Source: Octopus sinensis
Taxonomy: Eukaryota
Direction: 5' to 3'
DNA length: 64,000 nucleotides
NCBI RefSeq assembly: GCF_006345805.1
Contig: NC_043004.1
Span: forward strand, 58,962,001 to 59,026,000
Below, piece by piece: positions 1 to 64,000 of the stretch; the stretch's first letter is position 1; every line of letters starts with the position of its first letter. A model generated the notes under the pieces. That model saw only the letters and a program-made list of their open reading frames with translations. It made no database searches and had not been told where the DNA came from. The position numbers and the translations under genes were made by a program.

Positions 1-284
1 CACTTACACATACATGCAAACACGCACATGCATGCACACAAGCATGCATACACACACACACACACACACAATGAGTTTCCACACAGTATCCATCAATCAA
101 GTCCACACACAAGGCATTGGTCAGTCCAGGGCCACAGAAGACACATGCCCAAAGTGCTGTGCAGTGAGACTGAACCCAAAATCAAGGAGTTGCAAAGCAA
201 GTATCTTAACCACACAACCATGCCTACACTATATGCACACACACACACACGCTCATATTTTTTGGGGGTGGAATTCTGGCTTAA

Positions 285-909
285 GCTCCCCAAATAACCC
301 TTCATAGCTTTTCAATCAGAAAATTTTTGCAATTTTGTGTTCTATACAGGAATTCATACCATTATGCAAAAAAAGAAATTTTTGATGTTTTCAATATTTT
401 TCTCCTCATAAACACATTTAACCCTTTTGTTACCAACCCGGCTGAAACCGGCTGTGGATCTGTAGTACAAATGTTTTGTTTTCATAAGTTTTGAATTAAA
501 ATATTCCACCAAAACTTAGTCCCAATTTATGTTCCCAATGATGACTTAATGATGACTAAGTTATGTTACTAAATTCTTTGTTATATTTAAAATAATTGAA
601 AGGAACACAGAGCATCTCAAAATAAATACAGTAATGAAAGGGTTAATGGAATGACGATGCACTCAAGGGTGGTCCATTCCTGGGATTTAAGCAAAAAATT
701 TGGACTGTCCATATATTAAACTCTGATTTAAAAAAATTAAATTTGAAAGAGATTGGAACTTTTAGGATTTAAGGGAGGGGGTAAAAAATCTAAAAGAAAA
801 AGTATTTTTTTCTTATAATCATATGAATTCTCATGTGTAGAAGACAAATTTTCAAAAATTTTCTGGCAATTCCAAAAAATGAAAAAGTTTCAAAGGTTAT
901 ATAGGTTGC
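285..909. mobile_element. Diverged fold-back MITE with TTAA flanks, hosting 422-642
   Basis: About 285-395 and about 800-909 are degenerate inverted repeats (cagaaaatttttg..ttct..a..gaattcata). TTAA at 281-284 and 910-913. Confidence 0.5.
422..642. mobile_element. piggyBac-like MITE
   Basis: TTAA on both sides (418-421, 643-646). TIRs cccttttgttac / gtaatgaaaggg (10/12). Confidence 0.72.
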
Positions 910-966
910 TTAACCCTTTTTTTTTTTTTTTGGTTACTTTGATTTTTTAAGTCTGAATGTTCTTAC

Positions 967-1389
967 CTGTGCTTCTATACGCGCGGCTGTCTCAGCGGCT
1001 AGTTGGTCCTTCAGGAGATGAACCTGAGCAATAGCAACTTGTGTTTGTTGCTGTTGCTGCTCAAGTTGCTGGCGTAGCAGTTGCACTTGGTGGTGCCGAC
1101 TAAGGGGCATGTGCGCTTCCAGATGACCGTAGTCCCCAAGTAGCACAGGTGAGCTGATTGGTGACACGATTGTCGTCCCACCTGTCGTCAATGTCTTTCC
1201 AGCCAAACTGACTCCGACATTGCTGACTCGGCCACTCACTCCACCTCCACCACTACTTCCACCAACACCACTTCCACTAATGCAACTACTACTACCACCA
1301 ATACTACCACCAATACTACCACCACTGACGACGTTCCCTCCACCAACCACTAAGCTACTGCTACTGCCTCCTACTGTCACTGCAGCATT
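967..1389 (-). CDS. NOS1AP: Internal coding exon (141 aa, phase 0-0) of a NOS1AP/CAPON-like adaptor: Gly/Ser-rich linker plus conserved Q-rich coiled-coil motif
   Basis: Translation ends ..[47 protein letters not shown], closely matching the recalled vertebrate NOS1AP segment [47 protein letters not shown]. Polypyrimidine tract + tttcag acceptor (1390-1392), CAG|gtaaga donor (965-966), 423 nt. Confidence 0.9.
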
Positions 1390-1484
1390 CTGAAAATAAA
1401 AGAAAGAAGAAAGAGAAAGTAAAGCATCTGTTAAACAGGTGAATAAAAGAATAAGATATAAGATCATCATCCTATACAGGCAAA

Positions 1485-1929
1485 GGTGTGGCTGTGTGGT
1501 AACAAGTTTGCTTCCCAACCACATGGTTCTGGGTTCAGCCCCACTGCATGGCACTTTGGATAAGTATCTTCTACTATAGCCTCATGAGTGGATTTGATTG
1601 ACAGAAACTAAAAGAAGCCCCCGTTGTATATATCTGTATGTGTAGATGGAAGCAGAAAGAAGCCTGTCTTACACACACACATGTATTTGTGTATCTGTGT
1701 ATGTGTGTATGTGTGTGTGTGCATGTGTATGTGTCTTTTCCCCACCGCCACTTGACAACAGGTGCAGGTGTGTTAATGTCCCTGTAACTTAGCAGTTCGG
1801 CAAAAGAGGCTGATAGAATAAGTACCAGGCTTAAAAATTAAAGTACTGGGGTTGATTCCTGCGACAAAAAATTCTTCAAAGTGGTGTCCCAGCACGGCCA
1901 CAGTCTAATGACTGAAACAAGTAAAAGAT
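1485..1929 (+). mobile_element. SINE family A, diverged copy
   Basis: Colinear with 2323-2722. Head-only copies at 73-225 (-) and 1965-2108 (-). Confidence 0.8.
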
Positions 1930-2322
1930 ATATATGTATGTATGTGTAAATAACATACCCCCATACAGTTTCCATTTACCAAAATCATTCACAAAGCATT
2001 GGTCAGGTCAAGAATACTGCAGAAGTCACTTGTCCAATGTGCCACAGACTGGAATTGAACTTAAGACCATGTGGTTGCAAATCAAGTTTCTTAACCACAC
2101 AGCCATGTCTGAATTTATACAGAATTAATCAATATGAAACATCTCTAATTAATTGATAGTAAAACAGTATTACTGTTATTGATTGTAAATATACAAATTT
2201 GATTTAATCACTTATATTTTAATTAAATAAATATTTATATTTTGAAAGTATTCATTCCATTATTTTGTGTAAGTAAGATAATATTTGAAAAGAAATATTA
2301 TATTTGTATTTAAAAGTATTTC

Positions 2323-2722
2323 AGGAGTGGCTGTGTGGTAAGTAGCTTGCTTACCAACCACATGGTTCCGGCTTCAGTGCCACCGCGTGGCATCTTGGGC
2401 AAGTGTCTTCTGCTATAGCCCCGGGCCGACCAATGCCTTGTGAATGGATTTGGTAGACGTAAACTGAAAGCAGCCTGTCGTATATATGTATATATATATA
2501 TGTGTATGTGTGTGTATATGTTTGTGTGTCTGTGTTTGTCCCCCTAGCATTGCTTGACAACCGATGCTGGTGTGTTTACGTCCCCGTCACCTAGCGGTTC
2601 GGCAAAAGAGACCGATAGAATAAGTACTGGGCTTACAAAAGTATAAGTCCCGGGGTCGATTTGCTCGACTAAAGGCGGTGCTCCAGCATGGCCGCAGTCA
2701 AATGACTGAAACAAGTAAAAGA
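2323..2722 (+). mobile_element. SINE family A (tRNA-like head, CORE-like ccttgggcaagtgtc, internal TA/TG microsatellite), representative full copy
   Basis: A-box tggctgtgtgg, B-box ggcttcagtgcc, tail ..ggcggtgctccagcatggccgcagtcaaatgactgaaacaagtaaaag. About 20 copies in the window. Confidence 0.85.
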
Positions 2723-2959
2723 AAAATTTTTTTAAATGTAACTCTTCTTGATATTTCACACCATAAAGGTTGTGAGTGAGCAGAACTGTCAGCACACTGA
2801 AGAGAAATGCTGCTGAGTATTTTGTCCATTCTTATGATTTGAGTTCAAATTCGGTCAAAGTTGACTTTGCATTTCAGTCTTTTGGAATTGTCGAGCACTG
2901 GGATTGACGTAGTCAACTAGTTTCCTCGCAACAAATTTCAGACCTTGTCATCATCGTCG

Positions 2960-3007
<48 letters not shown>

Positions 3008-3656
3008 ATATTATTTAAAGTTCGTTTTCCATGCTGGAATGTGTTGGATGGTTTGATAGGAGAGCTGGCTAGCTTGAAGTGCTGCACCAGGCTCCAATTG
3101 TCTGTTATGGTACGGTTTCTTTGGCAGTATGCCCTTCCTAATGCCAGCCACTTTACAGAATGTGTTGTGTGCTTTATACATGGCACCAGCACAGGTGCTT
3201 CATATGCAGCAGCATTGGCACAAGGTGCCTTTAGTGTGGCATTAACACAGGAAGAATATTACTCACAGTGACAAAATGTGTATTTCCAACATAAGATGAG
3301 TAACACATGGGTGTCAAACTCATTTTGCTTTGAAAACTGGCTTGAAGTATAAATTAGATCTCAAGTGCCAGGTAGCGACCACTATTCCTAAAAGCCCTAT
3401 CTAAAGTAAATGGACGAAGTGATTAAAGGAAAACATATAATGTGTTGGCAATGTTTGTGTGCAGAGATGTGTGAGAAGAATTCATCCACTTAATGTACGT
3501 GCATCCCACTAATTTCATCATGTTTTGCTGCTAACACTGAGGAGGTAAGCCAGTATAATACAATCTAGGTAAGTGCCTTGCATAATAACAACATCGAGTT
3601 CCTGAAACATGTGTATGTTTTATAAAGCTTAAAATAACAATTCTGTGCTTATCATT

Positions 3657-3696
<40 letters not shown>

Positions 3697-3884
3697 ATAT
3701 GTACATGTGTATATATATATATCTATGTCTGTATGTCTGTGCATACACACACACACATGCACACGTACACACACACATGCACATGTACACACACACACAC
3801 ACACATGCACACACACACACACACACACACACATGCACACACATATGAATAGATGTACAGTTTCTGTCCTCTCAGAAATATTTT

Positions 3885-4370
3885 GAATCAAATCAAATCA
3901 AAATCGATGAACATCAATGGAATTTGTATTTTTGTGGTACCAGTGCCAGTGGCACATAAGAAAACCATCCGAACGTGGCCGTAGCCAGTACCGCATCGAC
4001 TGGCCTCCGTGCTGTGGGCACGTAACAAACACCATCCGATCGTGGCCATGCCAGCCTCGCCTGGCCTCTGTGCCAGTGCACATAAAAAACACCATCCGAG
4101 CGTGGCCATTCACCAACCTCGTCTGGCACCTGTGTCCATTGCACATAACAAAAAAACACCATCCGAATGTGGCCGTTCACCAGCCTCGTCTGGCATCTGT
4201 GTCGGTGGCACATAAAAAGCACCCACTACACTCACGGAGTGGTTGGTGTTAGGAAGGGCATCCAGCTGTAGAAACACTGCCAGATCTGACTGGCCTGGTG
4301 CAGCCTTCTGGCTTCCCAGACCCCAGTTGAACTGTCCAACCCATGCTAGCATGGAAAGCGGACGTTAAAC

Positions 4371-4400
<30 letters not shown>
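3885..4400 (+). mobile_element. Family D: RTE-type 3' end SINE/LINE remnant with ~60-bp internal tandem subrepeats and (GAT)n tail
   Basis: ggttggtgttaggaagggcatccagctgtagaaa motif, four ccatccga..tggcc units. Other copies at 8392-8572 (+) and 2947-3200 (-). Confidence 0.7.
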
Positions 4401-4405
<5 letters not shown>

Positions 4406-4642
4406 CTAGAAGGCTCTTGCTCAAGTGCTGTCAAGCAGAGGGGTTGAACTTAGTGTATCATGTTTGTAAACTAAACACCTGAAATCCGCACACCCATTCC
4501 TCTGTTCTCTTTTGAGAAAACAGTGTTTTGAAAGACAAGAGACATATTTTTACTGATTGCAACCCGTTCTCATTCTTTCTTGTCCTTTCACTTCCCTTTG
4601 TCTGTCTGTCTGTCTGTATGTCTCTCTCATAATTAACACATA

Positions 4643-5039
4643 TCTTTATATATAAAAGTGAGGTTGTGTGCTGTCTGTCTCCTACGATTTAGATTCCTAA
4701 CTACTCCCACATTTTGCGGTGCAGTTTAACCAAAACCGGGTATCTTATAGTCGTGATTCATATCGAGCCCTTCTGGGTATTAGCGTGCGTCTATGATGAG
4801 TCTACGATTTAAAAAAAAATTTACCATCAATTTTTTCCATTTTTAATGCATTTTTGGCATATATAAGGGAAGTAACTCTCTAAAAATTTATTATTAAATC
4901 TCAGAACGTAAAAAGCTACAGTAACACCCCCACCTATGTGGTTAGCCATATTGAGATGGCTATTATACTTTACATCTCTAAAAATGCTTATATAGTTATT
5001 TCCCTTACAAACCCGAGCAACGCCGGGCGATACTGCTAG
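4643..5039 (+). mobile_element. Non-autonomous Helitron
   Basis: 5' TC(TTTATATATAAAAG), 3' GC hairpin cccgagcaacgccggg (5012-5027) then CTAG, inserted between A and T, no TSD. Confidence 0.8.
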
Positions 5040-5062
5040 TATATACTAAAATATTCTCTTAC

Positions 5063-5214
5063 CGACTGCTTGCCAATAGGTGGCGCATGTGTTCCTTTAG
5101 TGAGGGTTAATTCACGGGGCGGTAAAATTTTATCATCTTTCAGACATTCCCTAGAGAGTTTCTTTTCATCTCGATTAGATAGCTTTAATTCCTGGCTGTC
5201 AACCTGTTTCTTTG
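5063..5214 (-). CDS. NOS1AP: Internal coding exon (152 nt, phase 1-0), (A)KKQVDSQELKLSNRDEKKLSRECLKDDKILPPRELTLTKGTHAPPIGKQS
   Basis: Acceptor ttttttatttttcag, donor TCG|gtaaga, open frame. The phase-0 end joins exon 967-1389 in frame. Assignment to the gene rests on position and phase, not protein similarity. Confidence 0.75.
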
Positions 5215-6054
5215 CTGAAAAATAAAAAAAACAAAACAAATAGTATGAAACAAAAATATATGCAATAGAATATATTTTAATTACCATATTTCTGTAGGTT
5301 TTGCCTGTTGGTTAATGTCCAGTATTCTTAGATCTTTGATCTTATTGATTGACATAAACATTTGATGAAGTCTGTCACTTAATCTTTGTTGAAGTTAGAA
5401 AAATAAAACACATACACAAAAAGGAAAAAAAAAACACACACAGCCAGTCCCTACCTAAACAACCAGACATATATATTTAGATATTTAAAGAAGTAAATGG
5501 ATAAATAAATAAATAAATACATACATACATAACTAAGTAAATAAAAGAATAACGAGAAGAAAATAGCAGTGATTCTTAAGTAGTTATTTGTAAATAAAAT
5601 GTTAAATTGAAAATTGCAATAACTTCAGTTTGAGCTGAAGTAATTTAATTCAAAAGAAAAAGAAAAGATAAAAATAATAAAAATGGAATATTTTACATTA
5701 AATATAAGAAATAATAATAAAAGACATGGTTATTTATGTATAGAATTGAGCAAATCTCAGATCTGGCATGTTTCGCCTTCTTTCTATGTTTCTGTGTATT
5801 TGATGAAATAAAGTTTTCCAGATAAAATATGATGAATATTTGTTAAAGGGATGCTGTCAATATAAGTGTAAGCTTTACAGATGAACAAACGATTAGAAAA
5901 CATTGCAGAACAAATACAGGTAATTGCTTTCTTTTTTAGAGTTAGTTCAATGTTCAAAGTAAATACAAAATGGTATGAAGAATAAACGAAGAATTTTTTT
6001 TCTGTTTTGATTTTATAAATTCTGTAGTTCACATAGGAGTATACATGAATAGAG

Positions 6055-6273
6055 CAGTGCTTTTCAAACCTTTTCCTGGAGCGGAACCCCAAGTAAACAT
6101 TCCACTGGCTCAAGGAACCCCTGTGCAATAATTTAATAGTCTTATGCACACATATCTGCACAGGAGAATTAAAAATTACTGCTGATTTTAGCAGTTTTGT
6201 AACTTCTTGCGGAACCCCTGGACTGTACTGGCGGAACCCTAAGGTTCCGCGGAACTCTGGTTGAAAACCACTG
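6055..6273 (+). mobile_element. hAT (Charlie-like) MITE, 219 bp
   Basis: TIRs cagtgcttttcaaacc / ggttgaaaaccactg. Perfect 8-bp TSD GAATAGAG. Confidence 0.9.
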
Positions 6274-7892
6274 GAATAGAGAATTATTAAAGGGAGTAGC
6301 AAGTCAATAGAAAACAGGAAACGTAGTGCCAATGACATTTTGAAGGTCCCATGAGGCTGGTGGGGGGGCATAAGTGAGATAAAAACCAATACTCAGTAGT
6401 TGCCTGATGGTTGTATCCTTCATTGTTGCTGCTCTTTAAGCACAACTGTCGGTGCCTCAATAATGGTCTCAGACATGAGTTGACTTCCATCATAATTTGC
6501 ATATTTAAAATAAAAAAAAAAAGATTCAATACCAACAGACAGAGAACTTCTCTGTTATTTGTGACTCCACTGTTCTTTCCCCCCCCCCAGCCCCACTTAA
6601 ATTACTGATTTCTAACTTTGAGTCATGACCACAAATAACATGAGCGAGGTATATTCCCAAGCCTATATAAGAATTCACATTTAGGCGGTGAGCTGGCTGA
6701 ATCAGTAGTATGGTGGACAAAATACTTAGTGACATTTCATCTGTCTTTGTGCTTTGATGTCAAATTCCACCGAGGTTGCCTTTGCCTTTCATCCTTTTGG
6801 GGTTAATAAAATAAGTACCAGTTGAGCATAGGTAATTGACTCAGCCCCACCCCCTGAAATTGCTGGCCTTGTACTAAAATTTGAAACCAATATATTTACT
6901 ACATTAAATGTCAGTTCTACTATAAATAGTAGTGTTTAACATTTATTTCCATACCAAGTAAATCTCGAGTTACCATAGATACCATTTGTTGTGTTGTTTT
7001 CATGTTTTTCTTTTCCATTTGAATCTACTCATCTCGTTTTAGCAGCTGAATCTTCCTCAAATCACACCCTGCTATCTTTAAAAATAAGATCTTGGTCTGC
7101 TTAATCAGAACTGGCCTGCGGAATGATAAACAGCCGACCAACCAATTATCTATTAACTCCACTTAACATTAATATATTTACCACACTAAATGTCAATTTA
7201 ACTCTATTTACCAAACATTCTCACACCAAGCAGGCTTTCTTTCAATTGGTTGCAGATTCCACTCTTTTCTTTGAAGTTATTTGTTGACTACTTATTTCTA
7301 ACAAACGCATAATAACTTATAACACTTTAATGATTTGATTAACTTCAACTAATGTCACACAATCTTCTTGTCTTATATTCTATTAACTCTATTAACTAAT
7401 TCAATTAAGTCTTCTATTAAATTATCTCTCATCCAAGTCGTATTGCTTGTATTAAATAAAATAGGTGCTGGCTTGACTGTGTCAGTAAAGAGTTTATTTT
7501 GTAAGCATGTGGTTCTAGACTCAATCCCAGAGCGCAGCACACTGGGTTAGTGTTTTCCACCATAGCTCCAGCATGGCATTTTTGTACATGGAACACCAAC
7601 CTAAATTTTGAATTCCACAGTTTAAGGATGTCACATATTTTAGAAAGGGGAGCACAACTACCCTCCTTGTATTATTTGGTTCAAAAGTTCACTTTACAAT
7701 CAAATAATTCTAGGTTTGATTCCACCATGTGGAACATTGTGCATGCGCTTTATTTCACATTTAGTGCAGGGCATTTTTGTCCATGTGCCACATGTTTTGG
7801 TGAGGCAGATGGTCAGCCACTGTAACTTATTGTTATTGATCCCAGAAAAGGACGAAAGATATCGGGACTTAAAGACTCATATCTTTATACAG

Positions 7893-8114
7893 CAATGGGT
7901 TTTCAACCACATTTTGTTGCCTGTGGACCCTTCAATTAATATTTAGCTCTAACTGGATCCTCGTAGCCTTTTGAAGTTATTAAAAAGTTCCATTATATGT
8001 TTATAATTAAGTATTATTAGGAATTGTATACAAAAATTGTGTAATGCACAAAAATTGTAACAAAATCTTATTTGGACTCCCGAGGGCCATACGGACCTCA
8101 CTTGAGAACCGTTG
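7893..8114. mobile_element. Older hAT-type MITE
   Basis: TIR-like caatgggttttcaa / ttgagaaccgttg. 8-bp flanks ttatacag / ctatagag (6/8 match). Confidence 0.55.
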
Positions 8115-8278
8115 CTATAGAGCATAGCTTTATGTTCACAACTTCACTGCCTCTGATTAAAGATTAAAAGATAACTTGTAGGTTTTTACTGCTGCTGCAT
8201 AATGGGGTGGGTGGATGAGGATTATAAATGGAACTTGTTATAAGCATGGGGTGTGCCATTTATTATGTGCATGACATT

Positions 8279-8313
<35 letters not shown>

Positions 8314-8739
8314 GTTATATATATATGTGTGTGTATATATATATACACATATATATATATATAACATGTATATATATATCATATATATATATATAAAACA
8401 TACTACACTCGAGGAGTGGTTGGCGTTAGGAAGGGCATCCAGCTGTAGAAACTCTGCCAGATCAGACTGGAGCCTGGTGTAGCCCCTGGCTTCCCAGACC
8501 CCGGTCGAACCGTCCAACCCGTGCTAGCGTGGAAAACGGACGTTAAACGATGATGATGATGATGATGATGATGTGTATATGTATATTATATATATATATA
8601 GTCAATTTAGGGTAGCAAAAAAATTCAATAGAAATTTATCGCAACCAGCGGCCTGGTGAAAAAGAGAAAATAGTCATCATATATATATATATATAACATG
8701 TATATATCTATCATTATATATATATATCATTTTCATCAC

Positions 8740-8781
8740 AACTGTCTGACGAATGGGAATGTGAAACTCGGAGTATCAGTT
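8740..8781 (+). ncRNA. Minimal type I hammerhead motif, intact core, GUA triplet
   Basis: AACUGU CUGACGA AUG GGAA UGU GAA ACUC G GAGU A UCAGUU. Lies just after a (TA)n tract. Confidence 0.65.
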
Positions 8782-8902
8782 TTTGAGGTAATTTTGTAGC
8801 TTTAATAAAAGCATATTATTCTGCCTTTGGTATTCGATTACTATTTTCACAACTTTGTTTTGCATTTAAGTGCCCACCGCTGTGTGTGTGTGTGTGTGTA
8901 TA

Positions 8903-8933
<31 letters not shown>

Positions 8934-10409
8934 TTACACACACACACACACACTCACACACAAATATGCATATATTCATATATGTACACACACATATACA
9001 CTCTCACACTGTATTCTCCATTTACATTTTGGTAAAACTATTTTTTCCTTTTTTCACCCTTTTCAAGCCTAGCTCATGGGCCTGGTTTCCCGGTTTCTGT
9101 GGCATATGTGTTCCCCCCAGCTGGACGGGATGCCAGTCCATTGCAGCATAAAAATAAATGTGCCCTTTTAAAGCCTAGCCAGGCTCATGGGTCCAGTTTC
9201 CCGGTTTCAATGGTGTATGTGTTCCCCAGCTGGATGGGACGCCAGTCCATCGCAGTGTTACTCATTTTTGCCAGCTGAGTGGACTGGAGCAACGTGAAAT
9301 GAAGTGTTTGGCTCAACAACACAACGCATCGCCCGGTCCAGGAAATGAAAACAAAATCTTACGATCATGGTGCTGACACCCTAACCACTAAGCCACGTGC
9401 TTCCATGTAAAACTATTTAATAAAACAATATTTTCTTTGGTTAACTCTCATCTCTCACCCTATCTCTTTCACTCTCTGTTCATCTCCCTCTCTCTTATCT
9501 CTTTTACTTTATTTACTTCTTTAGTTCCATATATTGGTTTCAAATTTTAGCACAAGGCTAGCAATTTCAGGGGTAGAAAGAAATCGATTACATCGACCCC
9601 AGTGCTCAGCTGGGACTTAATTTATCGACCCCGAAAGGATGAAAGGCAAAGTCGACCTCGACAGCATTTGAACCCGGGACATAAAGACAGACAAAATCCT
9701 GCTAAGCATTTAGCCTGGTGTGCTAATGATTCTGCCAGCTTGCTACTTTTATGGTTCCATATAATATTAAGCCTTTTCTTCTGCACCCATCCTCTTCTTC
9801 ATCACCCTTCCTCCCTTCTTCTTCCTCCCCTCCTTGCTTTGTATCTCTCTTACCCTTACTCATTCTTCCACACCTTTCTTTCTTTTTCTCCTTGGCTCTC
9901 TTGCTTTGAATCAAACACATATGCACACGTGCACACACACACACGTGCACACACACACGTACATTCATAGACAAAAGTAATTATGCTTGTTAGCACTGGA
10001 AATGAAAGAGCAGCATTATATGAAGAGGTGCGAGTTAATTATAGCCACAATCAAATTATGTCAATTATCTATGCTATAGAATAATATATCGATATCTCAC
10101 AGCCAATTCCTACTCACCAACAATTAGATTCGATCATTACCAATCAACACTCTTTTAAATGTAAATTGATTCCACAAACTTATTGACTATTATTGTTCTA
10201 TTGTATTGGGGTGTGGTGTGTGTGTATGTGTGTGTGTGAATGCAGGAATGTATATCTCATAGATAGATTTATGTATTGTACATACATGTGTGAGTATATG
10301 TATGTGTACTCACACATGTATTCCTACGCATAAATACATATAAATACATACATATATTACATATATGTGGAGGTGCAATGGCCCAGTGGTTAAGGTAGTG
10401 GACTCGCAG

Positions 10410-11325
10410 TTGTGGCCATGCTGGAGCACCTCCTTTAGTCAAGTAAATTGACCTCAAGACTTATTCTTTGTAAGCCTAGTACTTATTCTATCGGTCTCTT
10501 TTGCAAAACCGCTAAGTTATGGGGATGTAACACACCAGCATCGGTTGTTAAGCGTTGTTGGGAGGATAAACACAGACACACAAACCTATACACACACATA
10601 TATATATATATATATATAACGGGAAGCTTTATGAAAATAAACAAAAGACGAAGGCAGGTGGAATACAAACAAACAATTGTATTAGTATGGCGCTCAGGAA
10701 TATAAATAAAACAAGTCTTTTACGTTTTGAGGAGCCTACGCTCTTCAACAGAAAGATGCACAGAAAAGAAACACGGAGAGAAACAAGGAGAGAAAAAAAA
10801 TGCGTGCAGAAGCTAGCGAATCAACATGCCGATCTGATTTCGGCCAGAAGTCAAAGATCAAACGTGAGACGCAAGAGCGAAATTAGGGGAGATAATAGGG
10901 TTAAATGACCTCGCCCCAACATAGAGTGTGTGTGTGTATGAGAGAGTATGTAGTGCGTATGAGAGGTCTGGATGTGTGTATGTATATATGATGTGATGTG
11001 TAAAGTCGTATGGTGTAGTGTAGAGAGAGGAGATGAGGGGGAGAGGGGAGGAGGGGGAGGTAAGGGGGAGAGAGAGGAGAGATGAGAGGGGGAGATGAGA
11101 TGAGGGGTGAGGGTGATGGGGGAGAAGGAAAGAGGAGAAGAGGAGGGGGAAGGGGGAGAAGGAAGGAACGACGGGCTTCTTTCTGTTTCCGTCTACAAAA
11201 ACCACTCACAAGGCTTTGGTCGGCCCGAGGTTATAGTAGAAGACACTTGCCCAAGGTGCCACACAGTGGGACTGAACCCGGAACCATGTGGCTGGTAAGC
11301 AAGCTACTTACCACACAGCCACTAT
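10410..11325 (-). mobile_element. SINE family A split at its internal microsatellite by a Penelope-type terminal fragment (about 10617-10910)
   Basis: Tail at 10410-10590, head at 11168-11325. Confidence 0.75.
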
Positions 11326-11621
11326 ATATACAAAGTATAGGAGTTTAGTTCACAGGTGATCTAAACGATTAGGTACATTAGGTAAGTGCTGAAACGGATT
11401 ACAGAATATATTTTCCATATTTTTTTCCCCCCATTTGTCTCCGATAATGGAATAACCCATACTCAGGGATATCCCAGAAACAGCTGTTAAGATTTTAAAT
11501 TTCTTCCTATAATATATTGTACATGACTTGAGATATTTGCCTTGCCTTAATGTCTAACGTCCTGTTTAACTATTATATATATGTATATATATATATATCT
11601 CATTTAGAGAATTATTATTGC

Positions 11622-11654
<33 letters not shown>

Positions 11655-12907
11655 AGGTGTGTATGTGTGCAAGTGTGTGTACACTGATACATACACATAA
11701 GCATGTATAAAGATTTATATGTCAGAGAATGAAAAAAATGAGATAGGATGTAGAGTGAAGTAATTGAAAGAAAAGATGGAGAGGGAAATATAGAGGGTGA
11801 TTAAAGAGAGAGAAAGTGTGGGAAAAGAAGACGAGGTTGAAAATGAAGGGAAGATAACGAAGATGAAACTAAGAGAGAGAGAGGGGGGAGAGGGAGAGAG
11901 AGAGAGGGAGAGAGAGAGAGGGAGAGGGAGAGAGAGAGAGAGAAGTTTACTAAACATCAAATATCAAAAATTAATTAGGTTTGGTTCTTTCATAAATAGT
12001 GCTATTCAGAGATGATTACGATGATGATGATGATGGATGGATGCATAGTAGTGGCAGTGGTGGTGATGACGATAATGATGATGACAGCAAAGAAGATGAA
12101 AAAAAGTGAATATAAAGTGGCTATCATCATCGTCATCATCATCATCATCATCATCAGCACCATCATTATGAGCAGCAGCAGCATCAAAACCACCACCACC
12201 TCCACCATTATTGTCATCATCATTTCTAACATTATGTCAGTCACAAATATGTTTAAAGAGCTTGAACACACACACACACACGCGTGTACATACACACACA
12301 CAAGTACGTTCACACACACACACACACGTATACATACACACATATTTATATACAACAGGAACAGCAGTACCAACAACAGTCGCAGCAGCCTGATAGCTTG
12401 GCACCAACATCTTGTGATGTCTTGGAATACCAGCTGTTCTGCGAAGTAGGCCGAATTCTCTCAAGAGTGAAGGACTGGGAGAATCGGTAGAACGTTGGAA
12501 AAATGTTTTACAGTTTTAGTTTCATCTTTTTGCATTTTGGATTCAAATCCTACCGAAGTCAGTATTCCCTTCATACTTGTCATGTTGATGCCACATACCA
12601 TGATCTTGCTAACTGTTTCAGGTACCAATGTAGTACTAAACCGACACAGATATTGGCTCACTCTTGATCCACCAGTAGCTTGCTTACCAACAATATGTTT
12701 CCGGGTTCAGTCCAACTGCGTAGCACCTTGGGCAAGTGTGCAGGAGTGACTGTGTGGTAAGTAGCTTGTCTACCAACGACATGGTTCCGGGTTCAGTCCC
12801 ACTGCGTGGCACCTTGGGCAAGTGTCTTCTACTATAGCCTCGGGCCGACCAAAGCCTTGTGAGTGGATTTGGTAGACGGAAACTGAAAGAAGCCCGTCGT
12901 ATATATG

Positions 12908-12985
<78 letters not shown>

Positions 12986-13067
12986 AAGGGTGAAAAGGAA
13001 CACACGAGTTGATATATATGAAAAAACAAGTCAAAAATAGAAAATGCTAAAATAATTTTATAGTGAA

Positions 13068-13115
13068 CATTTCAGTACCGGTTTCGGTCATTTTGAGACC
13101 TTTTCAACTGTAACG
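13068..13115 (-). ncRNA. Identical hammerhead motif in the Penelope left arm
   Basis: Exact reverse complement of 16180-16227. Confidence 0.7.
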
Positions 13116-13789
13116 ATTAAATAATTAAATTTAGAAAAATTAGAAGAAAAGTTTTTTAAAAGAATATTTCTATAGTAGTGTTCAGATTTAAGTGGCATTC
13201 TGCCTTTCTCTGACTCCTTGTTTGCACTTGTGTGTCGGAGGTCGTTGTGAGTTCTTGGAAGGGTAGTAGAGGAAGAAGGCTGGTGGGGAATGGGGGATGG
13301 GAGAATCTGGGAGTGCCCTGATGGTCGTATTTTGAATGGTCAGTGGCGGCTGGCAGTCTCAGTTCAATTCAGGAGAATATTTATATTGACAGGCTTGTTT
13401 ATAGAATTAGCGTAGGTTTATGGAATTAGCGTAGGTGTTATACTAAAAAACATTAGTGACAAAGTTAAGGGGTAGGGGGTGGAGAAGTAGAAGAAGAAGA
13501 AGAAGAAGGAGAAGGAGAAGGAGAAGATGACGATGATGGTGGTGGTGGTGATGATTATGACGACGATGATGATGATAATGATGAAGAAGAAGGAGGAGAA
13601 GGAGAAGATGGTGGTGATGATGGTGGTGATGATGACGACGACGATGATGATGAAGAAGAAGAGAAGAAGAAGAAGAAAAAAAACAGAGAAGGGGAATATG
13701 AAGGGGTGTAAGTATAGCTATGAAGGGGTGTAATAAGGATTCTATGGAGTGTAATATTTGTGTATATATATTTTTTTCTTTTATTCTAA

Positions 13790-14965
13790 AGTTGAGGTAT
13801 ATTAATTGGTTTGTCGTAGACCGTTTAGGTGGCTTGTATTTGAATAAAGAGATTTTCTTTACTTATTCGTTGTCTCGAGGTTGTATCGTCCCTAAATTGG
13901 TAGAGGGGAAAATTCTGAATTTTGGTGTTTTTTTGTTGGCGCAAGTATCTATGTGTTGGCAAAAGCTATTTTTCTGTTTTGGGGAATTTTTATCTGGGAT
14001 CTGTGCAGGGCCATTCGTTTACGCAAACCATTTTTTGTTTGGCCTATGTACTGCTCTTGACACCGGAGCAGGTTAGTGAGTATATTAGGTTCTCCGAAGC
14101 ACATGTGAAGTTGCTTTTCACTGTAAACCGTTGTCCCTGCTTGAAGGAGAACTCTGATCCCTCAATTAGATAGTCGCATATCCCGCAATTGGGTCTTCCA
14201 CATTTTTTTACTGTCGGCTTCTGTGTTGAGGAGTGAATTCGGGCTTGTGTAAGGAGACTTTTCATGGATCTAGGCTGTCTTTTTTTTTTTATGATCGTGT
14301 GTGTTTGGAGGATTGTGTTCATTCTGTGGTCTTTTTTTAGGAGGGGTATGTTGTGGAGGATGGTGTCGAAGGCTTCGTTATTGAGAGGGTTGTGTGTGGA
14401 GATGTATGGTAAGGCTTTTGGTTGTAAGTTTTTCTTTGATTTGGGATGTCTCAGTTCCTTGATGTTAAGTTGAAGGGCACGTTGAATGCACTTGTCAATA
14501 GTGAAGTGGATAGTTCCTGGTGATTAGGGTATCTTTTAGTTCTTGTAGTCGTGTGTCTCTGGTGTTTGCGTTAGAGACTATAGTGCATATCCTTTTTGCT
14601 AGATGAAGGTGGGGATATTCATCCTGGTGTGTCTGGGGTGGCATGAATTGAATGGAAGATATTGCTTAGTCTGTAGGCTTATAGTATATGTCTGTTTCTA
14701 TTATATTATTAGCTTTCTTAATGAGGATATCGAGGAAGGGGAGTTTTGTTGTTGGCTATATTCCATCGTGAATTGGATGTTTACGTCCAGTCCGTTTAAA
14801 ATTTTCTGGAATTCTATGAGTTTTCTATATTTTTATGCCAAAGGATGAAACAGTCATCTAGATATCTCTTCCAGTTGTTTTCTATGTAGATGGAGAAAGG
14901 GCTGCCATATCTTTCTAGAACCTTACGATACAGACTGATCTCTAGGTATCCTATGACTAGGTTGG
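13790..14965 (-). pseudogene. Disrupted Penelope ORF C-terminus: RT (RYLDD), thumb/linker, Cys-rich motif, GIY-YIG endonuclease
   Basis: ORF pieces 14814-15017 (ANLVIGYLE..WKRYLDDCFILW) and 14044-14322 (KCGRPNCGICDY..NLIYSLTC), with stops and frameshifts between them. Confidence 0.88.
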
Positions 14966-15485
14966 CAATCCTCCAAACACACACGATCATAAAAAGCAAA
15001 AGACAGCCTAGATCCATGAAAAGTCTCCTTACACAAGCCCGAATTCACTCCTCAACACAGAAGCCGACAGTAAAAAAATGTGGAAGACCCAATTGCGGGA
15101 TATGCGACTATCTAATTGAGGGATCAGAGTTCTCCTTCAAGCAGGGACAACGGTTTACAGTGAAAAGCAACTTCACATGTGCTTCGGAGAACCTAATATA
15201 CTCACTAACCTGCTCCGGGTTCAAGAGCAGTACATAGGCCAAACAAAAAATGGTTTGCGTAAACGAATGGCCCTGCACAGATCCCAGATAAAAATTCCCC
15301 AAAACAGAAAAATAGCTTTTAGCCAACACATAGATACTTGCGCCAACAAAAAAACACCAAACTTCAGAATTTTCCCCCTCTACCAATTTAGGGACGATAC
15401 AACCTCGAGACAACGAATAAGTAAAGAAAATCTCTTTATTACAAAATACAAGCCACTTCTAAACGGGTCTACGACAAACAATTAA
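14966..15485 (+). pseudogene. Second (inverted) copy of the GIY-YIG endonuclease region, one frameshift
   Basis: KCGRPNCGICDY..LIYSLTCSG / QEQYIGQTKNGLRKRMALHRSQIK..SQHIDTC..KENLFITKYKPLLN* (ORFs 14890-15237 and 15177-15485). Confidence 0.88.
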
Positions 15486-16179
15486 TATACCTCAACTTTA
15501 GAATAAAAGAAAAAAATATATATACACACAAATATTACACTCCATAGAATCCATTACTAATCAGACCCCTTCATAGCTATATACACACTACACCCTTCAT
15601 ATTCCCCCTTCTCTGTTTTTCTTCTTCTTCTTCTTCCTCTTCTTCTTCGTCATCATCATTATCATCATCATCGTCGTCATCATCATCACCACCATCTTCT
15701 CCTTCTCCTCCTTCTTCTTCATCATCATCATTATCATCACTGGTCGTCATAATCATCACCACCACCACCATCATCGTCATCTTCTCCTTCTCCTTCTCCT
15801 TCTACTTCTCCACCCCTACCCCTTAACTTTGTCACTAATGTTTTTTAGTATAACACCTACGCTAATTCTATAAACCTACGCTAATTCTATAAACAAGCCT
15901 GTCAATATAAATATTCTCCTGAATTAACTGAACTGAGACTGCCAGCCGCCACTGACCATTCAAAATACGACCATCAGGGCACTCCCAGATTCTCCCATCC
16001 CCCATCCCCACCAGCCTTCTTCCTCTACTACCTTCCAAGAACTCACAACGGACCTCGACACACAAGTGCAAACAAGGGAGTCAGAGAAAGGCAGAATGCC
16101 ACTTAAATCTGAACACTACTATAGAAATATTCTTTTAAAAAAACTTTTCTTCTAATTTTTCTAAATTTAATTATTTAAT

Positions 16180-16227
16180 CGTTACAGTTGAAAAGGTCTC
16201 AAAATGACCGAAACCGGTACTGAAATG
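16180..16227 (+). ncRNA. Minimal type I hammerhead motif, U3-A8 core variant, at the 3' end of the Penelope right arm
   Basis: CGUU A CAG UUGAAAA GGUC ucaaaau GACC GAA ACCGGU A CUG A AAUG. Helix II 4 bp, palindromic helix III ACCGGU, GUA triplet. Confidence 0.7.
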
Positions 16228-16291
16228 TTCACTATAAAATTATTTTAGCATTTTCTATTTTTGACTTGTTTTTTCATATATATAATATATA

Positions 16292-16336
<45 letters not shown>

Positions 16337-17820
16337 ATATGCGCGTGTGTGTTTGTGTGTCTGTGTTTGTCCCCTAGCATTGCTTGACAACCGATGCTGG
16401 TGTGTTTATTTTCCCGTTACTTAGCGGTTCGGCAAACGAGACCGATAGAATAAGTACTGGGCTTACAAAAGAATAAGTCCCGGGGTCGAGTTGCTCGACT
16501 AAAGGCGGTGCTCCAGCATGGCCGCAGTCAAATGACTGAAACAAGTAAAAGAGTAAAAGAGAGAGTATATATGTGTGTATGTGTGTGTTTGTGTGTCTGT
16601 GTTTGTGCACCCCATCATCGCTGACAACCGATGCTGGTGTGTTTACATCCCCGTTACTAAGCGGTTCGGCAAAAGAGACCGATAGAATAAGTACTAGGCT
16701 TACAAACAATAAGTCCTGGGGTCGATTTGCTCGACTAAAAGGCGGTGTTCCAGCATGGCCGCAGTCAAATGACTGAAACAAGTAAAAGAGTACGGTATTT
16801 GGCATCCTCGTATTTGTCTATGAAATGAAGTACCTAGCCAAAGGACCCGATGCACTGCCCAGCCGAAGCCCCTTGAGCCGATCGTGATCCAAACATTTTA
16901 ACCACTTGTCTACGAGTTCTCACACTTTATGTATAGTGAATTATGGAAGTGTAGAGTGATATTGATCGATATTAAACACTGACTAATGAAAATTTAGTAT
17001 TAAACATTGATTAGCATCCTTTATTTCGCATTCCATAATTATTTCTAGTTTGTTTTCCAATAATTTATGAATTAATTATATCAACACTAACTCAACTATT
17101 GGTTTTCATGCAGATGGTGTGATTATTTTGCAAATGTTTCTATACTCTTATGCCAATAAATGTGTCTATTTTGAACCTTCATTTAGTTATTCCTCATCAC
17201 TATTTAAGCAAGTATGAGGGAATATACGGTTAGGTGAAGAGTTCAGAATAAAACCAAAACATGTCCAGATTTACCTCCCTTACTTCTTTGAAAATTGAAG
17301 AAAAGTGTTTATTCACTAATGTAATTTTTATCTCATCGTATAATTACATCTAGTGTGCTATTTAATATACTCCCAGCACGAAATATATTTTACAGCAATG
17401 TAACTATGTATGTATGTATGTATGTATGTATGTATGTATGTATGTATGTATGTATGTATGTATGTATGGTGTGTATGTGTATGTATGTATGCATGCATGC
17501 ATGCATACACATACATACATACATACATACATACATACATACATACATACATACATACATAGAGTTGATATTTTGGACAAGCATGAATCGTGCTGAAACT
17601 TGGTTAGTTTACTTCTCAGCACCCATCTATACACACACACACACATATATGTAGGTGTACACGCATATTTATATGTATACTTTATATTCATGCAAATATT
17701 AAAGTAATATCTATCATATAACTAATAAGATTACGAAACAGCTGTAAACGAATCGGAAAAACATCTGTTCTCTCACTTTCCTAGTCTGCCTTCAGATATA
17801 CATACATATATATATATATA

Positions 17821-17860
<40 letters not shown>

Positions 17861-18719
17861 TGTACACTGATAAATTTCCTATACACATACACACACACAT
17901 ATATATATATAACAGGCTCTATGAAAAACATGCATTCATGTCTTTCAGAGTTATTACAATGAAAATGAAGTGAACTTGCTTTAATCACAGATCAAAAACT
18001 ATCTCCTACATAAGACGCTTGCACCATTTCACCGATGGTTATTATTTCTCAGAAATGAATACACAAAATTATTCGAATCGCCGGCTGTTTAGTCAAGTTT
18101 AGTGATACAGTGTCTTGCTTAAAGAACTGAAAAGATGAGAGGTGAACTAGACCGTAATTGGATATCAACTCAGATCGCAGAGCGTTAACTAATGTTGTAA
18201 AGTGTTTTATTGGATGCTTTAACGACTAGAAGTTTAGTATTAATATTATCGATTGCGAAAGATGTAAAGCAAAGACAACTCCGTGGGGTCTTAGTACAGG
18301 AATAGAATGGCAAAAAGCTAAAGACTTGAAAACATTTAGTTCTGTCACTGTAAATGAATCTTACTTTGCATGTGTGTGTGTGTACGTGTGTGTGTATGTG
18401 TGTGTGTGTGTACGTTTGTGTGTGTGTGTATGTGTGTGTACGTTTGTGTGTGTAACACAAGCTTCCACATTGGTTTTGCTCACCAAGACACATAATATCT
18501 ATAAACACACACATATATATATATATACATACATTTTTGTACACACACACACATACACATGTATACACAGATACATACATACATACAAACGTACATATAT
18601 ATATATATATATAAATTTATTTCGTCAATGTATTTACTGCGGTGATGTTTTAACCATATCGCACATGGAATTTAGAAACGGGCATTTTAAACTGGTCATG
18701 ATGCATACGTGCATATATG

Positions 18720-18724
18720 TAATA

Positions 18725-18755
<31 letters not shown>

Positions 18756-19035
18756 AATTATTGTGTACAGTGCTCAGGTGCACCACAACTTGTCAGAGTA
18801 TATGCAGTAATGTACAAATGTCTGGAAAGCGAACAATGTATGAGTCAGATACATGCTTGTGTGTGTATGGAGGGGAGAAAATCAGGTGTAGTGTTGGCGA
18901 ATCTCAGAAAGCATGGAAGTTTTGAAGGATGCAGTGCTCCGACAACTAACAACTGATGCCGGGAGTTTGTTCCATGCTTCAGCAACTCTCAGCGTGAAAA
19001 AATGTTTCCTTAAGTCATGGGAGTTGTGCTGTGAG
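18720..19035 (-). mobile_element. CR1/L2-type LINE 3' end with (ATT)n tail
   Basis: Minus frame HNSHDLRKHFFTLRVAEAWNKLPASVV..FK. The same 3' tip recurs at about 37285-37330 (+). Confidence 0.75.
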
Positions 19036-19122
19036 CTGTGTATACGTTCATATACGTAAGTATTCGTATGTTGTATTTATATATATATATATATATATGT
19101 ATTTATGTTTCTCTCAGCATAT

Positions 19123-19181
19123 ATTACACTGATGAGGCAAAGCATTTCTAAATGCAAAATCAGAAATCCGGGATCTGGAAT
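19123..19181 (+). ncRNA. Type I hammerhead motif with extended helix II, AUC triplet
   Basis: AUUACA CUGAUGA GG caaa GCAUUU cu AAAUGC aaaa UC A GAA AUCC G GGAU C UGGAAU. Confidence 0.6.
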
Positions 19182-19768
19182 TATCCAGTAATTTTTTACT
19201 AGTTTTATTTTGTCTTTTCGTCTTCTCTCCTTGTGCTATATGAAAACTTAAGGTGGTTTTAGAGTAAGATCCTGGCTGCTATTTTCAGCATGGCGGTATC
19301 TCGTAGATACCTTAAGTTATAATTTTAATATATATATATTTGTGAAAGAAGACAACGAACGCCAAGGCATAACAAGCATCTCAATTCATATACATTATTT
19401 TCTTATTTCCTTATTCTTTACTCTTCTGTTTCATCGTTTATTATCTGCTAATTTTCCATGTCTAGATCTTTCATATATTCTCTACTTGTCTCCGATGGAG
19501 TACCCCATATTTAGGCATACTCGCCTATCAGAAATAGCTGTAAAACTTCAACTAACTTAAGAATAATATACGATAATGTACATGAATTGAGATGCTTGTT
19601 ATGTCTCGGCGTTTGTTGTCCTCTTTCACAGATATATAACTGGTTATTCGGAAACCTAAAATGGATCCATAGCTCTCGTCTCAGTTACGAGCTTGGAACC
19701 ATTATAATCCGTTAAAACATTTACCCAGCGTACCTATTCTTTTAGATCACCAGTGATCACCCTCATAT

Positions 19769-19818
<50 letters not shown>

Positions 19819-19884
19819 GTGTGTGTGTGGGTGTGTGTATATATATGTGTGTGTGTGTGTGTGTATATATTTACATATACATAT

Positions 19885-20285
19885 ACTCTTTTACTCTTTT
19901 GACTGCGGTCGTGCTGGAGCACCGCCTTTAGTCGAGCAAATCGACCCCGGGACTTATTCTTTGTAAGCCCAGTACTTATTCTATCGGTCTCTTTTGCCGA
20001 ACCGCTAAGTGACGGGGACGTAAACACACCAGCATCGGTTGTCATGCAATGCTAGGGGCACAAACACAGACACACAAACACACACACACATATGTATGTA
20101 CATATATATATATTACATATATACGACAGGCTTCTTTCAGTTTCCGTCTACCAAATCCACTCACAAGGCATTGGTCGGCCCGGGGCTATAGCAGAAGACA
20201 CTTGCCCAAGATGCCACGCAGTGGGACTGAACCCGGAACCATGTGGCTGGTTAGCAAGCTACTTACCACACAGCTACTCCAGCGC
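19885..20285 (-). mobile_element. SINE family A
   Basis: Reverse complement of the consensus. Similar minus copies at 23355-23790, 29270-29790, 41660-42045, 43600-44010, 45800-46250, 47075-47500, 52580-52975 and 54420-54705. Confidence 0.85.
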
Positions 20286-21548
20286 CTATGTATATAAATA
20301 ATGTTTGTGAGCATTTCGTCGTATTTGCTTTTGCCATTCTCCAGTACGCTCGTCAGCTAGTTCCCAGTGGATTTTCTCCAAAGTGAACAATACCAACTTT
20401 AAAGACAAGAAATTGTAATGATCTCTTTGACGTTGACTGATGAGGAATTAGCTACGAATTTTCTGTTTGTTATAATTTTGTAAAATTTTCCGTTTGTTGT
20501 GTATTTATTAAATTTTTGAAATATATATAAATATAATCACACACACACACACATATATATATGTGTGTGTATATATATATGTATGTATATATATATATAT
20601 ATGTACATACATACACACACACATATATATATATGTGTGTATGTATGTATGTACATATATATATATACATACATACAGGCATGCATGCATCCATACATGT
20701 ATGCATACATACATATATATATACTTATACATATGTATGCATGTATGTATTTATAAGTGAGAAAAAAACTGATGAATAAAAAAGTTTTAAAATACATAAA
20801 AACAATAACAATAACAACAAAAAGCAACAAATTGAATCCCAAATTAATTATTTGGCATATTTCTAAAAACGTTTTGAACATCAAACATTCTAAGCCAAAG
20901 AATAAAAAAAAAAACATTGCAAAAATATATTGAAAAACTTCACAAAAATCGTTAATCGCAGAACACAAGCAAATTCTAATAAGGAAGCAAAGACGCAAAG
21001 AACTAGAGATTGCAAAAAATGGTTATAAAAGTTTTAAAAATAGTTAGTTATGAATTTTAAGGACGTTGAATACAACGAATAAGTGACGCAAAAGAAATAA
21101 TTGAACATCTACTAAAAAAAAAAATGGTTATTAAATTCTAAATGTATTAATTAATCCACAAAAGGAACGAAAGATTAGAAAGAGAAAAGCATGATGAAAA
21201 TCGAAGCGGAACTCAAAATAACACGTTGTCCAATAAAAATCCTTATATAACCCTCCACCAAAAACAAAACTAAAACAAATGAAAACAACAACAACAACAC
21301 ACGCACAAAAGTTAAAGGATTATTGGTTTAAAAATAAAAGGGGAATTTTGTAACGAAATATTTATGAGTTTCCCAATATAAGATAATGAAATCGAAAATC
21401 AGGAACTGAAGTATTACGGATTCTAATGAGTTTTGAACTAAAAAAGAAGAATTTTGGTATCTGAAATAATAATAATTTTATGAAGAGAACTGCCAAAATA
21501 AAGCATAAATTATTCGATCCAAGATTAAGTAAGGATACTATAATAAGG

Positions 21549-21618
<70 letters not shown>

Positions 21619-21837
21619 TAATAATAATAATAATAATAATAATGATAATAATTTCTATTATAGGCACAAAGCCTGAAATTTGGGGGGAGGGGGATAATCG
21701 ATTACATCGACCCCAGTACTCGACTGGTACTTAATTTATCGACCCTGAAAGGATGAAAGGCTAAGTCGACCTCGGCAGAATACTACTACTACTACTACAA
21801 CTACTACTACTACTACTACTACTATACTACTACTACT

Positions 21838-21914
<77 letters not shown>

Positions 21915-22765
21915 TTTTAAAACTGTAAGAAAAGCGAAGTGAACAAATTTGAATTAAAAGCTAAAAATTTAAACTAAAAGTTAAAAGTAAAATGTGTATT
22001 AAGATATTTAATGTACCGAGTTAAGATATTGGAATATCTTAACAGCTATTGTAAGGAGAGAGGAAAATTGTTATCTTAATGATGAATTCTTTTCCAAAAG
22101 GACAGGGGAGATAAAACCTGTCAATAAATAACGATAAAATCTAACACATTAAAGTACAGTACCGAAACAAATATCCGGCAAGCTTGCAACCGGAATTGGT
22201 CCGGATTCTTGAATTTTCCAATTTTCTAGAGATAGCCTAAATATATATTAAAATTATAAAATAAACCATAGAAAGTATAAATCTTTATTAATCCACCGTC
22301 TTATCAATCAACCAACTTCAAACACATACATGCAGATATACACACACGTACATACATACATAGAGGCACATGGCCTAGTGGTTAGAGCAGCGGACTTGCG
22401 GTCGAGGGATCGTGGGTTCGAATCTCAGACCGGGCGATGAGTGTGTTTATGAGCGAAACACCTAAGCTCCACTCGGCTCCGGCAGAAGGTAATGGCGATC
22501 TTCTGCTGACTCTTTCGCCACAACTCTTTCCTCCTGCATCTTGCAGCTCACCTGCGATGGACCGGCGCCAAGGAAACCCGCCCTTATGAGCCAGGCGTGG
22601 CTCGAGAAGGAACAAACAACATACATACAATAACTTAGGTTAGGATTTCTAGTTAGTAAAACATATTAATAAACACAGGTGAGGTAGCGTTATGTCTATC
22701 GACATAGCTTACCTTTTGTTAGTTGCACAAAAGCAGACTAAAGTCGTTTGTTATGGAGGACTTAC

Positions 22766-22810
22766 CTGTCCTTTTAAGTTTATGTGTGCCATTCAGAATC
22801 TCTTGGATTT
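22766..22810 (-). CDS. NOS1AP: 45-nt internal exon (phase 1-1), (E)IQEILNGTHKLKRT
   Basis: Acceptor ggcttcttttag, perfect CAG|gtaagt donor, non-repetitive sequence. Joins exon 5063-5214 in frame (G+CA=Ala). Confidence 0.62.
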
Positions 22811-23868
22811 CTAAAAGAAGCCAAATTTATTGTAGTTTTATTTATTTTCTGCGTTTTATTTATTTTGCAATACAAAACAATACTTTAAATGATGTGTTGT
22901 GTGTGTGTGTGTGTGTGTGTGTGTGAGTGTGTGCGCGCGAATATGATTATGTATATGAGATTGTGTGTGTGATTGTGTGTGTGTGAATGTGATTGAGTGT
23001 GTGTAAGTGTGTGCACGTGCCTGCGGTTGGAAGAATCTTAGTTGACCAAATTCACTGACAAAGAATTCAAGAGATCTGTGACGGGATTTTGATTTTTCAG
23101 TGCCTCATAATATGATGGTTTCGAATTTTGGCACAAGGCCAGGAATTTCGTGGGAGGGGCTAAGTCGATCAAATCATCACATCGACCCCAGTGCTCAGCT
23201 GGTACTTATTTTATCAACTCCGAGAGGATGAAAGGCAAAGTCGACCTCGGCAGATTCTGAACCCAGAACGTAAAGATGGACGATATGCCGCTAAGCAATT
23301 TCTCGCCAGCTCGCTGCCTTAAGCTTATATTCTTTAATTCTTTAACTTCTTTAACTTTCTTAACTTGTTTCAGTCATTTGAGTGTGGCCATGCTGGAGCA
23401 CCGCCTTTAGTCGAGCAAATCGACCCCAGGACTTATTCTTGTAAGCCCAGTACATATTCTATCGGTCTCTTTTGCCGAACCGCTAAGTTACGGGGACGTA
23501 AACGCACCAGCATCGGTTGTCGAGCAATGCTAGGGGGACAAACACAGACATACACACAACACCCACATATAGATATATATATAATAATATATATATATAT
23601 ATATTATATATATATATATACACACATATATACGACAGGCTTCTTTCAGTTCCGTCTACCAAATCCACTCACAAGGCATTGGTCTGCCCGGAGCTATAGC
23701 AGAAGACTGCCCAAGATTGCCACGCAGTGGGATTGAACCCGGAACCATGGTTGGTTAGCAAGCTACTTACCACACAGCCACTCCTGCGCCTTATCTCTCT
23801 CTATATAAACGGCAGTTTGTCTGTATGTGTTTCTGTGTGTCTGTGCTTGTACCCTCACCCTGACACTG

Positions 23869-23968
23869 NNNNNNNNNNNNNNNNNNNNNNNNNNNNNNNN
23901 NNNNNNNNNNNNNNNNNNNNNNNNNNNNNNNNNNNNNNNNNNNNNNNNNNNNNNNNNNNNNNNNNNNN
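23869..23968. other. Assembly gap (100 N)
   Basis: Run of exactly 100 N, so the true distance between the 18-nt and 45-nt exons is unknown. Confidence 0.99.
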
Positions 23969-23977
23969 TTTCCTCAC

Positions 23978-23995
23978 CATTCGTTGTGATTATTT
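23978..23995 (-). CDS. NOS1AP: Candidate 18-nt microexon (21 nt with upstream AAG acceptor), phase 1-1, xIITTN(E)
   Basis: About 30-nt pure polypyrimidine tract, tandem aag/cag acceptor, ATG|gtgagg donor. In frame with the 45-nt exon (G+AA=Glu). Confidence 0.5.
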
Positions 23996-24044
23996 CTGCT
24001 TTAGAACGTCGAAAAAAAAAAGGTGAAAAAAAGAAAAGAAAATG

Positions 24045-25850
24045 CCTCCGGCCCTTTACAATCCGAGATCGAATCTCGCCGAGGTCAGTCTTATTTTTTA
24101 TTCTCATCGGGATCGATAAAATTGAGTGCTAGTCAAGGACTGCGATCGATGGTATCGATTACCCGACTCTTCACAAATTTTCTGGCTTTATGCCTAAATA
24201 TGAAACAATAATTATATCTCTTTCACTCTTCATGTTTTTTTTTTTAAGAAAAAACTATTATTATTACTTATTTATTACTTATTGGTATTTCGTCTGTCTT
24301 TACGTTCTGAATTCAAATTCCGCCGAGGTCAACTTTGCCTTTCATCATTTCGAAGTCGATAAATCAAGTACCAGTTGCGTACCAGTACGATCTATTCTAC
24401 TGGACACCCTCTCCCCAAAATTTCGGGCCTTGTGCTAAGAGTAGAAAAGATTATTTGTTATTATTTGCTGGTGTAAGGTGGTGAGCTTGCTGAATCGTTA
24501 GCAAGCCGGACAAAATTCTTAGAGGCATTTCGTCCGTCTTTACATTCTGAGTCCAAATGCCAGCGAAGTCGACTTTGCTTTTCCCTAAAGCCTAACAGTT
24601 TCCTTTGCTTTTATGGGGGTCGATAGAATAAGTATTGCTGGCGGACTGGGGTCCACAAGTGGTGCTTATAACATTATCGACTTACTCATCTTCTTCGAAC
24701 TTGCTCGCCTAGGGCCAAAATTTGAAACCATTATTATTGTTGTTGTTGCTGTTGTCGTCGTGAGCTGTCAGAATCGTTAGCAAGCCGGACGAAATGCTTA
24801 GCAGCACCTCGTTCGTCTTTATGTTTAGAGCTCAAATTCCATTGAAGTTGACTTTGCCTTTCATCATTTTGGGGTCGATAGAATAAGTACCTGTTGTGGA
24901 CTGAGGGTCAATATAATCGACTGACCAACCTTACACGGGCTTGCTGGGTCTATGTGCTAAAATTTGAAATGATCTGTATTATCATTATTAGTATTAAGGC
25001 GGCGAGGTGGCAGAATCGTTAGCGCGCCGGGAGAAATGCTGAGTGGGTATTTCGTCTGTCGCTAGGTTCTGAGTTCAAATTCCGCCGAGGACGACTTTGC
25101 CTTTCATCCTTTAGGGGTCGATAAATTAAGTAACAGTAAAATACCGGGGTCGCTGTAATCGACTAGTCCTCTCCCCAAGAATTTCAGACCTTGTGCCTAG
25201 AGTGGAAATGATTATTATTATTTTTGTCAAGGCGGCGAGTTGGCAGAATCGTTAGCACGCCGGGAAAAATGCTTAACGCCATTTCGTCCCTTTGAGTTCA
25301 AATTCTGCCGAGGTCGACTTTGCCTTTCATCCTTTAGGGGCCGATAAGTTAAGTACCAGTGAAACACTATGGTCGATGTGATCGACTCGGCCCTCCCGGT
25401 AAAATTTCAGGACTTGTGCCTTTAGCAGAAACGGCGAGCTGGCAGAATCGTTAGCACCCTGGACGAAATGCTTAGCTACGTTCTGAGTTCAAATTCCGCA
25501 GACGTCGACTTTGTCTTTCATCCTTTCGGGATTGATAAACTAAGTATCAGTTACGCACGGGGATCGATCTAATGGATTATCCTCCTCCCTCAGGTTTCAG
25601 GTCTTGTACCTATAGTAGAAAATTATTATTATTATTATTATTGTTGCAGTTGTTGTTAAGGTGGCAAGCCTGTAGAATCGTTAGCACGCCGGACACAATG
25701 CTTAGCAGCGTTTCGTCCGTCTTCATGTTTAGAGCACAAATTCCGCCGAGGCCGGTTTTGCCTTTCATCCTTTTGAGGTTGATACATTAAGTACTAAACT
25801 CCTTCCGCCCTTCAAAAATTGCTAGACCTGTGCCAAAATATTAAACCATT
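24045..25850 (+). mobile_element. Cluster of about 8-9 co-oriented SINE family B copies
   Basis: Repeated ggcggcgagctggcagaatcgttagcacgccgg..gagttcaaattccgccgaggtcgactttgcctttcatcctttcggggtcgat units separated by (ATT)n-like tails. Confidence 0.85.
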
Positions 25851-27179
25851 ATTATTTGCTACAGTTGTTGTCTTCTTCTTCTTCTTCTTCCAATCAGGAC
25901 TCACGCCATTAGCCATAAAGAATAATCTCTAATTCGAGCCTACTCTAAGCTAATAAGAATGCGTGTGGCAACTTGAAGATCCACCCACCACATGTGAAAG
26001 ACAGGCGGTTGCACGGGCGCGAAAGCTACGTTGTTATCCTCATTCTGTAAACGGTGGCTTTTAACGGGTGGAGAGCTGAACCATTCTGGGGTACAGAGGA
26101 TTCGCAATCTAAACTAGGGTCTGAAAGTTTACCACACCATAGTGGGTTACGCCATGGTGGTGGTGCTTTGTGACAGATGAAGGAATAAAGAGTGAGAAAA
26201 AGTTGTGATGAAAGAGTACAGAGGATTTCATGGAGCCTAGGTGTTCATGCTCAATAAACACTTACAATGCCCGGTCTGAGAATCGAAACCGCGTTCTTAC
26301 GACCGCGAGTCCGCTGCCCTAACCACTGGGCCATTCCCCTCCACTGCTGTAGTTGTTCTTGCTCTTGTTAAACAAGAACTGACCGAGCAGACTTACCAGT
26401 AAGCCAACAGTGGCCATCGCTACTTTTATACAGACATGATATATTTATGACTGCATTATTCAATATGCCCTTCTAAAATAATAATAAAGAAAAAGAAAAA
26501 CTTGAAAAAGATAAATTCAACAGCAGGTTGTGATTGGCGTTGACTTCGCTGCTATTTCTAACAAAGTGCGTCACCACGTAGAGACGCATCGGCTTCTCCT
26601 CATTGCTGATGATGATGGCGTTGGTGTATCATGATTGTGGTGGAGATAATCTTGTTGATAGTGGGGATTGAGGTGGTACCGGTGATTCTATTGCCCACGG
26701 AGGTGGTGGTGGTGGTGTTGAAGCTTATTGTTGTTGATGTTGTTGTTGTGGTTTTTGTTGTTGTTGTTGTTGTGGTGGTGGTGGTGGTGAAGGTGCTGGT
26801 TGTATTAGTAGTTGTTTTTGATATTGTTGTGGTGATGGTGGTGGGGGATCGTAGTTGTTGTTGTTGTGTGTGTGTGTGTGTCGGTGGTCGATGTTTGGTG
26901 TATAGTAAGAACAGTAGTAACAAGTGAAGGCGGCGTGTTGGCACAAACGTTAGCACGCCGGGCGAAATGCTTATTTCGTCTGCCGCTACGTTCTGAGTTC
27001 AAATTCCACCGAGGTCGACTTTGCCTTTCATCCTTTCGGGGTCGATTAAACAAGTACCAGTTACGCACTGGGGTCGATGGAATCGACTTAATCCGTTTGT
27101 CTGTCCTTGTTTGTCCTCTCTATGTGTAGCCCCTCGTGGGCAATAAAGAAATAAGAACAGTAGTAACAAGTTGTCATGC

Positions 27180-28566
27180 AACACAAACCCCCTTCACAGA
27201 TACGCATACATATACAGGTACTAACGAACACACACACACACGCGCGCACGCATGCACAAAGGGAAGTATACACACGCTCGCACTCACGTTGGGACACGCA
27301 GTTACATGCTCGCACATACACAGCACGTTGACTCACGCACTCAAAGACACACACACCTACGAGCACACACAAAGAATCACTCACGCACTCATACAAAAGC
27401 AGGCATGAAAAGAGAGGTACGCACACATATACATGTTAAGAGGAGAACACATACACACACTAAGACAAGAAGGCACACACATAAAAGCACACGCATGCAC
27501 GCTAATACATATACGGTCACAGCGGTAAATGCACTCAGTCACGCACATATACACAGAGGCGAAGCGAAAAAGGCACAAAGGTACACTCAGAGGCACAATG
27601 ATAGAGGCTTACACACACACACACACTACACACATACACACTTAGAGAAATAGCAATAGAGATCTACACACACGCACGCACACATACACACACACAGAGG
27701 CAGAGCGATAGAAGCGCACACAAAGTAACAGTGATAAAGGCACAACACACACACACATACACGCGCACGTACACACACTTACACACACAAAGACGTAAAG
27801 CGGTAGAGGCATACACAGAGTCACAATGATAGAGACACACACACACATACTCACACACACACGTACACACATTTACACACACACACACACACATAAAGGT
27901 AGAGCGATAGAGACACACACAAAGTCACAGTGATTCGGCACACACGCACAGAACCAGTGATAGAGGCACACACAGGAATTGCGAAAGAAGCACATACACA
28001 CAATCATAATGATAGCTGCACACACACAGGCACAGTGATAGCGGCACACACACACACAGGCACAGTGATAGCGGCACACACACACACAGGCACAGTGATA
28101 GCGGCACACACACACACAGGCACAGTGATAGCGGACAACACACCACACAGGCACAGTGATAGCGGCACACACACACACAGGCACAGTGATAGCGGCACAC
28201 ACAACACAAGGCACAGTGATAGCGGCACACACAAGATCCACAGCGATTAAGGCAATGTCACATAGACATATGCATACAATTACGCGCACACACACACACA
28301 CACAAATGCACATACACAGACCCCCCCACACACAAAACACATACACAGACCCACGCACACACACATATACACACACATTCACACACATGCTCACACATAC
28401 GCGCACGGACACACAGACATAAACATACGCAAGCACGCGCGCACACACAAACTCACACACACACACGCACAGTGATAGAGGCACACACACTCAGGCACAG
28501 TGATAGAGGCACGCAAGCGATTAAGGCATTCACAGATAGACATAGGCATACAATTATGCACACACT

Positions 28567-28598
<32 letters not shown>

Positions 28599-28870
28599 GG
28601 CACATACACAGACCCACACACACACGCACCACACACACACACACAAAGTCACATACACAGACCCACGTACACACACATATACACACACATTCACACACAT
28701 GCTCACACACACGCACATGGACACACGGACATAAACATATGGACACACATGCACACACAACAAACAGACATAAACACACACACGCACGCGCGCACACACA
28801 GACGCTCACACACGCACAATGACAGAGGCACACACACACAGGCACAGTGATAGAGGCACACACACACAGA
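27180..28870. repeat. CA-rich composite satellite with ~30-bp ggcacagtgatagcggcacacaca units and a ~270-350-bp tandem duplication
   Basis: Units at about 28020-28230. Block starting ttaaggca at about 28250 is repeated at about 28520. Confidence 0.8.
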
Positions 28871-29217
28871 TGATCAATCCTGAATTCAGTGATCCAACTC
28901 AATCCGAAATTACTTCTTAAAGAATCTTACTAACCCAACGCTCACACGTACTACAACATCACTAACCACTGATAGGTACCTCAGGGTACACTAGGTACAT
29001 CAATGTACACTAAAGGACATCAATATTCAATGAGCGCCAATTTGTCATTCAGTTAGTGACGGAGGACCATAGTGATAATATTGGGTAACTTTTAAACTGC
29101 GTATTATGGTCATCAACTCACGGGCGCACACAAGCACGACTGCACGCATATATGCAAATATGCACATAAAGGAATACTCATATATATATATAATATATAA
29201 ATATATTCATATATATG

Positions 29218-29270
<53 letters not shown>

Positions 29271-29478
29271 CTCTTTACTCTTTTACTCTTTTACTTGTTT
29301 CAGTCATTTGACTGCGGCCATGCTGGAGCACCGCCTTTAGTCAAGCAAATCGACCCCAGGATTTATTCTTTGTAAGCAGAGTACTTGATTGCTGTCGGTC
29401 ACTATTGCCGAACCGCTAAGTTACGGGGGGCGTAAAAACACCGGCATCGGTTGTCAAGCGATGTTGGGAGGGACAAAA

Positions 29479-29530
<52 letters not shown>

Positions 29531-29792
29531 ACACACATACACACACACACAACACACACACACACACAACACACACACATACACACACCACACACACACG
29601 AACACACACACATACATATACATATATACGACGGGCTTTTTTCAGTTTCCGCCTACCAAATCCACTCACAAGGCTTTGGTCGGCCCGAGGCTATAGTAGA
29701 AAACACTTGCCCAAGGTGCCACGCTGTGGTACTGAACCCGGAACCATGTGGTTGGTAAGCAAGCTACTTACCACACAGCCACTCCTGTGCAT

Positions 29793-29831
<39 letters not shown>

Positions 29832-30491
29832 CGAATATATATATATATATATATATAAGTATATACGCATATATATATATATACACGGCCTATATGTCAC
29901 CACGCACGTAAAATATATTTGTCTATCTATCTATGTATCTCTCTCTCTCTCCTCTCTCTCTCTCTATCTATCTACCTATCTAACTGTTTATACGTTGGCC
30001 TATCTCTGACTCTGAATGCGTTTTATTTTCGCGTGTGTGTGCATGTGTGCGCATGCACTTCATTAGTTTTATTAGTATTAAATTGTGTATGAACAAGGGT
30101 GCATGTGCACAATCACCCAATCGCGCACGCACATGTCCTCAGCAGCATTCTCATGCGGACACACATACACGAGCACTCACGCACTCGCATGCAAGCTTAC
30201 GCGCACATATGCAGAATCATCCGCACGTATGCATAATTTCGATACCCGTGCTGTCATACATACGTACATACACACATACATACATACATACATATATATA
30301 CACACCTGTGAATTTGTATTCTAACCGGTTTTATACACATACGCACACACACACACACATACATATGTATATACATGTGTGTGTGTATATATATATAAAA
30401 ATATATGGTTCTAAGGTATAGATACAGGTGGTGGTCAAACTCTGCATAAGGAGTAGACAACCACCATATATGTGTGTGTGTGTGTATGTAC

Positions 30492-30518
<27 letters not shown>

Positions 30519-30528
<10 letters not shown>

Positions 30529-31124
30529 TGGTAAAGTAAAAAAATTCACTTTACCGCACACCGAACTTTTCAGAAATAGCAGCCAAAAATTTGGCTGTTT
30601 CTTCAACTGCAAGTAAAAGTCTCCAGACAATGCATACTCAGAAAATAACTCACATAGGTATAAGGGAAAAACAATGAAAGATCACATCCATATAAGATAC
30701 CCGATAACAGCCTGTTTCTGGATTCGTGGGTTAAACGCCACTTTTCCTTCATCAGCTCAGAGATTTCTTCTGATTTGGATTTGAAAATACTAAGAACCAA
30801 ACATAGCCATCCGATATCTGTAACATCGGACAAACTATGCTGGACACCCAGTACTAGCGAATCCAAAAATACAAATGAGATCTATTATTCTCCCTGTCCA
30901 CCCACGTGAGTCATAGAGTAGTGCGTTTCTACAGAGGCAAAAACTGCAGTTCAAATTCTTGGAGAGAAAGCATTATATTGTCAGTAAAAAAGGGTAGAAT
31001 CAATTCGACCAAGCAGTATTCGGTATGTAAAAGGACCATTTACGGTATATTTGAAGTATTAATTTATAAAAATATGGTAAAGTAAAAAAATTCACTTTAC
31101 CGCACACCGAACTTTTCAGAAATA
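30519..31124 (-). mobile_element. Non-coding ~550-bp unit with an exact 60-bp terminal direct repeat, carrying a hammerhead motif
   Basis: 30519-30578 equals 31065-31124 (period 546). Abuts (TA)n. Homologous to 63290-64000. Confidence 0.6.
30701..30760 (-). ncRNA. Type I hammerhead motif with extended helix II
   Basis: CUGAG CUGAUGA A GGA aaa GUGG cguuuaac CCAC gaa UCC A GAA ACAG G CUGU U AUCGG. Confidence 0.65.
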
Positions 31125-31261
31125 ATACACATACAACACAACTCACACGCAGGCATCCCCCCACACGTGTGTGTATGTATATGCGGGCATGTATATATAT
31201 ATATATATATATACACATACATACAATAACATTTCATATATATGTATACCTCTCTCTCTAA

Positions 31262-31318
<57 letters not shown>

Positions 31319-31389
31319 ATCTATCTATCTATCTATCTATCTGTATGTATGTATATATGTATGTATGATGTATATATATATTATATATA

Positions 31390-31451
<62 letters not shown>

Positions 31452-31809
31452 GTATATTTATGTATATTCTTTTAATCTTATACGTCACGTTAGTTACATA
31501 GACGCATAAATGTGTGCGTATGAAAGTAGTTTCTCTCTTGCGCTATGCGTGTGTATGTGTGTGTGTGTAAGTGTGCGTGCATGTGCCTGCGCGTGTGTGT
31601 GCGTGTGTGCGTGTGAGCATGAAACGGGAGGTGAGTTGCTGTGCGTGGGGAAGCTGGTCCTCTTTTAGAACTAGTTTGCACCACTTTCACAAATGCGTCC
31701 AAGTAGCAACAACGAGTGCAAGTCTCCCGTTAGTAACGACCCAGCAACAACAAGATTGACAGCAGCACTTAAAGTCCAAGCTTGGTAGTTACATAGCAAC
31801 AATATTGGT

Positions 31810-32008
31810 GATTAACAACAACAACAGCAACAACAGCAACAACAACAACAACAACAGCAACAACAACAACAACAACAACAGCAGCAGCAGCAACAACAAC
31901 AACAACAACAGCAGCAGCAGCAGTGATGGCACCACTTGATCCGAGTTAGTTGTTGCTCAGTAAGATTATCACTATCATCAACACCGCCACCAAAATCACC
32001 AGCACCAT

Positions 32009-32039
<31 letters not shown>

Positions 32040-32720
32040 AGCACCACCACACAACTACCACCACTACCACCGCCATCGCCACCATAACCATCACCACCAC
32101 CACCACCACCACCATCAATATCAACGACATTACCACCATCACCACCACCACCATCACCACCACCACCACCACCACCACCATCAATATCGACGACATTACC
32201 ACCATCGCCACCACAACCATCACCACCACCACCACCATCAATACCAACAGGATTACCACTGCCACCGCCACCACCATCACCGTCGCCATCACATGTCCCA
32301 CCTAACACCACCACCATCACCACCACCACCATAACCTCCGCATCCACCACCATCATCACAAGAATCTTCAACACCACCAACACCACCACCACCACCACCA
32401 CCATCACCAACAACAACACAGCGACCACCCCCACCAAACCCCCACCCACCGCTGCACTACTACCAGCGCCACCGCCATCATACCTCCATCACCACCATCA
32501 TCACCGCCACCACGAACACAAACACCCGTATCTCCTCCACGCCGCCACAACCACAATCACCCATACGTCCATCAGAATCACCACCGCCACCACCGTCAGC
32601 AACACCACCACCACCATCATCACTAGCTCCACCGCCACCATTACACACACCGTAACCACTATAAACTTCACCACAAACCCACGTGCCTCCACAACCACCG
32701 CGACCACCACTACCTATTTC
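31810..32720. repeat. Mosaic trinucleotide tract (CAA/CAG/CAT/CAC)n
   Basis: Direct reading; generates spurious poly-C/G/H/V ORFs. Confidence 0.85.
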
Positions 32721-33320
32721 TTTACTACCCACAAGGGGCTAAACATAGAGATGACAAACAAGGACAAACGGATTAAGTCGATTATATCGACCCCAGTGCG
32801 TAACTGGTACTTAATTTATCGACCCCGAAAGGATGAAAGGCAAAGTCGACCCCGGCGGGATTTGAACTCACAACGTAACGGCAGACGAAATACCGCTAAG
32901 CATTTCGCCCACCGTCCTAACGATTCTGCCAGCTCGCGCCACTACCATCAACACAACCACCACCACCACCGCAGCCATCACGACAATCACAACCCTAACC
33001 CCCAACAATCCCCCTTTTCCCCTATAGACAACCTTAGCCATGGTCATCCAGCTGTTTTATTTACTTATATATAAATGTTATTTGTATTTTTTTCCGTTCT
33101 CTCTCATTTTCTCTTCTCCGCCTCTCTCTCTCTCTTTTTCTTTTAGACACTCTCTCTTCCTCCCTGTATCTCTCCTTCGTTTTCTCACTCTTTCTCTCCA
33201 TCGTCCCCTTTCTCAATTTACTCCCTTAAAACACGCCGTCTTTATTTTAGGCCACGTTTTCGTTACTAACGGGTCATCAACCACTCATCACTTCTTGCTT
33301 TGTTTCTTTCTTTCTTTCAT

Positions 33321-33354
<34 letters not shown>

Positions 33355-33645
33355 TTTCATTCTCCCTCTTTCTTTCTTTCTTTTTTCTTTCTTTCTCCAT
33401 TTCTTTCTTTTCTTTCTTCCTTTCATTCTCCCTTTCTTTCTTCTTCTTTCTTTCCTTCAGTTACACCCACACACACACACACACACATTGTCATTTCCTC
33501 CCAGTTATCTTCCAAGCAGTGTTGATGTTTCTTATAACATGTAACAGAGAGCGATTGGAGCTTTGTAGATATTATGGTTGTTTTATTTATTGTTGTACTG
33601 TTGTTGTTGCTCCTATTTGAGAACAACACTCATCATATATATATA

Positions 33646-33681
<36 letters not shown>

Positions 33682-33686
33682 ATTAT

Positions 33687-33730
<44 letters not shown>

Positions 33731-34578
33731 GTACTGTTTCAGTTATTTGACTGCGGCTATGCTGAGCATTTTTAGTCGAGCAAATCGACTCTGGACTTAT
33801 TCTTTGTAAGCCTAATGTGTATATATATATATATATATTATATTATATATATATATATATATTAAGGTATGTAGAAAAATACAACATGGACAAGAACGTA
33901 TAACTCTTTAGAAGACGATACAATAAACTGGCAGGACACATTCGAACCCTCAGTCTTCAGTCAAGACCGGATCATCAGTAGTAATTTATATATATATATA
34001 TACATAAATACATGCACGTACACACACACACATATATATATATATTCATACATAGATATATATTTATACCTATATATGTATATATATATATATATACGTG
34101 TATGCATATACATACATACCTATATATATGTATATATGTATATATATATACATATATATATACGCGTATCTATAAATATGTACAGTGACATGTATACGCG
34201 CACGCACAGGTACAGACACACACACACACAGACACACACACACACATGCGTGTTCGTATGAATTTTTAACTCCACTGTGAATGTTAAGCATGCAAATCTG
34301 CATACTTAATGGCGAAGGGTTCATTTCTAGCCACGAGAGTCCACGATCCAGCTTCTACCTGTAGTTGGAACCCTTATCACAGCAATAATAACTGTTGAAA
34401 GGGGGCTATCTCTTACTATTGGAACCAGACAGTTCCTCTTCCCCTCTCTCTCTTTCTGTCTCCCTCTTTCTATCTCTGTATAAACGAACACATACACACG
34501 TGCATACATACACACGTGCATACATACACACATGCATACATACACACGTGCATACATACACACATACATATACAGCTA

Positions 34579-34616
<38 letters not shown>

Positions 34617-34722
34617 ATATATTATATATATATATATACTATATATATAATATATCCATAGAGATAGAGAGAGAGAGATAAATGGATAGATAGATAGATA
34701 GATAGATAGGTATAAACAAACG

Positions 34723-34763
<41 letters not shown>

Positions 34764-34848
34764 TATCTATATATATATATATATATATTTATTGTCTATA
34801 CGATTTAACAGAGCAAAGTTAACAATGGCTAGCTACTAGATACATTAA

Positions 34849-34882
<34 letters not shown>

Positions 34883-35363
34883 GATGATGATGAGGAGGAG
34901 GCGGAAGAGGATGAGGATGAGGAGGATGAGGGTGAGGAGGATGAGGGTGAGGATGAGAGTTGGTAATAAAGGAGATGATGCATATTTTCACACGCGCACG
35001 CGCGTTTGCTAGAAGTGGTGTGCCTCACGCAAATTCACACGCACATGCGCAAACACACAGACACAAACGCACGCAGGCATCCATCTACATACATCCACAC
35101 ACCCTATCCACACACCTTATCCCAGTTTCTTTCATCCTGCCTTTATTATAATCTCCTTTATATCATTTTCCTTTCCTCTCAGCCCCCATTAAAACGTCAT
35201 CGTTTCCCAAATTCCTTTCTCTTTATTTCTCGTCTCTTTCTCATTAAAAAAAAATTAATCTTTTACTTGTTTCACTCATTAGACCGCGGCAATGCTTGGG
35301 GACAACATTGAAGGGTTTACTCAAACAAATCTACCTCGGTACTCTTTTTTTTTTGGGGGGGGG

Positions 35364-37280
35364 GATCTGGTACTACTTTTCTCTATGATCTGGTACTTTT
35401 TTCTTTTCGATCTGGTACTTCTTTTCTCTATGATCTGGTACTTTTTTCTTTTCGATCTGGTACTTCTTTTCTCTAGGATCTGATACTTTTTCTTTTCGAT
35501 CTGGTACTTCTTTTCTCTATGATCTGGTACTTTTTTCTTTTCGATCTGGTACTTCTTTTCTCTATGATCTGTTACTTTTTTCTTTTCGATCTGGTACTTC
35601 GTTTATCTATGATCTGGTACTTTTTCTTTTCGATCTGGTACTTCTTTTCTCTATGATCTGGTACTTTTTTCTTTTCGATCTGGTACTTCTTTTCTCTATG
35701 ATCTGCTACTTTTTTCTTTTTGATCTGGTACTTCTTTTCTCTATGATCTGGTACATTTTTCTTTTTGATCTGGTACTTCTTTTCTCTATGATCTGGTACT
35801 TTTTCTTTTTGATCTGGTACTTCTTTTCTCTATGATCTGGTACTTTTTTCTTTGTCATCTGGTACTTCTTTTCTCTATGATCTGGTACATTTTTCTTTTT
35901 GATCTGGTACTTCTTTTCTCTATGATCTGGTACATTTTTCTTTTCGATCTGGTACTTCTTTTCTCTATGATCTGTTACTTTTTTCTTTTCGATCTGGTAC
36001 TTCTTTTCTCTATGATCTGTACTTTTTTCTTTTCGATCTGGTACTTCTTTTCTCTATGATCTGGTACATTTTTCTTTTTGATCTGGTACTTCTTTTCTCT
36101 ATGATCTGGTACTTTTTTCTTTTGATCTGGTACTTCTTTTCTCTATGATCTGGTACTTTTTTCTTTTTCATCTGGTACTTCTTTTCTCTATGATCTGGTA
36201 CATTTTTCTTTTTGATCTGGTACTTCTTTTCTCTATGATCTGGTACTTTTTTCTTTTCGATCTGGTACTTCTTTTCTGTATGGTCTGGTACATTTTTCTC
36301 TTTGATCTGGTACTTCTTTTCTCTATAATCTGGTACTTTTTTCTTTTCGATCTGGTACTTCTTTTCTCTATGATCTGGTACTTTATTCTTTTCGATCTGG
36401 TACTTCTTTTCTCTATGATCTGTTACTTTTTTCTTTTTGATCTAGTACTTCTTTTCTCTATGACCTGGTACTTTTTTCTTTTGATCTGGTACTTCTTTTC
36501 TCTATGATCTGGTACATTTTTCTTTTTGATCTGGTACTTCTTTTCTCTATGATCTGGTACTTCTTTCTTTTCGATCTGGTACTTCTTTTCTCTATGATCT
36601 GGTACATTTTTCTTTTTGATCTGGTACTTCTTTTCTCTATGATCTGTTACTTTTTTCTTTTCGATCTGGTACTTCTTTTTCTCTATGATCTGGTAATTTG
36701 TTCTTTTTGATCTGTTACTTCTTTTCTCTATGATCTGGTACTCTTTTCTTTTCGATCTGGTACTTCTTTTCTCTATAATCTGATACTTTTTCTTTTTGAT
36801 TTGGTACTTCTTTTCTCTATGATCTGATAGTTTTTCTTTTCGATCTTGTACTTCTTTTCTCTATGATCTGGTACTTTTTTCTTTTCGATCTGGTACTTCT
36901 TTTCTCTATGATCTGGTACTTTTTTTCTTTTCGATCTGGTACTTCTTTTCTCTATGATCGGGTACTTTTTTCTTTTTGATCTGGTACTTCTTTTCTCTAT
37001 GATCTGGTACTTTTTTCTTTTCGATCTGGTACTTCTTTTCTCTATAATCTGACACTTTTTCTTCTTGATTTGGTAGTTCTTTTCTCTATGATCTGATACT
37101 TTTTCTTTTCGATCTGGTACTTTTTTCTTTTCGATCTGGTACTTCTTTTCTCTATGATCTGTTACTTTATTCTTTTCGATCTGGTACTTTTTTTCTCTAT
37201 GATCTGGTACTTTTTTCTTTTCGATCTGGTACTTCTTTTCTCTATGATCTGGTACTTTTTCCTTTCTGATCTGGTATTTC
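35364..37280. repeat. 45-bp minisatellite (22+23-bp dimer of gatctggtac cores), about 42 units
   Basis: Unit gatctggtacttttttcttttc + gatctggtacttcttttctctat, read directly. Confidence 0.95.
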
Positions 37281-38134
37281 TTATTTATCGGTCTTGTTGT
37301 GCACCTGAACATTGTATACAATAATTTCATTATTGTTTATTTATAAATGAATTTTATTAACAACCTAACGGATGAATTAGGTCTTAACTTTTATTCTATA
37401 TAGAAACTTTAAGTTGCAAGGATGTAAGCAAACCAACACCGGTTGTCAAGTGGCGGCGAGAGACACAAATACTCTCTCTCTCCCTCCCTCACACACAAAC
37501 CCACACGTGCAGCCACAAACCCTTTCTCTCTTTCAAACACATATACATACACACATGCAAACTCTCTCTTTCACACACATACACATAAACATACACATAC
37601 ACATAAACACACACAAACCCTCTCACTCTCTCTCATACACACATGAACTCTCCCACACACAAACTCACACACACACACACACAAACCCTTTTTCTCTCTC
37701 TCACACATACACACACATACACATACAAACTCTCTCTTTCACACATACACACAAAACACCTCTCTCTCTCTCTCAAGCACATACAAACTCTCTGTCCTTC
37801 ACACACACATACACATACATATACAAACACACGCACAAACCTTCTCAATCTCTCACACACAAACTCTCTCACTCTCCCTCACACATTTACACAAATACAC
37901 ACACACACAAACTCTTCCTCTCACAAAGAAACTCATACACACACGAACACACACGTCTGGTTTCTTTCAGTCTCCGTCTACGAAATCCACTCACAAAGTT
38001 TTGGTCGGTGCCGGCTTCTGGTAAATGATGCTTACCGAAGCTGCAACGCTGTGGAACTGAACCCAGAACCATGTGACTGGAAAGCAAACGTCTTACCAGA
38101 AAGCCACATATATATATATGCACACACAACGTTA

Positions 38135-38393
38135 GGTATGTATGTATGTATGTATGTATGTATGTATGTATGTATGTATGCATGTATGTATGTATGTATG
38201 TATGTATGCATGCATGTATGTATGTATGTATGTATGCATATAAGTTTGTATGTATGTATGTATGTATGTATATATGTATGCATGTATGTATGCATGTATG
38301 TATGTATGTATGTATGCATATATGTATGTATGTATAATGCATGCATGTATATATGTATGTATATATATATATGTATGTATGTATACATGTATG

Positions 38394-38425
<32 letters not shown>

Positions 38426-38664
38426 CATGTATGTATGCATGAATGTAAGTGTGTATGTATGTATGTATGTATGTATGCATGGATGCTTGTATGTATATAT
38501 GTATATGCATATATGAATGCATGTATGCATATATGTATGTTTATGCATATATGAATGCATGTATGCATATATGTATGTATGTATATATGTATATGCATAT
38601 ATGAATGCATGTATGTATATATGTATGTATGTATGTATGTATGCATCTATCTATCTCTAGCTAA

Positions 38665-38699
<35 letters not shown>

Positions 38700-38709
38700 T
38701 CCATCTATC

Positions 38710-38766
<57 letters not shown>

Positions 38767-38770
38767 ATGT
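38135..38770. repeat. (TATG)n / (TATC)n tetranucleotide tract
   Basis: Direct reading. Many similar TA, CA, TATC, ATT and TAC microsatellites occur throughout. Confidence 0.9.
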
Positions 38771-39533
38771 ACGTATTCATATGCATATAACTGAATTTCC
38801 ATATACATAAACCAGCACCAGCCTATACGTATGGACACGTATGCATGTATAAGTGTGAGTGTATACGAATGCGTGTCCGCTGCTCTTGCCTGTCTGTATG
38901 TGTCTGTGTGCACGTTAGCTAGATAAAGATATGATACGTTTAGCCGATGCGTGTGTGCACCGAAGCCAGTGAATATCTCCACTGTGTGTGTATTTATCTA
39001 TGCATCTGATTGTGTGTATATGTGTGTGTGTGTGTGTGTATGCTATTGCGTGTGTGCCTGTGTGAGTATGCAACTATTATATTTTCTTCAATAGAATCGT
39101 AAGAACCTCTTAATGACTTTAAATAAACGAAATATTAATTTTATTTAAATATGGATGCAATTATGTATAACTGCACGTATATCTGTAGATCTGTATTTAC
39201 ATATGTATATTGTAATTTCATTGGCTTCTGCAAAGACGATGTTGCTTTGTATCATCAATAGATTTTGGACAAAAAGCAACTAGTCTTTACATGACAAACT
39301 TTAGAAAAATCTTGCAGCTCTTTACTGCCCACGATATTTAAAAAATATATATATTTATTCGAAAATCCTAACTTTGCAACATTCTCACAATAAAAATTTA
39401 TTCAGAAAAACAAGTATATCAATATTTATTGGTACATACAGCGTGGTCCAAAAGCCACGCGTCAAAATGGCTGACATTTAATCTATATTACGTTTTTGTT
39501 GTTGTTGTTGTTGTTGTTATTATATTATTATTA

Positions 39534-39626
<93 letters not shown>

Positions 39627-39635
39627 TTTTATTGA

Positions 39636-40190
39636 AGGCGGTGAGCTAGCAAAAGCGTTAGCACGCCGGGTGAAATACTTATCGGTATTTCATCTGCCGT
39701 TACGTTCTGAGCTCAAATTCCGCCGAGGTTGACTTTGCCTTTCATCCTTTCGAGGTCGATTAAATAAGTACCAGTTACGCACTGGGGTCGATATAATCGA
39801 ATTAATCCGTTTGTCTGTCCTTGTTTGTTCCCTCTGTGTTTAGCCCCTTTTGGGTAGTAAAGAAATAGAAATAGGTATTTAGTCTGACGCTACGTTCTGA
39901 GTTGAAATTCCGCCGAGGTCGACTTTGCCTTTCCCCATTTCGGGGTCGATGAAATAAGTACCAGTTGAGTACTGGGGTCAATGTAATCGACTCATCCCCA
40001 CCTCACCCAAGCGGCCCTTGAGGCAAAAAAATAACATTATTTGGTCTGCCGCTACGTTCCGGGTTCAAAATCCGCCGAAGCTGCCTTTGCCTTTCGTCTT
40101 TTCGGGGCCGATAAATTAAGTACTAGTGAAACATTGGGGTCGATGTGATCGGCTATTCCCCACCCCCAAATTTCAGGCCTTGTACTTATA
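39636..40190 (+). mobile_element. Three head-to-tail SINE family B units
   Basis: Same consensus. Other B copies at 6683-6885 (+), 9536-9735 (-), 21660-21780 (-), 23120-23320 (-), 26925-27155 (+), 32720-32940 (-), 42085-42290 (+), 42555-42750 (+) and 50590-50715 (+). Confidence 0.85.
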
Positions 40191-40204
40191 ATAATAAAGG
40201 ATTA

Positions 40205-41400
40205 TAATTATCATATGGAAACTCTCAGCTTGTTTTGCTGGGTATGATGGAGAGTGTCAGCTGTTTGCAGCCAGCAGACTAAGGTGACACTTGTTTATTG
40301 GTCATGCTTCAAGAACCCTGCGAAGAATTCTTGCAGTTCCAAGCAATGCTGATTTTTGTAGATGTTCTACCTTCACACTTGTACCGATCTGTTTCAGCCA
40401 TGTTTGTAGTTGAGTGCTGATACCTCCAAGTGCACCAATTATTATTGGTATCACGTCTGCTCTCTTCATTGACCACAACATTCGTATTTCCCACTTCAAA
40501 TCGTCATAGTTGTTTATTTCTTCTTCTTCTTTCACATTGATCCTGTTGTCATCTGGGCATGCTATATGTCGATTATCATACATGTTCTTTCTTTTTTATT
40601 CACCACAACATTGTCCAGTTCCCGATGTCTGGTCAAGTGATCGCACTGGATCATTGTATCCCACAGGATTTTGCAGTTCTCATTTTCGGTAACTCCTGGA
40701 ATTTGCACTTACCACGTCTTTGTTCTTTGTAGGCTGTGGTTTCCACAGAGCTCCCAACGGATCATTCTTGCCACACTGTCATGGAGTCTTCTGTTATTTC
40801 TTTGTGCCAATTTCGGGCTTTCGCTAACGATGTGTCATACCGTTTCACCTGTCTCACCGGTCTCACCACACATTCGGCATTTGTCGCTATCGGTATTGTT
40901 GTCTGTTCTGCGCTTCATATAGTTGATCCTTAACGCTTGTTCCTGAGCTGCGCATATGAGTGCTTCTGTCTCTATCTTCAGGTCACTTCTCTACGTCCAT
41001 AGCCATCGGTTCTCTGTATGTCTTGGTGCTGACATCTCTGTCCGTAGATTTTCTTTCCCTTCCATGCTTTTTATTGTTTTTTTTCTTCATTTCCTGTTTA
41101 CATTTTTCTCTAGTTACACAGTTTTCAGTTTTGATGATACCGGCCTTCTTCGTGTGTTTCAACAGTGGCTCCACGGCATTTTTATATACCACCCTAAGCT
41201 GTCTTCCTCGGCTTCGATACAGTACTGGCAACTGATCAGACCTCTCCCACCTTTTATTCTGGACAAGTACAGCCTATCGGTGTCACTTATTCATTTTGTT
41301 CATCATGTACATACGTATTTCTCATTTTCCTGTTTTACTAGAAACATTGAAGCATATCTGAGGAATCCGGAGCTAATTGAACTTATTTTCTGCGTGACTT
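40205..41400 (-). mobile_element. 5'-truncated, frameshifted R4/Dong (Rex6-like) non-LTR retrotransposon: CCHC knuckle + restriction-like endonuclease
   Basis: C-terminus KWEIRMLWSMKRADVIPIIIGALG..LQKSALLGTARILRRVLEA*. Upstream frames give CRMCGETGETVWHIVS and ILWDTMIQCDH..PD. Confidence 0.85.
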
Positions 41401-41848
41401 TTGACCCAGCCTGTATTTTAATTCATAATCAATGTAGACAAGCTGTAAGTTTTGTAGCAGTGGTCCATAGATATTCTACTTACGGATTTTTGGAAGAGAT
41501 TCTCAGATTTAGCAAGAGATACAGAAGAGCTAACTCTTTGCTTAACCATGGTTTTCCATTTTTTTTGCCCCAAATAACTATCATGCCTATTATGTTTTCA
41601 CTAGGTAAAAGTTTTGGTGGGAATGTTCCCTCAATACCCCAAAGTTGATATATATATACTCTTTCACTCTTTTACTTGTTCCAGTCATGTGATTGTGGCC
41701 TTTAGTTGAGCAAATCGACCCCAGGGCTTATTCTTTGTAAGCCTAGTACTTATTCTATCGGTCTCTTTTGCCGAACCGCTAAGTTACGGGGACGTAAACA
41801 CACCAGTATCGGTTGTCAAGTGATGTTGGGGGTACAAACACAGACAAA

Positions 41849-41887
<39 letters not shown>

Positions 41888-42986
41888 ACACACACACACA
41901 CATATACGACGGGCTGCTTTCAGTTTCCGTCTACCAAATCCACTCACAAGGCTTTGGTCGGCCCGTGGTGCCACGGAGTGTGACTGAACCCGGAGCCATG
42001 TGGTTCGTAAGCAAGCTACTTACAACACAACTACTCCTACGCCTATGGATACATCTAGCAACAGAAGTGTTGCTATTATTCTAAAGTAGTGAGCTGGCAG
42101 AAATAAATACTTAGCGGCATTTTGTCTGTCTTTACATTCTGAGTTTAAATTCTGTCGAAGTCGACCTTGCTTTTCATCCTTTCGAGGTCGACAAATTAAA
42201 TACCAGTGAAACATTGGGGGTGATCTAATCAACTAGTCCCCCCGCCGCTTCATCACCCAATTTTTTCAGGACTTCTGCCTTTAGTACAAATGATTATTCT
42301 TGAGCAGTTTTCTTCTCAGGGTAGCATCATAAGCAGTTTTAGCAACATCATGCTCAGCTGCTGATTACAAAAGAATGACATGATTATAATTTTCGGTAGC
42401 ATCACCGGAGTTTAAGAGTTTCACAGTGTCTTTATTTTATTTTTTATTTTTGTTGTAGCTATCTTCTATTTTTGATTTGCCTAAGTGTAAAATGGGAAGT
42501 AGCGGCTGCGAGTCTAAGAGAGGCTACCCTTCATGTTCATATTACCATCCTCCTTAAGGCAGTGGGCTGGCAGAATCAATAGCACGTCGGACAAAATGCT
42601 TACTGTCATTTCTTCCGACAAATATCACCGAGGTCAACTTCCATCGTTTCGGGGACGACAAAGTAAGTGCCATTTGAGCACTGAGGTCGATATAAGGCCT
42701 AATATCTCTCCCTCTAACGTTTCTGGCCTTGTGTCAAAATTTTAAACCAATACAACCATCCTTTTCAAGTTTACAAGAAACACATCCACCTATAACCTTT
42801 TTGTGCATGCAAAGTGTTTATCTAAGTCTTTGCTGATACAGGCTAAAGCCTCACTGCCAGGTTCATATAAGACGTCACTAAGAAGTGCGTGCTTCTTGGG
42901 GAATTCACTAGCAACAGCAAATTTTTTTTCACTTTATTTTTGAACCGTTGGTTGATGTATTTGCATTTGCTTATATTATTTATTGT

Positions 42987-43265
42987 GGAGGCGCAATGGC
43001 CCAGTAATTAGGGCAGCGGACTCGCAGTCAGAGGATCGCGGTTTCGATTCCCAGACCGGGCGTCGTGTGTGTTTATTGAGCGAAAACACTTAAAAGCTCC
43101 ACGATCTCCGGCAGGGGATGGTGGCGACTCCTGTTGTACTCTTTCGCTCCAACTTTCTCTCACTCTCTCTTCCTGTTTCTTGAGTAACGCTGCGATGGAC
43201 TGGCTGGGGAACACATACGCCACAGAAACCGGGAAACAGGTTGGCTAGGCTCGAAAAGGGGCAAC
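42987..43265 (+). mobile_element. SINE family C (tRNA-like head ggaggcgcaatggcccagt..ggtttcgattccc)
   Basis: Other copies at 22363-22620 (+), 26130-26345 (-) and 9060-9406 (-, tail duplicated). Head only at about 10370-10410. Confidence 0.8.
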
Positions 43266-43785
43266 GTTTATCTATTATTTATTAGACGCTGTCTGAATGA
43301 TACAGCATTCTAAGATTGTCTGCACTGACTTTAATAATCCACCTCCTCCCACTCTCACTTTTGAGATAGTCTATCAAAACTGCTGTTTCTATAGAAGTTT
43401 GCAGTTGCTGTCAGGATCTTCAGAACTTTAATGTCCATGGAAAGAATTTTCTTTACAGGCCAGTCAAAACGATGGTATCAGTATGAGCACTACTAAGGCA
43501 TTCTGGAATATTGCCTTGTTTTAAAAGGAAAATCCTCGCCGCCATCTTTATTAGTCTGGTATGATATTCTTTGGTTATTCTATCTTTTTGTGCCATTATC
43601 TTTTATCTTTTACTTGTTTCACTCACTAGACTGCAGCAATGCTGGGGCACCGCCTTGAAGAGTTCTAGTCGAACAGATCGAGCCTAGTACTTATTCTATC
43701 AGTCTCTTAGGCTGAACCGCTAAGTTTTAGGGACGTAAACACATCAACAGCAGTTGTCAAGTGATACTGGGGCACACACACACAC

Positions 43786-43816
<31 letters not shown>

Positions 43817-44240
43817 CATACATACATATATACATACATACATATATACATGCATACATACATACATATATATACGACGGACTTCTTTTAGTTTCCGTCT
43901 TCCAAATCCAATCACAAGGTCCGAGGCTTTAGCAGAAAACACTTGCCCAAGGTGCCACGAAGTAGGATTGAACTCAAAACCATATGGCTGGGAAGAATGT
44001 TTCTTACCACGTAAGCACTCGATGTGTGGAACACAGAAGATAGAGAAATCATGGATGTAAACATTTTGAATCAGAGAAATGAGAAAGAAAGAAATGCTAT
44101 CGACCTCGGGACCTTGTGATTACGAAGTGAAATATGAGACTGTTTGGCCTTATACTGTCTTTAATATTGATTTCAAATTTTGGCACAAGGCCGGAAATTT
44201 CGGGGGAGGGGATAAGTGAATTACATTGACCCCAGTGTTC

Positions 44241-46017
44241 AACTGGTACTTATTTTATCGACTCCGAAAGAATGAAAGGTAATATCGACCTCGGCGGAAT
44301 TTTGAATTCAGAACGTAAAGACGGACGAAATGCCGCTAAGCATTTTTACCGGCGTGCTAACGATTCTTCGAGCTAGCCTCCTACACTTCTTCAATTTTGG
44401 AAAAGGAAATTATCATTGGGATAATGAAGCCCTATATAACTTTAAAATTTGTCTTTAAAAAGTGGAGTGGTCATGGCTGGAATGTTTTTGATCATAAATT
44501 TGCTAAACTAAGACTGACCTAAGGTTAAACGAGATCAGCAGCAATAACAGCAGCACGTAGATTATTTTGAGCCAGCAAGGGATGCTCCATACTTTTGACT
44601 TGCTAGAAATAGTAGTCATATTTCACTGAAATCACAGCCCAACGCCTTTGCGTTGGATAATGTAGTGTTTAATTATATTAAATGCTGAGCTACAATAGTA
44701 TGATGGTCATAACTGGAACGCTTTCGATCATAGATTTGCTCAAGCAACATCTGCAATGGTAATGCAAAAATCACTATGTGGTCGCTTTACTTGCTGGAAA
44801 GAGTAGTCATGGCTCCCTCAAATCCTAACAAAGCATCGATACATTAGAAAGTGTAGAAGCAGATATATGAATAATAAAAATGAATAAACGTAATGGTCGC
44901 GGCTGGAACACTTTTGATCATACGCTTGTTCTGTGAAGATTGATAGGAGAGGTTTAAACAACAACAATAACATCAAGAATTGCAGCATCAACAAATTTAA
45001 TCAATTTATTGATGGTAATTAAATCAGCTGTCTTATTTATCATTGATCGCAATAAAATTAAAAGTATTTGATTTATTACAGTTATATTGTAAACTTTTAC
45101 ATGCCTTGCCAGTTACGTCAAACATTATAATTAAGTTAAGGTTAGTGTTAATATATCTAATGCCGGAAACATTAGAAAGCTAATTAGAAATTATTATGCA
45201 ATGAAGCTTAACTAAATAAATAAATAGAATAAAATGAATAAATGACAAATATTACTTTAAAATTTTTTTCTGCAAGGGAGACAAATCGCAGCATATTTGT
45301 GTTTTTATTATTACGTCATCAGCACATTACCAGGCATTATCAGAAGCTACCGCCATTGTGACATGTAGACGGTATCCCACATGAATGTTAGTATGATATG
45401 AACTCAAGCGGCAGCAAGATGGCAGTTAAAACACATCAGACTTCATTGATCTACACATCTTACAATGCATTAGCAGACATTCTATTTCTTTTGTTTCTAG
45501 TCGGCCAATGAGCACCGCTCAACCGAAAACTTGGTCGGTATAGACATGAAATACTCAATTTAAGTTGAAACCGGTAGGAAAAGATCTATGAATACGTTTC
45601 TTAAATATTGTTTGTTTTTGAAATTATGCACTAAAATTAAACGATATATTATGAAATTAGTCATAAAATTCTTGGTGCATTATCCGTCTTTTAACCTTTA
45701 TTTTTCTTCGTATATGACGTGTAAATTTTACTGAATCCTGGGTTCATAATAATTATCATAGATGTTTACAGTGTTGAAGTCTAGTCATTAGTAGTCTTTT
45801 GCTCTTACTCTTTTACTTGTTTCAGTCATTTGACTGTGGCCATGTTGGAGCACCGCCTTTAGTCGATCAAATCGACCCCAGGACTTATTCTTTGTAAGCC
45901 TAGTACTTATTCTATCGGTATCTTTTGGCGAACCATTAAGTTACGGGGACGTAAACACACCAGCATTGGTTGTCAAGCGATGTTGGGGGGGCAAACACAG
46001 ACACACAAACATAAACA

Positions 46018-46075
<58 letters not shown>

Positions 46076-46732
46076 CATATATACGACGGGCTTCTTTCAG
46101 TTTCTATCAACCAAATCCACTCACAAGTCTTTGGTCGGCTCGAGGCTATAGTAGAAGGCACTTGTCCAAGGTGCCGCGCAGTGGGACTGAACCCAGAACC
46201 ATGTGGTTCCTAAGCAAGCTACTTACCACATAGCCACTCCTACGCCTACAAGTTTTTTCTTTTCTTGTTATGGATCTTTGGAATATCTGTAAAAGTTCAA
46301 GTCGGAAGTATGTTTCAAATTGGAGTTTTATGTATATGTTATTTAACGCTGAAAGAATAAAGCTGTACACACATGGAGCATTAGTTTTATGGACTGTGTC
46401 ACGAATTACTGTCTCTACCTGTTGTTATTGCTGCTGATCTCGTTTAACCTTAGGTCAGTCTTAGTTTAGCAAATTTATGATCAAAAACATTCCAGCCATG
46501 ACCACTCCATTTTTTAAAGACAAATTTTAAAGCTATATAGGGATTCATTATCCCAATGATAATTTCCTTTTTCCAAAATTGAAGAAGTGTAGGAGGCTAG
46601 CTCGAAGAATCGTTAACACGCCGGTAAAAATGCTTAGCGGCATTTCGTCCGTCTTTACGTTCTGAATTCAAAATTCCGCTGAGGTCGATATTACCTTTCA
46701 TTCTTTCGGAGTCGATAAAATAAGTACCAGTT
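44241..46732. repeat. Local inverted duplication: arms 44241-44549 and 46423-46732
   Basis: The arms share the same SINE-B/family-H junction and private variants (ttttgaattc, gattcttcgagctagc). Confidence 0.88.
44375..44975 (+). repeat. Three tandem copies of repeat family H (ctagaaatagcagccaaa..ggtcatggctggaatg..gatcata)
   Basis: The motif recurs at about 44460, 44600-44740 and 44780-44960. Fragments also at about 7040, 26380 and 60720. Confidence 0.55.
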
Positions 46733-47277
46733 ACATTTGTTCACATAATTCTATGTTTTCTCACGGTTCCTAATGCCTTACTGCCGGCCATTATATTGTA
46801 TGCCGCGAGACAGATTGAAGAAGATGACGAGAACCGGATCTGTTCAAAGCAAGTCCCATATCTTCATTTGAGCATGAAATTCACATTTCTGTAAGACACC
46901 AGTTAAATTACTACGTAGAAAACAGAAATACGAACACATTGGTCTGGTTTATTACATTTGCCATGGCTTTGAGTGAACACGCGCTGATAAACATCGATCA
47001 ACAGAGGTATTTGGACCATCAAACAGCCTTCTCTGAACAAAACTGAAGTAACGGAACTATATATATATATTTTTTTTCTTTTATTCTTTTATTTGTTTCA
47101 GCCATTTTGACGTGGCCATGCTGGAGCACCACCTTTTAATCTAAGAAATTGCCTCCTTTGTACTTATTCTATTGGTCTCTTTTTGCCGAAACACCAAGTT
47201 GCTGCGACGCAGACACAACTAAGACCGGTTATCAACCGATTGTGGGGTGGGGGGAACAGACACAATGTGACACATAA

Positions 47278-47313
<36 letters not shown>

Positions 47314-47939
47314 CGGCGCGCGTACACATATATGCGAAGGGCTTCTTTCAGTTTCTGTCTATCAAATCCACTCACAATGCTTAGTCGGACTTAGTCTATG
47401 TAGTCTATAGCATAAAAGACTTGCCTAAGGTGCCATACAGTAGGACTGTACGTAGAATCATGTGACTGAGAAGCTAACCTCGTACCATACACCCACATCT
47501 GCCGCTATGTGATATATATATATATATATAGCAGAAGACACCTGCCCAGGGTGCAACGCAGTGGTTGGGAAGCATGTAGATAAGTGCCTTATAAGTGCCT
47601 TCTAATATAATCTCGGGTTTAAAATATAGTAAAAGGAAACTATTTGGAAGCTCCATTTTAGCAGGACTGGACATGTATGACAAGAACCGTCCTTCCATGC
47701 TTCTCGTATGCAAGCAGTTGGTTTTTGCTCTGAGTATTAACTTTATTACAATAAAAGTACCGTCACCTCGAGAAGAGGAACCGTACACTTCTGCACAGCA
47801 GACATGCAACACCTCAGTTACCCAAATACACCTGCTGCAATGACAATTACTAAAGATATTCACTTTACAATCCCGAGTTTTGTGTTCGATGCTAGTGTGG
47901 GATATCTTAGCCAAGTGTCTTTTAATATCTTTTCTACCT

Positions 47940-48940
47940 TAAGCGCAAGGCCTGAAATTTGGTAGGATGTGGGGTGGAGGGGGGCGAGTCGATTACATTG
48001 ATCCCAGTGCATAACTGGTACTTATTTCATCGATCCCGAAAGGTTCTAAGGCAAGTCAATCTCGGCGAAATTTAAACTCAGAACGCAAGGACAGACGAAA
48101 CTCCGCTAAACATTTTACCCAGTGTGTCACTGATTCAGCCAGCTCGCCGCCTTCAAATGTATTTTAATATAACGTCTAGCGAGGGCGGCGAGCTGGCAGA
48201 AACGTTAGCACGCCGGGCGAAATGCTTAGCATTATTTCGTCTGTCGCTACGTTCTGAGTTCGAATTCCGTCGAGGTCGACTTTGCCTTTCATTTTTTTCC
48301 AGGTCGATTAAATAGGTACCAGTTATGCAATGGAGTCGATATAATCGACTTAATCCGTTTGTCTGTCCTTGTTTGTCCCCTCTGTGTTTAGCCCTTTGTG
48401 GGTAGTAAAGAAATAGGTATTTCGTCTGCCGTTACGCTCTGAGGTCAAATATCGCCGAGGTCGAAGTTGCTTTTCATCCTTTCGGGGTCAATTAAATAAG
48501 TATCAGTTACGCACTCGGGTCGATATAATCGACTTAATCCGTTTGTTTGTCCTTGTTTGTTCCCTCTAGCTCATTAAGAGTAAAGTTATGCAGGAGGATG
48601 GAAAAGTGACCATGCTCTTAGACTATGATTTCCAGACGGATCATGTAATCGAACACCGTCGGTTGGATATTGTCATATTGAATTAGAGAGACAAATAGTG
48701 TCAAATCATTGATGTAGCCATACCAAATGACATGAATGTTGTGTGTCTAGCTCCTTAAGAGTAGCAAAGAAATAAGAAATGTTAGCAAGCTGGGTGAAAG
48801 GCATTTTGTCCGTATTCACGTCCTGAGTTCAAGTTCCGTCGAGGTCGACTTTACCCTTCATCCTTTCGGGGTCGATAAAATAAGTACCGATCAATCCCTT
48901 CCTACAAATTGCTAGCTTTGGGCCAAAATTTGAAATCAAT
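47940..48940. mobile_element. SINE family B group: minus copy 47940-48150 facing a plus dimer 48182-48570, and 48770-48940
   Basis: Consensus matches in both orientations about 30 bp apart. Confidence 0.8.
48570..48744 (+). mobile_element. Fragment of the same R4/Dong subfamily, inverted relative to 51240-52195
   Basis: KVMQEDGKVTMLLDYDFQTDHVIEHRRLDIVILN*RDK*CQIIDVAIPND. About 95% identical by eye. Confidence 0.8.
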
Positions 48941-49494
48941 ATAACCTCCAGTCGACTAAAGACTTTTGAGTGAAGCTGAATATGCTGAAACTATGTAGAA
49001 AGCCGTCTGAGGGATTGTATCTATAATTCCAATGTTATGTTGTGTCACGTTGTGTTACGCTGATTTTGTCCGAGAATTATACAACGGAAACGTGTGTATG
49101 CAGAATACTCGCCTACTTGCATGTTAATTCAATGATTACGTAATACAGCTGATCAATCAACTGGATACAAATCGTCGAGAGCGGCCGAGATCCGTTGCTC
49201 GAGCAATTGAAAGATTAATTTGTCGAAACTACAAGCAGATTCATCAAATCTGTTCGAGTGTACGGCGATATTGGTTAAGTGTTGGATTGAGTTACAATGG
49301 TTCAACGGGTGAACACCAATAACAAATGACAGTGTGAGTTAGCTGAGGGAAGTTTGGCCATCAAGCTTGTGACGTTTTCAGTTTGACTTCGTTACATTCA
49401 CAGAAATTAAAACAGACACGCATGTAGAATGTTTGTGTGTGTCTGAGTGTGTGTGTGCACGCGCGCGCCGAGTATGTAAATGTGTATGTATGTG

Positions 49495-49560
<66 letters not shown>

Positions 49561-49577
49561 ATCTATCTATCTATCTA

Positions 49578-49701
<124 letters not shown>

Positions 49702-49943
49702 ATGGTGCTATTTTAATCGGTAGATGGTTACAAAAGTGATTCAGGCGTCGAAAGTTTCATATCGAGCACTTCTCTCACATTTATAATATTCCGTCTATTA
49801 AAAATTATTACTATTAATCCGCTGGGAGCGACTTTAACTTTCAGGGTTGCAACACTGGGTCGATCTAATCTACCTACTCCCTGCCCTGAAATTGCTGATC
49901 GGGTGCCAAAATTTGAAATCAATATTATTATTATTATTATTAT

Positions 49944-50029
<86 letters not shown>

Positions 50030-50033
<4 letters not shown>

Positions 50034-50570
50034 AGTGAGAGAGCAGTGTATGCCATCAAAGTGACACTGGGGTAAAATATGCGAAGCCCAGTATACCCAT
50101 CATGGTTACCCGTCTGATAAGGTTACACTAGGCACATGTATCACTACCATATGTGCTTGACCATAAACGGTGCTTGACCTTGCAGGTGGGGCCGAGTTAG
50201 AATTTTTTCACATCGAATAGCCCATCCCGCTAAAAAGGTCCGTGAGTAAGAGTTGTATAAGGATCTTGAACGAAACACCCATATTTCCAAAGGTGAATGA
50301 TCCAAACCCGAAAGAATTCCTCTCTGCACATAATTATGACGCTCCCCCACTACTTCTGCTCGTGACCAGAGATGCTCATATCGTCAGCCACTAAGGGACA
50401 TGCTCAACTGGTTAAGGTCAAACAACTGACAAGCAAATCTGTGGTATTGAGCAGAATATTTGCTGTAGCCCGTCTTTTAAACCAAGACAAAGCAAATCAC
50501 ATGATAACACTTCCAATCAGTTAAGATAGGAAGCCATGAGCACCACTGCCTGGTACTGCATCAGGGCATT
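50030..50570 (-). mobile_element. Unclassified interspersed repeat with long (AAT)n tail (49920-50030)
   Basis: Non-coding and tail-bearing; family recognised only by architecture. Confidence 0.4.
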
Positions 50571-51043
50571 TAATTATCATTATTATTATATCAAGGCGTT
50601 TAGCTGGCAGAATCGTTAGCATGTTGGACGAAATGCTTAGCGGTATTTCGCCCGTCGCTACGTTCTGATTTCAAATCTCACCGGGGTCGACATTCCCTTT
50701 CATCCTTTCGGATATCATCATCATCATCATTATTATTATTATTATCATTATTATTATTATTATCATCATCATCATCATCATCATCATTATTATTATTATT
50801 ATTATTATCATTATCATCATGTGTGTGTGTGTTTGTGTGTCTGTGTTTGTCCCCCTAGCATTGCTTGACAACCGATGCTGGTGTGCTTACGTCCCCGTCA
50901 CTTAGCGGTTCGGCAAAAAGAGACCGATAGAATAAGTACTGGGCTTAAAAAGAATAAGTCCCGGGGTCGATTTGCTCGACTAAAGGCGGTGCTCCAGCAT
51001 GGCCGCAGTCAAATGACTGAAACAAGTAAAAGAGTAAAAGAGT

Positions 51044-51093
<50 letters not shown>

Positions 51094-51128
51094 TATCATT
51101 ATTATTATTAACATTATCATTATTGTTA

Positions 51129-51193
<65 letters not shown>

Positions 51194-51239
51194 GTTGTTG
51201 TTGTTGTTGTTATTATCATTATCATCATTATTCATTTGT

Positions 51240-52193
51240 AACATAGTGTAGGTAAAAATGCGCTGGAGTCGTTAGTCATCTGTGAAGTCACAAGGAGGAC
51301 CTCAGATAATACCTTCTTTAACTGTGCGCTATGCCCTATAAGGTTTCAATCTTGCATGGGATTTCCAGTTGCCTTAGCTTCAATGGCATTCCATACAGTC
51401 TCGCCATTTCCACTTTCAATTCGGAGTACTTGGATGATTTTTTTCAGTCTCTTTACTCACAACATTTATGCCATTTGCTATGGCTGCATCAATGATTTGA
51501 CACTATTTGTCTCTCTAATTCAGTGGTTTTCAACCAGGGATCCGCGGAACCTTAGGGTTCCGTCGGTACAGTCCAGGGGTTCCGCAAGAAGTTACAAAAC
51601 TGCCAAAATCGGCAGTAATTTTAAATTCTCCTGTGCAGATATGTGTGCATAAGACTATTAAATTATTGCACAGGGGTTCCTCGAGCCAGTGGAATGTTTC
51701 CTTGGGGTTCCGCTCCAGCAAAAAGTTTGAAAAGCACTGCTCTAATTCAATATGACAATATCCAACGGACGGTGTTCGATTACATGATCCATCTGGAAAT
51801 CATAGTCTAAGAGTATGGTTACTTTTCCATCCTCCTGCATAACTTTACTTGGTACATGCTCATACCAGTTCTCTGTTACTTAATATTGGTATTTACGGCA
51901 TAAGAGCCAATGAAGACACACACACACACAATTTATCGTGGCGGCGCTTCTATTCTTTTTGTGCAAGGCTCTCATATCCAATTAACAAGTAGGTCACATT
52001 TTCTACCACTCTTTCCACAGAGTTTGAATTTCTGGGTGTCAGAAGTTTTATAGATGTTATACTTCACTGAATTGGTAGCGAGAGCCTTGTCTTGTGCAGC
52101 AATGATGAGGCTTTCGGTGGTGCGCTTCAAATCACCTTGCTGAAGCAATGCCCAATGCTGTATTATCCTTAACGTTCTGTGTATTCCTTTCAA

Positions 52194-52195
<2 letters not shown>
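51240..52195 (-). mobile_element. Second R4/Dong-type remnant (different subfamily), split by the hAT MITE
   Basis: LLQQGDLKRTTESLIIAAQDKALATNSVKYNIYK..KLCGK, then ILLDYDFQMDHVIEHRPLDIVI..IIDAAI. Confidence 0.8.
51521..51739 (-). mobile_element. Second copy of the same hAT MITE, inserted in an R4/Dong LINE remnant
   Basis: Reverse complement of 6055-6273. Perfect 8-bp TSD CTCTAATT. Confidence 0.9.
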
Positions 52196-52285
<90 letters not shown>

Positions 52286-53596
52286 CGTAAAAGTATAATA
52301 TTCAATTTAGGAAAAGTACTGAGTAATCCTCAGGTTAATGCAAAATTGGTTTTATTACTAGACATAAAAGTATACATTTACACAGACACAGACACACACA
52401 CGTACACGCACATACACGTATACACACACAAATATACACGTGTGTGTCTATATGTATATGTGTATATATATCCTCGCACGTAAATATACAGAGCAACAGC
52501 GGACGGACTTAGAACATCGTATATGATTATGCTGGATATTTTTGGGATACATTAAGAGAGTTCAGAGCTGGCGATACTCTCTCTTTTACTCTTTTACTTG
52601 TTTCAGTCATTTGACTGCGGCCATGCTGGAGCACTGCCTTTAATCGAGCAACTCGACCAGGAACTTATTCTTTTGTAAGCCCAGTACTTATTCTATCGGT
52701 CTCTTTTACCGAACCGCTAAGTAACGGGGACATAAACACACCAGCATCGGTGGTCAAGCAAACACAGACGCACAAACACACACACGCATATATATATATA
52801 TACATATATACGACGGGCTTCTTTCAGTTTCCGTCTACCAAATCCACTCACAAGGCTTTGGTCGGCCCGAGACTATAGTAGAAGACACTTGCCCAAGGTG
52901 CCACGCAGTGAGACTGAACCCGGAACCATGTGGTTGGTAAACAAGCTACTTAACACACAGCCACTCCTGCGCCTATTGAATAAAAAAGAAAAAAAAATTA
53001 TAAATCGTCTGTCAGTGACGGCATTTAAGTTGACGATGACGAAATTACAGTAGACGACAACGTAATTGAGACAAATGCTAGAGAATTTAAGGTCTTTGGT
53101 GATGTACGCATGTTAAAACCCATATCAATTTTCGACAAGAGGAATGAAAGATAAAACCTGGTATTTCAGTAGACAGAAGTTCAAAACGTTGAAGAGGGTG
53201 ACGTGAAGTTAGCGGGTAGGTTTGATCTTTGATAGCAATCGCACATGTTTCGCTGCTATTAGCCATCCCCACATAAAATAAATAAATAAATAAATAAAGC
53301 CACTCACGACTTGCGAGATATTAGAATAATTAATAACTATAGTATTTTGTGTAAAAATAATTCAATGATTAAATGAATTATAATAATGAGACTGGAAAAT
53401 TTCTCAAGCGTGCATGCCCTTGAAGTATACATAAATATGTTGCAGGGTTTCGTATTTAATGCAGTGAACCGAAAATTCATTTTGTTCAATTGAAATTACC
53501 GCATTGACAAGAAAAATAATTAGCGCTAATAAAAGTATGATTTATCGTAATCGCAAGGCACAGAAGTATATGTACGTATGTATGTATGTATGTATG

Positions 53597-53627
<31 letters not shown>

Positions 53628-53781
53628 ATATGTATGTATATATGTATGTACGTACGTACGTACTTATGTACTTACGTACGAGCGTGCGTCTGTCTGTCTG
53701 TCTGTATATATAAGTATATATATAGATAAATATATACATATATATTATATATACACACACATATATCTATATATACAGACG

Positions 53782-53859
<78 letters not shown>

Positions 53860-54833
53860 CATATATATATGAATATATAGATATATATAGATATATGTAA
53901 GTGCATGTACGCATGTATATGTATGCGTTTATGCAAGTGTGTATGCATATCTATATATATGGTCGCAAGCAATGTGTTAGGCGCGTTTGTACATATCCGG
54001 TTGGTACCAGATCGTTATTGCAGTATGTTAATTGCCGTGTAATTAATTGACCTCATTGAACACACCTCATAGTTACAACATATTCCAATAACAAAAATCA
54101 AACAAACAACAAAATATTACAAACATATCAAAAGCATGAAGAACTAGTCCACACACACACGCACACACACACAAACATATTCAAACCCAACACACATATA
54201 CACACATACGTTCACATAAATGCTCACATATGAACATGAGAACTTACACTCATATCAAACACAACCGTTGCACGTATATACAAACACGTACATATTCAAA
54301 CGCTAAGGAAAACTCACACATACGCGTAGAAACTCGCCCACTAAAACACTTAAATACACACATACACTCACACATAAATACGACAAAGAAAAATCCAAGT
54401 CTCCCTGAAATCGCCTCTACCTAGTACTTATTCTATCGGTTTTTTTTGCCAAACCGCTAAGTTACGGGGACGTAAACTCACCACCATCGTTGTCAAGCGA
54501 TGTTGGGGGGACAAACACAGACACATAAACACACACACATACAAATATATATATATAGTTTCCGTCTACCAAATCCACACACAAGGCTTTGGTCAGCCTG
54601 AGGCTATAGTAGAAGACACCTGCCCAAGGTGCCACGCAGTGGGAATGAACCCGGAGCCATGTGGTTGGTAAGCAAGCTACTTACAACACAACCACTCCTG
54701 CGCCTATCATATATATATATAATATATATATACAGTTAATCCAAACATGAACAAAGAGAAAACACAACAACGCGAGGCCGTGGAACAAGTATAGTGTTAT
54801 TGGACGCTCAGAAAAGGCAAAGAAAGATGGAGG

Positions 54834-54868
54834 ATTTAACGTTTCGAGCGGAGCTCTTCGTCAGAAAC
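54834..54868 (-). ncRNA. Minimal type I hammerhead motif, intact core
   Basis: GUUU CUGACGA A GAGC ucc GCUC GAA ACGU U AAAU. Inside a TA-flanked ~250-bp element (about 54730-54980). Confidence 0.6.
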
Positions 54869-54937
54869 ATAGAAAAAGGAAAGGTCCAAAGGAGGGAAGA
54901 TGGAGAAAAAATCGCTAACGATGCACACGCGGTCACA

Positions 54938-54968
<31 letters not shown>

Positions 54969-56114
54969 AAGGAAAAATGATATAACACATAAATGATATA
55001 ACGTATGTTGAATGTAAAAACGAACGGGAGATAAAGAGAAGGTCCCTAATTCTTCATCAATAATCGACCAATTTGTAATATTCTGTTTCGCACCTTTAAG
55101 GATAAGACTGAATGCTTCCCATTTGGCGGTGCAAGTTCCCTTGCGGGGAATTAGGGACGAATGGAAACAAAAGAAAAGAAGCAAAACCACAGAATGTGAT
55201 TGAGGACGGTGGACAAGACAAACAGTCGAACAAATTACGGCATTGGGGTTAAGGAAGCGAAAATAGTGGGTAACGCTTAGAAAATGTCTTGAAGGATGGA
55301 TAACGGAGAGACAGAGAATTTGCGATCGGTCAGCTACAGACCAGTGTAAAATAGGAAGGAAAAGAGGAACTGGCCACGGTTCACTTGACAGCAGGAAGCA
55401 GAGGAGGAAATACCATATAAATATGTGCGCGCGCGCGCGTGTGTATGTGTATGTGTGTGTGCGTGTACTCTCACACATATATATACACAAACGTATAAGT
55501 GTTTTTTATAACGGACCACGGTCAGAATTTGCGATCAGTTGTTCGACCAATTGACCAACCAAGCTCATTAAATTAGAATCCAAGTGGCTGAGTATTCCTT
55601 AGACATGTATATCCTTAAACTAATTCTCGAACGGAAGTTATTCCTGCCTTGTTATTATTGGAAGATCTTCATTTAGTTCCAGTGTTAAGTGAGGCCAATT
55701 CTTTGAATTTCACTTACAATCAACCCGACGGCTTTCCGCAGAGTTTCTATCTACGGAAGTTTACTCATAATGTATGAATTGCTCTGAAGCTATGGTAAAA
55801 GTGATTCTCAGCGTATGCGGTTGTGTTAACGAATCTTGGAATTAGCGATCTTTTGCACCATTTGGCTATACTTTGCTCATATAGCCATTATGCAAAATAT
55901 GCTCGTGCTTAGGGTATTAAGAGAAGTTGAGGAACCACAAAAATGGTAAATGGTTTACTGGACAAAAAGGAATCACTTTAAATTTGGTAAAATAATACTC
56001 CAAGTGGTTTATATGATCAGAAATATAATTTCGAAGTGTTCATGGTGTCATAATGAGGATCTGATCAAAGAGTTTGCAATTAAAATAACATAGGAGAAAA
56101 CTTTTCGAATATAA

Positions 56115-56296
56115 GGAGTGGCTATGTGGTAAGTAGCTTGCTTACCAACCACATGGTTACGGGTTCAGTCCCACTGCGTGCAACCTTGGGCAAGTGTCTT
56201 ATACTATAGCCTCGGGCCGACCAATGCCTTGTGAGTGGATTTGGTAGACGGAAATTGAAAAGAAGCCCGTCGTATATATGTATATGTATATGTATG

Positions 56297-56341
<45 letters not shown>

Positions 56342-56570
56342 GTGTGTGTTTGTGTGTGTCTGTGTGTTTGTGTTTGTGCCCCCAACATCGCTTGACAACC
56401 GATGCTGGTGCTTTTACGTCCCCGTGACTTCGCGTTTCGGCAAAAGAGACCGATAGAATAAGTACTAAGCTTCCAAAGAATAAGTCCTGGAGTCTATTTA
56501 TTTGCTCGACTAAAAGAGGTGCTCCAGCATAGCCGCAGTCAAATGACTGAAACAAGTAAACGAGTAAAAG
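56115..56570 (+). mobile_element. SINE family A
   Basis: Full head-microsatellite-tail. Other plus copies at 58780-59185 and tail-only 50825-51040. Confidence 0.85.
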
Positions 56571-57149
56571 ATAGTAAAGATATTTTCCATTTTACTGTTT
56601 GTTTTGTTCCCATTTTGACTAATAAAATTCTTTTTTATTGTTTTATTGTTTTATTATTATTGTTTATTATTTTATGGTATATTATTTTCTGAATTATATA
56701 TATATATGAGGGCACTGCCTCTATGGATCTTAAACCGGCACTGGGGCACATGCACAGACATATACATGTATAGAATAACCCCCAGCAATTAACATGGTCG
56801 GATCTACGTGAACTTCTGCAGGTCATTCACACCGGATGATGGTTTGTTTTTCCTGAAATATGCAAAAGCTTCTTAAATTTCTAATTTGGATTGTTAGAAG
56901 CTATCAGTCTTCATTACTTGTTATCTTACTTATATATATACATACACACGCACATGATGATGATGATGATGATGATGATAATCGTAGTGATGATGATCAT
57001 GATGGAGGTGATGTGTTGCTTATGACGGTTATAGTGATGGTCGGTCGACCTGCAAGAAATAACATACAAGTCTCACTGAAGTTGCAACCTGTCGGTACTT
57101 TTAGTTTCTATCATCACGCTATATTGTATGTATGTATATTAAATATGAT

Positions 57150-57181
<32 letters not shown>

Positions 57182-57265
57182 TACACACACACACACACAA
57201 CACACACACACACCACATACACACACCACATACATATATATATATATACACACACACACATATAG

Positions 57266-57298
<33 letters not shown>

Positions 57299-58517
57299 TA
57301 TATGTATATATATATATATATATACATATATATATGTATATAAATACGAAATAGGACAAGAAACACAACACACCCGGACAGTTTGGTCATACAAAAATGG
57401 GACAACAAAACATCCAGATAGACGATACAAAGAAAACAAGGACGGGTCATTCGGAGTTTTCTTTCCTCAGTCGAGTACCAGATCATCTTCGTAATTTCGG
57501 CTGATTATACTCGAGATTGCTCCAATCTGGCCAGCCCCAAGGAAAACCTAAGCTAAGAGCATTAGATTCCTCGGAAGAAAGCAGAGAATGTATGCAAAAA
57601 CAAGGACGGAAAAAAAAACGGAGAATGCACACACATACATACACACATCTGTCTATACAGACATATGCACTAAACTTTATACATACACCCATTAACTTTG
57701 GCGTGCTCTCGTTTCGCAAACACAAACACACAGGCGAATGCACGCACATACTCAAATACATCATGCACGCATACACATACTCACGCATACACTTACTCAT
57801 AACGCTAAAATTTCCCACGGAGATTTTTGGAAAACAAACCCGATACAATTACGAAAACAAATACGCAAACACTATTACAACACAAGCACAAACATTAACG
57901 ATTTTAAATGAGAGAAACAAGAATTAATGAAAGAATTTGTAAAAGAAATCCATGGGAAGCCATCACACTTTCTTAAAAATCAAACTTTTATCATAAATAT
58001 ATTTGACCATTTTTTTTTCCTTTTGTATAATCAGTAAATATAATAGCTTCACTCTCCAATTATCGCTGTCATGACACTTTTTTTTGTTCTTCCTCATTAT
58101 TTCTGCAAAGCTTTTTATGTTTTTGAATTCATAACATATTTTCATTGAAACGTTAAGTAATTTATGTTTTATACAAAATATAATACATCTGATATCATTA
58201 ATTTTTTTTTTTTATTAAATATATCAGAGATTTAGTAGAGGTTATTCACTGGCAATTAACTACGGCAACGATGGCGACGGCAACGAGAGTATGACGATGA
58301 TGGTAGTGGTGACGATGTGACAGCGACGGTGGTGACATCGCCGAAGGATGATGATGATGATGATGTTGGTGATGGTGGTGGTGGTGGTAATTGTTTTCAA
58401 GATAAGGATGATGGTAATGATGTGTTGCTTATGACGGTGATGTTGTTCATCATCATCATCATCATCAACGGACTGTCTGATGATGGTTTAGTTGGCTGAT
58501 ACTTGTCATTGTTAATA

Positions 58518-58579
<62 letters not shown>

Positions 58580-58639
58580 CCTATCTTTCTGTCTATCTAT
58601 CTATTTATTTATCTATCTATCTATCTATTTTTCTATCTG

Positions 58640-58751
<112 letters not shown>

Positions 58752-59203
58752 AGTGTATCTATAAATAATCATAGATACATACGTGGCTGTGTCGGAAGAA
58801 GCTTGCTTCTCGACTACATGATTCCAGGTTCAGTTCTACTGCGTGTCACCTTGGGCAAGTGTGTTCTACTATATTCTCGGGCCGACCAAAGCCTTGTCAA
58901 TGGATATGGTCGATGGAATCTGAAATAAGCCCGTCGTATGTGTGTGTGTGTGTGTGTGCGTGTGTGTATGTGCTCACGCGTTTGTATGTATTTCTGTCTG
59001 TGTTTGTCCCACCACCATCGCTTGACAACCGTTGTTCGTGTGTTTACATCCCCGTAACTTGGCGGTTTCTCAAAAAAATAGAATTAGTCCTAGGTTTACA
59101 AAGAATAAGTCCTGGGATCTATTTTTCAGACTAAAGGCGGTGCTCCAGCATAGCCACAATCAAATATCTGAAAAGAATAAAAGAATATACATATATATAT
59201 ATA

Positions 59204-59238
<35 letters not shown>

Positions 59239-59394
59239 GTAGAAAAATACAAACTGGGAAAAGACGTAAAACATTTAGAAGACGATACAAAAATCACGGA
59301 CGGGACATTCGAAGCCTTCAATCTTCAGTCAAGAACCGGATCATCGTAGCAATTTCGGCTGATTAATCTTGAGATCACTCCGATCTATCTATCT

Positions 59395-59447
<53 letters not shown>

Positions 59448-59523
59448 TATCTATCTATCTATCCCACTCCCTCTCTCTCTCTCTTCTCTTTATAATATAT
59501 ATGTATATATATATTATATATAT

Positions 59524-59554
<31 letters not shown>

Positions 59555-59646
59555 GCATTAAATTTATCGGGGGCAAAAGCACCATCTATAATTTGATGGA
59601 CTGTTTAATTTTAGCGCAAAATGACTATTCTGTAAACCAATGAGTT

Positions 59647-60261
59647 CGGTAAATTCTTCGTCATACTTTTTAATGGCAAAATAAATGCATCGCTAAAGAT
59701 GGTTTAAAATTTCTATTTGCAGAGCAAATATGTTGCATTTCATTAAGAGCGACAAAGAAATCCAAAGTGAAAAAAAAAAATAAATAAAATAAAATATATT
59801 CCCTCCTACCATTTTCAAATCTTTTGAAATGATGAACATGGAATATTCTGTATACGAAATAATAATTTAAAAAAATATACCACTGCAGCAGAAATTCCAC
59901 GCCACAAGAGAAATCTAAAAATAATGCAGTAGAAAATTTACATCGTCAATGAATATCAAAGTCCTCAAATCCTGGATTATTTAAGAAGCATTGCAAAAAA
60001 TATGTCATTTTTAGAATGATTTTATTTCTTTCAATTTAAAATATTGTTGCGATTCTAATTTCAAAAGTAACCTGCATATGTTTTTTTTTCCGTATTATAA
60101 ATTGAACAAATTTAACATTCAGATTTTTTGTTACCGAATTTCTTTAAAATTATTACTAATGAAATGCAATGATTTCATTCTGTGTCTAAAAAATTTCAGT
60201 GATTCAATTAGAGAAAATATCATTTAATCTATGGAGAAAATTCATGACGAAGAACTTACCG
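59647..60261. mobile_element. MITE with 18-bp TIRs
   Basis: cggtaaattcttcgtcat / atgacgaagaacttaccg (17/18), plus internal inverted catttcatta / taatgaaatg. Confidence 0.6.
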
Positions 60262-60336
60262 ACGAAGCATTTAGAAGAATGATATAGTTATCTGACCATT
60301 ATATAATATATACAATATATATATATACATTATATA

Positions 60337-60370
<34 letters not shown>

Positions 60371-60384
60371 TATGCAATCACGCT

Positions 60385-60670
60385 TCAGGACCAGTTACTG
60401 CAACAGCCTGGGTTTCAAGGGCCCACAGCTTTTTTTAATATTCTCTCAAACAGTCTGAGAAACTTGCACAAAGTAGATGTAGGGTTTTTAAATCAAAGCT
60501 GGACCTCTTCCTGTTGAGAGTCCCAGTTGAGCCTACCTCGCGGCAAGAGGTGCAAATTAGGGTGGCTATATCAAGTTCCATTCTTCATCAAGTGCCACAT
60601 ATTAGAGGAGGCTCCTAGTAATAAAAGTTTAGCGCAAAACGGCGGTGCATCAGCATGGCCGCAGCTCTGA
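60385..60670 (+). mobile_element. CR1-group LINE 3' end
   Basis: With a frameshift: SLGFKGPQLF..LRNLHKVDVG.FKSKLDLFLLRVP..PTSRQE, followed by ggcggtgcatcagcatggccgcag. Confidence 0.65.
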
Positions 60671-60829
60671 GCTGAACTTAAATATATTATATATATATAT
60701 ATATACATTCAAAACATATAAGGGATGGCTATAATAGAACATCCGACTCACTAGAAAGAGCAGCTAAACTCCAAACCACTAATAGTTGTAATTCTGAAAT
60801 GGAAAGAGAAATAAAAACATTTACCCTCT

Positions 60830-60886
60830 CCTTTCTGGACTATGCATAGTTTCGGCAATCTTTTGTTGCACTCATCAGCAGAAAAG
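60830..60886 (-). ncRNA. Type I hammerhead ribozyme, canonical core, GUC cleavage triplet
   Basis: Minus strand reads CUUUUCUG CUGAUGA G U GCAA caaaaga UUGC C GAA ACUAUGCAUAGU C CAGAAAGG: 8-bp helix I, 5-bp helix II, helix III a perfect 12-nt palindrome. Confidence 0.85.
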
Positions 60887-61180
60887 CCAAGGACTACCAT
60901 ATATTCACAAGGCGATAACGAGCATGCCTCGCGTCTATATGCTATAAATTTTCAAAATCCACCGCATTCGCGCGGTTTACTCAGCAGTAAATATAAACTG
61001 CCAATTTAATTTCAAAATTAGCCAAAAAATCATTAATTAATAAATTTTAGGGTAGCAAAATATTCGAGAAAAATTCTCCGCTACCAGCGCGCTCCGAAAC
61101 GTAAGATCATTCTCAGTAGAGGGTTCGTCACTCCACTCCAGTTTTCTGCATATAAATACATACATACATACATATATATA

Positions 61181-61219
<39 letters not shown>

Positions 61220-61246
61220 TAGATATATATATATATATATATAGAT

Positions 61247-61277
<31 letters not shown>

Positions 61278-61857
61278 ATATATATATATATACATTTATT
61301 ATATACATATAGGTGAGAGAGGAGAGTAAAGTAATAAGATAAATTGGAGGGGGATCAATAAGTGTATTCCTCAACCTTTAGACATTATATATTGTCAATT
61401 ATTATTTACTAAAAGGACAGTCAAACAATATACATACATGTATAATATATTGTGCTTTACATATATAATATATAAAATATAAAAATATCAGCAATTATTA
61501 TAATAGATAACATAGCAATAGAAATTGGGATAATATCTTACACCTGTTTCAGCCGAGGCAAAAATACCTCATTCTACCTTTATCTCTCCAGTTGACTGAA
61601 GTAATTAGTAGATGAAACTGAGGTTCTTGGGTGTTTCTCTAGGCTTCGCCAGAGATTTTAGAATGTACATAAGGTTAAGTTATAAATATAAATACACACA
61701 CTTTATTTTCTCTCCTTGTTTCTTTCTGTGTTCCTTTCTGAGGAAAAGCGTAGGCTAAAAACGTTAAAGACTTCTCACTTCCCGAGCGTTATACTAATAT
61801 ATCTGTTTGTTGTCTACACCACCTGTCTTCGTCTTTTGTTTTTTTTTTGTGAATTCT

Positions 61858-61896
<39 letters not shown>

Positions 61897-61940
61897 TTAC
61901 TCTGTTATATTATATATTATATAGATAGAATATATTGTAT

Positions 61941-62359
61941 ATATTGTTATATTTCGGAATGGTCATATTGCCAGTTTAGCAATAAAAAAAACGCACTATA
62001 TATTGGTGTATTTTGCTTCAGTGATATTTATTTTTTACATTAATCTTAACCTTATTTCGCCAAAGTTCTTTCGTCACACTCCTGTGACCGCATCAGTGGT
62101 CCTTTGTTTTCTTCTCACTTACTTGTGTCTCTCCTTACTAACCGTCACTGACGGTTAGTAAGGAGAGACAAAAGTAAGTGAGAAGAAAACAAAGGACCAC
62201 TGATGCGGTCACAGGAGTGGACGAAAGAACTTTGGCGCGAAATAAGGTTAAGATTAATGTAAAAAATAAATATCACTGAAGGCAAAATAACACCAAAATA
62301 TAGTGCGTGTGTTTTTATTGGCTAAACTGGCAATATGCCATTCCGAAATATAACAATAT
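61941..62359. repeat. Near-perfect ~420-bp palindrome (1-nt loop at 62148)
   Basis: Centre taaccgtca-c-tgacggtta. The ~207- and ~211-bp arms are reverse complements with a few 1-2-nt indels. Confidence 0.9.
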
Positions 62360-63160
62360 CTGTTTTCAACACACGACTTCAAATAAAAATCTTGCACAAC
62401 AAATATTTAAACGTACTATTGTATATATAACCATCACTTATTATGGTTATCTCTACAGATCTACAGATTTTCAATAGAAATTATAGCCATCCCTGATTTT
62501 GTTATGGCGTTTTGTATCCGAGACGCCTGATGTAAACAGAAACAATGAGATCGAAGATCCAAAATGGGTGGTCGAATTAAATATATTTCGGGATTCCTCA
62601 TCACCCAATTCTCATCTAAATATGCAAAAGCAACTCTTTGCATAAACATTCAATCTTCATTCACCATAATTTAATTCTTACTATCATACACTCTGTCTCA
62701 CATCTTCGCCAACCATAATTGACTAATTGATTCACTACTGTAACATTTACCAGGTACCACAATCTGGCACCAGAACCCTCACATCAAAGTTGCCACATGA
62801 TTTGCTTGTAATAACAGCCGAGTTTTCTTCAAATCACACTCAGTGTTTTAAAAATGTAGAACAATTTGGCCATTTGGATAATGTCCTCTTCATTAGTGTT
62901 TGAAAATATGACTGGTTGGTCATAGTTAGAACGCATTTGATTGTTGGTTTGCACTGATATTGTTCATGTTGAACTGAATATCAACAACGTGAACTGTATT
63001 CGTTTCTCAGACGTCTTCCCAACAAACTATTCATGAACGCCACCAAATTGTTTTTCTCCAATTCTTATGCTATCAACAGTCACTCTTAACTTCGCAACAG
63101 TTATATATATATGCATGCATGTACGTACAGCCATGGTCTGTGGATATGTATAGATATATA

Positions 63161-63206
<46 letters not shown>

Positions 63207-63226
63207 CTATATATATATATACTATT

Positions 63227-63257
<31 letters not shown>

Positions 63258-63289
63258 ATTTCAACATTGAGTGGTAAAAAGTAATAACT

Positions 63290-64000
63290 ATTATCAATTT
63301 TTCACCAAGTATCTCATATGCAAAGGGGAACCATTTAAGGCGAATTCAAATTATTCATTATATTAAAAGGCTTAGATAAATAATTTACTTGCCACAACTG
63401 AACTCATTAGAAATAGTATCTAAAAAAACTTTTTTAAAAACTATTCGAAATACTTAAAGAAAATCTCTCTCATATAGTGTTTGCTCAATTCAACTACGAA
63501 AGTATGGGGGTAAAGACATTAAAAAATCAAATGCAAAGGTTATGAAGAACGTACGTTTCTAGATAGTCAACTCGACATTTCTTTCTCCAGCTCAGAACCC
63601 TTCGGTTTGGAGTTTGAAAACACTGAAGTGGGAGCATACCCTTCGCTTCTTATCGCTTTTGAAGATTCTGCTCGAACTATCAGTGCCAGCAAACTCAAAA
63701 TATGCAAGCGACGGAATTTTGCTATCCCCTTTTCCACCGCGTGGTTAAAATCAGCAAACACTAGGTTTTTTCCCGGTAAAATCCGAAGCATTATAAATAG
63801 AGATAGATTGAATTATAAATTTCAACAATTGAGAGGGTAAAATTAATTAATTATTACTCAATTTCACCAAGTTATTCAGTATGCAAAGGGACCATTTAAG
63901 GCGAATTCAAATTATTACATTATATAAAAGGGCTTAGTAAAAATAAATTACTTTGCCACATACTGAACTCATTAGAAATAGTAGCTAAAAAACTTTTTTA
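63290..64000 (-). mobile_element. Homologous ~560-bp unit with >140-bp terminal redundancy (runs off the window end)
   Basis: About 63290-63435 is repeated at about 63850-64000 with small indels. Abuts (TA)n. Internal hammerhead motif. Confidence 0.55.
63545..63595 (-). ncRNA. Homologous hammerhead motif (A6G core change)
   Basis: CUGAG CUGGAGA A AGA aau GUC gaguu GAC ua UCU A GAA ACGUACGU U CUU. Helices covary with 30701-30760. Confidence 0.55.

What the first reader, a model, noticed from the sequence alone, without database searches (positions are those of the whole stretch)
60830..60886. Fully canonical hammerhead on the host gene's sense strand
Seen: all core nucleotides are canonical (CUGAUGA, G10.1-C11.1, GAAA, GUC), with an 8-bp helix I. 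The 12-nt palindromic helix III can fold as a monomer (ACUA/UAGU, UGCA loop) or as a dimer. Predicted cut between 60838 and 60837. It lies in a ~340-bp non-coding element (about 60810-61150); part of that element recurs at about 8600-8690. Inference: if this position is still inside the NOS1AP-like transcript, the intron could self-cleave co-transcriptionally.
Basis: partly seen in the sequence, partly recalled or inferred. Interest (0 to 1): 0.85.

Follow-up and report, generated by a model that had tools for sequence, protein, structure and literature searches.

The report
Retroelement-borne type I hammerhead ribozyme copy
A complete self-cleaving hammerhead ribozyme motif really is present, but it looks like a single stray copy of a well-known class of small animal retroelements rather than a new gene-regulating device.

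Summary
The motif is real. Minus strand 60886-60830 carries every conserved hammerhead core base, an 8-bp helix I, a 12-nt palindromic helix III and a predicted cut between 60838 and 60837. Rfam Hammerhead_1 scores 21.8 bits, below its 34-bit cut-off. A motif this complete is expected fewer than 0.001 times per 64-kb window by chance.

It sits in a roughly 430-bp, 38% GC, non-coding element wedged between (TA)n tracts. That element folds unusually well only on the ribozyme strand. A fragment of it lies in another (TA)n at 8601-8677. The window also holds a Penelope-like retroelement in (TA)n with its own hammerhead.

Best reading: a solo copy of a Penelope-dependent, retrozyme-type element. 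Its ribozyme is built to cut as a dimer: the single-copy catalytic fold is 5 kcal/mol worse than a competing fold, while two copies fold into a double hammerhead.

Whether it lies in a NOS1AP-like intron cannot be decided. The only such exon is 59.7 kb downstream and no upstream exon is in the window. No homologues were retrievable, so family size, covariation and activity are untested. This is a new member of a known kind, of modest interest.

The parts
60830..60886 (-). Type I hammerhead ribozyme motif (helix I open): core plus the three proximal helices
   Evidence: Sequence read. It is the only hit of my descriptor scan in the window. Rfam Hammerhead_1 scores 21.8 bits, E = 0.017 on 901 nt.
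60822..60894 (-). Extended hammerhead: helix I continues beyond a 2x2 internal loop (GG/AG) with 4 more pairs. The internal loop is a candidate partner for loop 2.
   Evidence: RNAfold keeps the extended helix I in both the MFE and the centroid structure. The loop-loop contact is inference only.
60872..60878 (-). Core strand CUGAUGA (C3 to A9)
60854..60871 (-). Helix II: G10.1-C11.1, bulged U10.2, GCAA/UUGC, 7-nt loop CAAAAGA
60839..60853 (-). GAAA core strand, then the 12-nt palindromic helix III ACUAUGCAUAGU. This is a weak hairpin as a monomer and a 12-bp duplex as a dimer.
   Evidence: hairpin -0.3 kcal/mol, homodimer duplex -17.3 kcal/mol.
60837..60838 (-). Predicted scissile bond: 3' of C17 (60838), 5' of C1.1 (60837)
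   Evidence: Follows from hammerhead numbering applied. Cleavage was not tested.
60721..61149 (-). Non-coding element of about 430 bp and 38% GC that carries the ribozyme about 265 nt from its 5' end. It is strongly self-paired on the ribozyme strand only.
   Evidence: Minus-strand RNA: MFE -120.9 kcal/mol, z = -2.8, 0 of 100 shuffles as good. Plus strand: -82.0 kcal/mol, z = -0.65. GC. No protein homologues for its six-frame stretches.
60682..60705 (.). (TA)n tract flanking the element on one side
61146..61292 (.). (TACA)n followed by (TA)n (the (TA)n is 61172-61292), flanking the element on the other side
8601..8677 (-). Fragment of about 77 bp related to element positions 61040-61115, itself wedged between (TA)n tracts (8583-8600 and 8679-8695). 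It has no ribozyme.
   Evidence: (E = 7e-5).
13012..16283 (.). Context, not the same element: a head-to-head pair of 5'-truncated Penelope-like elements (GIY-YIG endonuclease ORFs), flanked by (TA)n 12908-12981 and 16276-16340
   Evidence: Inverted repeats I1 and I21. ORFs. Pfam GIY-YIG 19.8 bits, below its 22.6 cut-off. Homologues at 46-63% identity carrying PF01541.
16174..16238 (+). Context: minimal type I hammerhead at the 3' end of the Penelope-like element, UUGAAAA...GAAACCGGUA (the U3-A8 core variant). The mirror copy is at 13057-13121 on the minus strand.
   Evidence: Rfam HH9-like, 19.7 bits. The same UUGAAAA...GAAAC-palindrome motif lies 3' of the endonuclease ORF in L001 and L002. 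U3-A8 covariation is documented in PMC3088659.
949..1122 (-). NOS1AP/CAPON-like coding exon, the only one detected in the window. It is on the same strand as the ribozyme and 59.7 kb downstream of it.

Best explanation
The motif is the ribozyme of a small, non-coding, non-autonomous retroelement of the animal 'non-LTR retrozyme' or Penelope-dependent kind. Here it is present as a single (monomeric) copy that landed in a (TA)n microsatellite.

In source copies such elements lie in tandem. Their multimeric transcripts are cut once per unit by the type I hammerhead, and the unit-length RNA is circularised by a host ligase. That RNA is then copied back into DNA by the Penelope-like element machinery, which prefers (TA)n targets.

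This ribozyme's palindromic helix III means it is built to cut as a dimer of two neighbouring or trans copies. At this locus there is one copy, so it is most likely a poorly active passenger. If it is transcribed on the minus strand it could cut at 60838/60837 at low efficiency.

Shown: the motif, its statistics, the strand-specific fold, the (TA)n flanks, and the co-resident Penelope-like element with a hammerhead. Inferred: mobilisation by Penelope-like elements, tandem source copies, dimeric cleavage and circular RNA.
For: - The core is complete and all three helices are present.
- Chance expectation is at most 0.001 per window.
- Hammerhead_1 is the best Rfam ribozyme hit.
- Two copies co-fold into a double hammerhead, while the monomer fold is disfavoured. 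Newt, axolotl and Penelope-like element ribozymes behave this way (PMC7229834; PMC6155905).
- The element is about 430 bp, 38% GC and non-coding. Described retrozyme units are about 170-400 bp with under 45-50% GC (PMC7229834).
- Only the ribozyme-sense RNA is unusually self-paired: z = -2.8 against -0.65. Retrozyme RNAs are described as highly self-paired.
- The element, its fragment at 8601-8677 and the Penelope-like pair at 13-16.3 kb all sit in (TA)n. (TA)n is the reported preferred target of Neptune and Naiad Penelope-like elements (PMC8557442).
- A Penelope-like element with its own hammerhead is in the same window. Retrozymes co-occur with and derive from such elements.
Against: - There is no second full copy and no tandem arrangement in 64 kb.
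- The only relative is a 45-77-nt fragment.
- No homologue was found in two metagenome scans, one viral scan and a protein-space search. A multi-copy family is therefore unproven.
- The Rfam score is below the gathering cut-off.
- Helix II has a bulge.
- There is no sequence similarity to the Penelope-like element in the window.
- At about 430 bp the unit is slightly above the 170-400 nt range quoted for retrozyme RNAs.
- Cleavage is untested.
Confidence: 0.5

Rival explanations
1. It is the 5'-truncated 3' tail (pseudo-LTR end) of an autonomous Penelope-like element from a family other than the one at 13-16 kb, not a dedicated non-autonomous retrozyme. The ribozyme belongs to the autonomous element's terminal region, and only the last 430 bp or so were inserted.
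For: Penelope-like elements carry hammerheads near their 3' ends, are commonly 5'-truncated, and target (TA)n (PMC8557442). In this window the Penelope-like ribozyme lies about 40 nt from the (TA)n junction, and the candidate lies about 110 nt from its downstream junction. Retrozymes and pseudo-LTRs are reported to be homologous, so the two readings grade into each other.
Against: - Hammerheads of Penelope-like elements are usually minimal and lack a real helix III (PMC6155905). This one has 4 bp plus a tetraloop, the 'canonical' form ascribed to invertebrate retrozymes.
- There is no endonuclease or reverse-transcriptase remnant in the element's six frames.
- There is no similarity to the co-resident Penelope-like element.
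Confidence: 0.2
2. It is a chance match. AT-rich, repeat-rich non-coding DNA happens to spell a hammerhead consensus with pairing flanks, and there is no ribozyme biology here.
For: - The core pattern alone is expected 0.43 times per window.
- Rfam scores are sub-threshold.
- The monomer catalytic fold is not the MFE, and the 86-nt fold has z = -0.03.
- There is no homologue to show conservation.
- At 0.0008 per 64 kb, a genome of several gigabases would still hold tens of chance motifs. The first stage presumably read many windows.
Against: - The full motif was found 0 times in 2500 random windows at the observed helix lengths.
- Independent context agrees with a real element: the strand-specific fold on the ribozyme strand, the (TA)n-bounded unit with a second fragment in (TA)n, and a hammerhead-bearing Penelope-like element in the same window.
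- Type I hammerheads number in the thousands in many invertebrate genomes.
Confidence: 0.15
3. It is a domesticated intronic ribozyme. The hammerhead sits in a long intron of the NOS1AP-like gene on the sense strand and cleaves the nascent pre-mRNA. This would tune transcript output or processing, as proposed for the HH9 and HH10 ribozymes in amniote introns.
For: It is on the same strand as the NOS1AP-like exon at 949-1122. Conserved intronic type I hammerheads derived from retroelements are a precedent (PMC6155905).
Against: - No upstream exon lies in the window, so the intronic position is unproven.
- A single copy is predicted to fold poorly into the active form.
- The element looks like a recent insertion into a microsatellite.
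- No orthologous conservation can be shown.
- Retrozymes are reported as depleted from genes overall.
Confidence: 0.05

Closest known systems
Metazoan non-LTR retrozymes (Cervera and de la Pena 2020, PMC7229834; Li et al. 2026 preprint 10.64898/2026.07.22.740005)
   Same: - A type I hammerhead with a real, though short, helix III.
- A non-coding, low-GC unit a few hundred bp long.
- RNA of ribozyme polarity that is highly self-paired.
- Co-residence with Penelope-like elements.
- Dispersed monomer copies are known and are often intronic.
   Different: - Here only one unit is seen and there is no tandem array.
- The unit, at about 430 bp, is slightly longer than the quoted 170-400 nt.
- Family size, circular RNA and activity are unknown.
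- Helix II carries a bulged U.
Newt/axolotl satellite hammerheads and minimal hammerheads of Penelope-like elements (dimeric cleavage)
   Same: Helix III is palindromic, so two copies form an extended intermolecular helix III. The dimer fold is predicted to be strongly favoured over two monomers.
   Different: Those have a helix III of 0-2 bp. This one has 4 bp plus a tetraloop, so some monomeric activity is conceivable. The sequences are unrelated apart from the core and an A-rich loop 2 (CAAAAGA here, UCAAAAU in the window's Penelope-like element, CAAAAA in the HH9 consensus).
Rfam Hammerhead_1 (RF00163), seeded on Schistosoma Sm-alpha, newt and cricket satellites
   Same: The match is full-length to all 45 model positions with every core position identical.
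   Different: It scores 21.8 bits against a gathering score of 34, with longer inserts in helices II and III than the model expects.
Amniote intronic hammerheads HH9/HH10 (RECK, CTCL, DTNB introns)
   Same: They are type I, retroelement-derived and on the sense strand of a host gene.
   Different: Those are conserved across orthologous introns and act as stable monomers. Here neither conservation nor intronic position can be shown, and the monomer fold is weak.

Membership tests
Hammerhead ribozyme, type I | All conserved core nucleotides: C3 U4 G5 A6 N7 G8 A9, G12 A13 A14, A15.1-U16.1, and H17 not G | tested here: met
   CUGAUGA, GAAA, A15.1-U16.1 and C17 were read directly. The exact core pattern occurs once in the window.
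Hammerhead ribozyme, type I | Three helices around the core, with helix I open-ended and helices II and III capped | tested here: met
   Helix I is 8 bp (plus 4 more), helix II is 5 bp with one bulged U, and helix III is 4 bp with a UGCA loop. The helix II defect is a blemish, not a failure.
Hammerhead ribozyme, type I | Reaches the curated Rfam gathering score (RF00163, 34 bits) | tested here: not met
   No hit at gathering score. The permissive search gives 21.8 bits.
Hammerhead ribozyme, type I | Core conservation and helix covariation among homologues | tested here: inconclusive
   No homologue carrying the ribozyme could be retrieved. The collections on hand do not hold this animal's genome.
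Hammerhead ribozyme, type I | Mg2+-dependent self-cleavage 3' of position 17, giving 2',3'-cyclic phosphate and 5'-OH ends | not testable with these tools
   This needs in vitro transcription or end-specific RNA sequencing.
Non-LTR retrozyme | Short, non-coding, low-GC unit (about 170-400 bp, under 45-50% GC) carrying a type I hammerhead | tested here: met
   About 430 bp (slightly long) and 38% GC. No ORF homologues.
Non-LTR retrozyme | Head-to-tail tandem copies (dimers to multimers), so that two cuts release a unit | tested here: not met
   A single unit with no internal or adjacent repeat. An apparent upstream half-motif is not significant, p = 0.59. Monomeric derivatives of retrozymes are, however, described.
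Non-LTR retrozyme | Unit RNA of ribozyme polarity is highly self-paired | tested here: met
   z = -2.8 on the minus strand against -0.65 on the plus strand.
Non-LTR retrozyme | Multi-copy family expressed as linear and circular RNA | not testable with these tools
   Only one extra fragment is seen in 64 kb. No genome or transcriptome of the source is available.
Terminal region (pseudo-LTR) of a Penelope-like element | Contiguous with, or homologous to, an element encoding reverse transcriptase and GIY-YIG endonuclease | tested here: not met
   There is no coding remnant in the element. There is no similarity to the Penelope-like element at 13-16.3 kb. Other Penelope-like families of this genome could not be examined.
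Terminal region (pseudo-LTR) of a Penelope-like element | Insertion into the (TA)n microsatellite target | tested here: met
   There is (TA)n on both sides. The preference is reported in PMC8557442.
Conserved intronic hammerheads (HH9/HH10 type) | Located in an intron on the sense strand and conserved in orthologues | tested here: inconclusive
   It is on the same strand as the NOS1AP-like exon, but no upstream exon lies in the window. Orthologous loci are unavailable.

The most novel reading that the evidence does not exclude
The lone ribozyme is active in cis within a >62-kb intron of the NOS1AP-like gene. It cleaves a fraction of nascent pre-mRNA. That would make it an invertebrate counterpart of the amniote intronic hammerheads, caught soon after a retroelement insertion, and a natural case of a mobile ribozyme throttling a neuronal signalling gene.
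Probability: 0.05. Interest if true: 0.6.

Novelty: new member of a known kind. Interest (0 to 1): 0.25.

Why it matters
If confirmed, it adds one more lineage to the very large set of animal type I hammerheads carried by Penelope-dependent retroelements. It also gives a clean example of such an element, and of a Penelope-like element, sitting in (TA)n targets within one 64-kb stretch.

It would matter more only if the copy proved to be intronic, sense-oriented and active. It would then be a test case for how hosts tolerate or exploit a self-cleaving RNA inside a long pre-mRNA.

Tried and rejected
1. Rfam at gathering threshold over the whole window found nothing.

2. A first descriptor without helix defects missed the motif because of the helix II bulge.

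3. Searches for homologues all came back empty:
- two metagenome pattern scans, one specific to helix III and one to helix II;
- one viral-contig scan;
- a protein-space search with concatenated six-frame stretches of the element, meant to catch ORFs called on other copies.

4. I looked for a second, decayed hammerhead about 106 nt upstream (UUUACUGCUGAGU...). Its local alignment score is ordinary, p = 0.59, so I rejected it.

6. Related Penelope-like loci L001-L004 gave no Rfam hammerhead hit at E <= 1. A pattern scan did find the UUGAAAA...GAAAC motif in two of them.

7. The tRNA scan and the bacterial promoter/terminator scan were uninformative.

8. I first took the core of the Penelope-like element's ribozyme (UUGAAAA) for a dead, mutated core. 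I rejected this because U3-A8 is a documented compensatory variant of the C3-G8 pair and is conserved in relatives.

Full report
**What is in the sequence.** I read the finding on the minus strand.
- Positions 60886-60830 spell CUUUUCUG-CUGAUGA-G(U)GCAAcaaaagaUUGCC-GAAA-CUAugcaUAG-UC-CAGAAAGG.
- Every conserved hammerhead position is present: C3-A9, G10.1-C11.1, G12-A14, A15.1-U16.1 and C17.
- Helix I is the open helix, so this is a type I hammerhead.
- Helix I has 8 pairs, one of them G-U. After a 2x2 internal loop it continues for 4 more pairs, out to 60894/60822.
- Helix III is the 12-nt palindrome ACUAUGCAUAGU.
After G10.1-C11.1 there is a bulged U (or a U/C mismatch) before GCAA/UUGC. A strict descriptor therefore misses the motif, while one allowing a single defect finds it.

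**Is it more than chance?**
- The bare core pattern is not significant: 0.43 expected per window.
- The complete motif is significant. In 2500 random 64-kb sequences with the window's dinucleotide make-up, scanned on both strands, I found 0.0044 motifs per window with helices of at least 5, 4 and 3 pairs. I found 0.0008 with helix I of at least 6 pairs, and none at the observed 8, 5 and 4 pairs.
- Rfam agrees in direction but not in strength. There is no hit at gathering score. Hammerhead_1 scores 21.8 bits (cut-off 34) with E = 0.017 for 901 nt against all 4227 families.
- Rescaled by me to 64 kb and the five hammerhead families only, that E-value is of the order of 1e-3.
- At these rates a multi-gigabase genome would still contain tens of accidental motifs. 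Context therefore has to carry part of the argument.

**Context of the element.**
- The ribozyme lies in a non-coding stretch bounded by (TA)n 60682-60705 on one side. On the other side (TACA)n begins at about 61146 and runs into (TA)n 61172-61292. That gives a unit of about 430 bp (60721-61149) with 38% GC.
- Its six reading frames have no relatives among 5.8 billion protein clusters.
- The RNA of ribozyme polarity folds much better than shuffled controls: -120.9 kcal/mol, z = -2.8, 0 of 100 shuffles as good. The complementary RNA does not: -82.0 kcal/mol, z = -0.65. Such strand asymmetry, which depends on G-U pairs, is what one expects of an element selected as an RNA of that polarity.
- Within the window the element's only relative is a fragment of about 77 bp at 8601-8677 (80% over 45 nt, E = 7e-5). 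That fragment is itself wedged between two (TA)n tracts.

**A Penelope-like element in the same window.**
- At 13012-16283 there is a head-to-head pair of 5'-truncated retroelement copies. The arms are 99% identical.
- Their ORFs carry a CxxC finger and a GIY-YIG endonuclease. Pfam gives 19.8 bits, under the 22.6 cut-off. Homologues at 46-63% identity are annotated PF01541, and one neighbours an RVT_1 ORF.
- The pair is flanked by (TA)n 12908-12981 and 16276-16340.
- Near each 3' end Rfam finds an HH9-like match of 19.7 bits: UUACAG-UUGAAAA-GGUCucaaaauGACC-GAAA-CCGG-UA-CUGAAA. This is a minimal type I hammerhead with a palindromic, loop-less helix III.
- Its core reads U3...A8 instead of C3...G8. 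Those two positions pair in the active structure, and U3-A8 is a documented natural covariation (PMC3088659).
- The same UUGAAAA...GAAAC-palindrome motif follows the endonuclease ORF in two related contigs from other samples. Its helix II differs but still pairs: GGUC/GACC, GCAU/AUGC and ACCA/UGGU.
- This genome therefore hosts hammerhead-bearing Penelope-like elements that insert into (TA)n. Published work reports that (TA)n preference for the Neptune and Naiad clades (PMC8557442).

**How the ribozyme most likely works.**
- For the 69-nt motif the catalytic secondary structure is worth -12.4 kcal/mol. The MFE is a competing fold at -17.7 kcal/mol.
- The helix III hairpin alone contributes -0.3 kcal/mol.
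- Two copies co-fold, as their MFE (-43.1 kcal/mol), into a double hammerhead joined by a 12-bp intermolecular helix III.
- This is the behaviour described for newt and axolotl satellite ribozymes and for minimal hammerheads of Penelope-like elements. These cleave poorly as monomers and well as dimers (PMC7229834; PMC6155905).
- These energies ignore the tertiary core and any contact between loop 2 and the helix I internal loop, so monomer activity is not excluded.
- I infer that the ribozyme evolved to process tandem or multimeric transcripts of its element. The lone copy here is at best a weak cis-cleaver.

**Comparison with what is known.**
- Most classical type I hammerheads of animals lie in short (about 170-400 nt), low-GC, non-coding repeats called non-LTR retrozymes.
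- These are expressed as highly self-paired linear and circular RNAs. They co-exist with autonomous Penelope-like elements that carry atypical minimal hammerheads (PMC7229834).
- A 2026 preprint derives retrozymes from the terminal regions of Penelope-like elements. It also reports dispersed monomer copies, about 43% of them intronic in Xenopus (10.64898/2026.07.22.740005).
- The present element matches this kind in ribozyme type, size class, GC content, lack of coding capacity, self-pairing, target site and company.
- It fails one defining feature at this locus, tandem repetition. Two others, family size and circular RNA, could not be tested.
- I therefore describe it as a solo copy of a retrozyme-type, Penelope-dependent element. 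The main alternative is the truncated tail of another Penelope-like family. Against that alternative stand its well-formed helix III and the absence of coding remnants.

**The host-gene question.**
- The ORF at 934-1554 on the minus strand contains a NOS1AP/CAPON-like exon. It is 72% identical to the human coiled-coil region over 58 residues when I query with the human sequence recalled from memory.
- It is 66-79% identical to invertebrate proteins, one of which is named carboxyl-terminal PDZ ligand of neuronal nitric oxide synthase.
- No other part of that protein, in particular no PTB-domain exon, matches anywhere in the window.
- The ribozyme is on the gene's strand but 59.7 kb upstream of its only visible exon. 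Whether it is intronic depends on exons that would lie beyond position 64000. I cannot tell.

**Limits.**
- None of the DNA collections on hand contains this animal's genome. Conservation, covariation, copy number and expression are therefore all untested.
- All homologue searches were empty.
- An apparent decayed second ribozyme half 106 nt upstream is not significant.

**Verdict.** This is a genuine-looking type I hammerhead of the familiar retroelement-borne kind. It is a new member of a known class and is not shown to regulate the host gene. Interest is modest.

Noticed in passing
window 13012-16283; ribozyme motifs at 13057-13121 (-) and 16174-16238 (+); L001 about 1511-1560; L002 about 1549-1600: A head-to-head pair of 5'-truncated Penelope-like elements sits in a (TA)n tract. 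Its 3'-terminal minimal hammerhead has the core UUGAAAA, which is the U3-A8 compensatory variant of the C3-G8 pair. The variant core, a covarying helix II and a palindromic helix III recur 3' of the endonuclease ORF in two related contigs from other samples.
   Followed up: partly
window 14890-15485 (+) and mirror copy 14322-13720 (-): The GIY-YIG endonuclease reading frame of the Penelope-like element is split by a frameshift between '...LIYSLTCSG' and 'YIGQTKNG...'. The frameshift is identical in both 99%-identical arms.
   Followed up: no
window 54838-54864 (-), 8746-8775 (+), 20309-20356 (-): Three weaker hammerhead-like strings (CUGACGA...GAAA) are present. The first has a loop-less ACGU helix III and lies about 105 nt upstream of a (TA)n tract, but it has an extra A before helix II and gets no Rfam hit. 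The others have poor helices. They are probably decayed copies or chance matches.
   Followed up: partly
window 60721-61149: The predicted RNA structure of the element is strongly strand-asymmetric: z = -2.8 on the ribozyme strand against -0.65 on the other. It includes a GGUAGC...GCUACC hairpin at 61052-61087 that is largely kept in the fragment at 8601-8677.
   Followed up: partly
window 23869-23968: A run of 100 N, which is an assembly gap.
   Followed up: no
whole window: Microsatellite load is very high: 13.9% of bases lie in tandem repeats of period 6 or less. These include (TA)n, (CA)n, (TATC)n, (TACA)n, (ATC)n and (AAT)n.
   Followed up: no
window 46032-46248, 52759-52975, 29577-29793, 2322-2539 and others: A dispersed repeat family of about 200-220 bp occurs in both orientations, with at least 8-10 copies at 70-97% identity. 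Copies often abut microsatellites. It is probably a SINE-like element, although no tRNA-like gene was detected by ARAGORN.
   Followed up: no
window 35263-36900: A minisatellite of about 40 head-to-tail copies of a 45-bp unit.
   Followed up: no
window 27960-28260: A tandem array of a 30-bp unit, CACACAGGCACAGTGATAGCGGCACACACA, embedded in CA-rich sequence.
   Followed up: no
window 44241-44553 and 46419-46732: A pair of inverted repeats of about 310 bp (96-98% complementary) encloses about 1.9 kb. This could be a foldback or terminal-inverted-repeat element.
   Followed up: no
window 40302-40583 (-): A 93-aa ORF resembles, from memory, the conserved C-terminal tail of an invertebrate non-LTR (RTE/CR1-like) retrotransposon protein. 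It has no Pfam match.
   Followed up: no
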